From assembly GCA_951406725.2 (NCBI GenBank), contig OX597814.1, positions 8,122,001-8,186,000 on the forward strand: a stretch of 64,000 bases of DNA. Direction: 5' to 3'. Of the stretch, positions 1 to 64,000 are shown piece after piece (the first letter of the stretch is position 1; each line of letters begins with the position of its first letter). This DNA is from Octopus vulgaris. Taxonomy: Eukaryota. The translations under genes and the position numbers were made by a program. The notes under the pieces are model-generated. The model worked only from the letters and a program-made list of their open reading frames with translations. It did not search any database and was not told where the DNA came from.

Positions 1-1105
1 TTTTATCATCTGCATAACTTGTGATCGTGGCTCTCTGCGTGGCTGAGGGCATGTCTGAGAGGGCCATTATGAACAGTAGTGGTCCCAAGACAGTGCCCTG
101 CGGAACACCGCTCACTATTTGCGTGTTAATGGAAGTGGCCCCATTGGCTACTACCACCTGACTTCTATCTTTCAGAAAGTCATGAAGCCATTCTCCCAGT
201 TTTCCATCTATGTTGAGATCACGCAGTTTGTGACATATCATTCCATGATCGACTTTATCTAAGGCCTTCGCAAAGTCGAGATATATCACTTCAACATTTG
301 AGTGGTTGAGCAGTCGTTTCAGCACCCAGTCATAGTGATGTAGGAGCTGAGTTAAACAGCTTCTCCCTGGTCGGAAACCATGTTGGGTGTCGGGCAGCAA
401 GTCATTTCCTTCAAGGAAGGTGATCAGTTTCCTTCTGACTATTCGTTCCATGACCTTGCTGATGTGTGATGTCAGAGAGATAGGTCTGTAGTTCTTGGCC
501 TCCGCTCTGCTACCTCCTTTATGAATAGGGCATATTTTACCTTCCTTCAGTTTTCTTGGAAGTTTGCCAGCTGCAAGGAAGCTCTGAAAGAGGAACTGCA
601 GTGGTCTTGCTAGGACTCTCTTACATACTTTTAGGAGGATTGCCGGGAATCCATCGGGGCCAGTAGCTGAGTCTGTTTTCATTTCATCTATAGCCTTTAT
701 TACATCGTCTTCCTTTATATCGATGTAGTCTATCGTCGCCGCCTCTGATTTTATATCTGCAGTGGTAAAGAAGTCAGTTGGATTGGTGATTTGGAAATGC
801 CCAAGGGTGGAGTGAAAACACTCTTGAATTGCTCATTCAGTATTTCACTTACCCTCATTGGTTTTCCTGTGACTGTGCCATCCTTTTAAACGAGTGGACC
901 TATCCTACAGTGAACCGTAGCTGTTTCTTTGGCATACCTGTAGAAAGCTCTGGGGTTAGATTTTATGTTGTCTATAGCCCAGGCGTCTTTGTCTGCTCTT
1001 TCCTTTTCATCGGGGAGTTGCAGACATTTTTCAATTTCCAACAGTTTTATTTTCAGGCGGGACTTTTCACTGCTTTCAATTTGTTTGTTTAGGCGATTTG
1101 AAATT
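1..1105 (-). mobile_element. CR1-type LINE fragment (RT region), runs off the window edge; near-copy of 3878-4982
   Basis: Aligns directly with 3878-4982, which encodes RT motifs (QHGFRPGRSC, YLDFAKAFDKV, GVPQGTVLGP, YADD); its 5' end stops in a (TA)n tract. Confidence 0.85.
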
Positions 1106-1757
<652 letters not shown>

Positions 1758-1825
1758 TTGTAAAAAATGAAGTTCGAAAATGCTGCTGTATTATACAATT
1801 TTAAATTTTTATATATATACATTAT

Positions 1826-1859
1826 AACATGTTTCAGTTCCTGAAATGAACCTTATCAA
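1826..1859 (-). ncRNA. Degenerate type I hammerhead-like motif (U3:A8 core)
   Basis: Minus strand TTGATAA-GGTTC-ATTTCAG-GAACT-GAAAC-AT-GTT; stem II and palindromic stem III (ACATGT) present, stem I weak. Confidence 0.45.
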
Positions 1860-2239
1860 AAAAAGTTATATATAAAAAAAGACAGCTCATGCCGTCAAAC
1901 ACAAGAAATTCATTTATAATACACAACGGAGTCAGACATCTTAGAGTTCATGTATAGTTGATATATAGTTCATGTATAGTTGATATATAGTTTGAAGTAT
2001 ATGTTCAAAGTGTTCGATGCAGTGGCCCACGGTGGCGATACGTATTCAATACAAAAAACAGATCAAAGTGGTGGAAAGCGGTCAATACAGAAGATTGATG
2101 TTTCCGAAAGAGCGAGGAATTCTTTTTTACCTTAAGCAAATGTGATGACCCATGGTGAATGTTCGCTGGGTGGTTCTAATGAGTTTTTGTGAAGTGTTCG
2201 GTTTTATAATGCCTGTTAGGTGGTCAATTCAGCGTAGCG

Positions 2240-2668
2240 TGACGTCATCAACGTTTTGACCAATCGTTTCGTTAGGTGGCTTTAGTCAAGTAGAACGGGA
2301 CGTCATTATTATTTTGACCAATCGCTGCATTATAACTGCCTCTTGTTTGTTTTCCTGTTTTGACCAGTCGCTTCGTTAGTCAAGTAGAACGGGACGTCAT
2401 CATTATTTTGACCAATCGCTGCATTATAACTGCCTCTTGTTTGTTTCCTGTCCTGACCAGTCGCTTCGTTAGTCAAGCAGAACGGGACGTCATGCAGATT
2501 CTGCCCAATCACGATTTATAGCTACATTAGATCTGCCCCCTGTCTGTACTTGTTAGGTGACTATTCAAGCAGAAAAGGACGTCATCAATATTCTGACTAA
2601 TGACTGTCCCCTGTTTGTATCCTGTCCATTCTAGCTGAGCTAGACGTCATCAACTTGTTGACCAATCA
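2240..2668. promoter_or_regulatory. Six GACGTCA-N12-CCAAT composite motifs, partly within a ~94-bp tandem repeat
   Basis: GACGTCA at ~2241, 2298, 2393, 2486, 2578 and 2643, each followed 12 nt later by CCAAT (one CTAAT); repeat units start at 2285, 2379 and 2472. Confidence 0.6.
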
Positions 2669-2895
2669 GAATCGGGTCTGACCCTTAGCTGTATCGTATT
2701 TTTCAGGGTCAGATTTGCACGAAAGAATTTTTTTCCCTTTTTCTTACTTAGGTATATTTCCGTCAGAGTGAGTGTCTGTTTGAAGTAGCGGTCGTGGTGG
2801 AATTTTGCTTCTCCTTTTCGGAGGACTTATCTTTTGTTTTAGTATTCCTGGCCCAGGGTGTATATATACATATATGTATATATACATATATATAT

Positions 2896-5033
2896 GATTG
2901 ATTGATTGATTGATTCTAGTTTCAGCTCATGAGCTGTGGCCATGCTGGGGCACCGCCATTTGGTGTTGCTACTTGGTTTTACTTTACGAATGCTTTCTAG
3001 CAACTGCCATTTGGTGCATGAGAGAGTTCGATGCAGCTGCCCTCATCTGTACCTCCTGCCGTGAAGTTGGTTCATCTGGGACACCTGACAGGAAGAGATC
3101 CAGTTTCATTTTAAAGACATCTGCGTCCACCCCATGCAGGTCTCTCAGGTTCTTCGGGAGGATATTGAAGAGCTGTGGGCCTCGGAAGCCCAGGCTATCA
3201 CAGTATCTTGTCCTACATCTTGATGGCAAATTTGGAGTCCTAGGCACCACGCAGTGGTGCCCAGTTCTGGCATTTGTGTAACTCTCGATGCCAAAGTTTG
3301 GGACACGTCCCTCCAGGATCTTCCAGATGTATATTATGGCATATCTTTCCCGCCTACGCTCCATGGAATATAGTTTTAATCTCTTGAGTCTTTCCCAGTA
3401 GCTTACATTCTGCATAGAGGCTATCTTCTTCGTGTAGCTACGCTGGATCGCCTCGAGCTCTGTGATCAACTTCACACTGGATGGTGACCATAACTGAGAG
3501 CAATAGTCAAAGTGGCTTAGGACAAGTGTCCTCCAAAGGACCATCATAGTTTCTTGCTCTCTTGTTCTAAAGGTTCTGAGAATCCATCCGGCCAGTCGTC
3601 TACATTTCATTGCCAATTTAGCAACATGAACACGAAAGGTTGCGTCATCACTCATATAAATACCCAGGTCACGCACTGATTGTGCCTCTGGGATTACTAT
3701 TCCTCCGGGTCCAGTGTATTCATTGGGTATTGCATTTAGTTTTGCATGCTGATAGTATAAAGCTTGAAACTTTTCAGCATTGAACTGCTATTCCTTTCAG
3801 CCCACTTGTATATTTTGTCCAGCTCACATTGCAGGCGTTTAGTGTCCTCAGGGTTCTGTATTGCCTGTGAAACTTTTGTATCATCTGCATAACTTGTGAT
3901 CGTGGCTCTCTGCGTGGCTGAGGGCATGTCTGAGAGGGCCATTACGAACAGTAGTGGTCCCAGAACAGTGCCCTGCGGGACACCGCTCACTATTTGCGTG
4001 TTAATGGAAGTGGCCCCATTGGCTACTACCACCTGACTTCTATCTTTCAGAAAGTCATGAAGCCATTCTCCCAGTTTTCCAACTATGTTGAGATCACGCA
4101 GTTTGTGACATATCATTCCATGATCGACTTTATCAAAGGCCTTCGCAAAGTCGAGATATATCACTTCCACATTTGAGTGGTTGAGCAGCCGTTTCAGCAC
4201 CCAGTCATAGTGTTGTAGGAGCTGAGTTAAACAGCTTCTCCCTGGTCGGAAACCATGTTGGGTGTCGGGCAGCAAGTCATTTTCTTCAAGGAAGGTGATC
4301 AGTTTCCTTCTGACTATTCGTTCCATGACTTTGCTGATGTGTGAGGTCAGAGAGATAGGTCTGTAGTTCTTGGCCTCCGCTCTGCTACCTCCTTCATGAA
4401 TAAGGCATATTTTACCTTCCTTCAGTTTTCTTGGAAGTTTGCCAGCTGCAAGGAAGCTCTGAAAGAGGAACTGCAGTGGTCTTGCTAGGACTCTCTTACA
4501 TGCTTTTAGGAGGATTGCCGGGAATCCATCGGGGCCAGTAGCTGAGTCTGTTTTCATTTCATCTATAGCCTTTATTACATCGTCTTCCTTTATATCGATG
4601 TAATCTATCGTCGCCGCCTCTGATTTTATATCTGCAGTGGTAAAGAAGTCTGTTGGATTGGTGATTTGGAGATGCCCAAGGGGTGGAGTGAAAACACTCT
4701 TGAATTACTCATTCGGTATTTCACTTACCCTCATTGGTTTTTTTGTAAGCGTGCCATCCTTTTCAAGGAGTGGCCCTATTCTACAGTGCACCGTAGCTGT
4801 TTCTTTGGCATACCTGTAGAAAGCTCTGGGATTAGATTTTATGTTGTCTATAGCCCAGGCTTCTTTGTCTGCTCTTTCCTTTTCATCGGAGAGTTGCAGA
4901 CATTTTTCAATTTCCAACAGTTTTATTTTCAGGCAGGACTTTTCACTGCTTTCAATCTGTTTGTTTAGGCGATTTGAAATTTTTGTAGGCCGTCTCATTA
5001 AAATTTTCCTCTCTCTGGGGATTTTGTTCTTGT

Positions 5034-5037
<4 letters not shown>
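2896..5037 (-). mobile_element. 5'-truncated CR1-type LINE with (ATCA)n 3' tail
   Basis: ORFs 3736-4557 (RT core) and 2984-3676 (RDLG...DYCSQLWSP...LEAIQR...SYWERL) split by a frameshift; (GATT)n at 2896-2915; (TA)n on both sides. Confidence 0.9.
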
Positions 5038-5077
<40 letters not shown>

Positions 5078-5078
<1 letters not shown>

Positions 5079-6319
5079 GAGGGGCATTCAATAAGTAATG
5101 CCCCTGACCCACTTCCCATAGCAGTAGAGCAACGAAACTTGGCACAGTTATTAGTCTTTTCCTACATAGGAACCACTCAGAGTTACGCATTTCTCCCATT
5201 GTTTGATGCAGCTCTGGAGACTGTTTTTGTAGGAGACCCCAGCTTGGTCCTCCAACCTGAACGTGACTTCAGAAATCAAGGCTGCATCATCTGGGAAACG
5301 CTTTCCTTTCAAAAACAACTTCATGACTGGGAAGAGGTGAAAATCAGAGGAGTTCATAGCCATACGCCTGTGCTTCTGATCTGGCGACAAGCGAGTTGTG
5401 GACCGGAGCGTTGTCCTGCAGGAGGAGGATGCCTTTGCTGATCTTGCCCCGCCTCTTGATTTTGATAACTTCTCTTAATTTCCTCAAAAGTGAAGCATAA
5501 TAGGCTCCTGCAATTGTGGTATCCTTTGCCAAGAAATCTGTCATCACTACTCCGTCCTTGTCCCAGAAGACTGTGAGCATGACCTTGCCAGCGGAGGGCT
5601 GCACCCTTGCCTTCTTTGGAGGGGGTGAGTCACGGTGCTTCCACTGCATTGACTGGGCTTTGGTCTCTGGATCATCGTGATGGACCCAGGTTTCATCCTG
5701 TGCAATCAGTCTTTTGAAAAATTTTGACTCATCTTCTTGGCACATCTCCAAATTCACCCTCGAGCACTCGACGCGTTCTTGCTTCTGGAAAGGCGTGAGC
5801 AACCTGGAAATCCATCTGGCAGACACCTTTTGCATATGCAAATGGTCATGAATGATAGTTTCCACAGACCCGGTACTAATCTTGACCTCATGGGCTATTT
5901 GGCGAATAGTTATGCGTCGATCTTCCAAAATGACGGACAGATGCCTCATCAATGGCAGAAGGGGCGACCAGATCTGGGAGCTGTTTCCACAGAGTTCCGA
6001 CCATGTTTGAATTCACGATGCCAGCGTTTTACAAGGTCATATGATGGGGCATCATCACCATAAGTTACTTTCATTTCATCAAAAGTCTCCCGTGGTATGC
6101 GTCCTTTCAAATACCAAAACCGGATCACTGCTCGACACTCAACAGGCTCCATTTCACACTTGACTCGGTTCAAACACTTGAAAATCAGAAACCACAATTA
6201 ATTCAGAGCTGTAATTTGCCACTTACTCTATAAAGATATAAATGATTGCACATGTAAAATGTCAGCTAGATCAAACAACTGCAAGTGGGTTAGGGGCATT
6301 ACTTATTGAACGTCCCTCG
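5078..6319 (-). mobile_element. Mariner (Tc1/mariner DD34D) DNA transposon, defective copy 1
   Basis: TIRs CGAGGGGCATTCAATAAGTAATGCCCC... / ...GGGGCATTACTTATTGAACGTCCCTCG; TA at 5076-77 and 6320-21; motifs QDETW, KVMLTVFWD, QDNA. Confidence 0.95.
5151..6152 (-). pseudogene. Mariner transposase pseudogene
   Basis: Split across ORFs 5949-6197, 5344-5952 and 5151-5390; relative to copy 2 it has deletions at ~5930 and ~5350, the latter removing the PYSPDLAP motif. Confidence 0.9.
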
Positions 6320-6575
<256 letters not shown>

Positions 6576-6591
6576 AGAAAAATATTTAAAC

Positions 6592-6655
6592 CACCTGATG
6601 AATGACTGCGACTCAAAATTTTGAAGATGTTAGCAGGCATGAAACGATTGTAGTG
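6592..6655 (+). ncRNA. Type I hammerhead ribozyme, 5' pLTR copy
   Basis: CAC-CTGATGA-ATGACTGC...GCAGGCAT-GAAAC-GATT-GTA-GTG; stem III palindrome carries a C>T change. Confidence 0.75.
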
Positions 6656-6927
6656 TGATATTAATTATATTTTTTTAATAATTTTGTTATATATTTAAAT
6701 AATATAAATAAATCATATGTATTGGCTTAAGTTTTCCATTGTTTGATTTGCCTAATAGTGGTTTTGTCTCTAATTTAATATTATATAATATTTTTCTATA
6801 AAATTGGATTCAATCCTAAATCTGATTTTTCTCCGTAAGTTTGGATTTATTCCCTAATATTTATTATTATTAATTAATATATTGATAAATTACGTATATT
6901 GTGTGTAATATCTCAACTTCGTAAATT

Positions 6928-9410
6928 ATGGAATTTACAGGTAAGATAGAACCACTATTTTGGAATTCATCATTGAAGGATATTCCAGTACCTTCTAGAA
7001 AGGAATTTATTTTGAAACTTATTAATAATATTAAGGATTTTGTTTCTAGAATTAAATGGAAAGCTTACTATTATAACTATTATATATCTAATCTTAATGA
7101 TAGTATGAATGATAATTTTACCTCTAATTTTAAATCCAAAAAGGAACTCCCATTTAATAGAGTATTACAAATACTAGAAGATAATATTTGGAAGGTGGTG
7201 AAAAACATTAAATTTCATAAATACCCAAACAGAAATAATGAATATTTAAGAAATTTAGCAATTAGAATTAAAGATATGAGAAATATGGATGGTATTATTG
7301 TGCAATCTGATAAAACTAGGAATCTATATAAATTGGATGTTAAATTATATGATAACCTTTTAGAGAAAGAAATAATTAAAAAATATAAAATTGTTCCAGA
7401 TAGTAAACTTTATAATATTAATAAGGCCTCTAAATTAGTAATGATAAACTATGAATTGGATAATAAAACTGAACCTTATGTACCTATGCACCCTAGAATT
7501 ACTCTGAAAGACCATAAAGATAATTTTTATTCAGACCCTAAAGTTAGATTAATTTGTCCATGTAAATTTGACCTTGGTAAATTAAGTAAGCTTATTTTAG
7601 ATAAATATATTAATAAATTAAATAAACTTAATTACTTAAAATTATGGTTTAGTCATGATAATACTTTGAATTGGTTTAATAATATTAAAGATAAAAATCG
7701 TTATAAATTTATTCAAATAGATATAGGTAATTACTATTCTTCTATTAATGAAATTGTGTTTAATAAGGAGGCCCTTATTTTTGCAATGAATAAAGTGGGA
7801 ATGACATTTGAAGAAGTTAATGTAATTAAAATGGCTAGGAAATCGCTCATTAAATATAAAATAAATTATGGGCCAGGAAAGATACTAGGGATTTTTTTGA
7901 TATACCTATGGGAGCACCTGATTCTGCACAAGCTACGGATTTAGTAGGTATTTATCTTTTATCTGAACTCCAATTAGAAAATTTAAAGATAGAGGGTGGT
8001 TTATATAGGGATGACCTTCTACTAATTACTAAGAATTGCACTAATAGGAACCTAGAAGTATATAAGAAAAAACTTTATAGTTTCTTTAAAAGATATGGTT
8101 TAAGTATTACTATATATAATGAGAATTTTAATGTTAATTATTTAGATGTTAATTTTAATCTAATTACAGGTAAAACACAACCATATCATAAACTTAATGA
8201 GAACCTTAGATATATAAATGTTAATAGTAATCACCCACCATCAATTAAAAAATCGTTGATTAATAATATAAGTAAACGTATATCATTACTTTCTTATGAT
8301 ATAGAGATTTTTAATAAACATGCTCCTTATTATAATGAGGCCCTTAGAGAGGCAGGTTATAATAGTAATATTAAATTTTTTATTAAAAATAAAGATAAAG
8401 ATATAACTAATAATATTAGAGATAAAAATATTAATAATAATTATAATAATTTTGTTAGTAATAGTGGTAAAAATATTAGAAATTATAAAAATAAAAATAA
8501 TATAAATAAAAATAAGAATAAAAATAAAAATAAAAATAATAATAATAATAAAAATAAAAATAAAATTAATAACTTTAATAATTCTTTAAATGTTGATTAT
8601 AAATTTAAATCTGATAATAATAATAATAATAATATGATTTAAAAATGTAATTACAACAATAATAATGACAGTTTTAATAATAAGAAGGAAAATAAGAATA
8701 AAATTTGGTTAATAGTTCCTTATGGTGCTGAAGTTAAAACGAACATTATTAAAGAGATTTTAGATATTATTGAACTATTTATTCGAGATAATCGTAAATA
8801 TAAAAATATTTTCTCTAGTAATAATTTTGGAGTAGGTTATTCCACCACTAATAGTGTAGGTAACATTATTTCTTCTTTTAACAAATTTAAACTGAATAAT
8901 TTTTATAAAAATAAGATATTTAATAATACCAATAATAAAGACAAGACACTAATTAACTGTACATGTAGAGATAAATCTAAATGTAAATTAAATAATAAAT
9001 GTGATACTAATGATGTAGTGTAAAAATGTATAGTTACATTACATGATAAGAATATTAAGAATAATAATAACTCAAACGCGATATATATAGGGTCCACTTC
9101 CTCTAAAATGAAATTAAGAATCGCACAAAATTTGAATTCATTTAAAAATAAAAACTTAATTAACTCCACTGGACTTAGCAAGTACATTTGGAGACTTAAA
9201 TCCCAAAATATTAATTATAATTTATCTTGGGAAATAATTAGTAAAATTAAATCATATACTATAGGAGCGAATTTTTGTTATTTGTGCTCTAATGAGTTTA
9301 AGGAAATTTTACTTTATAAGCATGATAATTTACTGAATACCTGTGATGAGCGCAAAATAAAATGCAGACACAAGTTACTTTACTTATATAATAAGTTTCT
9401 TGATAAATAA
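6928..9410 (+). pseudogene. PLE reverse transcriptase / GIY-YIG endonuclease ORF, disrupted
   Basis: SDKTRNLY, ITLKDHKDNF, RLICP, DIGNYYSSI, MGAPDS, GLYRDD, YLDV, SNHPPSI, IWLIVPY, CTCRDKSKC, VV*KC...IYIGST, CYLC, KCRH; frameshifts near 7860-7905 and ~8785; stops at 8640 and ~9021. Confidence 0.9.
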
Positions 9411-11433
9411 TAATTATTTAATAGCCTTAATTAGCACCCTATTTATTGTTTTATGTAATAGTATTATAAATATACCAAGTGATTTGTAGTACATATTATA
9501 ATAGTTTATTTTAGTTATTTAGGTTTTGATTTTAATTATAGTTAGATTATAGATGGTTTTTCATTGTATTACTAAATATTTTATTACTGAATAATAAATA
9601 TTTAATGGTTTATTGAATATTGAGTCTGGTAAGTTACAATTTGATTTATTTTATAAATTTTATTATAATTTTTGTTATATTTCTATTATAACTTCGTTAA
9701 ATTATAATTTTGTTATATTAATCTATTTGTATGTAATCTCTTTATATTTGAAATAGTTTTATTTAGTTGTTTACTTTAATCCATTTTATTTAATATAGAA
9801 GTATAGATTAGTAGATTAATTTTTTAGATTTAACTTAATATTTACCTCTATTTTGTATTGTAGTATGATTATAGACATTTATATATCTATTTATTTATAA
9901 TATATGTGGATGTGTGTGTTTGTATATATGTGTATTTGATGATGTGTGTGTATATATATATATATATGTATATGCATTTATTTATTTGTATGTGTGTGGG
10001 TGTGTATATATTGGTGTAAGTGTATATATTGAGTATTGTATGTATGTACATGTATGAGTGTGCATATGTGTATGGGTGTAAGTGTGTGTATGTATATGTG
10101 TATATATGTATATGAATGTATGTGAGTATGTATGTGTATATGTGTATATATATGTATATGTATGTATATGTGTATATGTGTATATATGTATATATATATG
10201 TATATGTATGGATATTTTTTTATATATTTATGTATACGTATGTATAGTTATACTTCAAATTTTGATTAGTATATACAGATTTGTTATGATCACTAATTTT
10301 AGCTTATAATTATAAGGGTATGGGAAAGAATTTATAATATGTAGTGGGGTTACTATATACATTTATTTTTATGTATTTATTAATCTTATTAGATTTTTAG
10401 AATATATTTAATAATAAGTGGTTTTTAATCATTTAATTTATTTTGTATTAAGTTTCATTTATCATAGTTATTTTATTAATAAATATTATAGTATAGAGAG
10501 ATTTTATTCTTTATTTGTGAATTCTTTCTTTTTACAATGATAAACATATAATTTTCCATTCATAATCTTTAATAAACTTAGGTTCCTCACGCGTAATGAA
10601 TTCTTCAACAATTTATTCTTTTTTTTTGCTAATAACGTAATTCCATGAGTATTCTTATAAACGCTGTATAAGACGTTTTTTGATTCAAAATTTTAGTTCA
10701 TTGTTTAAACCTCGCCAAGAAAAGTATGTATCTTTTTAAGATCTTCAAATTGTAAATTTTAATATTGTATAAGCCTTTGGAGTAATAATATTCTCCTTAT
10801 GTAAATATTGTTGTTTATGTAATGATCTAATTATCGTAATTTTCTATGTTATTAGATATTAAATAAATTAGATAAACTTTGATAAAATTAGATATGTTTC
10901 GACAAAAGATTGGTCTAGGCCATGTCTAATTTAATAGCATAATTTATATTAGATAATTATTCCCATTCAAAATTATATTTATAGTACTTATAGTATTTAT
11001 TTAATACTATATTACTAAGAATTGAATATTTCTATAAGTATTTTACATAAGATTTTGAAAGTCAGTTTAAGTTAGTTTATTTGTATTTTGAAATTAGCTA
11101 TTTCATCTTTAAATATGAAAAATTAAATTTATTAGGTTTTCATTATATACAATTATTTATAGAGATTATTTTAGATCTTGATTATAATATTTATATATAT
11201 TTTCATTGATAATTTATATATATTAGTCATTTTAAATATTTATGTAATTAGATATAGACTAATATTGATATTAGAATATGGGTTTTCTATCTTATAAATT
11301 AAAGTTAATATTTAACATTATAGTCGATTTCGATATAATCATATTTAATAATAGAGTTTATTATAAGTAAAATTATTATATTATATATATTATTTATATC
11401 TTAAAATATTGATTATATTTTAGATATTTAAAC

Positions 11434-11497
11434 CACCTGATGAATGACTGCGACTCAAAAATTTGAAGATGTTAGCAGGCATGAAACGATCGTAGTG
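11434..11497 (+). ncRNA. Type I hammerhead ribozyme, 3' pLTR copy
   Basis: CAC-CTGATGA-stem II-GAAAC-GATC-GTA-GTG; palindromic stem III ACGATCGT; GUA cleavage triplet. Confidence 0.8.
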
Positions 11498-11624
11498 TGA
11501 TATTAATTATATTTTTTTAATAATTTTGCTATATATTTAAATAGTATAAATTAATCATATGTATTGGCTTAAGTTTTTCATTGTTTGATTTGCCTAATAG
11601 TGGTTTTGTCTCTAATTTAATATA

Positions 11625-11625
<1 letters not shown>

Positions 11626-11682
<57 letters not shown>

Positions 11683-11721
11683 CGAGAGAGAGATATTATA
11701 TATATATATACATATATATAC

Positions 11722-11751
<30 letters not shown>
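11626..11751. repeat. (TA)n/(GA)n microsatellite
   Basis: Direct observation. Confidence 0.97.
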
Positions 11752-11754
<3 letters not shown>

Positions 11755-13751
11755 ATAGAAATATTAAAATTACTAAGTCTCTCTAAAAGAGAACAAGGCA
11801 GCGTTCCTGGAAATTAATAGTTATCGCCATACTAATATGGCATTCTTATAAAAATAAGAATAAAGCTGTCCGTTTATTAGCTCCATGAGGCCATCGCCTT
11901 AAGTTAGCTATTTGATACACAAACTGTATCCATATAACCTTCGAACAAGGGAGGTCAGTCGCTCCACACTACTTGATCGACAGCTACAGACGCGTTGCAG
12001 GGTATTGCCCCTTTTCAATGCAGCGTAGTCAGACCAGTAGGTGTCGCTTCCGACAATCCCTGTTCGAAGGTTTTATTTACCTAGTTTCAGTGGAATACAT
12101 CCACTTGTTTTCAATAATAGAAATATTAAAATTACTAAGTCTCTCTAAAAGAGAACACGGCAGCGTTCCTGGAAATTAATAGTTATCGCCATACTAATAT
12201 GGCATTCTTATAAAAATAAGAATAAAGCTGTCCGTTTATTAGCTCCATGAGGCCATCGCCTTAAGTTAGCTATTTGATACACAAACTGTATCCATATAAC
12301 CTTCGAACAAGGGAGGTCAGTCGCTCCACACTACTTGATCGACAGCTACAGACGCGTTTCGGGGTATTGCCCCTTTTCAATGCAGCGTAGTCAGACCAGT
12401 AGGTGTCGCTTCCGACAATCCCTGTTCGAAGGTTTTATTTACCTAGTTTCAGTGGAATACATCCACTTGTTTTCAATAATAGAAATATTAAAATTACTAA
12501 GTCTCTAAAAGAGAACACGGCAGCGTTCCTGGAAATTAATAGTTATCGCCATACTAATATGGCATTCTTATAAAAATAAGAATAAAGCTGTCCGTTTATT
12601 AGCTCCATGAGGCCATCGCCTTAAGTTAGCTATTTGATACACAAACTGTATCCATATAACCTTCGAACAAGGGAGGTCAGTCGCTCCACACTACTTGATC
12701 GACAGCTACAGACGCGTTTCGGGGTATTGCCCCTTTTCAATGCAGCGTAGTCAGACCAGTAGGTGTCGCTTCCGACAATCCCTGTTCGAAGGTTTTATTT
12801 ACCTAGTTTCAGTGGAATACATCCACTTGTTTTCAATAATAGAAATATTAAAATTACTAAGTCTCTCTAAAAGAGAACACGGCACGTTCCTGGAAATTAA
12901 TAGTTATCGCCATACTAATATGGCATTCTTATAAAAATAAGAATAAAGCTGTCCGTTTATTAGCTCCATGAGGCCATCGCCTTAAGTTAGCTATTTGATA
13001 CACAAACTGTATCCATATAACCTTCGAACAAGGGAGGTCAGTCGCTCCACACTACTTGATCGACAGCTACAGACGCGTTTCGGGGTATTGCCCCTTTTCA
13101 ATGCAGCGTAGTCAGACCAGTAGGTGTCGCTTCCGACAATCCCTGTTCGAAGGTTTTATTTACCTAGTTTCAGTGGAATACATCCACTTGTTTTCAATAA
13201 TAGAAATATTAAAATTACTAAGTCTCTCTAAAAGAGAACACGGCAGCGTTCCTGGAAATTAATAGTTATCGCCATACTAATATGGCATTCTTATAAAAAT
13301 AAGAATAAAGCTGTCCGTTTATTAGCTCCATGAGGCCATCGCCTTAAGTTAGCTATTTGATACACAAACTGTATCCATATAACCTTCGAACAAGGGAGGT
13401 CAGTCGCTCCACACTACTTGATCGACAGCTACAGACGCGTTTCGGGGTATTGCCCCTTTTCAATGCAGCGTAGTCAGACCAGTAGGTGTCGCTTCCGACA
13501 ATCCCTGTTCGAAGGTTTTATTTACCTAGTTTCAGTGGAATACATCCACTTGTTTTCAATAATAGAAATATTAAAATTACTAAGTCTCTCTAAAAGAGAA
13601 CACGGCACGTTCCTGGAAATTAATAGTTATCGCCATACTAATATGGCATTCTTATAAAAATAAGAATAAAGCTGTCCGTTTATTAGCTCCATGAGGCCAT
13701 CGCCTTAAGTTAGCTATTTGATACACAAACTGTATCCATATAACCTTCGAA
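11752..13751 (-). repeat. 360-362-bp tandem array (~5.5 near-identical copies); candidate retrozyme satellite
   Basis: GACGCGTT recurs at 11989, 12351, 12711, 13072 and 13434; each unit has a minus-strand hammerhead and many hairpins. Confidence 0.95.
12345..12386 (-). ncRNA. Type I hammerhead ribozyme with U3:A8 core (also at ~12705-12746, ~13066-13107, ~13428-13469; mutated copy at ~11983-12024)
   Basis: Minus strand GCTGCA-TTGAAAA-GGGG-CAATA-CCCC-GAAAC-GC-GTC-TGTAGC: 6-bp stem I, 4-bp stem II, palindromic stem III, GUC cleavage site. Confidence 0.8.
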
Positions 13752-15975
13752 AACGAACCTCTCATATTTTTAAACATAAAAGACAATTGATTGAAAAACG
13801 TCAAATATGATACAAATTTTCCGAAGGCAGCAAAAAGCCAAGGCAAAAATAGTTTTAAAGGTTTAGAATCTTTTGATCAAGGTAAAATCTTTGTGAGAGT
13901 TTTTTTGAGTTTCATGTCATCTAAATGGCGAGACGAAAGGAACCGATGCTCTTTGGAATCGAAAACGAACCTCTCATATATTTAAACATAAAAGATAATT
14001 GATTGAAAAACATCAAAGATCATACAAATTTTCCGAAGGCAGCAAAAAGCCAAGTCAAAAATAGTTTTAAACGTTTAGAATCGGTAAAATCCTTGTGAGA
14101 GTTTTTTTGAGTTTCATGTCATCTAAATGGCGAGACGAAAGGAACCGATGCTCTTTGGAATCGAAAACGAACCTCTCATATATTTAAACATAAAAGATAA
14201 TTGATTGAAAAACATCAAAGATGATGCAAATTTTCCGAAGGCAGCAAAAAGCAAAGTCAAAAATAGTTTTAAAGGTTTAGAATCGGTAAAATCCTTGTGA
14301 GAGTTTTTTTGAGTTTCATGTCATCTAAATGGCGAGACGAAAGGAACCGATGCTCTTTGGAATAGAAAACGAACCTCTCATATATTTAAACATAAAAGAT
14401 AATTGATTGAAAAACATCAAAGATGATACAAATTTTCCGAAGGCAGCAAAAAGCCAAGGCAAAAATAGTTTTAAAGGTTTAGAATCTTTTGATCAAGTTA
14501 AAATCTTTGTGAGAGTTTTTTTGAGTTTCATGTCTTCTAAATGGCGAGATGAAAGGAACCGATACTCTTTGGAATCGAAAACGAACCTCTCATATATTTA
14601 AACATAAAAGATAATTGATTGAAAAACATCAAAGATGATACAAATTTTCCGAAGGCAGCAAAAAGCCAAGTCAAAAATAGTTTTAAAGGTTTAGAATCTT
14701 TTGATGAAGGTAAAATCTTTGTGAGAGTTTTTTTGAGTTTCATGTCATCTAAATGGCGAGATGAAAGGAACCGATGCTCTTTGGAATCGAAAACGAACCT
14801 CTCATATATTTAAACATAAAAGATAATTGATTGAAAAACATCAAAGATGATGCAAATTTTCCGAAGGCAGCAAAAAGCCAAGTCAAAAATAGTTTTAAAG
14901 GTTTAGAATCGGTAAAATCCTTGTGAGAGTTTTTTTGAGTTTCATGTCATCTAAATGGCGAGATGAAAGGAACCGATGCTCTTTGGAATAGAAAACGAAC
15001 CTCTCATATATTTAAACATAAAAGATAATTGATTGAAAAACATCAAAGATGATGCAAATTTTCCGAAGGCAGCAAAAAGCCAAGGCAAAAATAGTTTTAA
15101 AGGTTTAGAATCTTTTGATCAAGGTAAAATCTTTGTGAGAGTTTTTTTGAGTTTCATGTCATCTAAATGGCGAGATTAAAGGAACCGATGCTCTTTGGAA
15201 TCGAAAACGAACCTCTCATATATTTAAACATAAAAGATACTTGATTGAAAAACATCAAAGATCATACAAATTTTCCGAAGGCAGCAAAAAGCCAAGTTAA
15301 AAATAGTTTTAAAGGTTTAGAATATTTTGATGAAGGTAAAATCTTTGTGAGAGTTTTTTTGAGTTTCATGTCATCTAAATGGCGAGATTAAAGGAATCGA
15401 TGCTCTTTGGAATCGAAAACGAACCTCTCATATATTTAAACATAAAAGATAATTGATTGAAAAACATCAAAGATGATGCAAATTTTCCGAAGGCAGCAAA
15501 AAGCCAAGTCAAAAATAGTTTTAAAGGTTTAGAATCGGTAAAATCCTTGTGAGAGTTTTTTTGAGTTTCATGTCATCTAAATGGCGAGATTAAAGGAACC
15601 GATGCACTTTGGAATAGAAAACGAACCTCTCATATATTTAAACATAAAAGATAATTGATTGAAAAAACATCAAAGATGATGCAATTTTTCCGAAGGCAGC
15701 AAAAAGCCAAGGCAAAATAGTTTTAAAGGTTTAGAATCTTTTGATCAAGTTAAAATCTTTGTGAGAGTTTTTTTGAGTTTCATGTCATCTAAATGGCGAG
15801 ATTAAAGGAACCGATGCTCTTTGGAATCGAAAACGAACCTCTCATATATTTAAACATAAAAGATACTTGATTGAAAAACATCAAAGATGATGCAAATTTT
15901 CCGAAGGCAGCAAAAAGCCAAGGCAAAAATAGTTTTAAAGGTTTAGAATCTTTTGATCAAAGTAAAATTTTTGTC
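13747..15975. repeat. 212/202-bp satellite (~10.7 copies) with a 626-bp three-unit higher-order repeat
   Basis: Units start at 13747, 13959, 14161, 14363, 14575, 14787, 14989, 15201, 15413, 15615 and 15827; short units lack TTTTGATCAA. Confidence 0.95.
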
Positions 15976-16759
15976 TTCTGATTTGTTGTCTTTGTATTTA
16001 TATTTAGGTGAGAGAAGAAATGTAATTTTGAACTGCATTCAATATTGGCATCTCTAGGAACTGAATAAAAATTTGTGCCCTTAAATAAAGTGGGTTATTT
16101 TTGTCCTTTATCGTAGCGAAACTAAGTTGGCAACCCTCCTTCATCCTGCTGCCTGAAAGTGAAAACGAACAGAGAAAATATGCTAGAAATAACAGCCAAA
16201 TCCCACAAAACTGCGATAACATAATGAAAGAAATATGGAATGAATCTACTCGCCTTCTTTTCTGCAAAGGTTTCTTTCAGAGTAATCCGTGACAAAGTGA
16301 AATGAAAGTGTTTTCGTTTTTGACGAGTGAAACCTCGCAGCCATGGACGGCCGTCGGGAATAAACTTGGGCAAAAGGGTTTGAGAAATGTTATAAGAAAT
16401 TCTGGCAATCTTTTCTTCGCCGTAAATCCATAAATTTCTCGAAACATAGATCCGTCAACGCCAGACCATTTCCTATCGCCCGAATCACCCAACCATACAC
16501 TTTGACTATTCGGGACCAACAGACCTCGACTTGCTTTCCGCAACGGAACGGGTTGCGGAAATCTTCGGAATGAGGTGGGGGTCTTTTTTTTAAATTGAAA
16601 TTTTACAAACAATTTTTCTTTTCAGAACCGAAAACGTGGAATTCCATAAAAACAAATTTTTTTTTCTAAAGGGATGGATGGGTCCCTTTACGTCTCCGCC
16701 ATGTACTGGTTCAGTGAATTTACGGAATTTACCGAATGCCGTCTCATTCTTTTTTTTTT

Positions 16760-16926
16760 TTCTTTTCTACCCACAAGGAGACAAACAAGGACAGACATAG
16801 GTATTAAGTCGATTACATGGACCCCAGTGCGTAACTGGTACATAATTTACCAACCCCGAAAGGATGAAAGGCAAAGTCGACCTCGGCGGAATTTGAACTC
16901 AGAACGTAACGGCAGACGAAACACCA
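16760..16926 (-). mobile_element. 5'-truncated tRNA-derived SINE copy
   Basis: Reverse complement matches the SINE body and tail at 17591-17764. Confidence 0.8.
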
Positions 16927-16929
16927 CAA

Positions 16930-18345
16930 ACTTCTCATTCTTTATTTTGGCACAACGGGACCATAACACACAGAGGGGACAGCACAAGGACTGACAGGAC
17001 ATTACGGTGGGGATATAAAACATTTGTACGAACGAAGGAAGGATGAATTCTAATAATGGGGGTGAAAATGGATGCATGCTATCCACTCGCAAGCAGAATA
17101 AATTTTAAATGTTTTTCTTTTTTCTCTTTTATTCCTTTTTGTATCAGTTTTATAGTCATTAAATTTGCTTTTCCCCACCCTTTTATGTACGGTATTTGGT
17201 CCTCATAATCTATCACTGGCGGCAAGTCATCAAACTCCACGCGTTCTCCTTCTGGGTCGATCTTATTTCCAAATAATTCTCCCAGTTCTTCACATCCTTC
17301 TTTGTCAATCACAATTGCCTTGCTGTTTCTCTGGATAATATTCCGTCGTTAACTTCTAAGGCGGTGAGCTGGCAGAACCGTTAGCACGCCGGGCGAAATA
17401 TTTGGCGGTATTCCGTCCGTCTCTACGTTCTGAGTTCAAATTCCACCGAGATCGATTTTGCCTTTCATCCTTTCGGGGTCGATTAAATAAGTACCAGTTA
17501 CACACTGGGGTTGATATAATCGACTTAATCCGTTTGTCTGTCCTTGTTTGTCCCCTTTGTGTTTAGCCCCTTGTGGGTAGTAAAGAAATAGGTATTTCGT
17601 CTGCCGCTACGTTCTGAGTTCAAATCCCGCCGAGGTCGACTTTGCCTTTCATCCTTTCGGGGTCAATTAAATAAGTACCAGTTACGCACTGGGGTCGATG
17701 TAATCGACTTAATCCGTTTGTTTGTCCCCTCTGTGTTTAGCCCCTTGTGGGTAGTAAAGAAATAGATAATATTCCGTTATTAACTTCACTCTCGCAACCG
17801 TCTTCATTTTGGTTTGTTCTCTTTTTCAATTTCCGTGTTTTTCGAATACGTCACCATCTGCCATTTCTTCTTTTTTGGTTCTTATTTGTTCCTGTGTTTC
17901 TAATTGGCTTTCTACGTTGGTTTCCCTTGTTGCCATTGTTGGAATCTCCTGCTGTGTCTCTTCCAGTTTATTTTCCTTCCTCTTTGGACCCTTTGGCGAT
18001 GAGTCCACATATTCCTTCCTTTTTCTTTTTCCTATTCACCACCTTATTATATTCCTCCTCGACCTTCTCTGGACATTGGTCACTCACTCACTGGGGTCGC
18101 CGCTTCGACATTTTGCTCCAGCTCGTTGCCCCTTGTCACTGCTGTTCCTGTTCATCTTTCTCGTCGTTCTGGGCCACATCTTGCTCTCATGTGTCCCCTT
18201 GCTCCACACTGGTAACAGGTCGGAGCTCTTCCCCCCATCACTAACTCTTAATTTCGCCAAGTCTTGCAATGTCACCTTGTATCACCACCTCTTTCGTTCT
18301 CGTTACTTTTAAAACTTTCGCCGCCTCCTCTTCCGTGTTGTACTT
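16930..18345 (-). mobile_element. L1/Tx1-like non-LTR element remnant (ORF1/gag-like part plus 3' tail), interrupted by a SINE
   Basis: Minus-strand CCHC knuckle GGRAPTCYQCGARGHMRARC at ~18170-18235; charged region; ORF 17079-17312; tail ends AATAAAGAA at ~16940. Confidence 0.55.
17359..17764 (+). mobile_element. tRNA-derived SINE (head+body+tail, then a second body+tail) with 23-bp TSD
   Basis: A-box-like GAGCTGGCAGAACCG; B box GAGTTCAAATT; TSD GATAATATTCCGTcgTTAACTTC 17334-17356 / GATAATATTCCGTtaTTAACTTC 17765-17787. Confidence 0.85.
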
Positions 18346-18383
18346 AATGCCTCTACGTTCTGAGTTCAAATTCCGCCGAGGTC

Positions 18384-18632
18384 AACAACCTTGGCTATAC
18401 ACACCATCACGTGAACCGCAGTCAGCATTTTGTTGATCCAGTCAACCCATCAGTCCACACTCGAAATATTGAGCGTTTATGGCGAATGCTCTAGAATAGT
18501 ATAATTCGATCTGGAATGGGGCCCGAATACCTGAAGCAGTAGGTCGCTCGGTTCCTTTTCCTAGGGGCTGCCTCACCACCAACCCAGCGACTTCATAAGT
18601 TTCTTGTGGGGGCTGCAACATTATATCCATGT
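18384..18632 (+). pseudogene. Merlin (IS1595/ISXO2-like) transposase C-terminal fragment
   Basis: Manual translation NLGYTHHHVNRSQHFVDPVNPSVHTRNIERLWRML* matches the GY.H..VNHS..FVDP...HT..IE.LW motif of the family; internal stops. Confidence 0.75.
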
Positions 18633-19221
18633 TCCTGAAGACAAGGAAGACTATACACAAAAATTATTTTAATTAATATCTTTTAAAACACACAACTGAG
18701 GCCCTATGGGTCCCAAATCAAAAGATGGTTGAAGTGTATTACTGGATCATCGGGTGATATGAAATTGCCCAAGTTCATCCCCGCCAAATTACAACAGCGT
18801 ACATGGCGGAGGTTTTAGTTGTAAAAAAAAAAGAACACTCTCATTTCACTTTGTCACAGATTACTCTGAAAGAAACCTTTGCAGAAAGATGAGTAGATTC
18901 ATTCCATATTTCTTTCATTATGTTATCGCAGTTGTGTGAGATTTGGCTGTTATTTCTAGCATATTTTCTCTGTTCATTCGCACACAAGCCGTTCATTTTA
19001 ACTTTTAGACAGAGGAATGCAATGGCGAGGAGTGTTTGAATCAATTTTGGAGTTTCCTCACAGAAAATTAGAAATTAATTATTTTTAACCAATGCAATAG
19101 GTGGACGTACGTGTATCACTGAAGCCATTCATTCATTCATAAAGTATATAAAACCGGGAACGAACACAGAATTAAGACTGTTGGGGCTACACAAAATCCA
19201 CCCGACGACTTAGTTTACACA

Positions 19222-20030
19222 TATTGAATCTTTTCGGTTTGAACGGCAGTTTTTAACACAATTTCTAGTTAACTAAACACTTTTAAACTTCGTATACTGG
19301 TAGAATGTGTTTATAAAACATCATTTTTTCTTGGCTTTATTGAGAAAATTCTATATGTTGTAAGATATTTCGTCTGAAATTTCGAGCATTTCGGCAATTT
19401 TAACCAATCGCTCACCTCCATTTGGGGTGAAAATATACCGTGCTGTATGAATATGTCCCTCGTTTAAGAAACAGATTGGGTTTATTTACATTTTCGAAGA
19501 AAAAAGATACCCTTCCCCCACCCCTAACCCTAACCCTAAATATAAAATAGATTGAAATGCAATAGATCGATACTAGGGTTATAATTATGGGTGACATTTT
19601 CATTTGACACCGCTAGAAAAAAAAACCCATTTTCTATAGCGGTGTCGTATGAAATTGTCACCTATAATTATAACCCTAGTATCGATCTATTGCATTGCAA
19701 TCTATTTTAGGATTAGGGTTGGAGTTAGGGGTGGGGGAAGGGTATCTCTTTTTCTTCGAAAATGTAAATAAACCCAATCTGTTTCTTAAACAAGGGACAT
19801 ATTCATACAGCACGGAATCTTTCACCCCAAATGGAGGTGAGCGATTGGTTAAAATTGCCGAAATGCTCGATTTTAAAGTGGAAATATCTTACAAACTATA
19901 GAATTTTCTCAATAAAACCAGGAAAAATGATGTTTTATAAACACATTCTACCAGTATACGAAGTATAAAAGTGTTTAGTTAACTAGAAATTGTGTTGACA
20001 TGTGCCATTCAAAAGGAAGAGATCCAAATA
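19222..20030. mobile_element. ~800-bp palindromic (foldback/MITE-like) element
   Basis: Arms 19222-~19620 and ~19630-20030 are reverse complements; internal CCCTAA/TTAGGG repeats; a further terminal fragment at ~26515-26565. Confidence 0.85.
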
Positions 20031-20104
20031 CTGGAATGGGTTTAAAACAATGTTTAGGAAACGAATATGAAAAAAAAAAATGCGTGCAAAGCAACGGGAG
20101 GTGG

Positions 20105-20321
20105 TGCTACACATTCATATCTATGTGTTAAGTATGCCAAACTACATCCCCACTCTTGGCACTATTTTGTTAGTGAACAGTACAACTGTGTGTAAAGTAT
20201 ATAATGTATTACTACGCTGAATGTCGAGTCCGTGTAACATGAAAAGTCAATAAACACGTAAACAATAACAATGGTTTTCATTTGGTTGCCTATCCCATTA
20301 GAACACAAACTACACACAACA
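20105..20321 (+). repeat. 5' LTR
   Basis: 217 bp, about 9 differences from the 3' LTR; contains TATA-like TATATAA and AATAAA. Confidence 0.95.
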
Positions 20322-20334
20322 TGGTGGCAGCGGT
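20322..20334 (+). promoter_or_regulatory. Primer binding site, probably tRNA-Leu
   Basis: TGGTGGCAGCGGT directly after the LTR; complementary to a ...ACCGCTGCCACCA tRNA 3' end. Confidence 0.8.
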
Positions 20335-20445
20335 AAATAATTAATCGGAAACTGTGCCTTTAAAACAAAACAGAAACACAACGGGCGAGGAATTTAACAA
20401 ACAAAACATCGCTTCGTCTTCGGACAACAAACACGACGATCCAAG

Positions 20446-23400
20446 ATGGCGACCCCCGTCGCCTTACAGATGAATCTACATCCGATTATGAACTGGGATT
20501 CTAGTGATGTTGTAGAAGCATTTAAAAAATTCAAACAAAAAACTCAACTAGCTTTCAAAAGTTTCCTGAAAGGCACAACTGACGATGAGAAGGTAAGCTA
20601 TATCCTTTTATGGTCAGGTAATAAAGGAATAGACCTATTCAATAGCTGGGATACGAGGGGCGTTCAATAAGTAATGCCCCTGACCCACCTTCCATAGGAG
20701 TAGAGCAACGAAACTTGGCACAGTTATTAGTCTTTTTCTACATAGGAACCACACAGAGTTACGCATTTCTCCCATTGTTTGCTGCAGCTCTGGAGACCGT
20801 TTTTGTAGAAGACCTCAGCTTGATCCTCCAACCACGACGTGACTTCAGAAATCAAGGCTGCATCATCTGGAAAACGCTTTCCTTTCAAAAACAACTTTAT
20901 GGCTGGGAAGAGGTGACAATCAGAGGGTGCAAGGTCAGGAGAGTAGGGGGATGGTGGAGGAGTTCATAGCCGCACGCCTGTGCTTCTGTTCTGGCGACAC
21001 GCAAGTTGTGGACCGGAGTGTTGTCCTGCAGGAGGAGGATGCTCTTGTGATCTTGCCCCGCCTCTTGATTTTGATAGCTTCTCTTAATTTCCTCAAAAGT
21101 GAAGCATAATAGGCTCCTGTAATTGTGGTACCCTTTTCCAGGAAATCTGTCATCACTACTCCGTCCTTGTCCCAGAAGACTGTGAGCATGACCTTGCCAG
21201 CGGAGGACTGCACCCTTGCCTTCTTTGGAGGAGGTGAGTCACGGTACTTCCACTGCATTGACTGGGCTTTGGTCTCTGGATCATAGTGATGGACCCAGGT
21301 TTCATTCTGTGTAATCAGTCTTTTGAAAAATTTTGACTCATCTTCTTGGCACATCTCCAAATTCACCCTCGAGCACTTGACGCGTTCTTGCTTCTGGAAA
21401 GCTGTGAGCAACCTGGGAATCCATCTGGCAGACACCTTTTGCATATGCAAATGGTCATGAATGATAGTTTCCACAGACCCGGTACTAATCTTGACCTCAT
21501 GGGCTATTTGGCGAATAGTTATGCGTCGATCTTCCAAAATGGCTGCCTCAACTTGACGGACAGATGCCTCATCAATGGCAGAAGGGGGGCGACCAGATCT
21601 GGGAGCTGTTTCCACAGAGTTCCGACCATGTTTGAATTCACGATGCCAGCGTTTTACAAGGTCATACGATGGGGCATCATCACCATAAGTTACTTTCATT
21701 TCATCAAAAGTCTCCCGTGGTATGCGTCCTTTCAAATACCAAAACCGGATCACTACTCGGCACTCAACAGGCTCCATTTCACACTTGACTCATTTCAAAC
21801 ACTTGTAAATTAGAAACCACAATTAGTTCAGAGCTGTAATTTGCCACTTAATCTATAGAGATATAAATAATTGCACATGCAAAATTTCAGCTAGTTCAAA
21901 CAACTGCAAGTGGGTCAGGGGCATTACTTATTGAACGTCTCTCGTATGTCAGAATCGGACTGCAATAACCCTGACACACTTCTTGAGAAATTTGAAAGGC
22001 ACCTAGAGCCCAGGTCGAACCATAGAATTCACAGATACTAATTCCAGGGCCTGAAACAAGACCCACAAGAAACAATTGACAATTTCCTGTCAAGACTGAA
22101 AAATGTTGCAGAGAAATTCAAATTCAAAGACAGGGAGGAGAGAATTGTAGACCAATTAATATGGGGGGGGGTGCCCACAAAGAAGTACAAAAATCACTAA
22201 TAGGTAAGGACGCTCTCCAGTTGGTAGAAGCAGTAGACACTGCAAGAGCATTCGAAGCCACTACCAAACAAATGGCCTCACTTAGCTTACAAACAAGCTC
22301 ACTAGGTAGCAGTGTAGATATTGTATCTAGGCACAGGACACATACCCACAAACAAAGAACATGCCAGTACTGTGGTCCAGAGCATGAGTTCGATAACCGG
22401 AAGAAATGTCCTGCGTTCGGTACACACTGCAAAGCATGTGGAAAACTTAACCACTGGGAAAAAAATGTGTAGGTTAACAAAATCCCAGAGATACAAGCCC
22501 CAATTTTCAAAGAGGAGCAGAAATAGAAGAGATATACATGCACAACAACAGGAACAAAACACCTCAGAGGAGGAATTCTTGGCAGTCGGCATAATAAATG
22601 TGCATGAGATGGGAAAGGACGACCGGAAGAAAGAAGATGAGGCATACACAACAATAAAAATACAGAAGAAGTCTGGCAGGAAACGAACAAACATAGACTT
22701 AAGGCTAAAGATTGACACTGGAGCCCAGAGTAATATCTTACCTGTCAACCTCTACAAAAAGATGTTCCCAGAACACATAACAAAAGAGGATAAAGTCAAA
22801 CAAGGAATCCTCACACCAAGTGATGTAATCCTCACTGCGTACGGAGGAACCAGGATTCCACAACTGGGTAAAACAACTATCACAGGGACACACAAAGGAA
22901 AATTAATTAAGTGTTCTTTTTATGTCACAAGAACAGAAGGGCCAGCAATTCTTGGACTCAATACCTGCAAAAAGCTAAATATTGTATCAATCAATGCTGA
23001 AGTGAAAGCAGCTCCAAGCAGGTTTGACAGAGATATGCCTATCAAAGATCGACCACAAATCACAAACAAAGAGGAACTGATAAGCATGTACCCTGAATGC
23101 TTTGACGATACAGTCGGGTGCTATGTGAAATATCGATATCATATAACAGTCGACCCCAATATCAAACCAATTGTTAACCCACCTCGCTGCGTCCCTCTAG
23201 AACTAAAAGAGAAGCTGAAGACAGAGTTGGACAGAATGGAAAAAAAAGAAATAATCACCAAAGTGACACGACCAACAGACTGGGTGAATTCAATTGTAAT
23301 CAAGGAAAAACCCAATGGTACCCTACGGATATGCCTCGACCCAAGGGACCTGAACAAGGCATTAAAAAGAGAGTACCATCCAATTCCAACCCTTGAAGAA

Positions 23401-25763
23401 ATCACACCATCATTGGCTGGATCCAAATTATTCAGCAAACTGGATGCCAGTAAGGGGTACTGGAATATAAAGATAGACAAAGAGTCATCCATGCTCACTA
23501 CCTTCAACACACCATTTGGCATATATCGGTTCAACCGACTCCCATTTGGATTGAAGGTGAGCCAAGATGTTTTCCAGCGTCAAATACATTAGACCTACCA
23601 AGGCTGCAAGGGAGCAATTGGAATAGCAGATGACATCCAAGTGCATGTCAAGGATGAGACCACACATGACTTCAATTTACATGAAGCTATGGAGAAAACC
23701 CGACAAGCAGGCATCAAACTCAATGCAGACAAGTGTATAATAAAAGAAAAGGAGTACAAATTCTTTGGAATTATATACTCTGCAGAGGGAGTTAAGCCAG
23801 ACCCCGCTAAAGTGGAAGCCATCAGAGACATTAAAGATCCTAAAGACAGGAAGGAACTCAGGAGCTTCCTGGGACTCATCAACTACATGGGAGCCTTCAT
23901 ACCCAAGCTGGCCGATCACACTGCAAATCTCCGAGAGCTAAACAAAGATGACGTAGAGTTTGATTGGTGTGCTTCACACACACAGGATTTCAAAACAATC
24001 AAAAAGCTCATCAGTAAGGAGACAACTCTGCAATACTATGACAGACGCAAACCAGTAATATTCCAAGTCGATGCTTCTATGAGAGGAGTTGGTGCAGCAC
24101 TGATACAGGAAGGTAAACTCATTGCCTATACCTCGAAAGCTCTCTCACCCACAGAGACAAGGTACGCGAATATTGAAAGGGAACTCCTGGCAGTAGAATA
24201 TGGATGCGAAAAGTTCCATACATACCTGTACGGCAGACATTCCAATATAGAAACAGACCATCGCCCGCTAGAACAAATACATAGAAAAAACCTCATGAAA
24301 GCACCAGCCAGACTGCAAAGATTACTGTTAAGGCTTCAAACATACGACTATGACATCAGGTACAAGCCAGGAAAAGACCTGATATTGGCGGATGCTCTTT
24401 CCAGACTATCCTCACATGATAAACAGGAGATGGAAGGACTAAGCATAAAGGTCCACCACATTGTAAATGTGACAACCACAAAGCTAGCGAAAATCAAAGA
24501 GGAGACCAGCAAAGATGAAGAACTTCAGCTCCTTACTCAGATGGTGATTCAGGGGTGGCCAGAAAAGAGACATCAGGTGCAACCCCTGATTCGTGAATAT
24601 TGGGCCATCCATGATGATATATCAGTGGAGAATGGAATCCTGATGGCTGGATCCCGAATAATTATACCCAAGTCAATGCAAGAAGAGATTCTTGACAAGA
24701 TCCACCATGGGCATCTCGGAATGGAGAAATGCAAGCTCCGAGCCAAGTCAGCAGTATATTGGGTATGCATGTACAAAGACATAGAGAAGACAGTTTCTAC
24801 ATGCCACATCTGTCAAAAGTACAGAAACTCACAACAAAAGGGGGAAATGATATCTAGTGACATCCCAAGAAGACCATGGCAAACTATTGGAGTAGATCTG
24901 TTCACAGAGGGCCAAGAATGGTATTTGATAATGGCCTGCTACTGCTCCAAATTTCCATTTGTGAGAAAAGTGAAAGACCTGACAGCCAAAACAATCACTA
25001 CAGTGGCCCGAGGACTTCTAGCAGAGCAAGGAATACCAGAGCAGATCATATGTGACAATGGAACCCAGTTCACATCACAAGAATTCAAAAAGCTAGCCGA
25101 TGAGTATGGGTTCAATATTACAACTTCATCTCCACACTACCCCATGGATTTATAGAAAGACAGGTGCAGACAGTGAAGAGAACACTAGTCAAATGCCGAG
25201 AGACTAAGGAAGACCCACACCTGGCACTTCTGTCCCTACGAGCGACACCACTGAGAGCTGATATGAAATCCCCAGCAGAATTACTGAATGGCAGGAAGTA
25301 CAAAACTACCCCGCCAACTAAGATCCAACCTCCTATTGACCAGGAAGAGACAAGGGCAAAGCTAGCAGCCACTCAAGAACAATCACAGAGGTATTACAAC
25401 AAACATGCACAATATTTACCTGAGATACTTGGAGGACAACATGTGCATGCTCAAGATCCCATAACTAAAACATGGATCCCAGCACAGGTTGTCAGTAGAG
25501 CTGAAACTCCAAGATCATATATAATAGAAATGGAATCTGGTTGGCAGCTGAGACGCAACAGGGCCCACATCCGCCCAACACCAGAGCTGTCGAGGACAAC
25601 GTGTACAACACCTGCTGCATTAGTGACAACACCCACAGAATCATCACCCCAACGTTCACAAACCACCTATCAGCAGCCCAACAACACACCTCAGACACCG
25701 GTGCGAAGCACAAGATCCACCAGATGGAGAAAGAACATTCTGCCACCGGTTCGATACCGTTAA
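20446..25763 (+). pseudogene. Gypsy gag-pol, disrupted by the mariner insertion, stops and frameshifts
   Basis: Double knuckle CQYCGPEH...CPAFGTHCKACGKLNH; protease IDTGAQSN; RT LRICLDPRDLN, KLDASKGYW, IADDI; RNase H VDAS, YANIERELLA, TDHRPL; integrase HHGHLG...CHIC, DNGTQF. Confidence 0.95.
20654..21944 (-). mobile_element. Mariner transposon copy 2, nested in Gypsy gag
   Basis: Same TIRs as copy 1; TA duplication at 20652-53 and 21945-46; transposase 21777 to ~20727 with a frameshift near 21045 and the first catalytic D mutated (TQNETW). Confidence 0.96.
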
Positions 25764-25939
25764 AGAAAAAAAAAGGGAAAATGAAAAGATAAATAACTAA
25801 TACAGCTAGACTACAAAGCAGAGGCAGAATAATCTCAGGATTTCTGCTGTAGGATTGCCACCTCAGGCTGACAATCCATAGAGTAAGGGAGACTACTTAT
25901 TTTATCTTCACTGCCAAAAGACCCCTTTATTTTTTTTTC

Positions 25940-26169
25940 AAGAAGAAGGGATGTTACACATTCATATCTATGTGTTTACGTATGCCAAACTACATCTCCA
26001 CTCTTGGCACTATTTTGTTAGTGAACAGTACAACTGTGTGTAAAGTATATAATGTATTACTACGCTGAATGTCGAGTCCGTGTAACATGAAAAGTCAATA
26101 AACACGTACACAATAACAATGGTTTTCATTTAGTTGTGTATCCCATTAGAACACAAACTACACATAACA
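25940..26169 (+). repeat. Polypurine tract and 3' LTR
   Basis: AAGAAGAAGGGA (25940-25951), then TGTTACAC...CATAACA (25952-26169). Confidence 0.95.
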
Positions 26170-26742
26170 GGTGGGTAGAGGGCTTCAGAAAATTCACAAA
26201 ATCCAAGTTTTCACCTCATAACCTTTAGGAAAATGGGGTTTTTTTAAATGAAATTTTATATAAATACCTTTGAAACGACATACGTTACGATTATAAAGTA
26301 ATTTGTTGGGAGAGGACTTTCGGAAAATTCCCAAGATCCGAATTTTTCACATTCCACTTTCTAGATATTCTAGCGTATGTTTATTTCTACCCACTTTCAA
26401 TAATTTGTTAGTGTTTTGGCTTCAATTTTGTTTCAATTTCAATTGTTTTTACCCTTTTTTTAACCCTTCATTCTTATTCTCATTCACAGATCAGTATAGG
26501 AAGTTTAAAATTTTTTAGTTACCTAAAAATTATGTTAAAAACTGCCGTTCAAACCGAAAAGATCTGAAAAGCTAGCCAAAAACAATAAAAAATATTATAA
26601 TAATTTCGTTTAGCTGTTGTTTCTAGCATGTCAGGTTTTCTAGTGGTCGTCTGATATTTTTGACATCTGCTATTTCAGTAGACGGTTAGACATGTTCTGT
26701 CAAAGTGCAGACTAGCACTAGAAAGATATACATGGCGGCATA

Positions 26743-27350
26743 ATTTTAATTTTAATTTTTAATTTAATTTTTTTTGGCTCAAAAAGCAAAAGCAAGGCCA
26801 TGTAGGGGGACATGGAGTTATGTACAAGGAGGGTGTTCATACAAAGAGTTCAGGCCATTTCTGGTGAAGAGAGACTTTGAACCGAGCAGTCATCGGCATC
26901 TTCACTATCTCGTCCGGCAGCTTATTCCACGGATCCGCCACCCAGACGGAGAAAGACCCTCTCCTTCGATTGAGATGAAATCGTCGCAGATAGAGCTTTT
27001 CGGAGTGACCCCGCAGCCAACGTTCTGGAGCAGGAGTGAAGAACAGCTCTTTCTAGAGGTTACACTTTCCGCTTATGATGTTGTGAGTGAGAATGAGATC
27101 ACCACGGCGTCGTCGTTTTTCTAGAGAATAAAGGTCGAGCGTCTTCAGCCTTTCTTCATAAGACAAATTCTTAAGACCAAGAACCATGTGGGTAGCCAGC
27201 TTCTGGACTCTTTCGAGATGCTGTATGTCTTTGAGGAGATAAAGAGAAGAGGCTTGAATCCCGTACTCCAATATGGGTCTCACCAGCATGACACAGAACG
27301 GTAGGAATATGGCTGCTGTGAGTATTCTGAATGACCGTCGAATCAAAAAC
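26743..27350 (-). mobile_element. 3' fragment of a second CR1-type LINE family
   Basis: ORF 27053-27346 has VRPILEY...LERVQKLAT...LSYEERL...SLEKRRRRGDLI; A-rich (TTAAAA)-type tail at 26743-26775. Confidence 0.85.
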
Positions 27351-28350
27351 AGAACTCCGCGTGCTTTGTTGGCATAATCAAGTCCTCGGTGTCATAAGCG
27401 CAGCACTCAAGGAGAAGATCGAGAAGTACAATAGGGGAGAGTACCCAAAAGTAGAAAAGCGCAGGAAAGTATACTTCCACAAGGAGGGAAACGGTTGTAA
27501 AACCAGGCCTACAAGTAAAGTATACGAGATAGACGAAAGATGGAAAGGATACTGGGAGGTGGCCACGGACTTGGAAAGACAAGTAATATTTCCACTAATA
27601 AAAACAACAAAAAAAACGGATTTAGTCTTATGGAATGGAGACCGGAGAATAGGAATTTTACTAGAACTGACAAGAAGAGAACATCGGCAATGCAGAGGAA
27701 CGAAAGGAGAAGAGGTACAAAAAGCTAATCGAAGAATGCAGAGAACAGGGATGGAATGTCGAGTATTACCACCTAGCAGTGGGGCTAGAGGCTTCGTTGA
27801 AAGGAGTATGACAATGCTTTTCAAAAGAAGATTTGTCTTTTCTCGCTCCGAGCTGCAAAAACTAAGGAGAGTACAGGAGGCGGTCGAAAAAGCCAGCTTC
27901 TATATATGGCTGAAGCGGGAAGACCGAAAATGGCTTGAAAGTCATAACATGCCGGTGGGAAACAACATCATTAGGTGAGACAAGCTGACACTGAATCAGC
28001 TTCACTGACACGTGACGGTCGTTTAGAAAATGCGCGGACTAAAACTACACGCCTTCACTAGACAGTTAAGGTGAGACAGTGTCACGTGACAACTTGCTGG
28101 GGCTGCCTGCTGGAGCCTAGCAGCAGGTATTTAAAGGGGAAAATTGACAAGTCAGTCAGTCACCGGCTGACACTCGCTGACGATACATTGAAGAGGCCAG
28201 GGAACAGAAGAAAGAAGACATACACCCAACACCAGAGCTGAAGACACCTCCGAAGGGGGGCGGCCGCCACGTCAAAACGGTAGAGGAGTAGGGATCGAAA
28301 CCGGACGTGGTTCCTCCTGATGATGTCTTGAGCTAACTGGATCCTATAAA
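27350..28350 (+). mobile_element. 3' fragment of an RLE-type non-LTR element (HERO-like) with 3' UTR
   Basis: WHNQVL...DLVLWN...ILLELT...GARGFV...EAVEKASFYIWLKR in ORF 27331-27978; 3' boundary approximate. Confidence 0.7.
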
Positions 28351-29265
28351 GGAGCTGTGGTGCATATTTTTCTCTTGATATAGATATTCTTTCAGATATA
28401 TATACTGCAACTGTTTTTCCGTGGTGAGATTTTCACACTAACAGCATGAGTTGAATCTGTATTTATCTTGTTGTGTACAAGTTGAAATCTTCGTAGATAG
28501 AGACGATGTTGTGATGACGTTATGTCTGTCGCTTGGTTTACAATAGCGTCTTCACATTATGTTTGGCTTGGCTGTCGTCTGCCTTTCGAACTGGAACATG
28601 GTTGAGTAAGCTCTGTGTAGTCTCCGACCAAGACCTGAGAAGGTCTTAAGCCGAAAGACAGTGAATCATCAAATAATCAGTCTATTTATGGAGTTAAGAT
28701 GGCTCAAATGAAAGGTCCTATCCGAAAGCCGTGATTGGTCAGTTTACACACTGGCACGAAATAAGTAGAGAGACAGACCGCGCTTAGATGCTAACCAATC
28801 AAAATAGTGGACACAACAGGGTTAAACTAGCCAAAGATGTTTGTAATCTCAAACGAGATCATTCTTAATATTTTTCTCAAACAGTGAAGATAGCAATGAA
28901 GAAAACAATATTGCTAACACTCTCTTTATCAGTCACTTCCTTTATATGTATTTTTTCTTTCCATTTTGTCTGTTGTAAATGTGGTGTTAGTAGTGTCATG
29001 GGCTGTGATGGAGCTATGTGGTGTTGGTGGAGGGGATTGCAGATGAAGTGGACGAAAGTAAGACTTGCAGGGGCCGGTGAGACAGGCAGAGGGCGTGCGT
29101 AGGCAGGAAGCGCATGGGGTCAGTTCGAGCAGAGAGACAAGACGTGTTTAATTCGTGAGAATGACCGCTGATTCTGCCGAGGTCAACAGGTCAGGCCTTT
29201 TGTATTTCTTTCTCCCATTTGCTTCCTTTTCTGTTGTCCTTTTCCTCCATCACACTATAGTAAAT

Positions 29266-29444
29266 GATAATAATAAACTTTTATCACAAAGTTTTCATAC
29301 AAGTAAATTGTGTTAAAAGAGGGCAGAGGGGAAGTGTTTTTCTCGGAGAAACACTGATGTCATACAAAGTTGTTGTTAAACCAATCAACAGCTTAAAAAC
29401 CATCAAATAAAGATTCAAGTTTCACTTTTGCTCAGAGTTGTGAC
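29266..29444 (+). repeat. ~180-bp dispersed repeat, second copy at 56227-56408
   Basis: Shared GATAATAA...AAGTAAATTGTGTTAAA...CCAATCAACA...GCTCAGAGTTGTGAC. Confidence 0.85.
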
Positions 29445-29524
29445 AGCTACACTTTCAGAGCATCCACCCCACTACTGACTTGGTCACCTAAGTAATGGAA
29501 GCTATCAACTACTTCTAGTCTTTC

Positions 29525-30665
29525 TCTCTGGAATGTTGCAGAATTTGTTTTCTGCAGATTTTCAGTGTTTATTGCTCCTAAGCATCTGCCACATACAAAA
29601 ACTATCTTCCCAGTTAGCCTTCCTTTGATATTGCTGCACCTCTTATGTATCCATAGCTTACACTGGGTACATCTTATAGAGTTTCTACATACACCTTTTC
29701 TACAGATCGAGCAGGGCTATTTACCTGAAGGCGTTTGTGATTTGTCTACCTTCCTACTGATTACGACTTTGGTTTTAGCTAGGTTGACTCTAAGGCCCTT
29801 CAATTCTAATTCCTTGTTTCCACACCTGAAACTTTTCCTCGATTTCTGATAGTGACTCAGCTACTAGAGCAAGGTCGTCAGCATAGAGGAGCTCCCAGGG
29901 ACATCTTGTCTTGAATTCCTCTGTTATTGCCTGGAGGACTATGAAAAATAGGAGGGGGATGAGGACTGAACCTTGGTGGACCCCTACCTCTACCCAGAAT
30001 TCTTCACTGTACTCGTTGCCAACCCTCACCTTACTGATAGCGTCCCTGTACATGGCTCGCACAGCTCTCACTAACCATTCATCTATCCCTAGTTTCCTCA
30101 TTGACCAGCAGATAAGGGATTGTGGGACCCTGTCAAAGGCTTTCTCTATGTCAACGAAAGCCAGGTACAGAGGTTTATCTTTGGCTAGGTATTTCTCCTG
30201 CAGCTGTCTTACCAGAAATATAGCATCAGTGGTACTTTTCCCTGCACGAACCCAAACTGCACCTCATCTAAATTAACTCTCTCCCTAATCAGTTAGGCTA
30301 TGACCCTCTCCATAACCCTCATTACCTGATCCAACAGCTTGATACCTCTGTAATTATTTGTATCTAAGGCGTCACCTTTACCTTTGTAGCAGTTGACTAT
30401 TATGCTGCTACACCAGTCATTGGGTATGACTCCTTCGTGTATCACCTAGTTAACTAATTGGGTAACTAGGCTATACCCGACATGCCAGATGTTTTGAGCG
30501 TCTCTGAAGTGATTCCTGATGGGCCAGTGGTTTTCCCTGTCTTCATACTCTTAATTGCTTTATCTACCAAGGTACTGTCATCTCAGATAGCTGGTCTTTC
30601 TGTTGGGTCAGCATTCGGTAAACTCTCTTTCTCCCAATCATTCTCTTTATTGAGCAACCTTTCTT
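29525..30665 (-). mobile_element. RTE-clade LINE RT fragment
   Basis: GVHQGSVLIPLLF...PWELLYADDL in ORF 29790-30101; FVDIEKAFDRV and KGKGDALD readable upstream. Confidence 0.9.
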
Positions 30666-31269
30666 AGTGGCATCTCCAAATCTCTCTCTTTGCACATTAG
30701 ATTAATATAAGCAATGTCAACCACCACCACTGTCATCATCGTCATCAATTTTCCATAATGGAATATGTTGAATACTTTGACAGGATCTGGTGAGCAGCAT
30801 TGACCTCTAGGGTCAGCTTTGGCATGGTTTCTATTGCTCGGTGCCCTTCCTAATGCCAACCACTTTACAGAGTGGACTGGGGGAAATTTTTCTGCCATCA
30901 TTACGAGGGAGGTTGCCAAGTAATGTCCAAGACAGAAAAAAAAAGGAAAAACACTCCTTCTACTAAATGGAGTGAGGAACTGAAAGGGTTATGTAGGGAT
31001 TATGGTAGGTGTTGAAAGGCTAAAGTACGATCAAGGAGGTACAATAGAGAAAATATAGAGCACTGTTCTGTTTCCAGTTGCCACACCATTCTGTGTCCAC
31101 TCATTAAAACTTATTAATCATCAACAATTTGACTGTCACGGTTAAGCTTTTACAATGAAGAGGTCTCAACAGCGAAACATGTCTGAAGTTGTCTCTCTAT
31201 TGCTAAATTCATTCCTTCACCATATGCTGAAGGAATGAACTTGATGTTCCTTCAGCATTTGGTGAAGGA

Positions 31270-34200
31270 GTGAATTTGAAACTACACAGCCAGGAATTGA
31301 ACGTGATGGAAGTTCCTGGCTCACACCCACAAAGTCGCCTGTTTTTCGTTTGTGATCGTGTAACAGGCATGCGTTTCTTGGTTGACACCGGCGCAGAAGT
31401 CCGCATCATCCCTGTTTCCAACACATCAGGAAAAAGAAAAGGGACACCAGTCTGTCTTCAGGCAGTTAACCACTCACCCATTCCAACCTACAGTGAACAG
31501 TCCCTAACGTTGAACTTAGTACTACGCCGCACCTTTCAGTGGGTTTTTGTCATTGCTGAACTGCCGACCCCTATTTTAGGAGCCGATTTCCTGCATTATT
31601 TCGGTCTCCTGGTAGACATTAAAAACAGACAACTTGTCGACAGCACCACACAGCTTACTGTGCGCGGTTTGGCCGCTCGTATGGCCACAGTCAGCCAAAC
31701 TATATTGCCCGCAACAACAACTCGTCACAGTTCTATCCTGAAAGAATATCCGGACGTCGCCCGATCAGTATTCCACAACCAGCCGATCAAACACAACGTT
31801 ACCCACCGCATCAAAACCAGCGGTCCACCTGTTGCTGCAAGGCTCAGAAGGATACCACCTGATCGTCTCAAGGCCGTCAAGCGGGAATTCCAGCACATGC
31901 TCGACCTCGGAATCATCCGCCCTTCTAGCGGCAACTGGTCCTCGCTGATACACTGAATCCCCCCAAAAATTATCGACCGATTGGCGGGCTTGCGGTGTAC
32001 TGTACTGTAAGTGATGCATATCCAGTGCCCTATTTGCAGGATTTTTCTAACTCGCTGCATGGAGCTTGCATCTTTTCCAAGATCGACCTTGTGCGAGCAT
32101 ACAACCAAATCCCAGTGGAACCTGTGGACATCCCGAAGACAGCAGTTACTACACGCTTCAGAATGTTTGAATTCCCGTGTATGCCTTTTGGTTTACGCAA
32201 CGTGGCACAGACATTCCAAAGGTTTATCGACATGGTTACTAGAGATCTGTCTTTTGTCTATGCCTACGTAGACGACATACTCATGGCCAGTAGCTCAGAC
32301 GAAGGACATGACCTGCACCAGCTATTTGAACGCCTCTGCAAATACAGTGTTGTTATCAACCCCAGCAAGTGTTCGTTTGGGTTGCTTCCCTTCAGTTTTT
32401 CGGACACATCTCCTTCCCGAGAAAGTCAAGGCCATCGTGGATTTTCCACCACCCACATCTCTCTGCAAATTAAGGGAATATTTTGGCCTAGTGAATTTCT
32501 ATCAAAGGTTCGTACCCCACCTCGCTGAGATAGTGCAACCGCTCACGGATTTGGTATGTCAGTGAACTTGCAAAAATACAGAAATTGCCCTGAACGAAGA
32601 TCAACTCGTCTCTTTCACTGCCCTGAAAAAAGCGTTATCCAACGCTACCATGTTGGTTTATCCAAAACCATACGCCCCACGATGTTTACTCATTGATGCA
32701 TCCGATTTCGGAATTGGAGATGTACTACAGCAGCTTGTTGACGGCATATGGCAACCGTTGTCCTTCTTTTCTAAGCGGTTAAAACCCACTGAAACAAAAT
32801 ACAGCACATTCAGTCAGGAATTATTAGCGGCATACCTGGCCGTTAAGCATTTCCGTCACATGCTAGAAGGTACCAATTTTGCCATATACACCGACCACAA
32901 GCCATTGGTATATGCATTTAACACCAAGCCGGATCGCCACTCGCCGAGAGAAATCCGCCACCTCAACTTCATATCGCAGTATACGACAGATATAAGCCAC
33001 ATCAAAGGGACAACCATCTTAGCAACCGATGCACTTTCACGCACGCAGATCAATGCTATCCACACCACGGCTACAATTGATCTGGCACGTATAGCAGCTG
33101 ACCAGGAGAATGACGAAGAACTTCTAAAGCTCCGGAATTCGTCATCTTTGAAATTTCAGCATGTTCCACTACCATCATCCACGGCCCATATTTGGTGTGA
33201 TATCTCCACTGGTCACCAACGCCCTTGTATACCACAAACATCGTCAAGAAGTTTTCTTTGCTCTGCATTCTTTCTCACATCCTGGTATTTACTCCACTCA
33301 AATGCTGATATCGACCCGTTTTGTGTGGACCAGTATCAACAAGGATATCAGAGAATGGACCAAGTGCTGTGTTGCGTGCCAAAAAGTGAAAATCCACCGG
33401 CACATAAAATCACCAATCGGTTCCTTTTCGCAACCCGACGCACGATTTCAGCACGTTCACATTGACATCGTGGGACCTCTTCCACCTTCGCAGAATTATA
33501 CACATTTGCTTACCTGCGTAGATCGTTTTTCGCGATGGCCCGAAGCCTGGCCCTTACCTGATACATCAGCAGAAACGGTCGCCAAAACGCTGATATCACA
33601 ATGGGTTTCGCGTTTTGGCACACCCGCAACAATCACCACTGACAGAGGACGTCAGTTTGATTCCCACCTCTTCACCAAGCTGACTCGTCTCCTCGGGTGT
33701 AAACACACCCGCACTATGGCTTACCACCCTGCAGCAAATGGCATGGTCGAACGCTTTCACTGCCAACTCAAGGCATCTATCAAAGCAGCTCCAGACAGTT
33801 CTCACTGGTTGGGACATATCCCTCTCATCCTCCTTGGATTTCGATCCACGGTTAAGGAGGAACTGGGATATACTTTGGCTGAACTCGTTTATGGCACAGC
33901 ACTCACCTTACCTGGGCAGATGATCGAACCTGTTTCACAAGACTTTCCTGACCCACAACAATATGTGCACCGATTACGGACATCCATGTCGCAGTTATCA
34001 CCTTCAGGCCCCAGACAACAGAACGTTGTTTCACGTGTCCCAAAAGACATCAACACGTGGACTCATGTTTTCGTGAGGAATGATGGGATACCATCTCAAC
34101 TTCGGCCACCATATTCCGGGCCCTACAAGGTTATCAAAAGAGAACCCAAGTATTTCGTCCTCGATATTGGAGGTAAATGAAATACGGTCTCGATTGATCG

Positions 34201-34300
34201 TTTAAAAAAAGCTTTATCGAGGAGGACTTACATTCAGTTCCCTCCTTTCCTCAAACAGACTCAACAACTCCAGCAAACACCACAGATTCTGCACAACCCC
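31270..34300 (+). pseudogene. Second Gypsy pol (PR-RT-RH-IN), frameshifted; no gag or 5' LTR seen
   Basis: FLVDTGA, ILGADFL, FSKIDLVRAYNQIP, MPFGLRN, YVDD, IDASD, YTDHKPL, HPG...[37 protein letters not shown]. Confidence 0.93.
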
Positions 34301-34944
34301 GACACACCAAATCGGGAAGAACAGTTTGATGGCCAGCAAGGTTTGTGCAAGTTTTTCGGGTAAGTTCCGAACTCTTAACCTACCCATCTTAAATGAAATG
34401 CATACATCAACACATGACTCACATGATTGCTCACATACAAACCAAAAGAAATCAACCAACATTTTGTATACATAAAGAAAAAAAGAAAAGGAAAACAAAA
34501 CAAAAACGTTCCACATCAATGAAAAACTTTCTGTACGTACGTATGTTTTGTTTTCTCTTTAAAATGTTTTGCCTTCTTGTAAAAATATTTTGCTACCTGT
34601 ATGCTTACACACACTTACAACAGTCACATTCTCATGTGTGCTACCACTCGATCTTTTTCGCCACTGAAAGACACCTTGCCTCTATTAGACCTCTAGTGGG
34701 TCGAGTAATCAATAGACACACATCTCTTTCAACGCGCCAACATATTTCTGCCTGGGCACATATACGTATTGCCCACCATATAGCACACACCAACAGTAAA
34801 CTTTTGCTTCATATTTTTATATCCCGTTTTTTATATATATTCATTTGTCTGTTACAATGTGTAAATTCTTTCTGCATACACGCAAAAAAATAACATTTCC
34901 AATATCGTTCGATCTCTGTGGCTTTCTCACTAGAAGTGGGGTAG

Positions 34945-35504
34945 TGTAAAAACTGACACTTCTTTCCTCCAAGCTTAGATTCGAAACCGAATCCAAGAAT
35001 TCCTGGTCGTCCAAACCATGACGATCAACAGGCACGAAAAAAGGTTTTCTTTGTCCTGTCAAAAATTGATTGATCATCTCCCTTTGACCTGTGACCTCAG
35101 CCATGTCATGCGAATTTCAACTGGACAGGGGCTGACCTATTTAGGTACAACTTCTGCCGCAGTATGTCTGTCTTTCTAGCTGCCAGTATTTGTTATAAAT
35201 ACAGTAGTGAATCGAGAAAGCGAGGCAGACAAACGGGGCAGACAGGCGAAAAAAGATATACGACACGACAGGTTTTGGCAGACCGCAGAGGCTGAGAGAA
35301 ATGTTCGAAGCACCACGGTAGACTACTGTCTAAAATGAACAATGCACACACACAAACATACACAAATGTACTCCATATTTCTAGCAACTCGTTGCAGTTA
35401 CCAACATTTTGTATGTAGTGTACCTATAACGAATCAAATCCTGTAAATAAATTCTTTTCAATTATGGATCGGTTTACGTATTTGTTTATATACACACTCA
35501 ACCA

Positions 35505-35509
<5 letters not shown>
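34945..35509 (+). repeat. Probable 3' LTR of the second Gypsy element
   Basis: Purine-rich AGAAGTGGGGTAG, then TGTA...TACA with AATAAA near 35446; no partner LTR in the window. Confidence 0.55.
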
Positions 35510-35549
<40 letters not shown>

Positions 35550-35670
35550 AATTTAGACTCAAATGAATATGGTACTTGATTTAGATGCACCAGAATACTG
35601 TATGGAGTTGTCCATAAAAATCCGTGGGGTGGTTATAATCAAAATAAGCAACAAGCATGACTCCGGTAAT

Positions 35671-35756
35671 TTGGTACGATCGTTTCGTACTACATCATTT
35701 TATTAAATGTTGTAAGTATTACAACAGTTTTAAGATGCTGTGCACTCATCAGCCAA
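35671..35756 (-). ncRNA. Type I hammerhead ribozyme, left arm
   Basis: Minus strand TTGG-CTGATGA-GTGC...GTAC-GAAAC-GATC-GTA-CCAA. Confidence 0.75.
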
Positions 35757-36217
35757 TTATAGAGGTTTTCCATTAATACAAAAATTTCCATATCAAGTGG
35801 CAACATTATAGAGAAGGTAGATATATAGACAAAGATGTGGATTTAAATTTTAAGAACATTTGAGGCAGTGGAGCTCATCAACTGACTGACTAAGATTCGG
35901 TTGCTCCAGACACTGAAAGATTCTGAGAGGGAAGAATAAGTGAAAAGAGACAATAAAGAATTTTCTAAATATAGAAATGGGTTAGGGTTAGGATTATTTC
36001 TATAATTAGAAAATTCTTTATTGTCTCTTTCCACTTATCCTTCCCTCTCAGAATCTTTCAGTATCTGGAGCAAACGAATCTTAGTCAGTCAGTTGATGGA
36101 CTCCACTACCTCAAAAGTTCTTACAATTTAAATCCAAATCTTTGTCTATATATCTACCTTCTCTATAATGTTGCCACTTGATATGAAAATTTTTGTATTA
36201 ATGGAAAACCTCTATAA

Positions 36218-36303
36218 TTGGCTGATGAGTACTCAGCATTTTAAATCTGTTGTAATACTTACAACATTTAATAAAATGATGTAGTACGAAACGATCGTAC
36301 CAA
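36218..36303 (+). ncRNA. Type I hammerhead ribozyme, right arm, long stem II
   Basis: TTGG-CTGATGA-GTACT...AGTAC-GAAAC-GATC-GTA-CCAA. Confidence 0.8.
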
Positions 36304-36335
36304 ACAAACGGAGTCATTCTTGTTGCTTATTTTGA

Positions 36336-36515
<180 letters not shown>

Positions 36516-39500
36516 GTTGCAGCTTGGTCCTAGCTGACACCTAAGAGACTGTGTTGCTCCTTGGTCCTAGCTGACACATAAGAGACGGTGTTGTTCCTTG
36601 GTCATAGCTGACACGTAAGAGACGGTGTTGCAAATTGGTCATAGCTAACACATAGGAGACGGTGTTGCTCCTTGGTAATAGCTGACACGTAAGAGACGGT
36701 GTTGCAAATTGGTCATAGCTGACACATAGGAGACGGTGTTGCTCCTTGGTAATAGCTGACACGTAAGAGACGGTGTTGCAAATTGGTCATAGCTGACACA
36801 TAGGAGACGGTGTTGCTCCTTGGTCATAGCTGACACTTAAGAGACGGTGTTGCTACTTGGTCATAGCTGACACCTAAGAGACGGTGTTGCTCCTTAGTGT
36901 AGCTGACACATAAGAGACGGTGTGCTCCTTGGTCATAGCTGACACCTAAGAAACGGTGTTGCTCCTTGGTCATAGCTGACACATTAAGAGACGGTGTTGC
37001 GCTTTGGTCCTAGCTGACACCGAAGAAATGGTGTTTCTCCTTGGTCATAGCTGACACATTAAGAGACTGTGTTGCGCTTTGGTCCTAGCTGACACCGAAG
37101 AAATGGTGTTGATACTTGGTCATAGCTGACACCTAAGAGACGGTGTTGCTCCTTGGTCCTAGCTGACACATAAGAGACAGTGTTGCTCCTTCGTCATAGA
37201 TGACACCTAAGAGACGGCGTTGCTCCTTGGTCATTGAGGACACCTAAGAGACGGTGTTGCACCTTGGTCTTAGCTGACACCGAAGAGACGGTGTTGGTTC
37301 TTGGTCCTAGCGGACACTTAAGAGACGGTGTTGCTCCTTGGTCTTGGCTGCCACCTAAGAAACGGTGTTGTTCCTTGGTCATAGCTGACACCTAAGAGAC
37401 GGTGTTGCTCCTTGGTCATAGCTGACACATAAGAGGCGGTGTTGCTCCTTGGTTATAGCTGACACCTAAGAGTCGGTGTTGCTCCTTGATCATAGCTGAC
37501 ACATAGGAGACAGTGTTGCTCCTTGGTCATAGCTGACACATAAGAAACGGTGTTGTTCCTTGGTCATAGCTGACACCTAACAAACGGTGTTGTTCCTTGG
37601 TCATAGCTGACGCCTAAGAGACAGTTTTGCACCTTGGTCATAGCTGACACATAAGAGACGGCATTGCTCCTTGGTCATAGCTAACACCTAAGAGACGGTG
37701 TTGCTCTTTGGTCATAGCTGACACATTAGAGACAGTGTTGCTCCTTGGTCATAGCTGACACATAAGAAACGGTGTTGTTCCTTGGTCATACCTGACACCT
37801 AAGAAACGGTTTTGTTCCTTGGTCATAGCTGCCACCTAAGAGACGGTGTTGCTCCTTGGTCATAGCTGACATTTAAGAGACGGTGTTGCTCCTTGGTCCC
37901 TGCTGACTCCTAAGAGACGGTGTTGCTCCTTGGTCATAGCTGACATGTAAGATACGGTGTTGCTCCTTGATCATAGCTGACACATAGGAGACACTGTTGC
38001 TCCTTCGTCATAGCTGACACATTAGATACGGTGTTGTTCCTTGGTCAAAGCTGACACCTAAGAAACGGTGTTGTTCCTTGGTCATAGCTGACACCTTAGT
38101 GACGGTGTTGCTCCTTGGTCCTGTCTGACACTTAAGAGACGGTGTTGCTCCATGATCATAGCTGACACATAGCAGACATTGTTGCTCCTTGGTCATAGCC
38201 GACACATAAGAAACTGTCTTATTCCTTGGTCATAGCTGACACCGAAGAGACGGTGATGCTCCTTGGTCATAGCTGACACCTAAGAGACGGTGTTGCTCCT
38301 TGCTCATAGCTGACACCTAAGAGACAGTGTTGCTCCTTGGTCCTAGCTGATACCTAAGAAACGGTGTTGTTCCTTGGGCTTTCTGACACCTAAGAGACAG
38401 TGTTGCTCCTTGCACCTAGCTGAGACCTAAGAGAGGGCGTTGCTACTTAGTCATTGCTGACAACTAAGAGACGGTGTTGCTCCTTGGTCGTGGCTGACAC
38501 CGAAGAGACGGTGTTGCTTCTTGGTCCTAGCTGACACTTAAGAGACGGTGTTGCTCCATAGTCTTGGCTGCCACCTAAGAGACGGTGTTGTTCCTTGGTT
38601 ATAGCTGACACCTAAGAGACGGTGTTGCTCCTTGGTCATAGCTGACACATAAGAGGCGTTGTTGCTCCTTGTTATAGCTGACACATAAGAGACGGTGTTG
38701 CTCCTTGGTCCTAGATGACTCCTAAGAGACGGTGTTGCTCCTTGGTCATAGCTGACACCTAAGAAACGGTGTTGCTCCCTGGTCCTAGCTGACATGTAGG
38801 AGACGGTGTTGCTCCTTGATCATAGCTGACACATAGGAGACAGTGTTGCTCCTTGGTCATATCTGACACATAAGAAACGGTGTTGTTCCTTGGTCATAGC
38901 TGACACCGAAGAATCGGTGTTGTTCCTTGGTCATAGCTGACACATAAGAGACGGTGTTGTTCGTTGGTAATTGCTGACACATAAGAGACGGTGTTGCTCC
39001 TTGCTCATAGCTGACACCTAAGAGACGGTGTTGCACCTTGGTCATAGTTGACTCCTTAGAGACGGTGTTGCTCCTTGGTCCTAGCGGACTCATAAGAGAC
39101 GGTGTTGCTCCTTGGTCATAGCTGACACCTAAGAAACGGTGTTGCTCCTTAGTCCTAGCTGACACATAAGAGACAGTGTTGCTCTTTGGTCATAGCTGAC
39201 ACCTAAGAGACGGCGTTGCTCCTTGGTCATTGCTGACACCTAAGAGACGGTGTTGCTCGTTGGTCTTAGCTGACACCGAAGAGACGGTGTTGCTTCTTCG
39301 TCCTAGCTGACACTTAAGGGACGGCGTTGCTTCTTGGTCTTGGCTGCCACCTAAGAGACGGTGTTGTTCCTTGGTCATAGCTGACACATAAGAGACGGTG
39401 TCGCTCCTTGGTCATAGCTGACACATAAGAGACGGTGTTGCTCCTTGGTCCTAGCTGACTCCTAAGAGACGGTGTTGCTCCTTGGTCATAGCTGACACCT

Positions 39501-42500
39501 AAGGAACTGTGTTGCTCTTTGGTCCTAGCTGACATGTAAGATACGGTGTTGCTCCTTGATCATAGCTGACACATAGGAGACAGTGTTGCTCCTTTGTCAC
39601 AGCTGACACTTTAGAAACGTTGTTGTTCCTTGGTCATAGCTGACACCTAAGAAACGGTGTTGTTACTTGGTCATAGCTGACACCTAAGTGACGGTGTTGC
39701 TCCTTGGTCCTATCTGACACCTAAGAGACGGTGTTGTTCCTTGGTCATAGCTGACACATAAGAGACGGTGTTGCTCCTTGGTCATAGCTGACACCTAAGA
39801 GACGGTGTTGCTCCTTGGTCATAGCTGACACATAAGAGACGGTGTTGCTTCTTGGTCATAGCTGACACATAAGGGAAGATGATGCTCCTTGGTCATAGCT
39901 GAAACTTAAGAGACGGTGTTGCTCCTTGGTCCTAGCGGACTCATAAGAGACAGTGTTGCTCCTTGGTCATAGCTGACACCTAAGAAACGGTGTTGCTGCT
40001 TGGTCCTAGCTGACATGTAAGAGACGGTGTTGCTCCATGATCATAGCTGACACATAGCAGACATTGTTGCTCCTTGGTCATAGCTGACACATAAGAAACT
40101 GTCTTATTCCTTGGTCATAGCTGACACCGAAGAGACGGTGATGCTCCTTGGTCATAGCTGACACCTAAGAGACGGTGTTGCTCCTTGCTCATAGCTGACA
40201 CCTAAGAGACAGTGTTGCTCCTTGGTCCTAGCTGATACCTAAGAAACGGTGTTGTTCCTTGGGCTTTCTGACACCTAAGAGACAGTGTTGCTCCTTGCAC
40301 CTAGCTGAGACCTAAGAGACGGCGTTGCTACTTAGTCATTGCTGACAACTAAGAGTCGGTGTTGCTCATTGGTCTTAGCTGACACCGAAGAGACGGTGTT
40401 GCTTCTTGGTCCTAGCTGACACTTAAGAGACGGTGTTGCTCCATAGTCTTGGCTGCCACCTAAGAGACGGTGTTGTTCCTTGGTTATAGCTAACACCTAA
40501 GAGACGGTGTTGCTCCTTGGTCATAGCTGACACATAAGAGGCGTTGTTGCTCCTTGTTATAGCTGACACATAGGAGACGGTGTTGCTCCTTGGTCCTAGA
40601 TGACTCCTAAGAGACGGTGTTGCTCCTTGGTCATAGCTGACACCTAAGAAACGGTGTTGCTCCCTGGTCCTAGCTGACATGTAGGAGACGGTGTTGCTCC
40701 TTGATCATAGCTGACACATAGGAGACAGTGTTGCTCCTTGGTCATATCTGACACATAAGAAACGGTGTTGTTCCTTGGTCATAGCTGACACCTAAGAATC
40801 GGTGTGGTTCCTTGGTCATAGCTGACACATAAGAGACGGTGTTGTTCGTTGGTAATTGCTGACACATAAGAGACGGTGTTGCTCCTTGCACATAGCTGAC
40901 ACCTAAGAGACGGTGTTGCACCTTGGTCATAGTTGACACCTTAGAGACAGTGTTGCTCCTTGGTAATAGCTGACACGTAAGAAACAGTGTTGTTCCTTGG
41001 TCATAGCTGACACCTAAGAAACGGTGTTGCTCCTTAGTCCTAGCTGACACATAAGAGACAGTGTTGCTCCTTGGTCATAGCTGACACCGAAGAGACGGCG
41101 TTGCTCCTTGGTCATTGCTGACACCTAAGAGACGGTGTTGCTCGTTGGTCTTAGCTGACACCGAAGAGACGGTGTTGCTTCTTCGTCCTAGCTGACACTT
41201 AAGGGACGGTGTTGCTTCTTGGTCTTGGCTGCCACCTAAGAGACGGTGTTGTTCCTTGGTCATAGCTGACACCTAAGAGACGGTGTTGCTCCTTGGTCAT
41301 AGCTGACACATAAGAGACGGTGTTGCTCCTTGGTCATAGCTGACACATAAGAGACGGTGTTGCTCCTTTGTCCTAGCTGACTCCTAAGAGATGGTGTTGC
41401 TCCTTGGTCATAGCTGACACATAGGAGACAGTGTTGCTCCTTTGTCACAGCTGACACATTAGAAACGTGTTGTTCCTTGGTCATAGCTGACACCTAAGAA
41501 ACGGTGTTGTTACTTGGTCATAGCTGACACCTAAGTGACGGTGTTGCTCCTTGGTCCTATCTGACACCTAAGAGACGGTGTTGTTCCTTGGTCATAGCTG
41601 ACACATAAGAGACGGTGTTGCACCTTGGTCATAGCAAACACATAAAAGACGGTGTTGCTCCTTGGTCCTAGCTGACACATGAGAGACGGTGTTGCTCCTT
41701 GGTCATAGCTGACACATAAGGGAAGATGATGCTCCTTGGTCATAGCTGAAACATAGGAGACGGTGTTGCTCCTTGGTCATAGCTGATACTTAAGAGACAG
41801 TGTTGCTCCTTGGTAATAGCTGACACCTAAAAGACGGTGATGCCTCTTGGTCCTAGCTGACATGTAAGAGACGGTGTTGCTCCATGATCATAGCTGAAAC
41901 ATAGGAGAGAGTGTTGTTCCTTGGTCATAGCTGACACATAAGAAACGGTCTTTTTAGTTGGTCATAGCTGACACCGATGACACGGTGTTGCTCCTTGGTC
42001 CTAGCTGACACCTAAGAGACGGTGTTGCTCCTTGGTCATAGCTGACATCTAAGAGACAGTGTTGCTCCTTGGTCATAGGTGACACCTAAGAAACGGTGTT
42101 GTTCCTTGGGCTTTCTGACACATAAGAGACGGTGTTGCTCCTTGCACCTAGCTGACACCTAAGAGACGGTGTTGCTCCTTGGTAATAGCTGACACCCAAG
42201 AAACGGTGTTGCTCCTTGGTCCTAGCTGACATGTAAGAGACGGTGTTGCTCCATGATCATAGCTGAAACATAGGAGACGGTGTTGCTCCTTGGTCATAGC
42301 TGACACATAAGAAACGGTCTTTTGCTAGTTGGTCATAGCTGACACCGAAGACACGGTGTTGCTCCTTGGTCCTAGCTGACACCTAAGAGACGGTGTTGCT
42401 CCTTGGTCATAGCTGACACGTAAGAGACAGTGTTGCTCCTTGGTCATAGCTGACACCTAAGAAACGGTGATGTTCCTTGGGCTTTCTGACACATAAGAGA

Positions 42501-45500
42501 CGTGTTGCTCCTTGCTCCTAGCTGACACCTAAGAGACGGTGTTGCTCCTTGGTAATAGCTGACACCCAAGAAACGGTGTTGCTCCTTGGTCCTAGCTGAC
42601 ATGTAAGAGACGGTGTTGCTCCATGATCATAGCTGAAACATAGGAGACAGTGTTGCTCCTTGGTCATAGCTGACACATAAGAAACGGTCTTTTTACTTGG
42701 TCATAGCTGATACCGAAGACACGGTGATGCTCCTTGGTCCTAGCTGAGACCTAAGAGACGGTGTTGCTCCTTGGTCATAGCTGACATCTAAGAGACAGTG
42801 TTGCTCCTTGGTCATAGCTGACACCGAAGAAACGGGGATGTTCCTTGGGCTTTCTGACACATAAGAGACGGTGTTGCTCCTTGCTCCTAGCTGACACCTA
42901 AGTGAGGCGTTGCTCCTTGGTCATTGCTGACACCTAAGAGACGGTGTTGCTCCTTGGTAATAGCTGACACATAAGAGGCGGTGTTTCTCCTTTGTTATAG
43001 CTGACACGTAAGACAAGGTGTTGCTCCTTGGTCCTAGCTGACTCCTAATAGACGGTGTTGCTCCTTGGTCTTAGCTGACACCGAAGAGAGGGAGTTGCGT
43101 CTTGGTCCTAGCTGACACTTTAGAGATGGTGTTGATCCTTGGTCATAGCTGACACCTAAGAGACGGTGTTGCTCCTTGGTAATAGCTGACACATAAGAGG
43201 CGGTGTTTCTCCTTTGTTATAGCTGACACGTAAGAGAAGGTGTTGCTCCTTGGTCCTAGCTGACTCCTAATAGACGGTGTTGCTCCTTGGTCTTAGCTGA
43301 CACCTAAGAAACGATATTGCTCCTTTGTCCTAGCTGACATGTAAGAGACGGTGTTGCTCCTTGATCATAGCTGACACGTAGGAGACAGTGTTACTCCTTG
43401 GTCATAGCTCACACATAAGAAACGGTGTTTTTCCTTGGTCATAGCTGACACCTAAGAAACGGTGTGGTTCCTTGGTCATAGCTGACACCTAAGAGACGGT
43501 ATTGCTCCTTGGTCCTAGCTCACACATAAGAGACAGTGTTATTCCTTGCTCGTAGCTGACACCTAACAGACGGCGTTGCTCCTTGGTCATTGCTGACACA
43601 TAAGAGACGGTGTTCCTCCTTGTTCTTAGCTGACACCGAAGAGACGGTGTTGCTACTTGGTCATAGCTGACACCTAAGAGACTGTGTTGTTCCTTGGTCA
43701 TAGCTGACACCCAAGAGACGGTGTTGTTCCTTGGTCCTAATTGGCACCTAAGAGGCGGTGTTGCTCCTTGGTGATAGCTAACACCTAAGAGACGGTGTTG
43801 CTCCTTGGTCATAGCTGACAATTAAGTGACGGTGTTGCTCCTTGGTCATAGCTGACAATTAAGAGACGGTGTTGCTCCTTGGTCATAGCGGACAGCTACG
43901 AGACGGTGTTGTTCCTTGGTCATTGCTGACACCCAAGAGAAGGTGTTGTTCCTTGGTCCTAGTTGGCACCTAAGAGACGGTGTTGCCCCTTGGTGATAGC
44001 TAACACCTAAGAAACGGTGTTTCTCCTTGGTCCTAGCTGAGACCTAAGAGACGGTGTTGCTCATTGGTCATAGCTGACACGTAAGAAACGGTGTTTCTCC
44101 TTGGTCCTAGCTGAGACATAAGAGACGGTGTTGCTCCTTGGTCATAGCTGACACCTAAGAAACGGTGTTGCTCCTTGGTCATAGCTGACACCTAAGAGAC
44201 GGTGTTGCTACTTGGTAATAGCTGACACATTAAGAGACGGTGTTGCGCTTTGGTCCTTGCTGACAGCTAAGAGACGGTGTTGCTCCTTGATCCTAGCTGA
44301 CACATAAGAGGCGGTGTTGCTCCTTGATCATAGCTGACACCTAAGACACGGTGTTGCTCCTTGGTCCTAGCTTACGCCTAAGAGAAGGTGTTGCTCCTTG
44401 GTCATAGCTGACACCTAAGAAACGGTGTTGTTCCTTGGTCATAACTGACACCTAAAAGACGGTGTTGCTCCTTGGTCAAAGCTGAAACGCAAGTGACGTT
44501 GTTGCTACTTGCTCCTAGCTGACACCTAAGAGACGGTGTTGCTACTTGGTCCTAGCTGACACCTAAGAGACGGTGTTGTTCCTTGGTCATAGCTGACACA
44601 TTAAGAGACGGTGTTGCTGATTGGTCATAGCTGACACAAAAGAGACAGTGTTGCTCCTTGGTCATAGCTGACACCTAAGAAACGGAGTTGTACCCTGGTC
44701 ATAGCTGATACCCAAGAGACGGTGTTGTGCTTTGAACCTAGCTGACACCTCAGAGACGGCGTTGCTCCTTGGTCATAGCTAACACATAACAGACGGTGTT
44801 GCTCCTTGGTCATAGCAAACACATAAAAGAAGTGTTGCTCCTTGGTCATAGCTGACACATAAGAGACGGTGTTGCTCCTTGGTCATAGCTGACACTTAAG
44901 AAACGGTGTTGCTCCATGGTCATAGCTAACACACAAGAGACGGTGTTGCTCCTTGGTCATAGCTGATTCTTAAGAGACAGTGTTGCTCCTTGGTCATTGC
45001 TGACACCTAAAAGACGGTGTTGCTCCTGGGTCATAGCTGACACCTTAGAAACGATGTTGTTCCTTGGGCTTTCTAAAACCTAAGAGACGGTGTTTCTTAT
45101 TGGTCATAGCTGACACATAAGAGACGGTGTTGCTCCTTGGTCATAGCTGACACATAAGAGACGGTGTTGCTCCTTGGTCATAGCAGACACCTAAGAGAAG
45201 GTGTTGTTCCTTGGTCATAGCTGACACCTAAGAGACAGTGTTGCTCCTTGGTCCTAGCTGAAACCTAAGAAACGGTGTTGTTCCTTGGGCTTTCTGACAC
45301 CTAAGAGACGGTGTTGTTCCTTGCTCCTAGCTGAAACCTAAGAAACGGTGTTGTTCCTTGGGCTTTCTGACACCTAAGAGACGGTGTTGCTCCTTGCTCC
45401 TAGCTGACACCTAAGAGACGGCGTTGCTCCTTGGTCATTGCTGACACCTAAGAGATGGTGTTGCTCCTTGGTCTTCGTCCTAGCTGACACTTAAGGGACG

Positions 45501-48500
45501 GTGTTGCTTCTTGGTCTTGGCTGCCACCTAAGAGACGGTGTGGTTCCTTGGTCATAGCTGACACCTAAGAGGCGGTGTTGCTCCTTGGTCATAGCTGACA
45601 CATAAGAGACGGTGTTGCTCCTTCGTCATAGCTGACACATAAGAGACGGTGTTGCTCCTTGGTCCTAGCTGACTCCTAAGAAACTGTGTTGCTGTTTGGT
45701 CCTAGCTTACATGTAAGAGACGGCGTTCCTCCTTGGTCATTGCTGACACCTAAGAGACGGTGTTGCTCCTTGGTCTTCGTCCTAGCTGACACTTAAGGGA
45801 CGGTGTTGCTTCTTGGTCTTGGCTGCCACCTAAGAGACGGTGTGGTTCCTTGGTCATAGCTGAAACCTAAGAAACGGTGTTGTTACTTGGTCATAGCTGA
45901 CACCTAAGTGACGGTGTTGCTCCTTGGTCATAGCTGACACATAAGAGACGGTGTTGCTCCTTGGTCAGAGCAAACACATAAAAGACGGTGTTGCTCCTTG
46001 GTCAGAGCTGACACATAAGAGACGGTGTTGCTCCTTGGTCATAGCTGACACATAAGGGACGGTGATGCACCTTTGTCATAGCTAAAACTTAAGAGACGGT
46101 GTTGCTCCTTGGTCATAGCTGATACTTAAGAGACAGTGTATCTCCTAGGTCATAACTGCCACCTAAAAGATGGTGATGCCTCTTGGTCATAGCTGACACC
46201 TATGAAACGGTGTTGTTCCTTGGGCTTTCTAACACCTAAGAGACGGTGTATCTTCTTGGTCCTAGCTACCAACTAAGAGACGCTGTTGTTATTTGGTCAT
46301 AGATAACAACTAAGAGATGGTGTTGCTCGTTGGTCATAGCTGACGCTTAAGAGACGGTGTTGCTCCTTGGTCATAGCTGAAACATAAGAGACGGTGTTGC
46401 TCCTTGGTCATAGCAGACACCTAAGTGAAGGTGTTGTTCCTTGGTCATAGCTGACACCTAAGAGACGGTGTTGCTCCTTGATCATAGCTGACACCTAAGA
46501 GACAGTGTTGCTCCTTGGTCCTAGCTGAAACCTAAGAAACGGTGTTGTTCCTTGGGCTTTCTGACACCTAAGAGACGGTGTTGTTCCTTGCTTCTAGCTG
46601 ACACCTAAGAGACGGCGTTGTTCCTTGGTCATTGCTGACACCTAAGAGGCGGTGTTGCTCCTTGGTCTTCGCTGACACCGAAGAGACGGTGTGGCTTCTT
46701 GGTCCTAGCTGACACTTAAGAGAAGGTGTTGCTCCATGGTCTTGGCTGCCACCTAAGAGACGGTGTTGTTCCTTGGTCATTGCTGACACCTAAGAGACGG
46801 TGTTGCTCCTTTGTCATAGCTGACACATAAGAGGCGTTGTTGCTCCTTTGTTATAGCTGACTCCAAAGAGACTGTGCTGCTCCTTGGTCGTAGCTGACAC
46901 CTAAGAAACGGTGTTGCTCCTTGGTCCCAGCTGACATGTAGGAGACGGTGCTGCTCCGTGATCGTAGCTGACACATAGGAGACAGTGTTGCACCTTCGTC
47001 ATATCTAACACATCAGAAACGGTGTTGTTCCTTGGTCATAGCTGACACCTAAGAAACGGTGTGGTTCCTTTGTCATAGCTGACACCTAAGAGACGGTGGT
47101 GCTCGTTGGTCATTGCTGACACATAAAGGACGGTGTTGCTCCTTGGTCATAGCTGACACCTAAGAGACGGTGTTGCTCCTTGGTCATAGCTGACACCTTA
47201 GAGACAGTGTTGCTCCTTGGTCCTAGCTGACTCCTAAGAGACGGTGTTGCTCCTTGGTCATAGCAAACATATAAAAGACGGTGTTGCTCCTTGGGCATAG
47301 TTGACACATAAGAGACGGTGTTGCTCCTTGGTCATAGCTGACATATAAGGGACGGTTTGCACCTTGGTCATAGCTGAAACTTAAGAGACAGTGTTGCTCC
47401 TTGGTCATAGCTGACACCTAAAAGACGGTGATGCCTCTTGGTCATAGTTGACACCTATGAAACGGTGTTGCTCATTGGTCACAGCTGACACCTAAGAGAC
47501 TGTGTTGCTCCTCGGTCCTAGCTGACACCTAAGAGACGGTGTTGCTCCCTGGTCATAGCTGACATATAAGAGACGTTGTTGCTCCTTGGTCCTAGCTGAC
47601 ACCTAAGAGTCGGTGTTGCTCCTTTGTCCTAGCTGTTACCTAAGAGACGGTGTTTCTCCATGGTCATAGATGACACCTAAGAGACGGTGTTGCTCCTTGG
47701 TCATAGCTGACACCTAAGATACTGTGTTGCTCCTTGGTCATAGCTGACACATAAGAGGCTGTGTTGCACATTGGTCATAGCTGACACCTAAGAGACGGTG
47801 TTGCTCCTTGGTCATTGCTGACACATAAGAGACGGTGTTCCTCCTTGGTCTTAGCTGACACCGAAGAGACGGGGTTGCTCCTTGGTCATATCTGACTCCT
47901 AAGAGACGGTGTTGTTCCTTGGTCATAGCTGACACCCAAGAGACGGTGTTGTTCCTTGGTCCTAGTTGGCACCTAAGAGACGGTGTGGCTCCTTGGTGAT
48001 AGCTAACACCTAAGCGACGGTGTTGCTCCTTGGTCATAGCTGACAATTAAGAGACGGTGTTGTTCCTTGGTCATAGCTGACACCTAACAGACGGTGTTGC
48101 TCCTTGCTCATAGCTGACACATTAGAGACGGTGTTGCTCCTTGGTCATCGCTGACACATGAGATATGGTGTTGCTCCTTGGTCCTAGCTGACTCTTAAGA
48201 GAAGGTGTTGCTCCTTGGTCATAGCTGACACCTCAGAAACGGTGTTGCTCCTTGGTCCTAGCTGACATGTAAGATACGGTGTTGCTACTTGGTCATAGCT
48301 AGCACCTAAGAAACGGTGTTTCTCCTTGGTCCTAGCTGAGACATAAGAGACGGTGTTGCTCCTTGGTCATAGCTGACACCTAAGAAACGGTGTTTCTCCT
48401 TGGTCCTAGCTGAGACCTAAGAGACTGTGTTGCTACTTGGTCCTAGCTGACACCTAAGAGACGGTGTTGCGCTTTGGTCCTTGCTGACACCTAAGGGACG

Positions 48501-51500
48501 GTGTTGCCCCTTGGTCCTAGCTGACACATAAGAGACGGTGTTGCTCCTTGATCATAGCTGAGACCTAAGAGACGGTGTTGCTCCTTGGTCCTAGCTTACA
48601 CCTAAGAGAAGGTGTTGCTCCTTGGTCATAGCTGACACCTAAGAAACGGTGTTGTTTTTTGGTCATAATTGACACCTAAAAGACGGTGTTGCTCCTTGGT
48701 CAAAGCAGAAACCCAAGTTACGCTGTTGCTACTTGGTCCTAACTGACACCTAAGAGACGGTGTTGCTCCTTGGTCATAGCTGACACATTAGAAACGTTGT
48801 TGTTCCTTTGTCATAGCTGACACCTAAGAAACGGTGTTGTTACTTGGTCATAGCTGAAACCTAAGTGACGGTGTTGTTCCTTAGTCATAGCTGACAAATA
48901 AGAGACGGTGTTGCTCCTTGGTCACAGCAAACACATAAAAGATGGTGTTGCTCCTGGGTCATAGCTGACACATAAGGGACGGTGATGCACCTTGGTCATA
49001 GCTGAAACTTAAGAGACGGTAATGCTCCTTGGTCATAGCTGATACTTAACAGACAGTGTTGCTCCTTGGTCATAGCTGACACCTAAAAGACGGTGATGCC
49101 TCTTGGTCATAGCTGACACCTATGAAACGGTGTTGCGCATTAGTCACAGCTGACACCTAAGAGACAGTGTTGCTCCTCGTTCCTAGCTGACACCTAAGAG
49201 ACGGTGTTGCTCCCTGGTCATAGCTGACATATAAGAGACGGTGTTGCTCCTTGGTCCTAGCTGACACATAAGAGAGGGTGTTGCTCCTTTGTCCTAGCTG
49301 TTACCTAAGAGACGGTGTTGCTCCATGGTCATAGCTGACACCTAAGAAACGGTGTTGTTCCTTGGACATAGCAAACACCTAAGATACGGTGTTGCTCCTT
49401 GGTCATAGCTGACACATAAGAGACGGTGTTGCTCTTTGGTCATAGCTGACACCTAAGATACGGTGTTGCTCCTTTGTCATAGCTGACACATAAGAGTCTG
49501 TGTTGCTCCTTGGTCATAGCTGACACCTAAGAGTCGGTGTTGCTCCTTGGTCTTGCTGACTCAAAGGAGCCGGTGTTTCTCCTTGGTCTTAGCTGACACC
49601 TAAGAGACGGTGTTGTTCCTTGGACATAGCTGACACCCAAGAGACGGTGTTGTTCCTTGGTCCTAGTTGGCACCTTAGAGACGGTGTTGCTCCTTGGTGC
49701 TAGCTAACACCTAAGAGACGGTGTTGCTCCTTGGTCATAGCTGACAATTAAGAGACGGTGTTGCTCCCTGGTCATAGCGACAACTACGAGACGGTGTTGT
49801 TCCTTGGTCATAGCTGAAACCCAAGAGAAGTTGTTGTTCCTTGGTCCAAGTTGGCACCTAAGAATCGGTGTTGATCCTTGGTGATAGCTAGCACCTAAGA
49901 AACGGTGTTTCTCCTTGGTCCTAGCTGAGACCTAAGAAACGGTGTTGCTACTTGGTCATAGCTGACACCTAAGAGACGGTGTTGCTCCTTGGTCAAAGCT
50001 GAAACCCAAGTGACGGTGTTGCTACTTTGTCCTAGCTGACACCTAAGAGACGGTGATTTCCTTGGTCATAGCTGACACATTAACAGACGGTGTTGCTCAT
50101 TAGTCATAGCTGAAACAAAAGAGACAGTGTTGCACCTTGGTCATAGCTGACACCTAAGAAACGGAGTTGTAGCTTGGTCATAGCAGACACCTAAGAGAAG
50201 GTGTTGTTCGTTGGTCCTAGCTGACACCTAAGAGGAGGTGTTGCTCCTTGGTCATTGCTGACACCTAAGAAACGGCGTTGTTCCTTGGTCATAGCTGACA
50301 CCTAAGAGACGGTGTTGCTCTTTGGTCCTAGCTGACATGTAGGAGACGGTGTTGCTCCTTGAACATAGCTGACAAATAGGAGACAGTGTTGCTCCTTGGT
50401 CATACCTGACACATAAGAAACGGTGTTGTTCCTTGGTCATAGCTGACACCTAAGAAACAGTGTGGTTCCTTGGTCATAGCTGACACCTAAGAGACGGTGT
50501 TGCTCGTTGGTCATTGCTGACACATAAGACACGGTGTTGCTCCTTTGTCATAGCTGACACCTAAGAGACGGTGTTACTCCTTGGTCATAGCTGACACCTT
50601 AGAGACAGTGTTGCTCCTTGGTCATAGCTGACACGTAAGAAACGGTGTTGTTCCTTGGTCATAGCTGACACCTAAGAAACGGTGTTGTTCCTTGGTCGTA
50701 GCTGACACCTAAGAGACGGTGTTGCTCCTTGGTCCTAGCTGACACATAAGAGACAGTGTTGCTCCTTGATTATAGCTGACACCAAAGAGACGGCGTTGCT
50801 CCTTGGTCATTGCTGACACCTAAGAGACAATGTTGCTCCTTGGTCTTAGCTGACACCGATGAGACGGTGTTGCTTCTTGGTCCTAGCTGACACTTAAGGG
50901 ACGGTGTTGCTACTTGATCTTGGCTTCCACATAAGAGACGGTGTGGTTCCTTGGTCATAGCTGACACCTAAGTGACGGTGTTGCTCCTTGGTCATAGCTG
51001 ACACATAAGAGACGATGTTGCTCCTTGGACATAGCTGACACATAAGAGACGGTGTTGCTCCTTGGTCCTAGCTGACTCCTAAGAAACGGTGTTGCTCCTT
51101 GGTCCTAGCTGACATGTAAGATACGGTGTTGCTCCTTGATCATAGCTGACACATAGGAGACAGTGTTGCTCTTTGGTCATAGCTGACACTTTAGAAACGT
51201 TGTTGTTCCTTGGTCATAGCTGACACCGAAGAAACGGTGTTGTTACTTGGTCATAGCTGACACCTAAGTGACGGTGTTGCTCCTTGGTCCTATCTGACAC
51301 CTAAGAGACGGTGTTGTTCCTTGGTCATAGCTGACACATAAGAGACGGTGTTGCTCCTTGGTCATAGCAAACACATAAAAGATGGTGTTGCTCCTTGGTC
51401 ATAGCTGACACATAAGAGACGGTGTTGCTCCTTGGTCATAAGTGACACATAAGGGACGGTGATGCAACTTGGTCATAGCTGAAACTTAAGAGATGGTGTT

Positions 51501-54500
51501 GCTCCTTGGTCATAGCTGATACTTAAGAGACAGTGTTGCTCCTTGGTTATAGCTGACACCTAAAAGACGGTGATGCCTCTTGGTCATAGCTGACACCTAT
51601 GAAACTGTGTTGCTCATTGGTCACAGCTGACACCTAAGAGACAGTGTTGCTCCTCGGTCCTAGCTGACACCTAAGAGACGGTGTTGCTCCCTGGTAATAG
51701 CTGACATATAAGAGACGGTGTTGCTCCTTGGTCCTAGCTGACACCTAAGAGACTGTGTTGCTCCTTTGTCCTAGCACATATAAGAGACGGTGTTGCTCCA
51801 TGGTCATAGCTGACACCTAAGAAACGGTGTTGTTCCTTGGACATAACAGACACCTAAGATACGGTGTTGCTCCTTAGTCATAGCTGACACCTAAGAGACG
51901 GTGTTGCTCCTTGGTCATAGCTGACACCTAAGATACGGAGTTGCTCCTTGGTCATAGCTGACACATAAGTGGCTGTGTTGCTCCTTGGTCATAGCTGACA
52001 CCTAACAGTTGGTGTTGCTCCTTGGTCTGGCTGACACCTAAGAGACGGTGTTGCTCCTTGGTCCTAGCTGTCACCTAAGAAACGGTGTTGTTCCTTGCTC
52101 TTTCTGACACCTAAGAAACGGTGTTGCTCCTTGGTCATAGGTGACACCAAAGAGACTGTGTTGTTCCTTTTTCATCACCGACACCTTAGAGACGTTGTTG
52201 CTCTTTGGTCATAGCTGACACCTAAGTGACGGCGTTGTTCCTTGGTAATTGCTGAGACTTGAGAGACTGTGTTGCGTTTTTGTCATAGCTGACATCTTAG
52301 AGACGGTGTTGCTCCTTGGTCATAGCTGATACCTACGAGACTGTGTGGTTCTTAGTCCGAGCTGACATATTAAGAGACGGTTTTGCGCTTTGGTCCTAGT
52401 AGACACCAAAGAAACGGTGTTGTTCCTTGGTCATAGCTGACACCTAAGTGACGGTGTTGCTCCTTGGTCATAGCTGACACCTAAGAAACGGTATTGTTCT
52501 TTGGGCTTTTTGACACCTAAGTGACGGTGTTGTTCCTTGCTCCTAGCTGACACCTAAGAGATGGCGTTGCTCCTTGGTCATTGCTGACACCTAAGAGACG
52601 GTGTTGCTCCTTGGTCTTAGCTGACACTTAAGAGACGGTGTTGCAACTTGGACTTGGCTGACACCTAAGAGACGGTGTTGCTCCTTGGTCATAGCTGACA
52701 CATAAGAAACTGTGTTGTTCCTAGGTCATAGCTGACACATTAATAGACGGTGTTGCTCATAAGAGACAGTGTTGCTACTTGGTCATAGCTGACACCTAAG
52801 AGACGGTGTTGCTCCTTGGTCTTATCTGACACATAAGAGACGGATTTAATTTTTGGTCATAGCTGACACCTAAGAGACGAGGTTGTTCCTTGGTCATAGC
52901 TGACACCCAAGAGACGGTGTTGTTCCTTCGTCCTAGTTTGCACAAAAGAGACTGTGTTGCTCCTGGGTCATAGCTAACACCTAAGAGACGGTGTTGCTCC
53001 TTGGTCATAACTCACACATAAGAGATGGTGTTGCTCCTTGGTCTCCCTGACACCTAAGAGACGTCGTTGCTCCTTGGTCCTAGCTGACACCTAAGAGACG
53101 GTGTTGCTCGTTGGTCATAGCTGACACCTACGAGACGGTGTTGCTCCTTGGTCATAGCTGACACCTACGAGACGGTGTGGTTCCCTGGTCCTAGTTGGCA
53201 CCTAAGAAACGGTGTTGCTCACTGGTGATAGCTAACACCTAAGAGACGGTGTTGGTCCTTGGTCATAGCTCACACATAAGAGAAGGTGTTGCTCCTTGGT
53301 CTGGCTGACCCCTAAGAGACGGTGTTGCTCCTTCGTCCTAGCTGACACCTAAGAAACGGTGTTGCACCTTGATCATAGGTGAGACCAAAGAGAAGTTGTT
53401 GCTCCTTGGTTATAGCAGACACCTAATAAACGGTGTTGCTCCTTGGTCATAGCGGACACATTAATTGACGGTGTTGCGCTTTGGTCCTTTCTGACACCTA
53501 AGTGACGGTGTTGCTCATTGGTCACAGCTGACACCTAAGAGACGGTGTTGCTCCTCGGTCCTAGATGACACGTTAGAGACGGTGTTGCTCCCTGGTCATA
53601 GCTGACACATTAGAGACGGTGTTGCTCCTTGGTCTTAGCTGACACCTAAGAGACGGTGTTGCTCCTCGGTCCTAGATGACACGTTAGAGACGGTGTTGAT
53701 CCCTGGTCATAGCTGACACATTAGAGACGGTGTTGCTCCTTGGTCCTAGCTGACACCTAAGAGACGGTGTTGCTCCTTGGTCATAGCTGACACCTAAGAG
53801 ACGGTGTTCCTCCTTTGTCCTAGCTGTTACCTAAGAGACGGTGTTGCTCCTTGATCATAGCTGACACCTAAGAGACGGTGTTGCTCCTTGGTCTTAGCTG
53901 ACACCTAAGAGAAGGTGTTGTTCCTTTGTCCGAGCTGACACCTAAGAGAAGGTGTTGCTCCTTGGTCCTAGCTGACACCTAAGAAACGGTGTTGTTCCTT
54001 GGTCATAACAGACACATAAGAGACGGTGTTGCTCCTTGGTCATAGCTGACACCTAAGAGAAGGTGTTGCTCCTTGGCCATTGCTGACACCTAAGAGACGG
54101 TGTTGCTACTTGGTCATAGCTGACACATAAGAGGCTGTGTTGCTCCTTGGTCATAGCTGACACCTAAGAGACGGTGTTGCTCCTTGGTCTGGCTGACATC
54201 TAAGAGTCGGTGTTGCTCCTTGGTCTAGCTGACACCTAAGAAACGGTGTTGTCCCTTGGTCTTTCTGACACCTAAGTAACTGTGTTCCTCCTTGTTCATA
54301 CCTGACACCTCAGAGACTGTGTCGTTCCTTTGTCATCGCCGACACCTTAGAGACGGTGTTGTCCTTAGTCCTAGCTGACACCTAAGTGACGGCGTTGTTC
54401 CTTGGTCATTGCTGACACCTAAGAGACGGTGTTGCTCCTTTGTCATAGGTGACACTTAAGAGAGTGTGTTGCTTTTTTGTCATTGCTAACACCTAAGAGA

Positions 54501-55493
54501 CGGTGTTGCTCCTTGGTCATAGCTGACACCTAAGAAACGGTGTTGTTCCTTGGTCATAGCTGACACATAAAAGACGGTGTTGCTACTTGGTCCTAGCTGA
54601 CACGTAAGAGACAGTGTTGCTCCTTGGTCATAGCTGACGGCTACGAGACGGCGTTGCTCCTTGTTCATTGCTGACACCGAAGAGACGCAATTGCTCCTTG
54701 GTCTTACTGGCACCGAAGAGACGGTGTTGCTTCTTTGTCCTAGCTGACACTTAAGAGACGGTGTTGCTCCTTGGTCTTGGCTGCCACCTGAGAGACGGTG
54801 TTGTTACTTGGTCATAGCTCACACCTAAGAGACGGTGTTGCTCCTTTGTCCTAGCTGACTCCTAAGAGACGGTGTTGCTCCTTGGTCATAGCTGACACCT
54901 AAGAAACGTGTGTTGCTCCTTGGTCCTAGCTGACATGTAAGAGACGGTGTTGCTCCTTGATCATAGCTGACTCATAGGAGACTCCTTTGCTCCTTTGTCA
55001 TAGCTGCCCCCTAAGAGTCGGTGTTGCTCATTAGTCATAGCTGACACCTTAGAGACAGTGTTGCTCCTTCGTCATAATTGACACATAAGAAACGGTGTTG
55101 TTCCTTGGTCATAGCTGACACCTAAGAGACGGCGTTGCTTCTTGGTCATGGCTGACACCTAAGAGACGGCGTCGTTCCTTGGTCATAGCTGATGCCTAAG
55201 AGACGGCGTTATTCCTTTGTCGTAGCCTATACATAACAGACGGTGTTGCTCCTTGGTCCTAGCTAACACTTAAGAGACGGTGTTTCTCCTTGGTCATAGC
55301 TGACACCTAAGAGACGGTGTTGCTCTTTTGTCATAGCTGACACACAGGAGACGTTGTTGCTTCTTGGTCCTAGCTGACATCTAAGAGACGGTGTTGCTCC
55401 TTGGTCCTAGCTGACACCTAAGAAACGGTGTTGCTCCTTTGTCATACTTGACACATAAGAGACGGTGTTGCTCCTTGGTCATAGCTGACACAT
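36516..55493. repeat. 37-bp satellite array, ~510 copies
   Basis: Consensus CCTTGGTCATAGCTGACACCTAAGAGACGGTGTTGCT; period 37 (e.g. TAAGAGAC at 36542 and 36579). Confidence 0.99.
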
Positions 55494-55740
55494 CAGAAGA
55501 AGAGATAGAACATAATTGTTTTATCGGCTGTGGTCAGAATACTTTAGCAAAGGACTGACATTTTTTGACCATTAAAGGTCCTAGGGTGTTGACGGTTTCC
55601 TCATCAATCATCTAGTGTGGAGGATTTCTCGCTCGTTTTGACAATAAGCCCGTTGGTTTGGTTTCAAAACTCAGGCAGGGTCAATCTAAATCTCCACATA
55701 TATATGTATGTATGTACGAATGTATGTTTGTATGTTTGTA

Positions 55741-55805
<65 letters not shown>

Positions 55806-56900
55806 TCATATATGTATGTGCGTGTGTGTTTGTGTGTTAAGCAAGATATAAATTAGTGGTTCTGCAACCATCTAAAGTATAGCCGATTCCATTGGCACTC
55901 CTGGTGTATTACCTCACTGTGCATAGTCCTAACTATTAGGTATACGGTAGCAGATAATTTATATGCAAAATCGTGGTTTGATATATGTGTGCGTGTACGT
56001 GGACGCACCACCTGACGGTTTGTGGAAAAACGCTCCAACTAATGGCCACCATTGGAGAAAACCGGATAAATTCTGTTGTGACTTAGAATAATGTAAGTGA
56101 AGTCTCTGGAGGTGTCAAAAATGAAAGTGAAATCTTCTCTAACCTACATTCACCTTCCTTTCATATAAAAAAAACTATTTCAGGTTTTTCTTCTTTTGAA
56201 AAGGTTTCTTTATGTCGTCTGTTGTAGATAATAATTAACTTTTATCACAAAATGTTAGTACAAGTAAATTGTGTTAAAGTAGGGCAGAGGGGGAAGTGTT
56301 TTTTTCTCGGAAAAACACTAAGGTCATACAAAGTTGTTGTTAAACCAATCAACACCTTAAAAACGATTAGATAAAGATTCAAGTTTCACTTTTGCTCAGA
56401 GTTGTGACGAGGTAAGTTTTTTTTTGTTTTACATCTTCCTAATTTAATTTCTTTAATCCCGTCTCTCCATTGCTTTACAAATACTTTACAAAATCGATTT
56501 CAATACTTTTCCTTACATTATAACTACATGGATTTGTTGTTTCCTCTCCGAATTCAGAATGTGTGTGTGTGTGAACGTATTTCCAAGTTTTGCAGGTATA
56601 CGTGATCTGTGTCATTATGTATGTTTGCAAAGCCATCAATATTTTCCCCCATCATCGGAACCTACAGCCTCTTAAAGTTATTTCTACTAAATTTAATTCA
56701 AGAACATCAACTTTTCTGAAAGTTACGAAAAAACAAAATCGATGGAGGGGCACCTGTGTAAGGTATGCCATGTTTTCCTTGTCATGAAAGGAAGACCTGT
56801 AATAAAGTCACAAATAATTTATCCCCCACCCTAGGACAAAACCCCCTCGGACAATCGCACCCACCTCTGGTCAAAACTCCCATACTTTTCCTGTTAGATT
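55494..56900. other. 1.4-kb non-satellite island inside the 37-bp array
   Basis: Unique sequence plus a (TG)/(TA) microsatellite at ~55700-55835 and the copy of 29266-29444. Confidence 0.9.
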
Positions 56901-59900
56901 TTGGTCCTAGCTGAAACTTAAGAGACGGTGTTGCTCCTTGGTCCTAGCTGACACCTAACAGACGGTGTTGTTCCTTGGTCCAAGCTGACACCTAAGAGAC
57001 GGTGTTGCTCCTTGGTCATAGCTGACACATAAGAAACGGTGTTGCTCCTTGGTCATAGCTGACACATAAGAGACGGTGTTGCTCCTTGGTCCTAGCTGAC
57101 TCCTAAGAGACGGTGTTGCTCCTTGGTCATAGCTGACACCTCAGAAACGGTGTTGCTCCTTGGTCCTAGCTGACATGTAAGAGACGGTGTTGCTACTTGA
57201 TCATAGCTGACACATGAGAAACGGTGTTGTTCCTTGGTCATTGCTGACACCGAAGAGATGGTGTTGCTCCTTGGTCATAGCTGACACCTAAGAGACGGTG
57301 TTGCTCCATAGTCATAGCTGACACCTAAGAAACGGAGTTGTTCCTCGGTCATTGCTGACACCTAAGAGAAGGTGTTGCTCCTTGGTCATATCTAACACCT
57401 AAAAAACGGAGTTGTTCCTTAGTCATAGCTGACACATAAGAGACAGTGTTGCTCCTTGGTCATAGCTGACACCTAAGAAACGGTGTTGTTCCTTGGTCAC
57501 AACTGACACCTAAGAGACAGTGTTGCTCCTTGGTCATAGCTGACACATAAGAGACGGTGTTGCTCCTTCGTCATAGCTGACACCTAAGAGACGGTGTTGC
57601 TCCTTGGTCCTAGCTGACGCATAAGAGACGGTGTTGCTCCTAGGTCATAGCTGACACATAAGAGGCTTTGTTGCTCCTTGGTCATAGCTGACACCTAAGA
57701 GACGGTGTTGTCCTTTTTCTGGCTGACACTTAAGAGATGGTGTTGCTCCTTGGTGCTAGCTGACTCCTAAGAAATGGTGTTGTTCCTTCGTCTTTCTGGC
57801 ACCTAAGAAACGGTGTTGCTCATTGGTCATAGCAAACGCATAAAAGATGGTGTTGCTCCTCGGTCATAGCTGACACATAAGAGACGGTGTTGCTCCTTGG
57901 TCATAAGTGACGCATAAGGGACGGTGATGCAACTTGGTCATAGCTGAACTTAAGAGACGGTGTTACTCCTTGGTCATAGCTGACACCTAAAAGACGGCGA
58001 TGCCTCTTGGTCATAGTTGACACCTATGAAACTGTGTTGCTCATTGGTCACAGCTGACACCTAAGAGACACTGTTGCTCCTCGGTCCTAGCTGACACCTA
58101 AGAGACGGTGTTGCTCCCTGGTCATAGCTGACATATAAGAGACGGTGTTGCTCCTTGGTCCTAGCTGACACCTAAGAGACGGTGTTGCTCCTTTGTCCTA
58201 GCTGACACCTAAGAGACGGTGTTGCTCCATGGTCATAGCTGACACCTAAGAAACGGTGATGTTCCTTGGACGTAACAGACACCTAAGATACGGTGTTGCT
58301 CCTTGGTCATAGCTGACACCTAAGAGACGGTGTTGCTCCTTAGTTATAGCTGACACCTAAGATACGGTGTTGCTCCTTGGTCCTAGCTGACACCTAAGAG
58401 ACGGTGTTGCTTCTTGGTCATAGCTGACAACTAAGAGACGGTGTTGCTCCTTGGTCCTACCTGACACCTAAGAGACGGTGTTGTTCCTTGGTCATAGCTG
58501 ACACATAAGTGATGGTGTTGCTCCTTGGTCATAGCAAACACATAAAAGACGGTGTTGCTCATTGGTCATAGCTGACACATAAGAGACGGTGTTGCTCGTT
58601 GGTCCTAGCTTACACATAAGAGACGGTGTTGCTCCTTGGTCCTAGCCGACACATAAGAGTCGGTGTTGCTCCTTGGTCCTAGCTCACACCTAAGAGACGG
58701 TGTTGCTCGTTGGTCCTAGCTGACACATAAGAGACGGTGTTGCTCCTTGGTCATAGCTGACACATAAGAGACGGTGTTGCTCCTTGGTCCTAGCTGACAC
58801 ATAAGAGAAGGTGTTGCTCCTTGGTCCTAGCTAACACCTAAGAGACGGTGTTGCTCCTTGGTCCTAGCCGACACATAAGAGACGGTGTTGCCCATTGGTC
58901 CTAGGCGACACATAAGAGTCAGTGTTGTTCCTTGGTCACAACTGACACCTAAGAGACGGTGTTGCTCCTTGGTCCTAGCTGTTACCTAAGAGACGGTGTT
59001 GCTCCTTGATCAAAGCTGACTCCTCCGAGACGGTGTTGCTCCTTGGTCAAAGCTGACACCTAAGAGAAGGTGTTGTTCCTTGGTCATAAATGACGCCTAA
59101 GAGAAGGTGTTGCTCCTTGGTCATAGCTGACACCTAAGAAACGGTGTTGTTCCTTGGTCACAAATGACACCTAAGAGACAGTGTTGCTCCTTGGTCCTAG
59201 CTGACACCTAAGAGACGGTGTTGCTCCTTGGTCATAGCTGACACCTAAGAGATTGTGTTGCTCCTTGGTCCTAGCTGACACCTAAGAGAGGGTGTTGCTC
59301 CTTGGGCATAGCAGACACATAAGAGTCTTTGTTGCTCCTTGGTCATAGCTGACATCTAAGAGACTGTGTTGCTCCTTGGTCCTAGCTGACACCTAAGAGA
59401 CGGTGTTGCTCCTTGGTCATAGCTGACACCTAAGAGATTGTGTTGCTCCTTGGTCCTAGCTGACACCTAAGAGAGGGTGTTGCTCCTTGGGCATAGCAGA
59501 CACATAAGAGTCTTTGTTGCGTTTTGGTCCTAGCTGACACCTAAGAAACGGTGTTGTTCCTTGGTCATAGCTGACACCTAAGAGACGGACTTGCTCCTTG
59601 GTCATAGCTGACACCGAAGAAACGGTGTTGTTACTTGGGCTTTCAAACACCTAAGAGACGGTGTTGCTTCTTGGTCCTAGCTGACACATAAGAGACTGTG
59701 TTGCTCCTTGGCCCTAGCTGCCACCTAAGAGACGGTGTTGGTCCTCGGTCATAGATAACACTTAAGAGACGGTGTTTCTCCTTGGTCATAGCTGACACAT
59801 TAGAGACTGAAGTTGCTCCTTCGTCATAGCAGACACAGAAGAGACTGTGTTGCTCCTTGGTCCTAGTTGACTCTTAAGAGACGGTGTTGCTCCTTGGTCA

Positions 59901-62900
59901 TAGCTGACACCTAAGAAACGGTGTTGTACCTTGGTCCTAGCTGACATGTAAGAGACGGTGTTGCTCCATGATCATAGCTGACACATAGGAGAGAGTGTTG
60001 CTCCTTGGTCATAGCTGACACATAAGAAAAGGTGTTGTTCCTTGGTCATAGCTGACACCGAAGAGACGGGGTTGCACCTTGGTCATAGCTGACACCTAAG
60101 AGACGGTGTTGCTCCTAGGTCGTAGCTGACACCTAAGAGACGGTGTTGCTTCTTAGTCCTAGCTGACACCTAAGAGACGGTGTTGCTCCTTGGTCCTACC
60201 TGACACCTAAGAGACGGTGTTGTTCCTTGGTCATAGCTGACACATAAGAGATGGTGTTGCTCCTTGGTCATAGCAAACACATAAAAGACGGTGTTGCTCC
60301 TTTGTCATAGCTGACACCTAAGAGACGGTGTTGCTCCTTGGTCCTAGCCGACACATAATAGACGGTGTTGCTCCTTGGTCATAGCTGACACCTAAGAGAC
60401 GGTGTTGCTCCTTGGTCATAGCTGACACCTAAGAGACGGTGTTGCTCCTTGGTCCTAGCTGTGTCCTAAAAGACGGTGTTGCTCCTTTATCAATGCTGAC
60501 TCATAAGAGACGGTGTTGCTCCTTGGTCAAAGCTGACACCTAAGAGAAGGTGTTGTTCCTTGGTCTTAACTGACACATAAGAGAAGGTGTTGCTCCTTGG
60601 TCATAGCTGACACCTAAGAAACTGTGTTGTTCCTTGGTCACAAATGACACCTAAGAGACAGTGTTGCTCCTTGGTCATAGCTGACACCCTAAGAGACGGT
60701 GTTGCTCCTTGGTCATAGCTGAGACCTAAGAGATTGTGTTGCTCCTTGGTCCTAGCTGACACCTATGAGACGGTGTTGCTACTTGGTCATAGCTGACACA
60801 TAAGAGGCTTTGTTGCTCCTTTGTCATAGCTGACACCTAAGAGACGGTGTTGCTCCTTTTTCTGGCTGACACTTAAGAATTGGTGTTGCTCCTTGGTCCT
60901 AGCTGACACCTAAGAAATCATGTTGTTCCTTGGTCTTTCTGACACCTAAGAAACGGTGTTGCTCCTTGGTCATAGCTGACTCCTAAGAGACTGTGTTGTT
61001 CCTTGGTCTTTCTGACACCTAAGAGACGGTGTTGCTCCTTGGTCCTAGCTGACACCTAAGTGACGGCGTTATTCCTCGGTCATTGTTGAGACCTAAGAGG
61101 CGGTGTTGCCACATCGCCATAGCTGACACTTAAGAGACTGTGTTGCTTTTTTGTCATAGCTGACATCTAAGTAACGGTGTTGCTCCTTGGTCATAGCTGA
61201 TACATAAGAGACGTTGTTACTTCTTAGTCCAAGCTGACACCTAAGAGACGGTGTTACTCCTTGGTGTAGCTGACACACAAGAGACGGTGATGCTGCTTGG
61301 TCATAGCTGACACCTAAGAAACGTTGTTGCTACTTGGTCATAGCTGACACATTAAGAGACGGTGTTGCTACTTGATCATAGCTGACACATGAGAAACGGT
61401 GTTGTTCCTTGGTCATTGCTGACACCGAAGAGATGGTGTTGCTCCTTGGTCATAGCTGACACCTAAGAGACGGTGTTGCTCCATAGTCATAGATGACACC
61501 TAAGACACGGGCTTGCTCCTTGGTCATAGCTGACACCGAAGAAACGGTGTTGTTCCTTTGTCATAGCTGATACATAAGAGACGGTGTTGCTTCTTAGTCC
61601 TAGCCGACACATAAGAGAAGGTGTTGCTCCTTGGTCCTAGCTAACACCTAAGAGACGGTGTTGCTCCTTGGTCCTAGCCGACACATAAGAGACGGTGTTG
61701 CTCCTTGGTCCTAGATGACACCTAAGAGACGGTGTGGCTCCTTTGTCCTAGCTGACACCTAAGAGAAGGTGTTGCTACTTGGTCCTAGCTAACACCTAAG
61801 AGACGGTGTTGCTCCTTGGTCATATCTGACACATAAGAGTCGGTATTGCTCCTTGGTCCTAGCTGACACCTAAGAGACGGTGTTGTTCCTTGGTCATAGC
61901 TGACAACTAAGAGACGGTGTTGCTCCTTGGTCCTAGCTGTTACCTAAGAGACGGTGGTGCTCCTTGATCAAAGCTGACACCTAAGAGACGGTGTTGCTCC
62001 TTGGCCATAGCTGACACCGAAGAGAAGGTGTTGTTTCTTGGTCCAAGCTGACACCGAAGAGAAGGTGTTGCTCCTTGGTCCTTGCCGACACATTAGAGAC
62101 GGTGTTGTTCCTTGGTCACAACTGACACCAAAGAGACAGTGTTGCTCCTTGGTCATGGCTGACACCTAAGAGACGGTGTTGCTCCTTGGTCATAGCTGAC
62201 ACCTAAGAGACGGTGTTGCGACTTGGTCCTAGCTGACACCTAAGAGACTGTGTTGCTCCTTGGTCATAGCTGACACATAAGAGGCTTTGTTCCTACTTGG
62301 TCCCAGCTGACACCTAAGAGACGGTGTTGCTCCTTGGTCCTACCTGACACCTAAGAGACGGTGTTGTTCCTTGGTCATAGCTGACACATAAGAGATGGAG
62401 TTGTTCCTTGGTCATAGCAAACACATAAAAGACGGTGTTGCTCCTTGGTCATAGCTGACACATAAGAGACAGTGTTGCTCGTTGGTCCTAGCTGACACCT
62501 AAGAGACGGTGTTGCTCCATGGTCCTAGCCGACACATAAGAGTCGGTGTTGCTCCTTGGTCCTAGCTCACACCTGGTGTTCCTTAGTCCTAGCTGACACA
62601 TAATAGACAATGTTGCTCCTTGGTCCTAGCTTACATGTAAGAGACGGTGTTGCTCCTTGATCGTAGCTGACACATAGGAGACAGTGTATTTCCTTGGTCA
62701 TAGCTGACACCTAAGAAACGGTGTTGTACCTTGGTCATAGCTGACACCTAAGAGACGGTGTTGCTCGTTGGTCCTAGCTGTCACCTAAGAGACGGTGTTG
62801 CTTTTTGGTCATATCTGACACCTAAGAAACGGTGTTGTTCCTTGGTCATAGGTGACACCTAAGCGAAGGTGTTGTTCCTTGATCCTAGTTGACACCTAAG

Positions 62901-64000
62901 AGACGGTGTTGCTCCTTGATCATAGCTAACACCTAAGAGACGGTGGTGTTCCTTGGTCATAGCTGACACATAAGAGACAATGTTGCTCCTTGGTCCTAGC
63001 TGACACAAAAGAGATGGGGTTGCTCCTTGGTCCAAGCTGACACTTAAGAGACGGTGTTGCTCATAGGTCATAGCTGGAATCTAAGAAAAGGTGTTGTTCC
63101 TTGGTCATAGCTGACACATGAAAGACGGTGTTGTTCGTTGGTCATAGCTGACACCCTAAGAGACGGTGTTGCTCCTTGGTCATAGCTGACACCTAAGACA
63201 CGTTGTTGCTCCTTGGTCATAACTGACACCTAAGAGACTATGTTGCTCCTTGGTCATAGATGACACATTAGGAGACGGTGTTGCGCTTTGGTCCGTGCTG
63301 ACACCTAAGAAACGGTGTTGTTCCTTGGTCATAGCTGACACCAAAGGGACAGAGTTGCTCCTTGGTCCTAGTTGACACACAAGAGACGGTGTTGTTCCTT
63401 GGTGATAGCTGACACCTAAGAGACGGTGCTGCACATTGGCCATAGCTGACACCTAAGAAACGGTGTTGTTCCTTGGTCATAGCTGACTCATGTAAGACAG
63501 TCATGCTCCTTGGTCATAGCTGACACATAAGTGAGAGTGTTGCTCCTTGGTCATAGCTGACACCTAATAGACGGTGTTGCTCCTTGGTCTGGCTGACACA
63601 TAAGAGCCGGTGTTGCTCCTTGGTCTGGCTGACATCTAAAAGCCGGTGTTGCTCCCTTGGTCCTAGCTGACACCTAAGAAACTGTGTTGGTCCTTGGTCA
63701 TAGCTGACACATTGAGAGACTGTGTTGCGCTTTGTTCCTTGCTGACACCTAAGAAACGGGGTTGTTCTTGGTCATAGTTGACACCTAAGGGACGGTGTTG
63801 CTCTTTAGTCCTAGCTGAAACATATGAGAAGGTATTGCTCCTTGGTCCTAGCTGACACCTAACTGACGGTGTTGCTCAATTTTCATAGCTGGCACATAAG
63901 AAACGGTGTTGTTCCTTGGTCATAGCTGACACATAGGAGACGGTGTTGCTCCTTGGTCATAGCTGACACATAGGAGACGGTGTTGCTCCTTGGTCATAGC
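56901..64000. repeat. 37-bp satellite array continued, ~190 copies, same orientation, runs off the window
   Basis: Same consensus as 36516-55493. Confidence 0.99.

What the first reader, a model, noticed from the sequence alone, without database searches (positions are those of the whole stretch)
11752..13751. 361-bp satellite is a candidate retrozyme: one hammerhead ribozyme per monomer, predicting a ~361-nt circular RNA
Seen: ~5.5 near-identical tandem units. On the minus strand each reads GCTGCA-TTGAAAA-GGGG-CAATA-CCCC-GAAAC-GC-GTC|TGTAGC, a type I hammerhead. Stem I extends past a bulge (ACTAC/GTAGT), and stem III is the short palindrome ACGCGT. The minus-strand 3' end abuts (TA)n next to a Penelope-like element. 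Known: metazoan non-LTR retrozymes (e.g. newt satellite 2, schistosome Sm-alpha) are tandem repeats of a few hundred nt with type I hammerheads. They are processed to monomers, often circular, and are thought to use PLE proteins; palindromic stem III allows dimeric cleavage. Inference: this is an apparently cephalopod retrozyme family, laid down by rolling-circle reverse transcription of a circular RNA.
Basis: partly seen in the sequence, partly recalled or inferred. Interest (0 to 1): 0.9.

Follow-up and report, generated by a model that had tools for sequence, protein, structure and literature searches.

The report
Self-cutting RNA parasite of Penelope retrotransposons
This 362-base repeat is one of more than a thousand scattered copies of a small non-coding jumping element that carries a hammerhead ribozyme fold, and its insertion scars suggest that its RNA likely cuts itself in the cell and is likely copied into the genome by a borrowed Penelope-type enzyme starting from two fixed points.

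Summary
Confirmed with corrections. The array (11752-13751, 5.5 units of 360-362 bp) is not a local satellite but one insertion of a dispersed, non-coding retroelement family (774 exact hammerhead cores; over 1,000 more in older subfamilies). Four units carry an intact minus-strand type I hammerhead (U3-A8 core); the unit beside (TA)n has A13 mutated. Across subfamilies the stems covary, a homologous sister family has the canonical C3-G8 core, and loop III is one of four different palindromes, as dimer cleavage requires. In 116 loci, 187 of 205 arms end at one of two fixed points 63 nt apart, mostly at (TA)n; in tail-out inversions one arm uses each point (69 of 70). That is the Penelope 'tail' signature. 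5' ends pile up at the predicted cleavage site (13 of 205, 2.8 expected), indirect evidence of in-vivo cleavage. The neighbouring Hydra-type Penelope element is unrelated in sequence and only a candidate helper. A circular RNA is plausible but not shown; linear multimers explain much of the same data. Verdict: new member of a known kind (non-LTR retrozyme) with unusually clear mechanistic scars.

The parts
11752..13751 (-). Retrozyme insertion: 5.5 tandem units of 360-362 nt, single arm, 3' end at site A, 5' end at unit position 169
12341..12392 (-). Type I hammerhead of unit 2: upper stem I 12392-12390/12343-12341, UAC bulge, stem I 12386-12381/12350-12345, U3-A8 core 12380-12374, stem II 12373-12361, GAAA 12360-12357, palindrome ACGCGT 12357-12352, cut 12351|12350
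12701..12752 (-). Intact hammerhead, unit 3 (cut 12711|12710)
13062..13113 (-). Intact hammerhead, unit 4 (cut 13072|13071)
13424..13475 (-). Intact hammerhead, unit 5 (cut 13434|13433)
11979..12030 (-). Hammerhead of the 3'-most unit with core change A13>C (11997) and C11.1>U (11999); predicted inactive
12301..12433 (-). Long stem (unit positions 43-175) carrying the hammerhead at its tip; compensatory pair 48/172; its 3' foot (TTCGAA, 162-172) is a 5'-truncation hot spot
11752..11817 (-). 'Tail': the 63 nt between fixed 3' end B (unit ~297-301; 11813-11817 here) and fixed 3' end A (unit 362; 11752), the inferred reverse-transcription start sites
11620..11751 (.). (TA)n/(GA)n target tract shared by the array's 3' end and the neighbour's 3' end
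13747..13751 (.). 5' junction: TCGAA microhomology with the 200/212-bp satellite
6585..11620 (+). Neighbouring Hydra-type Penelope-like element, broken ORF (6925-9410), own pLTR hammerheads at 6595 and 11437; separate element, candidate helper family only

Best explanation
The array is one insertion of a dispersed non-coding retroelement whose 362-nt unit carries a conserved hammerhead fold; its RNA likely self-cleaves as a dimer, is likely ligated in part into 362-nt circles, and is likely copied into (TA)n tracts by a borrowed Penelope-type enzyme that starts at two fixed sites 63 nt apart. Steps: (1) shown: dispersed, non-coding, tandem, fixed 3' ends, ragged 5' ends. (2) Strongly inferred (0.9): ribozyme activity has been selected, in dimer mode. 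(3) Inferred (0.8): cleaved RNA is used as template, since cDNAs stop at the cut site. (4) Inferred (0.85): both target strands are nicked and primed, one at site A and one at site B of the same RNA haplotype; the two cDNAs meet through 1-6 bp microhomology to give tail-out inversions. (5) Inferred (0.55): multi-unit arms come from the enzyme running round a circle. (6) Inferred (0.5): the helper is a Hydra-clade element; which family is unknown.
For: 774 exact cores genome-wide, control 0; 1,047 more in older subfamilies. Covariation over 25 copies: 96.9% paired, 11 of 17 pairs with two-sided change, score 0.46 vs 0.19 shuffled and <=0.13 for slid controls. Homologous sister family (score 176 vs 82+/-10; 120 vs 66+/-10 outside the ribozyme) has C3-G8 where this has U3-A8. 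Loop III is CGCG, CATG, CTAG or CCGG; 97 of 100 listed older cores palindromic (counted by hand); two modules co-fold into the dimer hammerhead as minimum-energy structure, -36.5 vs 2x-15.2 kcal/mol. 187 of 205 arms end at A or B, 162 of them at (TA)n; 84 of 116 loci are tail-out inversions, 69 of 70 classifiable pairs are A+B; microhomology 1-6 bp in 54 of 84. Same two ends in subfamilies at 71-88% identity and homologous ends in the sister family. Opposite arms share haplotype at 836 of 876 sites vs 65% at random. 5' ends at 124-128: 13 of 205 vs 2.8, p=7e-6, flanking windows at background; genome-wide 25 true ends vs 5 at a matched control site. For a circle: 212 read-throughs of the cut site, no indel at 124-127 in 214 segments, units of a locus 1.4% apart vs 3.5% between loci, 7 locus-wide private variants, 331 singleton vs 19 partly shared rare alleles, circular fold z=-9.2. 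PAc Penelope protein nicks both strands, starts internally at two sites that bound the genomic tail, and is predicted dimeric (PMC11167929). Intact 840- and 954-aa Hydra-type ORFs exist in this genome.
Against: No cleavage assay and no circular RNA shown. 5 of the 13 arms stopping at the cut site had already read through one or more sites, which fits partly cleaved linear multimers better than a clean circle. 19 rare alleles are shared by some but not all units of a locus. In a sister subfamily 5 of 36 cores read CCAG (none CTGG), each beside CCGG units in the same locus: a weak hint of mixed multimer templates (3'-most position not significant, hand-computed Fisher p about 0.26). Subfamily 2 shows no 5'-end excess at the cut site (0 of 48, 0.7 expected; sample chosen to span the ribozyme). 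A stronger 5'-end hot spot at 162-172 (27 of 205) shows that structure alone makes stops. Within the young family core conservation alone is not significant (0 of 12 core sites among 22 polymorphic sites). No sequence link to any of the Penelope pLTRs tested (|z|<1.3). No promoter found. Eight of nine Xenopus retrozyme dimers tested in vitro did not cleave (bioRxiv 2026.07.22.740005).
Confidence: 0.6

Rival explanations
1. Same element and same Penelope-type copying, but the templates are linear, partly cleaved multimer transcripts from long source arrays; circles are absent or play no part.
For: 5' ends at the cut site after one to three read-throughs in 5 of 13 cases; partly shared variants; CCAG/CCGG mixtures in the sister subfamily; alternating unit variants in L211; PAc uses unprocessed RNA in vitro (PMC11167929).
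Against: Arms are short (median 403 nt; 23 of 205 over two units), so arrays would shrink each generation without a monomer-to-multimer step; many array-wide haplotypes and 7 locus-wide private variants need such a step; unit length is held at 359-364 nt across subfamilies.
Confidence: 0.3
2. Insertions arrive as roughly one unit and the tandems grow afterwards by unequal crossover, as an ordinary satellite.
For: Private variants shared by adjacent inner units at L104, L133, L121 look like later local duplication; this model is proposed in bioRxiv 2026.07.22.740005.
Against: 331 singleton vs 19 shared rare alleles: units diverge star-like from birth, and units in opposite arms are as close as units in one arm (1.5% vs 1.4%); 116 of 205 arms exceed one unit.
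Confidence: 0.06
3. The unit is just the pLTR of an autonomous Penelope element and copies are its 5'-truncated remains.
For: Same tail, inversion and (TA)n anatomy as the neighbouring Penelope family; Xenopus retrozymes match pLTRs.
Against: In young, 88% and 71-87% subfamilies position 362 wraps to position 1, not to an ORF; Penelope fragments near 4 loci are not contiguous with the unit; the ribozyme has the 6-bp/4-bp canonical build, unlike the long-stem-II minimal motifs in this genome's pLTRs. Only about 170 of more than 1,000 loci were seen.
Confidence: 0.03
4. An ordinary satellite with a chance hammerhead-like motif.
For: No Rfam hit; non-standard core.
Against: 1 of 5,000 shuffles; covariation; U3-A8/C3-G8 swap between homologues; dispersal on both strands of at least 25 contigs.
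Confidence: 0.01

Closest known systems
Metazoan non-LTR retrozymes (Acropora, Mytilus 350-390 bp, axolotl/newt 330-350 bp; PMC7229834)
   Same: Tandem non-coding units of 150-450 bp, one canonical type I hammerhead per unit, weak palindromic helix III, self-paired fold, long TSDs when visible, Penelope elements in the same genome.
   Different: U3-A8 core; two fixed 3' ends, tail-out inversions and (TA)n targeting are not described in the sections read; circles shown there, not here.
Penelope-like elements: PAc Poseidon (PMC11167929) and Hydra clade (PMC8557442)
   Same: Tail between two internal start sites, inverted 5'-truncated copy, partial tandems, (TA)n targets (Hydra).
   Different: No ORF; tail 63 nt rather than 30-40; canonical rather than minimal hammerhead; genomic ends at the cleavage site, which were not detected in PAc RNA reads.
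Xenopus retrozymes as pLTR derivatives (bioRxiv 10.64898/2026.07.22.740005)
   Same: Non-autonomous Penelope dependants, mostly under seven units.
   Different: There the link is pLTR homology; here no homologous pLTR was found and the link is the insertion anatomy. Their stated descriptors (canonical and minimal type I) may miss a U3-A8 core (inference).
U3-A8 minimal hammerheads of Schistosoma Cercyon elements (PMC4209133)
   Same: Same core swap.
   Different: Those are heterogeneous, mostly single minimal motifs; here the swap sits in a canonical, tandem, conserved ribozyme.
Non-autonomous Chlamys elements such as MRC1 (PMC8557442)
   Same: Non-autonomous Penelope dependants forming head-to-tail multicopy insertions.
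   Different: Chlamys generally lack canonical hammerheads, and these share 3' ends with an autonomous family.

Membership tests
Type I hammerhead ribozyme | Conserved core with paired positions 3 and 8, GAAA, NUH | tested here: met
   U3-A8 variant; C3-G8 in homologous sister family; only N7 polymorphic in the young family
Type I hammerhead ribozyme | Helices I (6 bp), II (4 bp), short palindromic III | tested here: met
Type I hammerhead ribozyme | Loop 1-loop 2 tertiary contact | tested here: inconclusive
   UAC bulge plus U132 are 94% conserved vs 67% in flanks; likeness to the Sm-alpha contact motif is recalled, not tested
Type I hammerhead ribozyme | Match to Rfam hammerhead models | tested here: not met
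   no hit at gathering or E<=10; likely due to the variant core (inference)
Type I hammerhead ribozyme | Self-cleavage | not testable with these tools
   indirect only: excess 5' ends at the site
Non-LTR retrozyme | Tandem units of 150-450 bp, each with a type I hammerhead, at least two consecutive intact | tested here: met
   four consecutive intact units
Non-LTR retrozyme | No coding capacity, no LTR/PBS/tRNA head | tested here: met
   longest ORFs 21 and 53 aa, no strict A/B box; no tRNA
Non-LTR retrozyme | Dispersed multicopy, not flanking an RT ORF | tested here: met
   (about 170 loci seen)
Non-LTR retrozyme | TSDs longer than 4 bp when present | tested here: inconclusive
   11-16 bp duplications at 4 of 12 loci with non-(TA)n flanks; hidden at (TA)n sites
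Non-LTR retrozyme | Expressed as monomeric linear and circular RNA | not testable with these tools
   only contigs of runs guessed to be RNA were available
Penelope-like element insertion | Tail extension at one end, inverted 5'-truncated copy, partial tandems | tested here: met
   69 of 70 A+B pairs; 84 of 116 loci inverted
Autonomous Penelope-like element | RT plus GIY-YIG ORF between pLTRs | tested here: not met
   none in the unit or joined to it
Hydra clade (neighbouring element) | RWK-like, DKT, CxCX5C, CxxC and CxH motifs; (TA)n targets | tested here: met
   motifs read in the 840- and 954-aa ORFs against section 11 of PMC8557442; no tree built; Pfam and PDB gave no significant hit

The most novel reading that the evidence does not exclude
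An old lineage of circular ribozyme RNAs, with no surviving sequence tie to any Penelope element, parasitises a dimeric Hydra-clade enzyme: the two subunits prime opposite target strands at two fixed sites on one RNA circle and roll round it, which would explain both how animal retrozymes spread and how Penelope tails and inversions arise, with genomic 5' ends recording in-vivo ribozyme cleavage.
Probability: 0.35. Interest if true: 0.8.

Novelty: new member of a known kind. Interest (0 to 1): 0.58.

Why it matters
Which enzyme mobilises animal retrozymes, and whether their hammerheads act in the transposition cycle, are open: a 2020 review says the repeats show no motif that reveals the helper (PMC7761336), and for PAc no RNA ends were found at the cleavage site. 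This family gives a 362-nt substrate with two mapped start sites, an almost strict one-site-per-strand rule, a predicted cut site marked by genomic 5' ends, and intact candidate enzymes in the same genome, so a reconstitution test is direct. It also shows that variant-core hammerheads form large families that Rfam misses here.

Tried and rejected
Rfam: no hammerhead hit. Expression: no RNA holder listed on record; contigs of three runs guessed to be RNA and one run of unknown kind hold the unit but cannot show strand, ends or circles; not used as evidence either way. The control search was mis-specified (first letter allowed the reference base; 12 of 22 hits were one substitution variant) and was replaced. 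The ACTAC/GTAGT extension was rejected. The neighbouring element as parent was rejected: no similarity of the unit or the sister unit to its pLTRs, to the 35.5-36.3 kb family, to L287's 5' region or to the 212-bp satellite; L287 lacked a recognisable pLTR, so that second family was not properly tested. Penelope fragments near L013, L085, L113, L136 are chance neighbours. Pol III boxes and tRNA: none. Apparent 5'-end pile-up at unit 1-6 is a BLAST edge artefact. Rows dropped: duplicate loci; L051 as a segmental twin of L050; L081 replaced by L121 and its edge arm dropped; arms under 24 nt or under 90% identity. Of 29 hits, four are internal variants and two are twins; of 8, three are a one-base deletion. 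One of the 13 ends (L096) has an ambiguous junction. Earlier scan notes: nothing found.

Full report
Numbering. Unit position 1 = window 12475 and 362 = window 12114, read on the minus strand; the predicted cut follows position 125 (window 12351|12350).

Observation. TRF finds period 362, 5.5 copies, 99% matches at 11752-13751. Units differ by 0-3 changes. A descriptor scan of the whole window finds the stated hammerhead in four units; the unit beside (TA)n has A13>C and C11.1>U, and the partial 5' unit has none. The core is UUGANAA, the U3-A8 swap reported in Schistosoma Penelope elements (PMC4209133, passages). Rfam does not detect it. One of 5,000 shuffles matches as well. The unit has no ORF over 53 aa, no tRNA and no strict Pol III box.

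It is a dispersed family. The own genome (2.8 Gb, unnamed) gives 2,529 first-look candidates, the best at 96-100% on many contigs, and 774 exact intact cores against 0 for the reversed pattern. A subfamily at 88% and older ones at 71-87% (1,047 cores, control 7; 20 loci fetched, 19 matching the unit) keep the same unit length and wrap from position 362 to 1. A 359-nt sister family is homologous along its length (score 176 vs 82+/-10 shuffled; 120 vs 66+/-10 without the ribozyme) and has the canonical C3-G8 core. Contigs from runs labelled as other organisms (B, C) also hold the unit.

The ribozyme has been selected. On 25 natural copies the hammerhead structure is 96.9% paired, 11 of 17 pairs change on both sides, covariation 0.46 vs 0.19 shuffled and at most 0.13 slid (copies are related, and older ones were picked by a core pattern, so core identity there is not evidence). 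RNAalifold finds stems I and II unaided. Loop III is CGCG, CATG, CTAG or CCGG, all four palindromic options, each a double change; 97 of the 100 older cores listed are palindromic where 3 of 12 allowed combinations are (hand count; not independent copies). Closing stem III in a monomer costs 5.6 kcal/mol, whereas two modules co-fold into the dimer hammerhead as the minimum-energy structure. This matches the dimer mechanism described for newt and axolotl motifs (PMC7229834 results; PMC6155905 passages).

Insertion anatomy. In 116 distinct loci with 205 arms, 92 arms end at site A (354-362), 95 at site B (291-305), 18 elsewhere; 162 of the 187 abut (TA)n. 84 loci are tail-out inversions; of 70 pairs with both ends classifiable, 69 are A+B and one B+B; 54 of 84 junctions have 1-6 bp microhomology. 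Opposite arms agree at 836 of 876 polymorphic-site comparisons vs 65% at random. Subfamily 2 repeats the rule (13 of 17 pairs clear A+B, 1 near B, 3 with an end elsewhere) and the sister family has homologous ends 47 nt apart. TSD-like 11-16 bp repeats show at 4 of 12 non-microsatellite sites. This is the Penelope pattern of tail plus inverted truncated copy (PMC8557442 passages). The PAc protein nicks both strands, starts internally at two sites that bound the tail, and is predicted dimeric (PMC11167929 parts 1-2 of 4). I infer that each target strand is primed at one of the two sites. The window's array is a single arm: end A at 11752, 5' end at position 169.

Evidence for cleavage in vivo. 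5' ends fall at 124-128 in 13 of 205 arms vs 2.8 expected (p=7e-6, site fixed beforehand); 110-123 and 129-142 are at background. A genome-wide pattern gave 25 true ends at 125-128 vs 5 at a matched site 148-151 (p=1.6e-4). Caveats: a larger hot spot lies at the foot of the long stem (27 of 205), and subfamily 2 shows no excess (0 of 48).

Circle or multimer. Arms read through the cut site 212 times with no indel at 124-127 in 214 segments, which argues against end-to-end template jumping. Units within a locus are 1.4-1.5% apart vs 3.5% between loci, with 7 locus-wide private variants and 331 singleton vs 19 partly shared rare alleles: multi-unit at birth from one haplotype, as a circle predicts. 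The circular fold is unusually stable (z=-9.2; other strand -7.4). Against: 5 of 13 stops follow earlier read-throughs, and mixed units occur. I put the circle at about 0.55; a mixture of circles and cleaved linear RNA is likely.

The neighbour. 6585-11620 is a plus-strand Penelope-like element with a broken ORF and its own long-stem-II hammerheads. Its family has about 840-aa open frames at many loci and a second family has 863-955 aa; the two read carry Hydra-clade motifs, and Hydra elements target (TA)n. It shows the same two-end anatomy but no sequence likeness to the unit. Adjacency is explained by the shared target; it is a candidate helper, not a proven one.

What is known. Non-LTR retrozymes are an established class with circles shown in coral, mussel and axolotl (PMC7229834 parts 2-4 of 6; supplement unreadable), and a 2026 preprint links Xenopus families to pLTRs (parts 1-3 of 5 read; supplements closed). 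Giant squid annotation lists 235 Rfam hammerheads without analysis (PMC6962438 passages). Nine searches showed no paper on this family, on the A+B rule in retrozymes, or on 5' ends at the cut site; most hits were seen as listings only and the library omits many journals. That the host is an octopus is recalled likeness (genome size, repeats), not a tool result.

Verdict. New member of a known kind; interest 0.58. The class is known, but the scars tie it mechanistically to Penelope two-site priming and make helper identity and ribozyme function directly testable.

Noticed in passing
window 6585-11620 (+): Hydra-type Penelope-like element with broken ORF and pLTR hammerheads at 6595 and 11437; family has many intact ~840-aa frames and two fixed 3' ends about 80-100 nt apart at (TA)n. 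Pfam gives no hit even on an intact ORF.
   Followed up: partly
window 35548-36337: Tail-out inverted pair of another pLTR-type family with hammerheads at 35752 (-) and 36222 (+); arms end about 140 and 38 nt after the cut site, at TA tracts.
   Followed up: no
L207-L236 (e.g. G000:C1:20002278-20004542): Sister 359-360-nt retrozyme family with canonical C3-G8 core, ACCGGT palindrome and 47-nt tail; L211 array alternates two unit variants; one subfamily has CCAG in 5 of 36 cores.
   Followed up: partly
one search list, own genome: Many single, diverse canonical-core hammerheads with short stem II and mostly palindromic loop III (CATG, CTAG); no Penelope ORF within 1.5 kb in those fetched.
   Followed up: no
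L267-L286, L204: Older U3-A8 subfamilies (71-87% identity), over 1,000 cores, same two ends; L282 has a U3-A8 core but resembles the sister family (64%), a possible bridge.
   Followed up: partly
window 13747-15974: 200/212-bp satellite (414-bp higher-order period) joined to the array's 5' end by TCGAA microhomology; no likeness to the unit.
   Followed up: partly
window 36516-64000: 37-bp satellite of about 740 copies running to the window's end.
   Followed up: no
window 2984-4704, 5344-6012, 20935-21789, 22318-25763, 31231-34180: Fragments that look like a LINE RT, two mariner-type transposases and two LTR-retrotransposon pol regions (read from ORF translations; names recalled).
   Followed up: no
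unit positions 162-172 (window 12304-12314): Strongest 5'-truncation and fold-back hot spot, at the TTCGAA palindrome that is kept on both sides of the long stem across subfamilies.
   Followed up: partly
L050/L051 (C29): The same insertion twice 134 kb apart, likely a segmental duplication or assembly twin.
   Followed up: no
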